A stretch of 26,156 nucleotides of DNA from Patescibacteria group bacterium (GTDB lineage Bacteria; Patescibacteriota; UBA1384; CAILIB01), in assembly GCA_018968785.1 (NCBI GenBank), contig JAGWZN010000001.1:1-26156 (forward strand), in the 5' to 3' direction. A model generated the notes under the pieces. It was given only the letters and a program-made list of their open reading frames with translations, was not told the origin of the DNA and ran no database searches. This document shows, piece after piece, positions 1-26,156 of this stretch (position 1 is the first letter of the stretch; the number at the start of each line of letters is the position of its first letter). The translations under genes and the position numbers were made by a program.

Positions 1-206
1 GCGAAACTGTCTTTCGTTTCGCTGGCTCTTCTTTTGTTAGCCAACCCGCCCCCCGTCTTCCGCCGCACCTGTCTGGCGGCTATTCGGGCGGCAGGGAGAG
101 GAGACCAGATGTGAAAAGTGTAGTGCGGTCAGTTTTTGCCACCACTACCATTTCGTGGCAGTTTCTGCTTATAGTAAGAGCTGTTAGTCATTTATCTTCA
201 TTATTT

Positions 207-1445
207 ATGAAAGAAAATTTCAGTTATAGTGCAGATCCAGACCAAAGCCCGCTACCGCTTCCGGTTCACCCTGTGAGCAAATTCAAAGCAATGCCCACGA
301 AACCTGATAACGACCAAGCGGTAGCAGCAGTACGCGCTCAAATAGCCTCAACCCCTGATTCACGGTGCACTTCTCCTTCTCGTATTCGCGCTCTTTCATC
401 CGCGACAGCCGCGTTAATTGCCGTTACTCCTTTGAGTCTACCCGGATGCCAAAACGTGGCACACCAGCCAACTGTTTCCCCCGCTAGTCATTTAAGCGAG
501 GTTCAAGTAGCCGCTAAACTACGCGGTCTAGGAGCCGGCGTATGGCTTCACCACCCTTCCCGCACTAAAGGTAAGAAGGCTATTACGGCGCTCGTTGAAA
601 AAGCGCGAAAACTCCGTCTCGGCCATGTTCTTTTAAAGGTAAACGACGGATCAAAACCGTATGAACCGATACCCCAGGCATTAACCTTGGCAGAAGCCTT
701 TCGCCGTGCGCGTATCCAGGTGCTGGCCTGGGGCTTTACCCACGCCAAACAGCCAAAAAAAGAAGCTGAGATCATTGAGCAATATCTGGATAATCCGGCA
801 ATTTCCGGATATGTTTTTGATACGGAAGACGGGGTTGAGGGACCCGAGGCTCCTCAACATTTAGAAGCGATGTTTACCGAAATTGAACAACATATGGAAC
901 ATTGTCCGCATTGCCAGCAAAAGCTTTTTGGATTTTCTCCGTACGCCCTTCCCTCCAAACATGGATCCCTCCCTTACAAAATATTGGCGCAAAATGCCCA
1001 TTTTATTTTGCCTCAAATGTACTGGGCAGATATGAGACATAAGCCCCACGACCCAAAATGGGTACGTCACTATGTCATACAAGTCTATCGTGAATGGCTT
1101 AAATGGCAAAAGGAAAATGGGGTTGCCAGACCTCTAATTCCTGTCGGCCAGGCATACGAAAATCGAAAAACCATCGGACCGTACCCGGGGGAGATTCGTG
1201 AGTTCGGCCGGGAGACAGGAGGGTATTTTAGTGTAAGTTTTTGGGACTGGGAACATATGCGGCCTTGGATGCAAAGGGAAATCGCAGAGGTTGCACAACA
1301 ACGCCACAGCGCACCTCCTCCCATCCCGCCTGAAAGAAAAAACCGTACCGAAACATATATCGCGGGTACCGGCATCGGACTTGCTACCATTGCAGTCGGA
1401 ATGCTGGCTTGGCTTAAACGCAGACAAAAACAAGCTGTGCCTTAG
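207..1445 (+). CDS. Putative membrane-anchored glycoside-hydrolase-like TIM-barrel protein
   Basis: The ORF track starts at GTG 111; ATG 207 or ATG 291 are more plausible starts. Central domain reads GAGVWL...GHVLLKVNDG...IQVLAWGF...SGYVFDTE...ILPQMYW...VSFWDW, a GH-superfamily (beta/alpha)8 pattern. There is an N-terminal hydrophobic stretch ending LSLPGC and a C-terminal TM helix followed by KRRQK. Confidence 0.6.
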   Translation: MKENFSYSADPDQSPLPLPVHPVSKFKAMPTKPDNDQAVAAVRAQIASTPDSRCTSPSRIRALSSATAALIAVTPLSLPGCQNVAHQPTVSPASHLSEVQVAAKLRGLGAGVWLHHPSRTKGKKAITALVEKARKLRLGHVLLKVNDGSKPYEPIPQALTLAEAFRRARIQVLAWGFTHAKQPKKEAEIIEQYLDNPAISGYVFDTEDGVEGPEAPQHLEAMFTEIEQHMEHCPHCQQKLFGFSPYALPSKHGSLPYKILAQNAHFILPQMYWADMRHKPHDPKWVRHYVIQVYREWLKWQKENGVARPLIPVGQAYENRKTIGPYPGEIREFGRETGGYFSVSFWDWEHMRPWMQREIAEVAQQRHSAPPPIPPERKNRTETYIAGTGIGLATIAVGMLAWLKRRQKQAVP

Positions 1446-2503
1446 TTTTCAATAACTTCTCGCATCTTTTCCTTAAATACCTCGACATCAAATTCCAGAG
1501 CTCTCTTTCGGATCGCCCCGCTATCCCAATCATCTGAAAAATCGGTAAGAACCGCAGTCAAACTTTCCACCGTCTGCTCGCCGAAAAACACCCCGGTTTT
1601 TCCGGCCACCACACTCTCCCTCACCCCACCCTTATCATAGGCGATTACCGGCCTGCCAGCCGCCATTGCCTCCACCGGCACAATACCGAAATCTTCTTCC
1701 GAAGCTTGGATAAACGCGCGCGCGTTTCCATATAGACCTTGCAGCGCTTTATCCGGTACCCGGCCCAGGAATTCGATATGCGGGTCATGGCCGGCCAGTT
1801 TGCGCAGCCGGCCTTCGTCCGGACCGCCGCCCGTCACCTTTAATGTAACTTTAGCTTTCTTGCACGCTTCAATGATAACATCCACTCTTTTATACCCCAC
1901 CAACCGGTTAACGCTCAAAAAATAATCGCGAGTCGGTTCCTGCAAAATCTGAAACCGATCCGTATGAATGGGCGGATACACGACGGTAGCCGGCATCCGA
2001 TAGATCTTAGCGATTCGATCGGCTACTGTCTGGGAATTGGCAATAAACCGGTCTACCCGGCTGGCGGAATCCACATCCCATAGGCGAAGGTAATGAGCCG
2101 CCGCCTGCCGTAGCCACCCGTTCTGCGTCCGATCGTCCCCTCCTAAATTCCAGATATACCGGATCGGCGTATGACAGTACGAGATGTGCCGCTGGCCCGG
2201 ATAGGTAATAACTCCTTTTGACAAGCCACCACCAACTGAGATGACGGTATCGTACTCTTTCAGATTAATCGATTCAAAAGCGGCCGGCATTAGTGGCAGG
2301 GCAATCTGTTGCCGTCGCAGCGGACCGGGCAGCCGTTGCAAATATGAAGTAATTACTGTCGCGTTCGCGAATTGCGGCAGGTTTTCCGGACGGTACATAC
2401 TGGTGTAAATCGGCGCCTCCGGATACATCTCGTGGAGCGCTAGCAGTGTCTGCTCGCCGCCGGCAAATGAGGTTAACCAATCCTGAATCAAGGCAATTTT
2501 CAT
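1442..2503 (-). CDS. Glycosyltransferase family 4 (GT-B fold)
   Basis: N-terminal MKIALIQDWLTSFAGGEQ, YCHTPIRY, VVYPP, and the C-terminal EDFGIVPVEAMAAGRPVI motif typical of GT4. The start overlaps the upstream stop (TAATG). Confidence 0.92.
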   Translation of the reverse strand: MKIALIQDWLTSFAGGEQTLLALHEMYPEAPIYTSMYRPENLPQFANATVITSYLQRLPGPLRRQQIALPLMPAAFESINLKEYDTVISVGGGLSKGVITYPGQRHISYCHTPIRYIWNLGGDDRTQNGWLRQAAAHYLRLWDVDSASRVDRFIANSQTVADRIAKIYRMPATVVYPPIHTDRFQILQEPTRDYFLSVNRLVGYKRVDVIIEACKKAKVTLKVTGGGPDEGRLRKLAGHDPHIEFLGRVPDKALQGLYGNARAFIQASEEDFGIVPVEAMAAGRPVIAYDKGGVRESVVAGKTGVFFGEQTVESLTAVLTDFSDDWDSGAIRKRALEFDVEVFKEKMREVIEN

Positions 2504-3963
2504 TAGTAGGCTCCTCTATCGCCCCGCCTAAAAAGGAGCAACCCGGTTTCCAGAAGGATGACAATATCGCGCCATAGGTTCCAATGCTCGATATACTGAG
2601 CGTTCATCTTGACCCGCTCCGTATACTCCAAATCATTGCCGCCGTGTACCTGCCACGGTCCGGTTATGCCCGGCTTTACGGTAAAGAGAATATTAGCTTT
2701 CTCTCCGAAATGCGTCACTTCTTCTTCCACAACCGGCCGGGGACCGACCAGGCTGAGCCGTCCAAACAGAACATTAAAAAACTGCGGCAGCTCATCAAGA
2801 TGGGTTCTCCGTAAGATCTTGCCGATACCGCTAACCCGCGGATCGTTTTTCAGTTTCTGTGTTTGCCGCCACTCCTTTTCCAAGTCGGGATGATCGGACA
2901 ACAGTTTACGGAAATAGTCGTCCCCGTTATGACCGACGCCGGTACAGTATTCCCATCTCATACTGCGAAATTTCCAGATTGTAACCGACTCCCGGTTTTT
3001 GCCGATCCGGCGGTGTTTATAGATTAACGGTCCGGGCGAAGTCAGCTTAATGAGCAATGTGATAAGCAGGAAAAACGGAGAGAAAAGGATAATAAAGAAG
3101 ATAGCTCCCACGATATCAAACGCCCGCTTCATAACCCGTCCCCACCCTTCCAGCGGCGTCGGCCGTACCTCGATCATCGGCAATCCGCGGATCGTCTGCA
3201 CATCGAACGTGCTTTCCAGCGCGGTTAATAACGCCGGCACAAAACTGAAGCTGATGTCCGACTCCAGGCAGAACTCGCGCAACCGGATCATCTCATCGTT
3301 ATTGTACTGATCACTCACCACAATCAATTCGTCCAGGTTCGCTTTGTGGATCGTGTCAATCGCGGTATCCACCGATGGATTTTCCATATGCAGCACTACC
3401 CGATAGGCGGTGTACGGATTGCCATCCAGCTGTTTCATAACATCTTTTGCCACTCTTCCGCTACCGATTACTCCCATCCGGACAATGCCCATTTCCCGCA
3501 AATAGAGCTGTTTTTGGAGCGCCCGCACCAGCAAACGGCCCAACAGTACCAGCACCGTTCCCAGTATCCAGCTTAACAGCACCACAGAGCGAGGCAGGAA
3601 AAAGTCTTTTTTCAGCAAGAATAAGATAAGAATAAAAAACTCCCCCATTGATACCCCGATAAAGATCTGGGCGATTCGCTTTGGCCAGGAAACGTTTGAA
3701 CGTATGGTGTACAGACCGGAAAACGCGAAGATCAGTAACATGGCCGGGATAATCACGCCCAGGTATCTTAAGTAATGGTCATAGGTTAATACCAACGCGC
3801 CGCTCGGATCGTACTTTAACCGGGCGGCGATGGAAGCGTTGGTGATGGAGGTAATGAGATCAGAGCTGCCGCGCAGATTATAAGAAAAAACAAAAGCGCC
3901 CAAAAGAGCGAGGCAGTCTACCGGAAGAAGAATAACCGAGAAAAACAGTTCGGAGCGTTTCAT
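2503..3963 (-). CDS. Priming sugar transferase (undecaprenyl-phosphate hexose-1-phosphate transferase, WbaP/WcaJ family)
   Basis: N-terminal TM helices and a C-terminal Bac_transf domain: KRAFDIVGA, IWKFRSM, DPRVSGIGKILRRTHLDELPQFFNV, SLVGPRP, KPGITGPWQV. ATG 3963 (MKRSELFF) is preferred over TTG 3981. Confidence 0.92.
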   Translation of the reverse strand: MKRSELFFSVILLPVDCLALLGAFVFSYNLRGSSDLITSITNASIAARLKYDPSGALVLTYDHYLRYLGVIIPAMLLIFAFSGLYTIRSNVSWPKRIAQIFIGVSMGEFFILILFLLKKDFFLPRSVVLLSWILGTVLVLLGRLLVRALQKQLYLREMGIVRMGVIGSGRVAKDVMKQLDGNPYTAYRVVLHMENPSVDTAIDTIHKANLDELIVVSDQYNNDEMIRLREFCLESDISFSFVPALLTALESTFDVQTIRGLPMIEVRPTPLEGWGRVMKRAFDIVGAIFFIILFSPFFLLITLLIKLTSPGPLIYKHRRIGKNRESVTIWKFRSMRWEYCTGVGHNGDDYFRKLLSDHPDLEKEWRQTQKLKNDPRVSGIGKILRRTHLDELPQFFNVLFGRLSLVGPRPVVEEEVTHFGEKANILFTVKPGITGPWQVHGGNDLEYTERVKMNAQYIEHWNLWRDIVILLETGLLLFRRGDRGAY

Positions 3964-3980
3964 TACTAAACAATATAGCA
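3964..3980 (-). promoter_or_regulatory. Extended -10 element (TGcTATATT) 8 nt upstream of ATG 3963
   Basis: Minus strand reads tgc-TATATT-gtttagta-ATG with no Shine-Dalgarno sequence. Confidence 0.4.
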
Positions 3981-3997
3981 AAAATAAGAGGGGAGAG

Positions 3998-4035
3998 AAA
4001 CAAAAAAAGGCGCCCGAGGGTGCCTTTTTTTGTTT
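3998..4035 (-). terminator. Intrinsic terminator, symmetric and potentially bidirectional
   Basis: aaacaaaaaaaggcgccc-ga-gggtgcctttttttgttt is an inverted repeat with one mismatch and A/T tracts on both sides, ending 10 nt downstream of the stop at 4045. Confidence 0.85.
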
Positions 4036-4044
4036 GAGTCGAGA

Positions 4045-4245
4045 CTATTTCTTCTTCAGGAGTGGGAGGCCGGTGCGAGGATTCTCGGAAACCACCCGGT
4101 CAGCTGGTACAGCATCCAAGGAGAATTTGGGATCCTCGGTGCGGGAGAAGTAGTAGATAACCTGCTTGCGGCCGCCCTTCAACGTTACTTCCTTCGAATG
4201 AAGGTAGTACGTCTGCCCCTTGGAATTCTTGTACGTATACGCCAC
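4045..4245 (-). CDS. Small basic hypothetical protein (66 aa, MAYTYKNSKGQTYYLHSKEV...GLPLLKKK)
   Basis: GTG start at 4245 preceded by GGAG; followed by a strong terminator; 13 K/R and 6 Y. The ORF track's longer 93-aa version runs through the promoter region and is less likely. Confidence 0.8.
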   Translation of the reverse strand: MAYTYKNSKGQTYYLHSKEVTLKGGRKQVIYYFSRTEDPKFSLDAVPADRVVSENPRTGLPLLKKK

Positions 4246-4297
4246 GATACTCCGTTTCTTCCACACACGGTGGAAATTACTTATGTTGTTGGCTTGA

Positions 4298-4326
4298 TTA
4301 TTACTAATGAGCTGCCTACCTGTCAA
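4298..4326 (-). promoter_or_regulatory. Putative sigma70 promoter for the 66-aa gene
   Basis: Minus strand TTGACA (4326-4321), a 17-nt spacer, then TAATAA(T). The -35 is perfect and the -10 is imperfect. Confidence 0.5.
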
Positions 4327-4353
4327 CAGAGTAGAACGGTTTCAACAGAGTAG
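4323..4353. repeat. Perfect 12-bp direct repeat TCAACAGAGTAG x2 (period 19 bp)
   Basis: Copies at 4323-4334 and 4342-4353 in the intergenic region; the first overlaps the TTGACA. Confidence 0.8.
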
Positions 4354-4378
4354 CACCCAACGTATTTGGCTCTAGTAG

Positions 4379-5350
4379 CTATTTACTCACAACATTTGTT
4401 GGCGTTTCGCCGGACAGAACTGCGTGGATATTCCGGGCCACGCTCTCCGCCATTCCCTGCCGGGTTAGCTCCGTCGCAGAGCCAATATGCGGTGTAACCA
4501 CCACATTTTCCAACTTAGCCAGCCCGGCCGCCAGTTCAGGCTCAAACTCGAACACGTCTAAGCCGGCCGCGTACAGCTCCTTATCGGCCAGGGCTTTTAC
4601 GAGCGCGTTTTCATTAATAATTGGCCCGCGGCCGGTATTAATCAGCACCGCTGTCGGTTTCATCAGGCGAAACTCCTCCTTGCCCAGCAGATGACGGGTC
4701 TCCCGGTTCAGTGGCAGATGGATCGATACCACATCCGACGTAACCAGCAGTTGTTCCAGAGAAACTTTGGTGGCGCCCAGATCCTTCTCAATCGCCTCAT
4801 TGCGACAGATATCGTAATACAGCACCCGCATCCTAAGGCCGTTATGGCAGATCCGGGCAAACTGCGAACCGATCTGGCCGCTGCCCAGTATTCCTACCGT
4901 TTTCCCCACCAAATCACGACCTAGGAACAGATTGGGATCCCAGTGCTTATACCGGCCGTGCCGCATAAACGTATCAGCCGGTAACAGATGCCGGGCTGTC
5001 GCGAACATCAGGGTAACCGCGTGTTCGGCTACTGCCGGCGCGGAGATAGCGCCGGGGGTATTGCACACAATAATTCCTCGCTGCTTCGCGGCTTCCAGAT
5101 CGATATTGTCAAAACCAACCGCGTACTGGGCGATAACTTTCAACTGCGAACCGGCGGCTTCCATCATTGTATCGTCAACCGCGTCGGTTAACAGGGTAAC
5201 TACCGCGTCCGCTCCTTTAACGAAAGTTCGGAGTTGAGTGGGAGTCATAATTGTGTCGGCGTGGACGGTGACAGCGTACCGCGACTGAAGCATCTTCAAG
5301 CCGGCTTCGTGGATTGGTCGGGTGACAACAACTTTCGGTTGGCTAGGCAT
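4379..5350 (-). CDS. D-isomer-specific 2-hydroxyacid dehydrogenase (glyoxylate/hydroxypyruvate reductase, D-glycerate dehydrogenase type)
   Basis: AVGFDNIDL, VGILGSGQIG Rossmann motif, LINTGRG, LDVFEFEP and TPHIGSAT catalytic Arg/Glu/His motifs. Confidence 0.92.
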   Translation of the reverse strand: MPSQPKVVVTRPIHEAGLKMLQSRYAVTVHADTIMTPTQLRTFVKGADAVVTLLTDAVDDTMMEAAGSQLKVIAQYAVGFDNIDLEAAKQRGIIVCNTPGAISAPAVAEHAVTLMFATARHLLPADTFMRHGRYKHWDPNLFLGRDLVGKTVGILGSGQIGSQFARICHNGLRMRVLYYDICRNEAIEKDLGATKVSLEQLLVTSDVVSIHLPLNRETRHLLGKEEFRLMKPTAVLINTGRGPIINENALVKALADKELYAAGLDVFEFEPELAAGLAKLENVVVTPHIGSATELTRQGMAESVARNIHAVLSGETPTNVVSK

Positions 5351-5359
5351 GGCGGTAAT

Positions 5360-6361
5360 TTATTTCTCAGGTTGACCGTGCGCGTTGAGCGGATAGGTTC
5401 GCAGATCGGGATTATCGGCTAGAATTTGATCCAACTGTTTCCGATACAACAGGCCGGCTTGCGGTCCAATCTGTTGGATCACCGAACTGGCCTCAGCCTG
5501 ACCCCAGCGCATCGCTTCGCTAATCGGCAGCCCGAGGGCGGAAGCAGCCGTAAATCCGGAAGCAAAGCTGTCGCCGGCACCGGTTGCCTCAATGCGGGGC
5601 GCTTCCTCAATAATCCCCAGGTACAGATACTCCCGGCCATCTGAAACATAGGCGCCTTTCGGCCCATCGGTAATAACGGCAATCTCCATTCCCAGCGCCA
5701 GTAAACCGTCCAGCAGTTCCCGGAAATTATCGGTTGGCTGTTTCCCCAGATACAACTCCGCCTCTTCCTTATTCACAAAGAAGATTTTTGTATGCTCCAA
5801 AAGATCGGCTACTCGTTCCGAACCATATTTTAGCTGGAACGTACCCGGCTGATAACACAGGTTTACCTTGTTTTCCTTCACATAATGCACCAAGTCGGGC
5901 AGGATATTCTCAAACCCTTCTCCCATTGATGAGAGATACACCCATTTCGCCGGCTGCATCTTCGGAAGTAGGTAGTGGCGGTGGATGTGATAAATCAAAA
6001 TAGTGCGCTCAGCGTTTAAATTGATTACTACGCTGTAGTTCGACTCTTTGTCATGATCGACGACAATATAATCATCCGCCACTCCGTTCTTCCGGTACTC
6101 TTTAATAATCCGCTGTCCCTGGTCATCGCCGCCGACATGCGTGTAGATCCCCGCCTTAAACCCAAGCCTGGCAAAGGCGACAGCGGAGTTCGAGGAGTTG
6201 CCGCCCACGATGTCGTGCTTGGATGTAACCGGTATCTTATCAGCGTAATTAAAACAGATCTGCTCGCATTCATGACGGATTTCATGCAAATGGGCGTTTT
6301 CCGGCGTCATCTCCAAAAACACGTCCTGCATCGTATCGCCGATAGATATCGTCTCGAACAT
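5360..6361 (-). CDS. PfkB/ribokinase-family carbohydrate kinase
   Basis: GGNSSNSAVAFARLG, NKEEA, ITDGPKGA and ATGAGDSFASGF (anion hole plus catalytic Asp); SD GGAG upstream. Confidence 0.9.
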   Translation of the reverse strand: MFETISIGDTMQDVFLEMTPENAHLHEIRHECEQICFNYADKIPVTSKHDIVGGNSSNSAVAFARLGFKAGIYTHVGGDDQGQRIIKEYRKNGVADDYIVVDHDKESNYSVVINLNAERTILIYHIHRHYLLPKMQPAKWVYLSSMGEGFENILPDLVHYVKENKVNLCYQPGTFQLKYGSERVADLLEHTKIFFVNKEEAELYLGKQPTDNFRELLDGLLALGMEIAVITDGPKGAYVSDGREYLYLGIIEEAPRIEATGAGDSFASGFTAASALGLPISEAMRWGQAEASSVIQQIGPQAGLLYRKQLDQILADNPDLRTYPLNAHGQPEK

Positions 6362-6370
6362 ACTTTCTCC

Positions 6371-7147
6371 TTACTTGCTTAAACGGATATACTGTTTGAC
6401 ACTTTCCCGAACCGCCAGAACCCCGGTCGTAAGATACGTTCCCGGCCGATGAAGCGACCGGTTTCGTAACGCCGTACGCACGCCGGCGGTAAATGCCTCA
6501 TCCAGGCTTACATCCAGATAGAAACCGGCCACGCCGGCTTTCAGCGCCGGTTTAATCCAGCGAGGCGCCGCTTCCAGATCGCTTGCTAACACCGGTATTC
6601 GAACCGCGGCCGCCAGATCGCGCAGAAAAACCGGCGATACGGATGACCGCTGGCCGTGTCGCATCAGAACTGGTACTGTAAGTGCCGCCACGCCGGTCTG
6701 CCGGACAAACGCCTCGGTTTTTGTCAGGGTAGTGACATCCGGCAAATTCCCAATCATTCCCGCTCTTTCCCGACCGGCTTCGGCAGCCGCCCAAGCCGTG
6801 AATCGGACAGTAGTTATTTTGGCATCTTCGGCATGAATTTCCAGAGAAAGAGAGTCGGCGCCCAGAGCAAGCGCCTGTTTAACCGCTGACTCTTGCATAG
6901 GAACCCGAAGCTGTAAAGATATCTCCGTTTCCAGATGAGCGGCCCGCTGCCGGACATAGCTAAAGAGAAAAGAGAGCGGAATAACGCCGGCCGGATCATC
7001 AGCTAGAACGAAAAGAATCGACTGCCGCTCCGCTTCCGCCGCTTGAAGTACCGCTTCCGCCACTTCAATATCCCGGACCACCGGCGCGATTACCGGCTGT
7101 TTCCGTCGTTTCGCCCGGGAAAGGAGCGTCGAAAGAGAGATAAGCAT
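6371..7147 (-). CDS. Degenerate class II fructose-bisphosphate aldolase-like protein (probable pseudoenzyme), 258 aa
   Basis: Collinear with class II FBA by eye: AVLQAAEAERQ, AFVRQTGVAALTV, RHG, AVRIPVL, AFTAGVR. The HLDH and LHG motifs are replaced by QLRV and LAS. ATG 7147 lies 4 nt after the tktC stop. Confidence 0.75.
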   Translation of the reverse strand: MLISLSTLLSRAKRRKQPVIAPVVRDIEVAEAVLQAAEAERQSILFVLADDPAGVIPLSFLFSYVRQRAAHLETEISLQLRVPMQESAVKQALALGADSLSLEIHAEDAKITTVRFTAWAAAEAGRERAGMIGNLPDVTTLTKTEAFVRQTGVAALTVPVLMRHGQRSSVSPVFLRDLAAAVRIPVLASDLEAAPRWIKPALKAGVAGFYLDVSLDEAFTAGVRTALRNRSLHRPGTYLTTGVLAVRESVKQYIRLSK

Positions 7148-7151
7148 ACGA

Positions 7152-8147
7152 TTAACCCTTCTTACTCTTCCGCTTAATAACAGCCATTGCCGCTTCCCCA
7201 ATGTCTTTCGCCCGCAGTCCGTAGGCGTCCATCAGCTCGGCCGGGGTGCCGGATTCACCAAAGATGTCACGCACGCCGACCCGTCGCAAAGGCACCGGAT
7301 ACTTTTCACCAATTAACTCAGCCAAGGCGCCGCCTAGGCCGCCGTTTATCTGCGCTTCTTCAGCGGTAACTAAGGCGCCGGTTTTCTTTACGGAGGCAAT
7401 AATCGTCTCTTCATCCAGCGGCTTCACCGTCGGCACCGCCAACACCTCAACTGATATTTTCTTTCGGGCCAGCGCGGCTGCCGCCTGTAGCGCCTCGTAC
7501 ACCAGCGGGCCGTTAGCGCAGACTGTGACGTCGGTTCCACTCCGCAACAGATTGGCTTTACCGATTGTAAACGGAGTTTCCGGCACGGTAACGGTGGGAA
7601 CTTTATCTCGACCGAAACGGATATAGACCGGGCCGTGATGCGCGATTGCCGCCTCCACCACCTTGCGCGTTTCGACGATATCGGTCGGAACAATCACTAC
7701 CAAATTGGGAATCACCCGGGTAATGGCGACATCCTCCAGCGCCTGATGGGTTGCGCCATCCGGACCAACCGAAATACCGGCATGGGCGCCGATAATCTTC
7801 ACGTTGGCTTCCGAGTACGCTACCGATACTCGCAGTTGATCCCAGTTCCGGCCGGGATTAAATACGGCGTAGCTGGCGACAAACGGGATTTTTCCCGAAA
7901 GCGCCAGGCCGGCGGCAATGCCCATCATATTCTGCTCTGCGACCCCGGTTTGCACGAACCGATCCGGAAAAGCCTCGGCAAATGCCGATATTTTAATTGA
8001 ATCGGTCAGATCGGCGCATAAGGCCATAACCTTCTTATTTTTCCGTCCGGCTTCCAGCAACGCTTCGCCGAAGCCGACCCGGGACATGGCCATCTCCGCC
8101 TTGTCCAAGTCACTGATGATAGGTACGGTTTTGTCTATTTTGCTCAT
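7152..8147 (-). CDS. tktC: Transketolase, C-terminal (pyrimidine-binding plus C-terminal) subunit
   Basis: TGVAEQNMMGIAAGLA, GPDGATHQALED, GPVYIRFGR, GGLGGALAE. ATG 8147 overlaps the tktN stop (ATGA). Confidence 0.93.
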   Translation of the reverse strand: MSKIDKTVPIISDLDKAEMAMSRVGFGEALLEAGRKNKKVMALCADLTDSIKISAFAEAFPDRFVQTGVAEQNMMGIAAGLALSGKIPFVASYAVFNPGRNWDQLRVSVAYSEANVKIIGAHAGISVGPDGATHQALEDVAITRVIPNLVVIVPTDIVETRKVVEAAIAHHGPVYIRFGRDKVPTVTVPETPFTIGKANLLRSGTDVTVCANGPLVYEALQAAAALARKKISVEVLAVPTVKPLDEETIIASVKKTGALVTAEEAQINGGLGGALAELIGEKYPVPLRRVGVRDIFGESGTPAELMDAYGLRAKDIGEAAMAVIKRKSKKG

Positions 8148-8977
8148 GCCGGTTCCCCTACTTTTTGTAGCCAGAGATCTTCCAACGCCTTTTCCGCTTC
8201 TTCCGGTTTTGGCGCCACCCCATGCCATTTATAATTACCTTCCATAAAATCCACCCCTTTGCCCGGCACCACGTTAGCCATAATGCAAACCGGGCGTCCG
8301 GAAACCTGTTTCGCTTGATGAAAAGCGCGCAGTACCTCTTTCATATTATTTCCGTCAATTTCAATTACCTCCCAATTAAAGGCCCGGTACTTTTCGGCAA
8401 AGGGATCAAGCGGCATCACCGTTTCCGTGTCACCTTCTATTTGAATCCGATTCCGGTCCACAATCACGGTTAGATTGTCCAACTTTCGGGCGGCCGCGAA
8501 CATTACCGCTTCCCAAATCTGACCCTCATCATGTTCGCCGTCACTGGTTACACAATAAATCCGATGATTTTCCCCATCCAGCCGTGCCGCCAGCGCCATC
8601 CCAACCGCTTGCGAAAGACCTTGGCCAAGCGGACCGGACGTGGTTTCCAGACCCGGCATTGCCAGATTATGCGGATGGCCCTGCAGCCGGGTTCCAAACT
8701 TCCGCAAGGTTAACAGCTCTTTGCGGGGAAAATAACCGGACTCGGCCATAGCGGCGTACCGCACCGGACAGGTGTGGCCGCAGGAGAGAATCAAACGATC
8801 CCGGCCTGGCCATTCCGGTTTTTTCGGATCGTGGCGCATTACTTCAAAGTAAAGAGCCGCGTAGATATCAGCCATTCCAAGTGCCCCTCCCGGATGACCG
8901 GAGCCGGCTTCCTCCAACATCACAATGATATCCTCACGAATAGCCAGCGCCCGGCGTTCCAACTGTTCGATTGTCAC
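8144..8977 (-). CDS. tktN: Transketolase, N-terminal ThDP-binding subunit
   Basis: GSGHPGG, RDRLILSCGH, LQGHP, TSGPLGQGL and the SDGEHDEG...DRN ThDP motif; GTG start. Confidence 0.93.
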   Translation of the reverse strand: MTIEQLERRALAIREDIIVMLEEAGSGHPGGALGMADIYAALYFEVMRHDPKKPEWPGRDRLILSCGHTCPVRYAAMAESGYFPRKELLTLRKFGTRLQGHPHNLAMPGLETTSGPLGQGLSQAVGMALAARLDGENHRIYCVTSDGEHDEGQIWEAVMFAAARKLDNLTVIVDRNRIQIEGDTETVMPLDPFAEKYRAFNWEVIEIDGNNMKEVLRAFHQAKQVSGRPVCIMANVVPGKGVDFMEGNYKWHGVAPKPEEAEKALEDLWLQKVGEPA

Positions 8978-9031
8978 CTTCCCCCCTTATTCTCTCAACT
9001 TATTACCAACAATTAACCGTAATATGAATCG

Positions 9032-10042
9032 CTATATTGATTGGCCAAGCAGAATCGCCTGCTCAACCAGACGGTTGCTGTAACCCCATTCATTATCATA
9101 CCAGGCTACCACTTTCACAAAATTACCGCCGATAACCCGGGTAAGCGAAAGGTCGACAATGGCCGAATGGCTATTTCCCTTAAAATCGCTGGAAACCAAC
9201 TCGTCCTCGCTCACATCTAAAATACCGGCAAACCGCGGTTTCTTACTGGCGGCAATCATGGCGTCGTTGATTTCTTCCACTGTCACATTCTTTTTGAGCA
9301 CGGCCGTGATATCGGAAATTGACACCACAATGGTCGGCACCCGGAAGGAGAGACCGTCAAACTTGCCTTTCAGCATGGTGAGACTCTCCGTGGTGGCAAT
9401 GGCGGCACCGGTAGAAGTCGGCACAATGTTCTGGGCCGCCGCCCGCGCCTCCCGAATATCCTTTGCCGGCCCGTCCTGCAACATCTGGCTTTGCGTATAA
9501 GAGTGGATGGTGGACATCAGCGCTTTTTCAATTCCGAACTCCTCCTCAAGCACCGCCATCACCGGCGTAATACAGTTGGTGGTACAGGAAGCGTTATTAA
9601 TAATTTCGGCATCGCCGTCGGTCGGGTTGACTCCCATAACATGAGTAGGCGCCGGATCGTTTCCTTTGGACGGCGCGGAAATAATAACCCGCTTCGCGCC
9701 GGCTTTGAGGTGAGCGCCGGCGGTCTCCTTATCCAAAAACCGTCCGGTCGATTCAATGACCACATCAGTATCCGCTTTGCCCCAGGGAAGCATAGCCGGA
9801 TCTTTTTCGGTGTAGACATGGATTTTGTGACCGTCAACCGTGATACTGTTCTCGTCATACGTTACCGAATACTTATACTCGCCGTAGGCAGTGTCATGCT
9901 TCAGTAGTTGGGCCAATGTTTTTGTGCTGGTCAGATCGTTCAGCCCGACAATCTCACAGGCGTCCCGATGCTCAAACGCCACCTTCAATGCGTTTCGGCC
10001 GATGCGGCCAAATCCGTTAATGCCAATCCGTACCTTTTTCAT
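9032..10042 (-). CDS. gap: Glyceraldehyde-3-phosphate dehydrogenase, type I
   Basis: IGINGFGRIGR, ASCTTNC catalytic motif, RVPT, WYDNEWGYSNR. Confidence 0.97.
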   Translation of the reverse strand: MKKVRIGINGFGRIGRNALKVAFEHRDACEIVGLNDLTSTKTLAQLLKHDTAYGEYKYSVTYDENSITVDGHKIHVYTEKDPAMLPWGKADTDVVIESTGRFLDKETAGAHLKAGAKRVIISAPSKGNDPAPTHVMGVNPTDGDAEIINNASCTTNCITPVMAVLEEEFGIEKALMSTIHSYTQSQMLQDGPAKDIREARAAAQNIVPTSTGAAIATTESLTMLKGKFDGLSFRVPTIVVSISDITAVLKKNVTVEEINDAMIAASKKPRFAGILDVSEDELVSSDFKGNSHSAIVDLSLTRVIGGNFVKVVAWYDNEWGYSNRLVEQAILLGQSI

Positions 10043-10689
10043 GCTCCTCCTGATACTAATTGAGTAAAGTATTGTATGCTTTGGGTGATATTTTGCGCTA
10101 CAAACAGTTGCGAATTCATGACGAACCGACTGACTCCCGCCTTCTGCAACTGGCGAATATTATCTTCGGAGACGCCGCCATCCACCGCAATGACCGCTTT
10201 TAACTGCTGCGTCTTCACCTTTTCGATAGTAGCGTATACCGACTCCAAGAAGGGTTGACCGCTAAAACCGGGGTGAACGCCCATACACTGCACGACCTGG
10301 ATTGGCAGATCAGCGTATGACTCAACTTCAGTATCGGGATTAATCACTAATCCAACCTCGGAGAAATAGTTGCCCGCGTCATGTATGGCGGCGGCACACT
10401 CTTCCATTGAACCAAACGCTTCCCGGTGAATAAGCACGCGGCTGACACCGGCTACCGTCAGGTCGGAAAAGTACCGCTCCGGCCGGTATGTCATCAGATG
10501 CGCTTCCAAACTTAGCCGAGTGGAGATACTCATAATTTCATGCGGCATCACCGTAATATTCGGCACAAACTGCCCGTCCGCAAAATCAATATGAACCCAT
10601 TTCGAGCTGCTGTTTTCCACAGTTTCCAGATGAGCGACATACTCTTCCAAAGTATGGGTTAAAATGCCGGGATAGATTTCAGTCTTCAT
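10039..10689 (-). CDS. rpe: Ribulose-phosphate 3-epimerase
   Basis: HIDFADGQFVPN, EAHLM, MGVHPGFSGQ, VDGGV. ATG 10689 is preferred over TTG 10704. Confidence 0.9.
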   Translation of the reverse strand: MKTEIYPGILTHTLEEYVAHLETVENSSSKWVHIDFADGQFVPNITVMPHEIMSISTRLSLEAHLMTYRPERYFSDLTVAGVSRVLIHREAFGSMEECAAAIHDAGNYFSEVGLVINPDTEVESYADLPIQVVQCMGVHPGFSGQPFLESVYATIEKVKTQQLKAVIAVDGGVSEDNIRQLQKAGVSRFVMNSQLFVAQNITQSIQYFTQLVSGGA

Positions 10690-11140
10690 ATCGGGTGTGC
10701 TCAATATTGTGTAGCTTTTCTAACCGTCGAACATGGCGCTCTGCCCCGGAAAACGGTGTGGAGAGGAATATCCGGGCAATTTCCAGCGCCTCCTCATTAC
10801 CGATAAAATCCGAGGGAAGCACTAAAATATTGGCGTCATTATCCCCTCTCGTCTCTTTAGCAACTGTCGGCTGCCATACAAGCGCCGCCCGAATACCCGG
10901 TATTTTGTTTGCCGCCATCTCCATGCCTTCACCGGAACGGCAGAGCAAAATACCGACCGTTTCTTTATCGGTATCTGCCGCCACCTGCTGACCAACCGCC
11001 ACCGCGAAATCCGGATAATCGGTCGACTCGGTTGAATAACTGCCGCAGTCGGTCACCGATTGGCCGTCACCGGTCAGATGTTCAATAAGGTACTTCTTCT
11101 GTTCAAAACCGCCATGATCCGATCCGACGTAGATTTTCAT
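10679..11140 (-). CDS. rpiB: Ribose-5-phosphate isomerase B
   Basis: MKIYVGSDHGG, DYPD, GILLCRSGEG, ANKIPGIRAA, NDANIL, FSGAERHVRRL. The start is ATG 11140. Confidence 0.93.
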   Translation of the reverse strand: MKIYVGSDHGGFEQKKYLIEHLTGDGQSVTDCGSYSTESTDYPDFAVAVGQQVAADTDKETVGILLCRSGEGMEMAANKIPGIRAALVWQPTVAKETRGDNDANILVLPSDFIGNEEALEIARIFLSTPFSGAERHVRRLEKLHNIEHTRYED

Positions 11141-11146
11141 AACCCT

Positions 11147-11175
11147 ATTATATGAAACAAAAAACACTCTGTCCA
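11147..11175 (-). promoter_or_regulatory. sigma70 promoter for the rpiB operon (TGGACA-17-TATAAT), apparently leaderless
   Basis: Minus strand TGGACA 11175-11170, 17-nt spacer, TATAAT 11152-11147, 6 nt, then ATG 11140. Confidence 0.7.
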
Positions 11176-11190
11176 GCTGCAGAGTGTTTT
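11155..11190 (-). terminator. Intrinsic terminator downstream of the 49-aa acidic ORF
   Basis: aaaacactctg-8 nt-cagagtgtttt perfect 11-bp inverted repeat (11161-11190), running into a T-rich tail on the minus strand. Confidence 0.7.
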
Positions 11191-11225
11191 AAGTAGGCGG
11201 CAAAACCGGGATCATTGGAACGGCT

Positions 11226-11375
11226 CTAGAAGAACAGTTCCTCCAGCTCGCCATCGGTTAGCGTCATTCCCAGCGGATCATCCGTTTTTTCTTCTTCTTT
11301 CTCGACGCCCTCATCGTCATCTCCGTTGTAACTTTGTCCATACATATCAGCCGGGTCGGATTTGATTTTTCCCAT
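11226..11375 (-). CDS. Unannotated acidic microprotein (49 aa)
   Basis: Translated by hand: MGKIKSDPADMYGQSYNGDDDEGVEKEEEKTDDPLGMTLTDGELEELFF* (ATG 11375, TAG 11228-11226). It is below the ORF-track cutoff and is flanked by a promoter and a terminator. Confidence 0.6.
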   Translation of the reverse strand: MGKIKSDPADMYGQSYNGDDDEGVEKEEEKTDDPLGMTLTDGELEELFF

Positions 11376-11406
11376 AATGAGAGCTTAGTTACCTTTCTAG
11401 GAAAGC

Positions 11407-11435
11407 ATTTTATACCGGGGTTTTATCTCTGACAA
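11407..11435 (-). promoter_or_regulatory. sigma70 promoter TTGTCA-17-TAAAAT upstream of the acidic microprotein
   Basis: Minus strand TTGTCA 11435-11430, spacer gagataaaaccccggta (17 nt), TAAAAT 11412-11407, in an AT-rich intergenic region. Confidence 0.65.
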
Positions 11436-11480
11436 GTATTTATATACGTATCATATTTTGCTTATGACTTCCAGAGCCTA

Positions 11481-11717
11481 TTATGAATTATTTTCCTCAG
11501 TCGATTTCGACGGGGAAACGTTTAAAAACTCGCTCCGGTCAATCTCTTTGATGGTATTTTCCGCTTTGTCCAAGTACTCCAGAATCTCCTTCGCCACCTT
11601 CAATGCTTCTTTATGCCGGGAAATCGCCTCTTCCAGATCAATATCCGGCAATTGAAAGTATTTTTCGATCTCTTCCAACCGTTTTATCGCCTCTTGCAAA
11701 GAAAACGATGCCGCCAT
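11481..11717 (-). CDS. xseB: Exodeoxyribonuclease VII small subunit
   Basis: SLQEAIKRLEEI...DLEEAISRHKEA...LDKAENTIK helical pattern, 78 aa, directly downstream of xseA. Confidence 0.88.
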   Translation of the reverse strand: MAASFSLQEAIKRLEEIEKYFQLPDIDLEEAISRHKEALKVAKEILEYLDKAENTIKEIDRSEFLNVSPSKSTEENNS

Positions 11718-11722
11718 ATGTC

Positions 11723-12862
11723 CTATTTACTGATTGAATGGATTGTGCCGTCCGCGATCTGGGTAATAATCAGCTCGCCGCTTCGCACCTGGGACACGCT
11801 ACGTACTATTTTCCCGGTCGCCGTGCGAGTAATGCTATACCCCCGTTTCAGCGTCTGTTCCGGAGCCAGCGCCTCTACCGTCCGTAGAACGGCCCTTACT
11901 TGATCGCGTTGACGGGAAACAAGATCTATTATCCGTTGCCGGCTGGATCGTATGCTAAACTGAACCGCCTGACGCCTCACTTGGACTGTCTGATCGGTTC
12001 GACGCCTTCCCAGCGCGGTCAGGGACTGAACCGCGTCGCGCACTTCTTGAACGGTCGGCAGGAGCAGTTGGGCGGCATTGGAAGGTGTAGCCGCCCGCAG
12101 ATCGGCACAAAAATCAGCAATGGTGCTGTCCCGCTCATGTCCGATTCCGACAATCACCGGCGCCTTGGAGCTGACAATCGCTCTCGCCACCCGCTCACTG
12201 TTAAACGCGTGCAAATCCTCCATGCTACCGCCGCCCCGGATTAAAACCACGGCATCCAAGGTGAACCGGGAGTTGAGATATTGAAACGCTTCACAAATTT
12301 CGCTCTCCGCGTCGCGTCCCTGTACCGCCACATTGGTAAAGATAAAAGTAGCCCCGGGCAGTCTATTGCGGATAATCTTCATAAAATCACCGTACCCGGC
12401 CGCTTCGGCTGAAGAAATCACCCCCACCATCGTCGGATACAGTGGAATACTCCGCTTCCGTTCCGGCGCGAACAGCCCTTCCGCCCGCAGCTTGGCCAAC
12501 AATAGATCAAACGCCCGTTTCAAGCTTCCCTGGCCTTTCGGCTCAACGCGAGAAACCGTCAAACTGAACTTGCCGCTTTTGGCATGGATCCGAGGCCTAC
12601 CTTCTATTACCACCCGCATACCGTCTTCCAGGGGAACCGTCAGTCCCTTCGCCATAATAAAGCAGCTAATCCTGACGTCTTCCTGTTCATCCTTCAGATC
12701 GAAAAAGACAAAGGCGCCACGACTGACCGTAAAATTAGCCACCTCTCCCTCAACGGAAAGGTAAACCGGATCAAGCAGCGTATTGCAAAGCCGAATCGCT
12801 TCCGCGACCCGAATCGTCGGTAGCGCGCTATCAATTTTATTGGGTAGGACTGGGAGTAGCAC
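11723..12862 (-). CDS. xseA: Exodeoxyribonuclease VII large subunit
   Basis: VEGEVANF, VFFDLKDE, AEGLFAPERKR, VGVISS...AGYGD, RGGGSMEDLHAFN, VGIGHERD, TPSNAA, LKRGYSI. The start is uncertain (GTG 12862 assumed); the ORF-track N-terminal extension overlaps the DsbA-like gene. Confidence 0.92.
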   Translation of the reverse strand: MLLPVLPNKIDSALPTIRVAEAIRLCNTLLDPVYLSVEGEVANFTVSRGAFVFFDLKDEQEDVRISCFIMAKGLTVPLEDGMRVVIEGRPRIHAKSGKFSLTVSRVEPKGQGSLKRAFDLLLAKLRAEGLFAPERKRSIPLYPTMVGVISSAEAAGYGDFMKIIRNRLPGATFIFTNVAVQGRDAESEICEAFQYLNSRFTLDAVVLIRGGGSMEDLHAFNSERVARAIVSSKAPVIVGIGHERDSTIADFCADLRAATPSNAAQLLLPTVQEVRDAVQSLTALGRRRTDQTVQVRRQAVQFSIRSSRQRIIDLVSRQRDQVRAVLRTVEALAPEQTLKRGYSITRTATGKIVRSVSQVRSGELIITQIADGTIHSISK

Positions 12863-13526
12863 GCTGCGCGGCTTGACGGATGAGCGCGGTAAGAGCGTCG
12901 CTGGTAGCGGGCAGATTAGAAAGCACCGTCCCATCAATAACGATGGTGGGAGTACCGGTGAGAGGCACCTGATTACCCTTTGCCACGTCTTTACTGATCT
13001 CGTCTTCAATACTCGGATCGTTCATGTCGGCATTAAACTGATCCGCGTTCAGACCCAGGCTGCCCGCGTAATCAGAGAGCCGGGAACCAAAACTGAACGT
13101 TGTATCGTCAGCCCATTCCGGCTGTTTTGTGTACAAAAGGTTATACATTTCCCAAAATTTGCCCTGCCGGCCGGCCGCCTCTGCCGCTTTCGCGGCTTGC
13201 ATCGCTTTGTTATGTTGCTGAAGAGGATATTGGCGGAACACAAACTGGGCGATATCCTTCGTATCGGCATAACTCCGTTCCACAATGGGGAAGTAGTTGT
13301 AGCATGCCGGACACTGGAAATCGCCGTACTCCACAACCGTTACTTGTGGGTGAGTAGTGCCACGGGTCCAGCCGCCGGCCTTTACACGGTCAGTGTAGCT
13401 GGCGCTAATCGGTACCTGGCGCGGTCCGGTCGGCTGCGGCCGCACCGCGAAGTAAATACCGCCACCAATTAACGCCGCGCACAGCACCGCCGCCACAATA
13501 ATAATAACCTTGGTATTCATAGACAT
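12837..13526 (-). CDS. DsbA/DsbG-like thioredoxin-fold oxidoreductase with N-terminal membrane anchor
   Basis: VVEYGDFQCPAC (CxxC), FRQYPL, AAEAAGRQGKFWEM and the cis-Pro loop GTPT. Confidence 0.88.
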   Translation of the reverse strand: MSMNTKVIIIVAAVLCAALIGGGIYFAVRPQPTGPRQVPISASYTDRVKAGGWTRGTTHPQVTVVEYGDFQCPACYNYFPIVERSYADTKDIAQFVFRQYPLQQHNKAMQAAKAAEAAGRQGKFWEMYNLLYTKQPEWADDTTFSFGSRLSDYAGSLGLNADQFNADMNDPSIEDEISKDVAKGNQVPLTGTPTIVIDGTVLSNLPATSDALTALIRQAAQRATPSPTQ

Positions 13527-13858
13527 CCTAAGAGTATCATACTTCCGCCAACCGTCAATCCAGCCAAGCTAAGTTGAAAAACTGTTCCCCAAAGGGTTAA
13601 TTCCACAATCAGCCACCCAAGCAAAGAAACACCGGCAATCACTGTATAGACTCTCCGTCGTTTCCGGAGTGACAGCCAACCAAATAGAACCGCTGAAAGA
13701 AAAAGCAAATCTCCCCCTAAACTCCCAAAGAGCGTCACCAGCAACGGATAACGGGCCAATTCCGGTGTCAACACACTGCTGACTTGGGCGATCAATCCAA
13801 GCGCGATCACCCCGGCACCACCCACGATAAAGGCCGATCGATACAGCCGCGTCATCAC
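13517..13858 (-). CDS. Hypothetical integral membrane protein (113 aa, about 4 TM)
   Basis: Almost entirely hydrophobic; overlaps both neighbours in an operon-like way (ATGA overlap at 13855-13858). Confidence 0.65.
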   Translation of the reverse strand: MMTRLYRSAFIVGGAGVIALGLIAQVSSVLTPELARYPLLVTLFGSLGGDLLFLSAVLFGWLSLRKRRRVYTVIAGVSLLGWLIVELTLWGTVFQLSLAGLTVGGSMILLGCL

Positions 13859-14358
13859 TGCTCCCTGGAAACGGTTGCCCGCTTGGACCGCTCCCGATCG
13901 ATATTATGCAGCAGGATATTTAAAAATTCTTGCCGATCACTGGGGCTGACGCTTATAACCCGCCAATCGCCTTTAGCTAAAGAGATAGCCAGACAGTTAC
14001 TGGAAAGCGCGAACCGCTTCCGGCGACCAAAGGAGAATAGATGGAGCAGGCCGCCCGGCTGAATGCTTTTCATCTCCCGATACGGGAAATAGAAGTACCG
14101 CAGCTGGCTATAAACCGCCAGACCATTCTCTTGCAGTTGGTACTTGGTAAAGAACATCGCGTCAATGACATACAGAGCCAGACCGATCAGCGCCACAATG
14201 AACAGAAGAGTATGCCACCAGATACTACCACGCCAAATGACGGTCGGTATGGCGATGATAAGAAACAGGAGGAAAAGAAGGCAAAATACCATCAACCACC
14301 AGTCCATCACCGGGTAAAAGTACCCGCGAACCGTTTTCTCACTTTTCATCCGCGCCAT
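13855..14358 (-). CDS. Membrane protein with two N-terminal TM helices and a probable bacterial PH-like C-terminal domain
   Basis: Two TM segments, then TKYQLQENGL...FPYREMKSI...ALSSNCLAI...VISVSPSDRQEFL, resembling bacterial PH domains; strong SD AAGGAGG. Confidence 0.65.
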   Translation of the reverse strand: MARMKSEKTVRGYFYPVMDWWLMVFCLLFLLFLIIAIPTVIWRGSIWWHTLLFIVALIGLALYVIDAMFFTKYQLQENGLAVYSQLRYFYFPYREMKSIQPGGLLHLFSFGRRKRFALSSNCLAISLAKGDWRVISVSPSDRQEFLNILLHNIDRERSKRATVSREQ

Positions 14359-14366
14359 AACCCTCC

Positions 14367-15275
14367 TTACTTCTTCTCTTCTACTTTATGTCCCCCAAAC
14401 TTATTACGCAGGATTGCCACCACCCGGTTGGAGAAGTTGTTCTCCTGCTTTGAGGCGCTTCGCACGAATATCGAGGCGGCGATAACCGGAACCGGTACAC
14501 CTAAATCAATTGCTTCCTGCACGGTCCATCGTCCCTCGCCATTATCATCAATCCTCGGACCGATGCTCTCCAGCTTCGCGTCTTCAGCCATTGCTTCAGC
14601 CAGCAATTCTCCCAAATAGGAGGTAATAATGCTCCCACGCTGCCAGACGGCAGTTACGTCGGCCAGATTCAGCTCCGCGCCGAAGTGACTGGCGTTTAAC
14701 ACATGCAGCCCTTCGCCATACGCCTGCATCATGCCGTACTCAATACCGTTGTGCACCATTTTCACATAGTGACCGGCACCGATTGGTCCGACCCGTTTAT
14801 ATCCGTCTGCCATTGCCACGGCTTCCCATAATGGAGTGTATCGGTCAACCACTTCTTTTTTGCCGCCAATCATCAGACAGTACCCCCGCTCCTGGCCAGC
14901 TAAGCCGCCACTGGTGCCAACATCAATAAATTCAATTCCTCTACTCGCCAGTTCGGACGCCCGGACTAAAGTTTCGGTGTAACGGCTGTTTCCGCCGTCA
15001 ATAATACAGTCGCCGGCCTCTAACAGTTCCGCCAGTTCAGCGATATGCTCATCGGTGACCTCACCTGCCGGCAGATACAACCAAACCGTCCGTGGCTTCT
15101 CTAATTTCTGCACCAGCTCCGATAAGGAAAACGCGCCAACCGCCCCGGTTTCCGCCACTAATCGTTCCGTTTTATCGCCAGAACGGTTGTAAGCTACCAC
15201 CTGATGCCCGGAATGGAGCAGCCGGGTCGCCACTCCATTACCCATTCTTCCCAATCCGATAATTCCCACTTGCAT
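14367..15275 (-). CDS. gnd: 6-phosphogluconate dehydrogenase (decarboxylating), short form
   Basis: IGLGRMG, IDGGNS, DVGTSGG, GAGHYVKMVHNGIEYGMMQAYGEG, DNGEGRWTV, FGGH. Confidence 0.93.
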   Translation of the reverse strand: MQVGIIGLGRMGNGVATRLLHSGHQVVAYNRSGDKTERLVAETGAVGAFSLSELVQKLEKPRTVWLYLPAGEVTDEHIAELAELLEAGDCIIDGGNSRYTETLVRASELASRGIEFIDVGTSGGLAGQERGYCLMIGGKKEVVDRYTPLWEAVAMADGYKRVGPIGAGHYVKMVHNGIEYGMMQAYGEGLHVLNASHFGAELNLADVTAVWQRGSIITSYLGELLAEAMAEDAKLESIGPRIDDNGEGRWTVQEAIDLGVPVPVIAASIFVRSASKQENNFSNRVVAILRNKFGGHKVEEKK

Positions 15276-15283
15276 ACAGCTCC

Positions 15284-16747
15284 TTACGTATTACTATTCC
15301 GTTCCAATACAATTCCGTTACATACCGTGCTTTCATGAGCGAACCACTCCCGGCCTTCCCGCTCTAAAATCTGGTCGGCCGCTGCCGGCCCCCAACTGCC
15401 GATATGATACCGGCGCACCGAGCCATCGGCCTTTGCTTCCAAGACCCGATCAACAATCTTCCAACTGGCTTCGATATTATCTTCCCGCAAACAGAGGCTC
15501 TGGTCGCCCATTAAGACGTCCCGAAACAGGCGCTCATAGGCGTCCGGCAGCTCGGTTCGAAAAGACATGCTGTAGCAAAACTCCATCTGCACTGGTTCAA
15601 CCTGCATATTCTGGCGCGGCGTTTTCACACCAAGACGCAGCGCGATTCCTTCATCCGGCTGGATACGGAACGTTAGCACATTGGCTTGTTTACGAGGCGT
15701 GGTATAAGAGAAAAGGTCTTGTTGTGGTTTCTTGAATTGCAATGAGATCTCGGAAATCCGTTTCGCCAGGCCCTTTCCGGTCCTCAGATAAATCGGTACG
15801 CCCCGCCATCGATCATCATCAATATAACAGGTGGTCATGCCATAGGTTTCCGTTTGACTTCCTTCGGCCACCTTCGCTTCCTCCAGATAACCTTCGTACT
15901 GCCCAAACACCGTCTGCTCGGGATCGAACCGCGCTTTTTCCAGGACAGCAGTTTTCTGATCGGAAAGACCGGCAAACGTAAAATCATCCGGCTTTTCCAT
16001 TGTCAGAAGCGCCAATAGCTGCAAGATATGGCTTTGCATCAGATCGCGAAAAGCGCCGGCCTGATCGTAATACGCTCCCCGGCTTTTAATCCCCTCTTCC
16101 TCCGCGACCGTGATTTGAATATGGTCGACATTTTCCCGGTTCCACAGCGGTTCAAATATCCCATTGGCAAAACGAAACGCCAGGATATTCTGTACCGTCT
16201 CCTTACCCAGATAGTGATCAATCCGGTAAATCTGATCCTCCGTAAAAAGCGCCTTAATATGGGCGTCCAGTTCCCGAGCGGATGTTAAGTCTGTGCCAAA
16301 CGGTTTCTCCACGATTATTCTCCGCCACCGTCCCGCCGCTTGCTGGTGCAAGCCGCTGGCATGGATATGCGAAAGTATAGTCTGATATGACGTCGGAGGA
16401 ACCGACAGGTAAAACAACCGGTTGCATCCGCCTCGTTTTTCCTCTTCCCCCACGAGAAATTTGCAGAGCGGCTCGTAACTGTCGCGCTGGTTGAAATCCA
16501 TTTGATAGTACAAAACATGAGGTTGGAATTTCTCCCACTCCTCTGGTGTAATAACCCGCTTTTTCTCCAGGTTTTCTTTTACCATCTCGAGAAACTGCTC
16601 GCGACTGTACGGTCGCCGGCCGATTGCCAACAAGGTCAACCGCTCCGACACCTCCTCTCGGACAATGAGCTGAAAAAGAGTAGGAAACAGCTTCTGCTGA
16701 GCCAAATCTCCGGTTGCCCCAAAAATAATGGCGGTCGTGGTTTGCAT
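15284..16747 (-). CDS. zwf: Glucose-6-phosphate 1-dehydrogenase
   Basis: GATGDLA, EKPFG, RIDHYLGKE signature, WRGVPIYLRTGK, DAYERL. Confidence 0.96.
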   Translation of the reverse strand: MQTTTAIIFGATGDLAQQKLFPTLFQLIVREEVSERLTLLAIGRRPYSREQFLEMVKENLEKKRVITPEEWEKFQPHVLYYQMDFNQRDSYEPLCKFLVGEEEKRGGCNRLFYLSVPPTSYQTILSHIHASGLHQQAAGRWRRIIVEKPFGTDLTSARELDAHIKALFTEDQIYRIDHYLGKETVQNILAFRFANGIFEPLWNRENVDHIQITVAEEEGIKSRGAYYDQAGAFRDLMQSHILQLLALLTMEKPDDFTFAGLSDQKTAVLEKARFDPEQTVFGQYEGYLEEAKVAEGSQTETYGMTTCYIDDDRWRGVPIYLRTGKGLAKRISEISLQFKKPQQDLFSYTTPRKQANVLTFRIQPDEGIALRLGVKTPRQNMQVEPVQMEFCYSMSFRTELPDAYERLFRDVLMGDQSLCLREDNIEASWKIVDRVLEAKADGSVRRYHIGSWGPAAADQILEREGREWFAHESTVCNGIVLERNSNT

Positions 16748-16753
16748 ACCGGA

Positions 16754-17116
16754 TTATTTATTGGTATTAAGAATGGTGTCCACTTTCTGGGTTTGAGATG
16801 TGGTCGACTGGGTAAGCATGTTTTGCAGCTTGTCGATTGACGGCCTTAGTAGCTCGATCCCACCGAGCGCGTGAAACATATACCCGAGCAGCCCCACGAT
16901 AATCACCGTGCCAACCATCGCTCCAATCGCTGTCATAAAACCGCTCCAAAAGCTCCTCCACATCATCCGCCACGGATGATGGTACGCGAGATCTACCGCC
17001 TGAACCAACCGTTCGATGCTAACCTCGTGAGGACTCTGAAAGTCGGAAAAATCGGTTACCCGCTGTTCGGATACAGTCGCCGGCGCGGTCGTGGAAGGGG
17101 AAACGGTTGCGTTCAT
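16754..17116 (-). CDS. Small membrane protein, DUF5665-like
   Basis: PWRMMWRSFWSGFMTAIGAMVG...LLG hydrophobic segment resembles DUF5665 (recalled, not searched); it is the first gene of the zwf/gnd run. Confidence 0.6.
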   Translation of the reverse strand: MNATVSPSTTAPATVSEQRVTDFSDFQSPHEVSIERLVQAVDLAYHHPWRMMWRSFWSGFMTAIGAMVGTVIIVGLLGYMFHALGGIELLRPSIDKLQNMLTQSTTSQTQKVDTILNTNK

Positions 17117-17137
17117 AGGTAATGGTTATTCGCATAC

Positions 17138-17147
17138 TATTGTAACA
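17138..17147. promoter_or_regulatory. Overlapping divergent -10 elements (TATTGT on +, TGtTACAAT on -)
   Basis: On +, TATTGT 17138-17143 is followed by 6 nt and ATG 17150. On -, the extended -10 TGtTACAAT at 17147-17139 points to ATG 17116. Confidence 0.5.
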
Positions 17148-17149
17148 CA

Positions 17150-18199
17150 ATGCTAAAAGGATTTTGGAATACTCTGCCGGTGCCGATAATCGGCCTTTCG
17201 CCCATGGACGGTGTTACCGATGCCGCTTTCCGTTATCTGACCGCGCGGCACGGAAAGCCGGACGTTATTTTTACTGAATTTGTTTCCGTGGAAGGCATTG
17301 CCGCCGGCGCGGTACGGCTGCTAGAAGAGCTCCGGTTTGATCCGATTGAGCGGCCGATTGTCGCCCAACTGTTTGGCGCCGACCCATCCGCCTTCTTTAA
17401 AGCGGCAGTTGTTGTTTCCTGCCTCGGTTTTGACGGCATTGATATCAATATGGGCTGCCCCAGCAAAAGCGTTACCGGCCACGGCGGTGGCGCGGCGCTC
17501 ATACTGGATCCGGATCGCGCGCGGGAGATAGTCCGTCAAACCAGAGCCGGAACCGAGGCATGGGCTAACGGCCTCACCCCTTCCCAAACCGGTTTACCCG
17601 ATCAGATTATCGCCGTTCTACCGAAACTGATCGAACCGCGCCAACCCCTGCCGGTTTCCGTAAAAACGCGGATCGGGTACGACCGGCCCGTCATCGACCG
17701 CTGGATTCCGACCCTGCTGGAAACCGAACCGGCGGTTATCAGTTTACACGGTCGGACTTTGAAACAGCTATATACCGGAGAAGCGGATTGGGAGGCGATT
17801 GGCACGGCAGCCGCGATGATCCGATCCACGGAAACGAAACTGCTCGGAAACGGCGACGTGCGCACCGTTACCGAGGCAAGAGAACGGTGCCGGCAGTACG
17901 AAACCGCCGGAGCGCTCATTGGCCGGGCGGCCCAGGGTAATCCTTGGGTTTTTCAAGATTACATACCTACCTGGACAGAACGGCTGAAGGTGGCGCTTGA
18001 GCACGCCCGCTATTTTGCCAGGTTCTTCCCCGAACCCGCTTTTGTGCGGATGCGTAAGCATCTGTTGGATTACATCAAAGGTGTAGAAGGTGCCAAAGAA
18101 ATCCGGAACTCACTCATGCGAGTAACCTGCCTATCGGAGGTAGAGGCAATACTGGCGGAGTTGATCTCTACTGCTGAAACGACGAGTGTGATACACTAA
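17150..18199 (+). CDS. dus: tRNA-dihydrouridine synthase
   Basis: LSPMDGVTD, AQLFG, IDINMGCP (catalytic Cys), SVKTRIG, ISLHGRT, GNGDV, LIGRAAQGNPW. Confidence 0.93.
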   Translation: MLKGFWNTLPVPIIGLSPMDGVTDAAFRYLTARHGKPDVIFTEFVSVEGIAAGAVRLLEELRFDPIERPIVAQLFGADPSAFFKAAVVVSCLGFDGIDINMGCPSKSVTGHGGGAALILDPDRAREIVRQTRAGTEAWANGLTPSQTGLPDQIIAVLPKLIEPRQPLPVSVKTRIGYDRPVIDRWIPTLLETEPAVISLHGRTLKQLYTGEADWEAIGTAAAMIRSTETKLLGNGDVRTVTEARERCRQYETAGALIGRAAQGNPWVFQDYIPTWTERLKVALEHARYFARFFPEPAFVRMRKHLLDYIKGVEGAKEIRNSLMRVTCLSEVEAILAELISTAETTSVIH

Positions 18200-18203
18200 A
18201 CGT
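18189..18203 (+). promoter_or_regulatory. Extended -10 (TGaTACACT) 6 nt upstream of the dedA ATG
   Basis: gTGaTACACT-aaacgt-ATG, overlapping the last codons of dus; no SD. Confidence 0.5.
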
Positions 18204-18812
18204 ATGTCCTATATTGATCTCATTTTCCGGGCCGGCCCGATTTTAGCCTACGTTTTCATTTTTATTATTATCTTCGCCGAATGCGGTCTGTTTATCGGTT
18301 TTTTCCTCCCGGGCGACAGCCTGCTCCTACCACTCGGATTACTCGCTTCGCAAGGCAAAATCAGTGTCGTAACTGTTATTCTCCTGGCCTCTATTGCCAG
18401 CTTTCTGGGAAACTGGGTTGGTTACTGGTTCGGCAAACGAGTCGGACCGGCGCTTTTTTCCAGACCGGATTCCCGCTTTTTTAAACAGAAGAATTTACGC
18501 AAAGCTCATACTTTTTATGAGAAATACGGAGCAAAGACGATCTTCCTGGCCCGGTTCGTTCCGGTAGTTCGGACGTTCGCGCCGATTGTCGCCGGTATAG
18601 GCGAGATGAGATACCATACGTTTACCATTTATAACGCGGTAAGCGGCGTTATTTGGGTGTGCGCGGTCACATTGGCCGGATATTTCCTTGGCAACTCTAT
18701 TCCCAATATTGACCATTACATACTTCTCATAGTCGCTTTGATTATTGTCGCTTCCGTCGTTCCGATTCTCTTCCACCTCAAATCCAGCCGGGGCAAGGCT
18801 GATCATGTCTGA
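18204..18812 (+). CDS. dedA: DedA/VTT-family membrane protein
   Basis: IFAECGLFIGFFLPGDSLL, GYWFG, FYEKYG, ARFVPVVRTFAPIVAG. Confidence 0.93.
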   Translation: MSYIDLIFRAGPILAYVFIFIIIFAECGLFIGFFLPGDSLLLPLGLLASQGKISVVTVILLASIASFLGNWVGYWFGKRVGPALFSRPDSRFFKQKNLRKAHTFYEKYGAKTIFLARFVPVVRTFAPIVAGIGEMRYHTFTIYNAVSGVIWVCAVTLAGYFLGNSIPNIDHYILLIVALIIVASVVPILFHLKSSRGKADHV

Positions 18813-19839
18813 GAATCATCAGTCACACTTAATCCGCGTATTCGCCAGCCTGGTTATCGCCAGCCTGCTGACATACTGCCTTTACCTCCTCCTGAAGCCG
18901 TTTATTCTGCCGGTTCTGGTAGGAGGTATTCTGACATTGCTCAGTCGTCCGATTTACCTGCTTTTTTACCAGTTAAGCCGGAGTGCCACATTGGCAGCCT
19001 TCCTCACTGTTATCTCTATTTTAATGCTGGTCTTGGGGCCGTTAGCCTTACTTGCTACCGTACTGATCGGTGAAATCGGCATCGTCCGGAGCGGGATCAG
19101 TACTGCCCCCCACGCTTTAAGTATCGCTAACACCTTACTCAACCAAGGGGTACATAAGCTCAATCTCGGAATAGGCCAGATTAACCTGCATGACCTTATC
19201 TTAACCGTGCTCAGCTATATCGGTAGTAAAAGTTCTTGGGTTGTAGGCAGTGTTTTCGGCACCATCGGCACGATTTTTCTGGCGATGGTTACCACTTTTT
19301 ACCTTCTCCAATGCCATGAGCAGATCCGACCGATTGTCCGTAAGTTCAGTCCGCTCTCCCGATCTGATACCGACCTTATTATGACTCGCGCGAAAGAAGT
19401 GGTATGGGCGGCAGTAAGCGGCAACCTGGTTCTTATCTCATTGGAAGGCGTAACGGCTATGCTTGGATTTTACATCTTCGGTCTGAGCGCTCCGGTACTT
19501 TTAGGAGTGTTGTACGGGATATCTTCTCTCATACCCACCATTGGCGCTTCTCTGGTCTGGATACCGGTCGTCATCTACGAGTTTCTCGCTGGTAACTTTT
19601 TTGCCGGCATCGGTATCGTCGCCTGGGTTCTCTGTCAGGCTATCCTCTACGATAATTACCTGGGCCCCCATCTCATCCAACGGCGCGCCCATCTGCACCC
19701 CTTCCTGATTCTTCTTGGCATTTTAGGGGGTGTTGCCCAGTTTGGCGTGGCGGGAATTATCCTAGGCCCCACCCTGGTCGCGCTGGGAATTGTCGGACTA
19801 GAGATCTGGCACCACGCCTGGCTACCTCACGAAGAGTAA
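18805..19839 (+). CDS. AI-2E family transporter (PerM/TqsA-like)
   Basis: Multiple TM helices, LIPTIG, DNYLGP...LHP...GILGG...G..GIILGP motif. ATG 18805 overlaps the end of dedA. Confidence 0.88.
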   Translation: MSENHQSHLIRVFASLVIASLLTYCLYLLLKPFILPVLVGGILTLLSRPIYLLFYQLSRSATLAAFLTVISILMLVLGPLALLATVLIGEIGIVRSGISTAPHALSIANTLLNQGVHKLNLGIGQINLHDLILTVLSYIGSKSSWVVGSVFGTIGTIFLAMVTTFYLLQCHEQIRPIVRKFSPLSRSDTDLIMTRAKEVVWAAVSGNLVLISLEGVTAMLGFYIFGLSAPVLLGVLYGISSLIPTIGASLVWIPVVIYEFLAGNFFAGIGIVAWVLCQAILYDNYLGPHLIQRRAHLHPFLILLGILGGVAQFGVAGIILGPTLVALGIVGLEIWHHAWLPHEE

Positions 19840-19843
19840 CGGA

Positions 19844-21046
19844 TTAAAGAAGGAATTTTCCTTTTTCATAAATAACCTGTCTAGTGCCGTCCGCGAGAAA
19901 AGCGGTAACCGTACGGGACAGGGTAGAGACAATATCGGTGTGCACCGGCGACTCATTGTATCCCATTGCGTCCCATTGCTTATCGCTTACTGTGCTCGAG
20001 ACGTCAGGATAAGAGTCCTTATACGCGTTGCCGAGCGCCAGATGGGTATTACCTTCCGGGCCGCCCATATTCTCATCAAATAACGTTTCACCCATCACTT
20101 TAGTAATCCGGGAAAACCGGCTGTCGGTTAAGGAGAATTCACCGATCTTATCAGCGTTCTCGCTGGCAATCATCTCTTTGAGTAATTTTTCATTCTTTTT
20201 CGCGGTAGCTTCTACCACCTGACCATTCCGGAAGCGAAGTGAAATATCCTCAATCACATTTCCGTACCGGTAAAGCGGTTGATTAAAAGCAATCTTTCCT
20301 TCCGTCTTTCGCCAATCGGGAGAAATAAACAGCTCAAAACTGGGAATATTCCGTCCGCCACCGCCCAGCCAACGCCGATTCGGTCCGATACCCACTTTTA
20401 GATCGATCCCATCCGCCTCCAGATGTAGATAATCGATCTCCAACTTATTGAGCGCCGATTGGATCCGTTTAATCTCGGTAAAGGTTTTTCTCCAAGCGGC
20501 AATCGGATCCGGCTGATCCAGATAACAGGCTACTATGATCTCCTGCCAATACTCTTCTAACGTCATCTTGGCATCTTTGGCCATGGCCAAAGTGCCATAC
20601 ATGCCAAGCGTCCAGGTAAATTTCCCGGCCGCTTCTTTTTTATCCCGCCACTCACGGTACGGCTTCATGCTATTCGCCCGTTCCAGGATTTTTTTCGGAT
20701 CAACCTCCTTCAGTTCATACTTATCGTACTCGGCGATTACGGCCACGGAGTGATCGCACTGATCAACCAAGCCGCGGAAATACTGCTCCGGAAAGAAGAT
20801 CAATTGGTCATGCGAGGCCAGGCTGTAGTACCGGTCAGCCTGAACACCGTCCGGCAGATACTGCATGATCGGGTAAGCGCCGGCTTTTAATACCGTATCC
20901 CGCAACGGCACGTACATCGGCTTGGCGCACTCCGGTACCTGAACCAGCACCACTTCACCCCGCTTCACCCCTTTACCGCTGTTTAAGGCAAAGTTAATAA
21001 GCACCTGAGCGTACCGTTCCAATATCTGTTCTGATGGTGTATACAT
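19844..21046 (-). CDS. Aminopeptidase, peptidase family M29
   Basis: YAQVLINFAL, NIPSFELF, IGEFSL, LFDENMGG, HLALG and HTD metal-ligand motifs. Confidence 0.9.
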   Translation of the reverse strand: MYTPSEQILERYAQVLINFALNSGKGVKRGEVVLVQVPECAKPMYVPLRDTVLKAGAYPIMQYLPDGVQADRYYSLASHDQLIFFPEQYFRGLVDQCDHSVAVIAEYDKYELKEVDPKKILERANSMKPYREWRDKKEAAGKFTWTLGMYGTLAMAKDAKMTLEEYWQEIIVACYLDQPDPIAAWRKTFTEIKRIQSALNKLEIDYLHLEADGIDLKVGIGPNRRWLGGGGRNIPSFELFISPDWRKTEGKIAFNQPLYRYGNVIEDISLRFRNGQVVEATAKKNEKLLKEMIASENADKIGEFSLTDSRFSRITKVMGETLFDENMGGPEGNTHLALGNAYKDSYPDVSSTVSDKQWDAMGYNESPVHTDIVSTLSRTVTAFLADGTRQVIYEKGKFLL

Positions 21047-21112
21047 GGCAAATAATTAGGAATGAAAGGAAAGCAAGAATGAGGGGAGGCCTCACTTTCC
21101 GTATCTATTTTT

Positions 21113-21556
21113 CTATTTTATACCGGTGGTACCGAAACCGCCCCGACTAGGACTGTCCAGGTTTTCAACCGTTTCAATTGGCCACTGCGCATACGGAAGA
21201 ATAACTACCTGAGCAATCCGGTCACCCTTTTCTATACGTACCACTTCCGCGGTGAAGTTGTAAACCACTGCCCTATATTCATCTTCATTTCCACAGTAAT
21301 CCTGATCCATTATTCCCAATCCGTTGGCCAGCATTAATCCGCGTTTCCAAAGAGAGCTGCGGGCCGCTAATAACGCCCAGTGGCCGTCCGGGGGCTTGAT
21401 GGCCACGTTCAGCGGTACGATACCGGTACTGTGCGGAGCGATCTCCACATCCTGACGAACGGCAAGGTCAAAGGCGGCCGCTCCGGTCGTTTTGTAGCAC
21501 GGTAGCGGCAGCGTGGTATCGAACTGCTTTATGAGGATTTTCTGACTCTTAGACAT
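21113..21556 (-). CDS. dut: Trimeric dUTP diphosphatase
   Basis: GAAAFDL, ARSS, GIMDQDYCG, DRIAQ, RGGFGTTG (motifs 1-5). Confidence 0.93.
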   Translation of the reverse strand: MSKSQKILIKQFDTTLPLPCYKTTGAAAFDLAVRQDVEIAPHSTGIVPLNVAIKPPDGHWALLAARSSLWKRGLMLANGLGIMDQDYCGNEDEYRAVVYNFTAEVVRIEKGDRIAQVVILPYAQWPIETVENLDSPSRGGFGTTGIK

Positions 21557-22307
21557 AGGCTCTGGTTACTAGTTCATTAAGAATGATACCAAAACTTACG
21601 GCGACATTCAGCGACTCCGCTTTGCCCCGCCCGGGAATAGTGTAGACACTATCGGTAATTTCTTGAATAGCCCGTGGCAGGCCGGCGGCTTCGCTTCCCA
21701 TTACCAAGCATAACCGTTCAAACTGACCGACTAAACCGGTACTTCCATGCGCCTCCGCGGCAATAAGATGGTAGCCAGCCGCTTTGGCCTGTCTTAAATC
21801 ACTTTCCAGATCATGACTTTCGAACAGTTTAACATGAAATAACGATCCCATTGCCGCCCGCACCACTTTCTCATTGTACGGATCAACCGCGTCCGGGCTG
21901 AGGATTATTCCGGTTACTCCAAACCAGTCCGCCGTCCGGATGATACTTCCCAGATTGCCCGGATCGGATACGCCAGCCACCGCGACAATAATCGGCCCGA
22001 GAAGCGCGTCATTCAGACGGTAGGACGGCTGCCGAACTACCCCGATTACCCCCGGCGGCGTCATCACCGTCGAAATCGAATCCATGGTCCGACTATCCAC
22101 AACCTCATAAGATTGCCCCAGACGGCCAAGCCATTCTCGCTTCTCTTCTTCTGCTTCCCGGGTAACGAACAGCCGCGAAATCTCCCAATCGGCTGCAGCC
22201 GCATCCTGAACAATCTTATCTCCTTCAATGAGAAACGCCTGGTGCTCTTCTCGCCCCTTTTTCGTCTTGAGCGCCCGCACCGATTTCAGTTCGGCCGATG
22301 TAATCAT
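21549..22307 (-). CDS. TrmH/SpoU-family RNA 2'-O-methyltransferase
   Basis: FLIEG, DPGNLGSIIRTADWFG, KVVRAAMGS, VMGSEAAGL, ESLNVAV. Confidence 0.9.
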   Translation of the reverse strand: MITSAELKSVRALKTKKGREEHQAFLIEGDKIVQDAAAADWEISRLFVTREAEEEKREWLGRLGQSYEVVDSRTMDSISTVMTPPGVIGVVRQPSYRLNDALLGPIIVAVAGVSDPGNLGSIIRTADWFGVTGIILSPDAVDPYNEKVVRAAMGSLFHVKLFESHDLESDLRQAKAAGYHLIAAEAHGSTGLVGQFERLCLVMGSEAAGLPRAIQEITDSVYTIPGRGKAESLNVAVSFGIILNELVTRAYV

Positions 22308-23476
22308 TTCACCTCCTCCAGGTTATACCCCAACTCGGCGCAGGCCAGCAGAAAAATACCGGCTCCCCAAGCCCAGGGATTCTCGCTTTTATAGAGAGGC
22401 GTGCGCACCGCTTTCCCCTTATTGTATATCTCATGCACTGTGCCGTCCCGAACAATTACATCGGCAATCCGTTCTAAGATATTGGCCGCCAAAGCCGGTT
22501 CCCCGCATTTCTGTTTGGCGATCGCGTCGACACAACCAAGCCAGGTCCAGGAAAAACCGACGTGGTAATCTTTCATCCCGCCGACCCGGTTATAGATACA
22601 GATCCGCCAGAAGTCATACTGGTCGTAAGCCAGCCGGATCGGTACCTCGTCTTCCAGGGCAAGCGCCGTAATTTTTTCCTGAATTTTCTCCGCCTGCTGC
22701 GGCGTGGCAATATCCCACCAGACTGCCAGCAGGTTTCCATCAGTAGCAAAGTGATGGTGCCGATGGGTACCGTACCAGTCACTAAAGTAACCGCCGTCAT
22801 CATCCGACCAGAGCCACTTCTGAATTGACGCGCGCACCCGTTCGGCCCGTTGCCGGTACGATTCAGCTTTTTCCTCTTCTCCGAACTGACGACTCATCTC
22901 TTCCATAGTCCAGAGCGCTTTCAGATAACACATATTGGTGAATGATATCGCCCCCCGTTTTAGCACGCTCTCCGCCCAACCGCCTCCCATTGCCTCCTTT
23001 AACAACTCCTTCTCGTCAACTTGCCGGGACAGAAACTCCATAACCCGGTGCAGTTGGTCAATGTGATCGCGCGCGAACTGTTCATCTCCCGACTGCTGAA
23101 TATAATCCCAGAAAGCGATAATCAAGATTGGGTCTTGAGCGATACTTTGCGCCACCAAGTAGGAGTTGCGAAAGGTCGGCCGCTGCAGCGCCGGATCATG
23201 ACTGAGCGGTATACCAATATACCGCATCCAGTACAAAGGATGGGCAATCCGTTTTGGAATTGACCCTTTTGGGTTTTGTAGAGCCAGGTAAGTTTCCAGA
23301 TTTTGCTTGACAATGGCAAAATCACCAATCCTGCATGCGCCCATACCGGCGAAAAACGAATCCCAGCTCCAATACACCAGTCGGGATCCAGAGATGATCC
23401 CTCGCTCTCGGTAGCACCAGCGTAAATCTTTTTTCGCGATATCAATTGCCGCTCGAATTCTCTCAGCCGCCTCCAT
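22304..23476 (-). CDS. Six-hairpin (alpha/alpha)6 glycosidase (amylo-alpha-1,6-glucosidase/GH100/GH63-like superfamily)
   Basis: YWSWDSFF, WDYIQQSGD, TNMCYLKAL, GYFSD, DGNLLA, DYHVGFSWTW, HEIY; no signal peptide. Confidence 0.7.
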   Translation of the reverse strand: MEAAERIRAAIDIAKKDLRWCYRERGIISGSRLVYWSWDSFFAGMGACRIGDFAIVKQNLETYLALQNPKGSIPKRIAHPLYWMRYIGIPLSHDPALQRPTFRNSYLVAQSIAQDPILIIAFWDYIQQSGDEQFARDHIDQLHRVMEFLSRQVDEKELLKEAMGGGWAESVLKRGAISFTNMCYLKALWTMEEMSRQFGEEEKAESYRQRAERVRASIQKWLWSDDDGGYFSDWYGTHRHHHFATDGNLLAVWWDIATPQQAEKIQEKITALALEDEVPIRLAYDQYDFWRICIYNRVGGMKDYHVGFSWTWLGCVDAIAKQKCGEPALAANILERIADVIVRDGTVHEIYNKGKAVRTPLYKSENPWAWGAGIFLLACAELGYNLEEVK

Positions 23477-24111
23477 CAGTCCACCCCCTCATTGACCTGA
23501 AACCAGGCCAGGACCAAGGCCAGTTTTTCTCTCAAGAGGTACGCGTCATAGGTGTAATCGAATAGCGAGCCGTTGGAAAAGTCCGGCGCCACAAACCCAA
23601 TCGCCTCAACACCCAACTGCCTACAGGTGTATACGGCTCGCAACAGATGGTCTTTTTGAGTAATAATGGTCAACGTATGAAGACCGAACTGTTCTTTTGC
23701 TCGTAAACAGCTATCATACGTCCGCAGTCCGGCGGGATCTTCCCGAATCGCCGATGCCGGTACCCCGGCTTTCTCGGCGTATCCGGCCATTACCTCCACC
23801 TCGTTATAATCCGGCTTCCGGCCGTCACCGCTCATGAGCAACACATTCACTTTACCGTCTTGGAATAGGGTCACCCCGGCGGAAAGCCGGTAGGCTAACG
23901 CTTCGCTGGGAATACTGTTTTTAATAATCTCGGCCCCCAGCACCATTCCCACCGGATTAGCCGGAATCTCCGTCGGATCGGCATATATATATCGATCCAC
24001 TTTCTGATGGACCATCCGGCTGACCCAGACAACTAAACCGGCCGATAACAAGCCGATTACAACAACAAAAAAGAAAATATGGCGCAGCGACCGTATCATT
24101 TTCTGAATCAT
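23476..24111 (-). CDS. SanA/YdcF (DUF218) family protein
   Basis: N-terminal TM, VLGA, RL..G..L, LLMSGD, YNEVEVM, GLRTYDS, ITQKDHLLRA. The start may be 24120, 24111 or 24099. Confidence 0.88.
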   Translation of the reverse strand: MIQKMIRSLRHIFFFVVVIGLLSAGLVVWVSRMVHQKVDRYIYADPTEIPANPVGMVLGAEIIKNSIPSEALAYRLSAGVTLFQDGKVNVLLMSGDGRKPDYNEVEVMAGYAEKAGVPASAIREDPAGLRTYDSCLRAKEQFGLHTLTIITQKDHLLRAVYTCRQLGVEAIGFVAPDFSNGSLFDYTYDAYLLREKLALVLAWFQVNEGVD

Positions 24112-24118
24112 CTTTCTC

Positions 24119-24128
24119 ATGATAGCAT
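24119..24128. promoter_or_regulatory. Overlapping divergent extended -10 elements (TGaTAGCAT on +, TGcTATCAT on -)
   Basis: On +, TAGCAT 24123-24128 is followed by 6 nt and ATG 24135. On -, TATCAT 24124-24119 is followed by 7 nt and ATG 24111. Confidence 0.55.
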
Positions 24129-24134
24129 AGATGT

Positions 24135-24746
24135 ATGGATCAGTCCGTATCTCCCACTACTTTCTTGTTCATCCGCCACGCTCAAACCGTATGGAATAAA
24201 GAGCAGCGTCATGCCGGTAGCACGGAGGTGCCACTCTCCGACCAGGCCGGTCATCAGATAGCCAAACTAACTCGCAAGATCGGCAAAGCCGAGGTTAAAA
24301 TTACCGCTCTTTACTCCTCGCCTCTTTCCCGCTGCCGGTTCACGATCGCTCCGTTAAGCCGGGAGCTGCATCTGCCGGTTACTATCTCCGACAATCTAAA
24401 GGAGCGCGGTTTAGGCGACTGGGAAGGCCGATCGCCGGTTGATCTTGCACCGCTCCATCCCGGCTACCACTTTCCGGATAGCGCCTACACCGGCGAGTTC
24501 CGCATTCCCCATGCCGAGCCGCTGGAAGAGCTGGAGCAGCGTATCCGCGCCTTTCTCAATGAGGTACATGACCAGCATCCGGGCGAACAGGTCGCTATCT
24601 GCACCCATTCCGGCGTTATCTGGACGATTCATCACCGGATCGCTACCAACCCGCCTGACCGTTTTATCTGGCCGGGTAACTGTTCGATTACTACCATCGT
24701 TAGCGAACAGAACCATTTTAAACTGACGGCTTACGAAGAGATCTAG
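24135..24746 (+). CDS. Histidine phosphatase (phosphoglycerate-mutase-like) family protein
   Basis: FIRHAQT (RHx motif), SSPLSR, ERGLGDWEG, CTHSG. Confidence 0.88.
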   Translation: MDQSVSPTTFLFIRHAQTVWNKEQRHAGSTEVPLSDQAGHQIAKLTRKIGKAEVKITALYSSPLSRCRFTIAPLSRELHLPVTISDNLKERGLGDWEGRSPVDLAPLHPGYHFPDSAYTGEFRIPHAEPLEELEQRIRAFLNEVHDQHPGEQVAICTHSGVIWTIHHRIATNPPDRFIWPGNCSITTIVSEQNHFKLTAYEEI

Positions 24747-24754
24747 GGGTAACG

Positions 24755-26156
24755 CTAACCTTCCCGGTCCAGTTTTTCCAGTTTATATTGGGTTGCCAGT
24801 TCGGCCGCCATACGGGTCAACTCGGGGTCCTCATCCTGATTAACAAACCGCATGGTACCGGCGATCACCGGATACACTTCTTTCAGCCGGTCGTACATCT
24901 GGTTACAGATGCGCCGATAGCCGGGATGACCCTGCGGACTGGTACGCAGCTCGAGGAAATGAAACAGTTCCCGGACATTGGCAATAAATCGGTACCGCAT
25001 CCGGTATCCGAGCAGTACGCCATACTGGGCCTGCGTGGTCTCACCTTTCTCCTGAAGGTAGGAGTACAGTTTCTCCGAAATCGCAAACGCTTCCCGAAAC
25101 TGCTCTTCAAAACCCGCTTCCTTCACTATCTCCGGCACCTCGTAACCGTAGGAAGGACCGATCGCCTGCCATTCGAAGCTGTCCAGCATCCGATGGCGCT
25201 GCAGATCGCGAAATGTTCCGTAATCAGCCGTAATCTCCCACTCGAAATGAGCCTTTTCAAACGCGCGTCCCGGCTTATGACGACGATTAAACCGTTCGCC
25301 GGTATACAGCCGAAGCGCGTCTTCTTTTTCTTTGACGCTCCACTTCTTAACCTGTTCTTTTATCTCATCCAAAGAAAGCGAACTGCTCTGGAAGAATATC
25401 TCCAGCACCAAATCAGTTTCGTTTTGCGGCCAGTATTCAAGCAGCTGCACCTCAGGATATGTCCCTTCTTCCGGCGACCGCAGCTTGCTGACCGCAAGTT
25501 CAGCAAGCTTTTGCCGGGTAGCCGCCCGGAAGGCGGTCATGGCGCCGCCCCTTGTTGGCAGATCAGCCCGTTCTAAAAAGGCCGGAATAACCTTGCGCGC
25601 TTCCGTCAGAATCGCTTGGCCGGTGGTTCGGGCTTCCGGCAACTCTTCGGATAGTAAATGAATAATCAGACTCTCCACCGCTTGGGCGCTCATATAAATA
25701 CCAACCGTGGCGGTGGTAGCGGCCGGTAGCATCGGCCGGGCCGCATCGCAAGCCTGAGCCCGGGTGGCGCCGATCCAGGCCTGCCGCTCCTTGGCATCGG
25801 TCGGCTCGGGAAACTTCTGCCGGACATGGGTGGTCAGACCGCGCACCACCTCCGAATACAGCTCAAACAGGCGATCCATATCCTTTACGTACCGCTTCTT
25901 CACCTCGGCCGGAAAATCCGGCAACCGATACCGGTACCGCCCATCTTGCCCTTTTTGATCAAAATAGATGTACCGGGTGGACTGCTCCAGATACGCGGCA
26001 ATTCGTCCCCATTCAAGCAGTTTGGTAAGAACGATTGACGCGTTTTCCACCACTAGATGCAGTCCGGTGAGCTGCTGAACCGAGTCGTCGCCATACGCGG
26101 TTACTACCCGCTTAATCAGGCCGCCCGCTCCCGCCTCGCCGGTTAAGGCGAACTCA
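24755..26156 (-). CDS. thyX: FAD-dependent thymidylate synthase-like protein with tandem ThyX domains (5' end outside the window)
   Basis: The frame stays open to the window edge (EFALTGEAGAGGLIKRVVTAYGDDSVQQLTGLHL before VVENAS); LEQSTRY in domain 1; FRDLQRHR and LELRTSPQGH in domain 2. Confidence 0.85.
   Translation of the reverse strand, partial: EFALTGEAGAGGLIKRVVTAYGDDSVQQLTGLHLVVENASIVLTKLLEWGRIAAYLEQSTRYIYFDQKGQDGRYRYRLPDFPAEVKKRYVKDMDRLFELYSEVVRGLTTHVRQKFPEPTDAKERQAWIGATRAQACDAARPMLPAATTATVGIYMSAQAVESLIIHLLSEELPEARTTGQAILTEARKVIPAFLERADLPTRGGAMTAFRAATRQKLAELAVSKLRSPEEGTYPEVQLLEYWPQNETDLVLEIFFQSSSLSLDEIKEQVKKWSVKEKEDALRLYTGERFNRRHKPGRAFEKAHFEWEITADYGTFRDLQRHRMLDSFEWQAIGPSYGYEVPEIVKEAGFEEQFREAFAISEKLYSYLQEKGETTQAQYGVLLGYRMRYRFIANVRELFHFLELRTSPQGHPGYRRICNQMYDRLKEVYPVIAGTMRFVNQDEDPELTRMAAELATQYKLEKLDREG

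What the first reader, a model, noticed from the sequence alone, without database searches (positions are those of the whole stretch)
6371..7147. Catalytically dead class II aldolase retained intact inside a sugar-metabolism operon
Seen: a full-length 258-aa ORF with no frameshift or stop, packed 4 nt after tktC and 9 nt before pfkB. It follows class II FBA along its length but has QLRV (aa 79-82) in place of HLDH, SLSLE for SVMID, AGMIG for EAELG, no acidic catalytic loop, LASD for LHG(G/A)SG and FYLDV for KIN(V/I)xT; only the His of RHG remains. Established: class II FBA needs the Asp of HLDH and three Zn-binding His residues. Inference: it cannot be a normal aldolase. Selective loss of active-site residues with a preserved scaffold points to a pseudoenzyme, for example a metabolite sensor, scaffold or regulatory partner for the split transketolase, PfkB kinase or an active aldolase encoded elsewhere. 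This is the best candidate for an undescribed system in the window.
Basis: partly seen in the sequence, partly recalled or inferred. Interest (0 to 1): 0.78.

Follow-up and report, generated by a model that had tools for sequence, protein, structure and literature searches.

The report
Dead aldolase kept in sugar operon
One family of tiny-genome Patescibacteria has kept, under selection, a class II fructose-bisphosphate aldolase gene that lost its whole catalytic site, while every genome examined gets an intact aldolase of one of three other kinds from elsewhere; this is a natural example of an enzyme turning into a non-enzyme whose job is still unknown.

Summary
The gene lies on the minus strand (ATG 7147, stop 6371-6373) and gives 258 aa. 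It starts 4 nt after tktC and ends 9 nt before pfkB. It is a true class II FBA homologue: Pfam PF01116 41.6 bits, family profile against Thermus FBA E 1e-26, AF2 pLDDT 94.9, Foldseek TM 0.89. The catalytic Asp, two of three Zn-binding His, the Zn-binding Glu, the substrate Asn, the phosphate pocket and the catalytic loop are gone.

This is a family trait, not a local accident. More than 50 diverged relatives lack the same residues, all from one Patescibacteria family. Sister families carry an intact FBA in the same tktC-pfkB slot.

The protein changes 2-4.5 times faster than its neighbours, yet dN/dS is roughly 0.1-0.2 (a rough figure, since dS is saturated), and no copy examined has an internal stop or frameshift. 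What stays conserved is the N-terminal helix and the alpha8/alpha8a dimerisation helices, with an added arginine cluster.

All 11 genomes of the family hold an intact aldolase elsewhere, of three different kinds. Two genera lost the dead copy.

Verdict: a real pseudoenzyme. Its non-catalytic role is unresolved and no partner was shown.

The parts
6371..7147 (-). X: 258-aa catalytically degenerate class II FBA homologue (stop included)
   Evidence: PF01116 41.6 bits; family profile against 1rv8 E 1.4e-26; AF2 pLDDT 94.9; Foldseek TMq 0.87-0.90 to class II aldolases.
7156..7160 (-). Shine-Dalgarno-like AAGGG, 8 nt before the X start, inside the end of tktC
   Evidence: Read directly. The assignment as a ribosome-binding site is inferred.
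7100..7147 (-). Codons 1-16: conserved N-terminal helix alpha0 (M1, L9, R11, invariant R14)
   Evidence: conservation in 49 family members; synonymous codon variation shows the constraint is on the protein.
6902..6913 (-). Codons 79-82, Q-L-R-V, in place of the H-L-D-H catalytic Asp and Zn-binding His
   Evidence: The position is variable across the whole X family.
6410..6499 (-). Codons 217-246: most conserved block (A218, F/Y219, T220, A221, invariant G222, R224, L227, R228, R230, Y238, A245, V246). It corresponds to the alpha8/alpha8a dimerisation helices of class II aldolases, with an added Arg cluster.
   Evidence: SqiA dimer-core residues Phe239 and Val243 (PMC10665668) align with F219 and V223.
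7152..8228 (-). tktC (transketolase C-terminal half); the true start is probably ATG 8147
   Evidence: PF02779 and PF02780; ATGA overlap with the tktN stop; orthologues align from residue 29-50 onward.
5360..6361 (-). pfkB-family sugar kinase; best but sub-threshold match is ribokinase
   Evidence: PF00294 134.6 bits; TIGR02152 94 bits, below cut-off.
8144..8977 (-). tktN (transketolase N-terminal half)
9032..10042 (-). gap (type I GAPDH)
   Evidence: TIGR01534 390 bits, above cut-off.
10039..10704 (-). rpe (ribulose-phosphate 3-epimerase)
10679..11167 (-). rpiB (ribose-5-phosphate isomerase B), first gene of the operon
   Evidence: PF02502 160.7 bits.
4379..5350 (-). D-2-hydroxyacid dehydrogenase, last gene of the operon

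Best explanation
X is a lineage-specific pseudoenzyme. It descends in place from the class II fructose-bisphosphate aldolase that sits between tktC and pfkB in the rpiB-rpe-gap-tktN-tktC-fba-pfkB operon of related Patescibacteria.

Shown here:
- In one GTDB family this copy lost the catalytic Asp, the Zn ligands, the substrate Asn, the phosphate pocket and the mobile catalytic loop.
- Each genome of that family carries an aldolase of a different kind elsewhere. In this genome it is an archaeal-type class I FBA on contig C157.
- The dead copy keeps the TIM-barrel fold and remains under relaxed purifying selection.

Inferred, not shown:
- The strongest constraint falls on the N-terminal helix and on the alpha8/alpha8a helices that form the dimer core in active class II aldolases. 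There is also a gained cluster of arginines (R11, R14, R228, R230 beside the ancestral R224) and a shift to a basic protein. I therefore think it most likely works as a dimeric, non-catalytic binding or scaffold protein for an anionic or protein partner.
- That role may be a second function of the ancestral enzyme that outlived catalysis.
- The role is useful but dispensable, because two genera have lost the gene.
For: Homology and fold.

Catalytic residues are lost in the whole family of more than 50 clusters. Residue roles come from PMC10665668.

Positional orthology: the same tktC-[slot]-pfkB place holds 280-288 aa FBAs with HLDH or HFDH in same-order genomes (G332, G333) and same-class genomes (G301, G309, G029). 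The high-scoring X type was found only in family f1, out of 162 genomes of the class and 301 of the phylum. A tree branch with 100/99 support separates X from intact FBAs.

Selection: X is 26-34% identical between genera, against 48-82% for its operon neighbours, and its dN is 2-4.5 times higher. In the closest pairs omega is about 0.12-0.20, against 0.02-0.06 for neighbours. No X copy retrieved as a complete protein or read in the loci has an internal stop or frameshift. Codons vary synonymously inside the conserved motifs.

Replacement aldolases: all 11 f1 genomes have exactly one intact-looking FBA elsewhere.
- PF00274 class I in 5 genomes.
- DhnA/archaeal class I in 4 genomes, including this one. 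Its closest solved structure is Thermoproteus class I FBA, E 1e-58.
- A second class II FBA with the Asp-His dyad and both other His intact in 2 genomes.
- In the other 151 genomes of the class, PF00274 has 0 hits and the DhnA type has 1 hit.

Conserved block and dimer core: F219 and V223 align with SqiA Phe239 and Val243.

Basic shift: median pI is 8.6 for the X family against 5.9 for intact FBAs. Two intact FBAs fell into the X group by my score cut-off, so the figures are approximate. This copy has pI 9.9.
Against: No biochemical data exist, so loss of activity is inferred from residues only.

dS is saturated in every pair, so the omega values are rough.

No partner or ligand was identified. 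The X-PfkB complex prediction gave no verdict.

X is deleted in G328 and its slot holds an unrelated rhodanese/UPF0176 gene in G324, so any role is not essential.

About half of the family members still keep the Glu134-equivalent and an Asp at the beta2 end. This looks like progressive erosion, not a re-designed site.

Dimerisation is inferred from sequence conservation and was not modelled.

The tree is unrooted with long branches, so in-place descent rests mainly on synteny.
Confidence: 0.7

Rival explanations
1. Functionless relic. The frame is kept open only because ribosomes must read through it to express the downstream pfkB and dehydrogenase genes (translational coupling and operon polarity), and the protein itself does nothing.
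For: X has the fastest dN of any gene in the operon. It was deleted cleanly in G328 and replaced in G324. The starts and stops of tktC, X and pfkB are tightly packed or overlapping. Former active-site residues erode progressively.
Against: A spacer frame would not keep invariant R14 and G222, near-invariant R11, R224, R228, R230 and Y238, a constant length of 237-259 aa, or a confidently predicted barrel. The conserved motifs vary at synonymous sites, so the constraint is on the amino acids. Omega is about 0.1-0.2. G328 shows that tktC can be joined directly to pfkB, so no spacer is needed.
Confidence: 0.13
2. Obligate non-catalytic partner (scaffold, stabiliser or allosteric subunit) of the adjacent PfkB kinase or of the split transketolase, comparable to GatZ for GatY.
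For: X always directly follows tktC and usually precedes pfkB, with coupled starts. Fusions of PfkB-family kinases with class II aldolase-family proteins exist as NCBIfam models (NF047869, seen).
Against: One contig has tktC-X followed by no pfkB. G328 and G324 keep tktC and pfkB without X. The adjacency is inherited from the intact-FBA ancestor, so it is not evidence of a new partnership. No test for or against binding succeeded.
Confidence: 0.15
3. Retooled enzyme. The barrel now catalyses a different, metal-independent reaction on a sugar phosphate of the pentose or triose pathway.
For: The TIM barrel is an adaptable enzyme fold. The gene lies in a sugar-phosphate operon. The conserved Arg and Tyr residues could bind a phosphate ester.
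Against: No polar residue is conserved at the C-terminal ends of strands beta3-beta8, where TIM-barrel active sites lie. The standard phosphate pocket (Gly-Gly-Ser, Asp-Thr) is lost and variable. The conserved residues lie in alpha0 and alpha8/alpha8a, away from the former pocket. The high substitution rate is unusual for a central-metabolism enzyme.
Confidence: 0.08

Closest known systems
Class IIb fructose/tagatose/sulfofructose-bisphosphate aldolases (Pfam PF01116; e.g. Thermus FBA 1RV8, SqiA 8Q57/8Q5A, AgaY 1GVF)
   Same: Homologous along the whole length. Same (alpha/beta)8 barrel (TMq 0.87-0.90). Same operon slot as the intact FBA of sister families. The alpha8/alpha8a dimerisation helices are conserved.
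   Different: Lacks Asp82, His83, Glu134, His208, Asn230, the Ser211/Thr233 phosphate pocket and the beta5-alpha7 loop. About 25 residues shorter. Basic instead of acidic. Evolves 2-4.5 times faster than its neighbours.
GatZ/KbaZ (AgaZ), accessory proteins of the tagatose-bisphosphate aldolases GatY/KbaY (Pfam PF08013). The accessory role is recalled from the literature and was not tested here.
   Same: A non-aldolase member of the wider class II aldolase superfamily, encoded in a sugar operon.
   Different: X does not match PF08013. There is no class II catalytic partner in this genome. X arose recently from a bona fide FBA, not from an old separate family.
Pseudoenzymes born after displacement of catalysis (general concept; for example the TIM-barrel pseudoenzyme PDX1.2, which I recall from the literature)
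   Same: Catalytic residues are lost and the fold is kept, the gene is under purifying selection, and the activity is supplied by another gene.
   Different: PDX1.2 co-assembles with its active paralogue. Here the active aldolases belong to three different kinds across the family, so partnering with all of them is unlikely. No function has been shown for X.

Membership tests
Class II FBA superfamily (PF01116), homology and fold | Significant match to the family profile over the full length | tested here: met
   PF01116 41.6 bits against a cut-off of 25.5, residues 5-256. Family profile against 1rv8 E 1.4e-26. Several other X members fall below the Pfam cut-off.
Class II FBA superfamily (PF01116), homology and fold | (alpha/beta)8 barrel superposable on solved class II aldolases | tested here: met
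   AF2 pLDDT 94.9, pTM 0.91. The top 50 Foldseek hits are all class II aldolases, TMq 0.82-0.90.
Catalytically competent class II FBA | Three Zn-binding His (83, 180, 208 in SqiA numbering) plus Glu134 | tested here: not met
   V82, H164 (kept here but not conserved in the family), A188, G130. Ligand roles are from PMC10665668.
Catalytically competent class II FBA | Catalytic Asp82 and substrate-binding Asn230 | tested here: not met
   R81 and Y210. Both positions are variable across the family.
Catalytically competent class II FBA | Phosphate pocket (Gly209-Gly210-Ser211, Asp232-Thr233) and mobile beta5-alpha7 loop | tested here: not met
   S189-D190-L191 and D212-V213. The loop is deleted by 11-16 residues.
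Catalytically competent class II FBA | Aldolase activity | not testable with these tools
   Needs an enzyme assay or complementation.
Catalytically competent class II FBA | Dimerisation helices alpha8/alpha8a with a hydrophobic core | tested here: inconclusive
   This is the best-conserved block of X. F219 and V223 align with the SqiA dimer-core residues Phe239 and Val243. The dimer itself was not modelled or measured.
GatZ/KbaZ accessory proteins (PF08013) | Match to PF08013 and a co-encoded class II catalytic subunit | tested here: not met
   No PF08013 hit at E up to 0.01. X is the only PF01116 match in the genome, which is 96.75% complete.
Pseudoenzyme (operational definition) | Homologue of an enzyme that lacks the catalytic residues | tested here: met
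Pseudoenzyme (operational definition) | Retained under purifying selection, not a decaying pseudogene | tested here: met
   Omega about 0.12-0.20 in the closest pairs (rough, because dS is saturated). The 50+ diverged copies retrieved as complete proteins, and those read in the loci, have no internal stop or frameshift. Conserved motifs vary at synonymous sites.
Pseudoenzyme (operational definition) | A demonstrated non-catalytic function | not testable with these tools
   The only attempt, an X-PfkB complex prediction, gave no verdict.

The most novel reading that the evidence does not exclude
X has gained a new function as a dimeric, basic, FBA-fold binding protein. It could be a nucleic-acid-binding or phospho-ligand-binding regulator of the pentose/triose operon, or another non-metabolic role inherited from a moonlighting ancestor. 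That role would be selected independently of which of three aldolase kinds supplies catalysis. If so, this would be the first described pseudoenzyme family of Patescibacteria, and a dated, replicated natural experiment on how an enzyme's second job outlives its first.
Probability: 0.2. Interest if true: 0.75.

Novelty: new variant of a known kind. Interest (0 to 1): 0.55.

Why it matters
Bacterial pseudoenzymes are rarely documented with evolutionary context. Here the ancestor state, the loss and the compensation can all be read in genomes:
- Ancestor state: an intact FBA sits in the same slot in sister families.
- Loss: one family lost every catalytic element.
- Compensation: three different replacement aldolases occur, one per genome, in all 11 genomes.

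For genome annotation and metabolic reconstruction of Patescibacteria this has a practical side. This gene passes the Pfam FBA threshold and could be counted as glycolytic FBA, while the real aldolase is a class I enzyme elsewhere.

If the retained protein has a defined non-catalytic role, it would give a handle on moonlighting functions of class II FBA, which have been reported in several bacteria (recalled from the literature, not checked here).

Tried and rejected
1. Complex prediction of X with PfkB, each with its own alignment: score 0.00, no verdict. This is not evidence for or against binding.
2. The search for related loci with the 49-sequence alignment failed because no stretch was conserved enough. 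With the 3-sequence alignment it returned only one Patescibacteria locus.
3. Population variants for a within-species pN/pS: the runs that hold the window are mine-drainage and soil DNA metagenomes, and the population is nearly clonal. There is a single SNP in X (6706 C>A, V148F), so there is no statistical power. No RNA run holds the locus, so transcription was not tested.
4. Sedoheptulose-bisphosphate bypass (kinase plus aldolase replacing transaldolase): rejected. A transaldolase gene is present on contig C83 (176.5 bits), and X lacks the catalytic residues.
5. GatZ-like accessory subunit: rejected. There is no PF08013 match and no class II partner.
6. The three 1400-1500 aa hits of the representative search (P0056, P0064, P0065): P0056 and P0064 are fibronectin-III repeat proteins that hit a low-complexity stretch, so they are spurious. 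P0065 was not scanned.
7. Link between X and the acidic microprotein upstream of rpiB: such a small acidic ORF is present in the same place whether or not X is present (G328 and G324 also have it), so there is no co-occurrence signal.
8. Literature searches for a described dead FBA in CPR/Patescibacteria found nothing relevant.
9. The HxDH text pattern used to label intact FBAs was too strict. NLDH, HQDH, HYDH and QLDH variants keep the Asp-His dyad and group with intact enzymes.

Full report
**What is in the sequence.**
The finding lies on the minus strand. The ORF starts at ATG 7147 and ends at TAA 6373-6371, giving 258 aa with no interruption. The tktC stop (7154-7152) is 4 nt upstream of the start, with an AAGGG Shine-Dalgarno-like element at 7160-7156. 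The pfkB ATG (6361) follows 9 nt after the stop, behind an AAGGAG. A longer reading from TTG 7201 is possible, but every homologue starts at the M-L-x-S N-terminus, so 7147 is the start. The surrounding genes form one co-directional operon: rpiB, rpe, gap, tktN, tktC, X, pfkB and a D-2-hydroxyacid dehydrogenase.

**X is a true class II aldolase homologue with a preserved fold.**
- Pfam PF01116 matches residues 5-256 at 41.6 bits (cut-off 25.5).
- A profile of 49 family members matches Thermus FBA (1rv8) at E 1.4e-26, and also SqiA/KbaY, AgaY and YdjI.
- AlphaFold2 with that alignment gives an eight-stranded barrel at pLDDT 94.9 and pTM 0.91.
- The top 50 Foldseek matches in the PDB are all class II aldolases, at TMq 0.82-0.90. 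The ESM Atlas search agrees.

**The catalytic machinery is gone.**
I aligned X with intact FBAs from the same order. Residue roles come from the SqiA structures: His83, His180, His208 and Glu134 bind Zn; Asp82 and Asn230 hold the C3 hydroxyl; Ser211, Thr233 and the Gly backbone bind phosphate; the beta5-alpha7 and beta6-alpha8 loops are mobile (PMC10665668). The changes in X are:

| Element in the active enzyme | In X |
|---|---|
| H-L-D-H (Asp82, His83) | Q79-L-R81-V82 |
| Glu134 | G130 |
| beta5-alpha7 loop | deleted by 11-16 residues |
| His208-Gly-Gly-Ser | A188-S-D-L |
| Lys-x-Asn230-x-Asp-Thr | G208-F-Y210-L-D212-V213 |

H164 (the His180 equivalent) and D212 survive in this copy, but they are not conserved among relatives.

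**This is a family trait.**
An exhaustive profile-free search found 85 hits. About 50 of them are 50%-identity cluster representatives of 225-266 aa that share the N-terminal and C-terminal motifs. None has the Asp-His dyad, and the former active-site columns are simply variable. The longer hits (270-290 aa) are ordinary FBAs.

In a maximum-likelihood tree, a branch of length 1.28 with 100/99 support separates the intact enzymes from the X group. One very long X branch (L040) is placed ambiguously. The tree is unrooted and its branches are long, so it shows one X group but not its origin.

**Where X came from.**
The genome is a 947-kb Patescibacteria MAG that is 96.75% complete. The runs that hold the window are mine-drainage and soil metagenomes.

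High-scoring X genes occur only in the window's own GTDB family (f1):
- Across 162 genomes of the class, 6 of the 11 f1 genomes match at E 1e-35 or better, 2 more match weakly, and no other family does.
- Across 301 genomes of the phylum, only this genome and one f1 relative score above 250 bits. All other matches score 105.6 bits or less. The 18 of those loci that I examined group with the intact FBAs, and the ones lacking a strict HLDH keep the Asp-His dyad.

The operon is syntenic throughout. In f1 the slot after tktC holds X (237-259 aa). In two same-order and three same-class genomes, the same slot holds a 280-288 aa FBA with HLDH or HFDH and a 304.7-bit Pfam match. X is therefore the positional orthologue of the operon's fba.

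**Is it decaying?**

| Measure | X | Operon neighbours |
|---|---|---|
| Amino-acid identity between f1 genera | 26-34% | 48-82% |
| dN relative to neighbours | 2-4.5 times higher | - |
| omega, pair L002/L039 | 0.12 | 0.024, 0.043 |
| omega, pair L039/L053 | 0.20 | 0.044, 0.055 |

Synonymous sites are saturated in every available pair, so omega is rough. Still, it is far below 1.

No copy has an internal stop or frameshift: the family members came back as complete proteins of constant length, and the copies I read in the loci are uninterrupted ORFs. The invariant or near-invariant residues (R11, R14, P185, A221, G222, R224, L227, R228, R230, Y238, A245) are encoded by varying synonymous codons. 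The constraint is therefore on the protein, not on an RNA or DNA element.

On the other side, X was cleanly deleted in G328, where tktC abuts pfkB. In G324 the slot holds a rhodanese/UPF0176 gene. One metagenome contig keeps tktC-X but has no pfkB. X is thus selected but dispensable, and it is not tied to pfkB.

**Who does the aldolase job?**
X is the only PF01116 match in this genome. Contig C157 encodes a 251-aa DhnA-type aldolase. Its closest solved relative is the Thermoproteus class I FBA (E 1e-58, 201 bits). Its NCBIfam matches to archaeal class I FBA and ADH synthase are below their cut-offs, so its specificity is inferred. TIM and transaldolase are present and PfkA is not.

Across the 11 genomes of f1, each has exactly one intact-looking FBA away from the operon:

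| Kind of aldolase | Genomes | Evidence |
|---|---|---|
| PF00274 class I | G285, G324, G325, G328, G331 | 330-366 bits; NCBIfam FrucBisAld_I 406 bits (cut-off 250) for G285 |
| DhnA-type class I | G000, G326, G327, G330 | |
| Second class II, with NLDH and the other His ligands intact | G329, G323 | |

FBP aldolase/phosphatase (PF01950) is absent from all 11. In the other 151 genomes of the class, PF00274 has no match and the DhnA type has one. The family in which the operon FBA died is thus the family that carries replacement aldolases, of three kinds. The order of loss and gain is not resolved.

**What the retained protein may do.**
Conservation is concentrated in two places, not around the barrel mouth:
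- the N-terminal helix alpha0 (L9, R11, R14);
- the block from E217 to V246, that is helix alpha8, the following loop and the start of the last helix.

In SqiA, helices alpha8 and alpha8a form the dimerisation domain, with Phe239 and Val243 in its core (PMC10665668). These two residues align with the conserved F/Y219 and V/L/I223 of X. The small residues A218, A221 and the invariant G222 fit tight helix packing.

R224 and L227 are shared with intact FBAs, while R11, R14, R228 and R230 are family-specific emphases. The family has shifted to basic proteins: median pI is 8.6 against 5.9 for intact FBAs, and this copy has pI 9.9 with net charge +7. Two intact FBAs were grouped with X by my score cut-off, so these figures are approximate.

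My reading, which is an inference, is a dimeric non-catalytic barrel with a basic surface that binds an anionic ligand or a protein. This may be a second function of the ancestral enzyme that remained useful after catalysis was taken over. The one complex prediction allowed (X with PfkB) gave no verdict.

**Rivals.**
- A pure spacer ORF kept for translational coupling is contradicted by the residue-level constraint and by the direct tktC-pfkB junction in G328.
- An obligate PfkB or Tkt partner is weakened by the independent losses, and by the fact that the adjacency is ancestral.
- A retooled enzyme is unlikely, because no polar residue is conserved at the barrel's catalytic face.

**Comparison with the known, and novelty.**
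X belongs to the class II aldolase superfamily by homology and fold, but it fails every catalytic criterion, so it should not be annotated as FBA. It is not a GatZ/KbaZ protein: it has no PF08013 match, and the genome has no class II partner. I found no paper describing a dead FBA in Patescibacteria.

It is a new variant of a known kind: a pseudoenzyme derived from class II FBA, with an unusually clear evolutionary setting. I score interest as moderate. The case is clean and useful for annotation and for pseudoenzyme evolution, but the function is unknown and the gene is dispensable.

Noticed in passing
window 8144-8228 (-): The longest tktC ORF starts at ATG 8228 and overlaps tktN by 85 nt. 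Orthologues align only from residue 29-50 onward. An ATG at 8147-8145 forms an ATGA overlap with the tktN stop, behind a GGGGAA element. The real start is probably 8147, which gives 331 aa.
   Followed up: partly
window 11226-11375 (-); L001 2089-2250, L002 3806-3934, L037 2593-2751, L038 951-1097, L039 9166-9309, L060 1808-1951, L065 6537-6719, L066 3114-3302: A 43-63 aa strongly acidic ORF with a hydrophobic or aromatic C-terminal end lies between xseB and rpiB in every f1 locus examined, including the two genomes without X. Its sequence is barely alignable between genera, but its position, charge and C-terminal character are kept.
   Followed up: partly
window 4045-4245 (-); L001 9115-9330, L002 9930-10133, L060 7955-8167: A 66-71 aa gene with no Pfam match is called in the same place in relatives, between the end of the sugar operon and the Bac_transf glycosyl-phosphate transferase gene.
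   Followed up: no
L056 2421-3299 (G324): In genus g250 the slot between tktC and pfkB holds a 293-aa UPF0176/rhodanese protein (the domain architecture I recall for TrhO; not tested here) instead of X.
   Followed up: partly
L001 8032-8964: In one relative the last operon gene is an Ldh_1-type lactate/malate dehydrogenase instead of the D-2-hydroxyacid dehydrogenase found in the window. This is another swap of non-homologous enzymes at one operon position. In L002 and L060 the position is empty.
   Followed up: no
window 6706: The only population variant seen in X across four metagenome runs is C>A on the plus strand. It changes codon 148 from GTC to TTC (V148F) and is present in two runs.
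   Followed up: partly
protein P0086 (metagenome, 274 aa): An FBA homologue outside the X group has QLDR in place of HLDH and lacks the His180 equivalent, while keeping LHGG. It may be an independent partial degeneration.
   Followed up: no
G000 contig C157 (L048 1501-2253) and neighbours (L004 742-1404): The class I aldolase of this genome lies just downstream of a MIP-family channel gene (aquaporin/glycerol facilitator type) and upstream of a histidine kinase gene.
   Followed up: no
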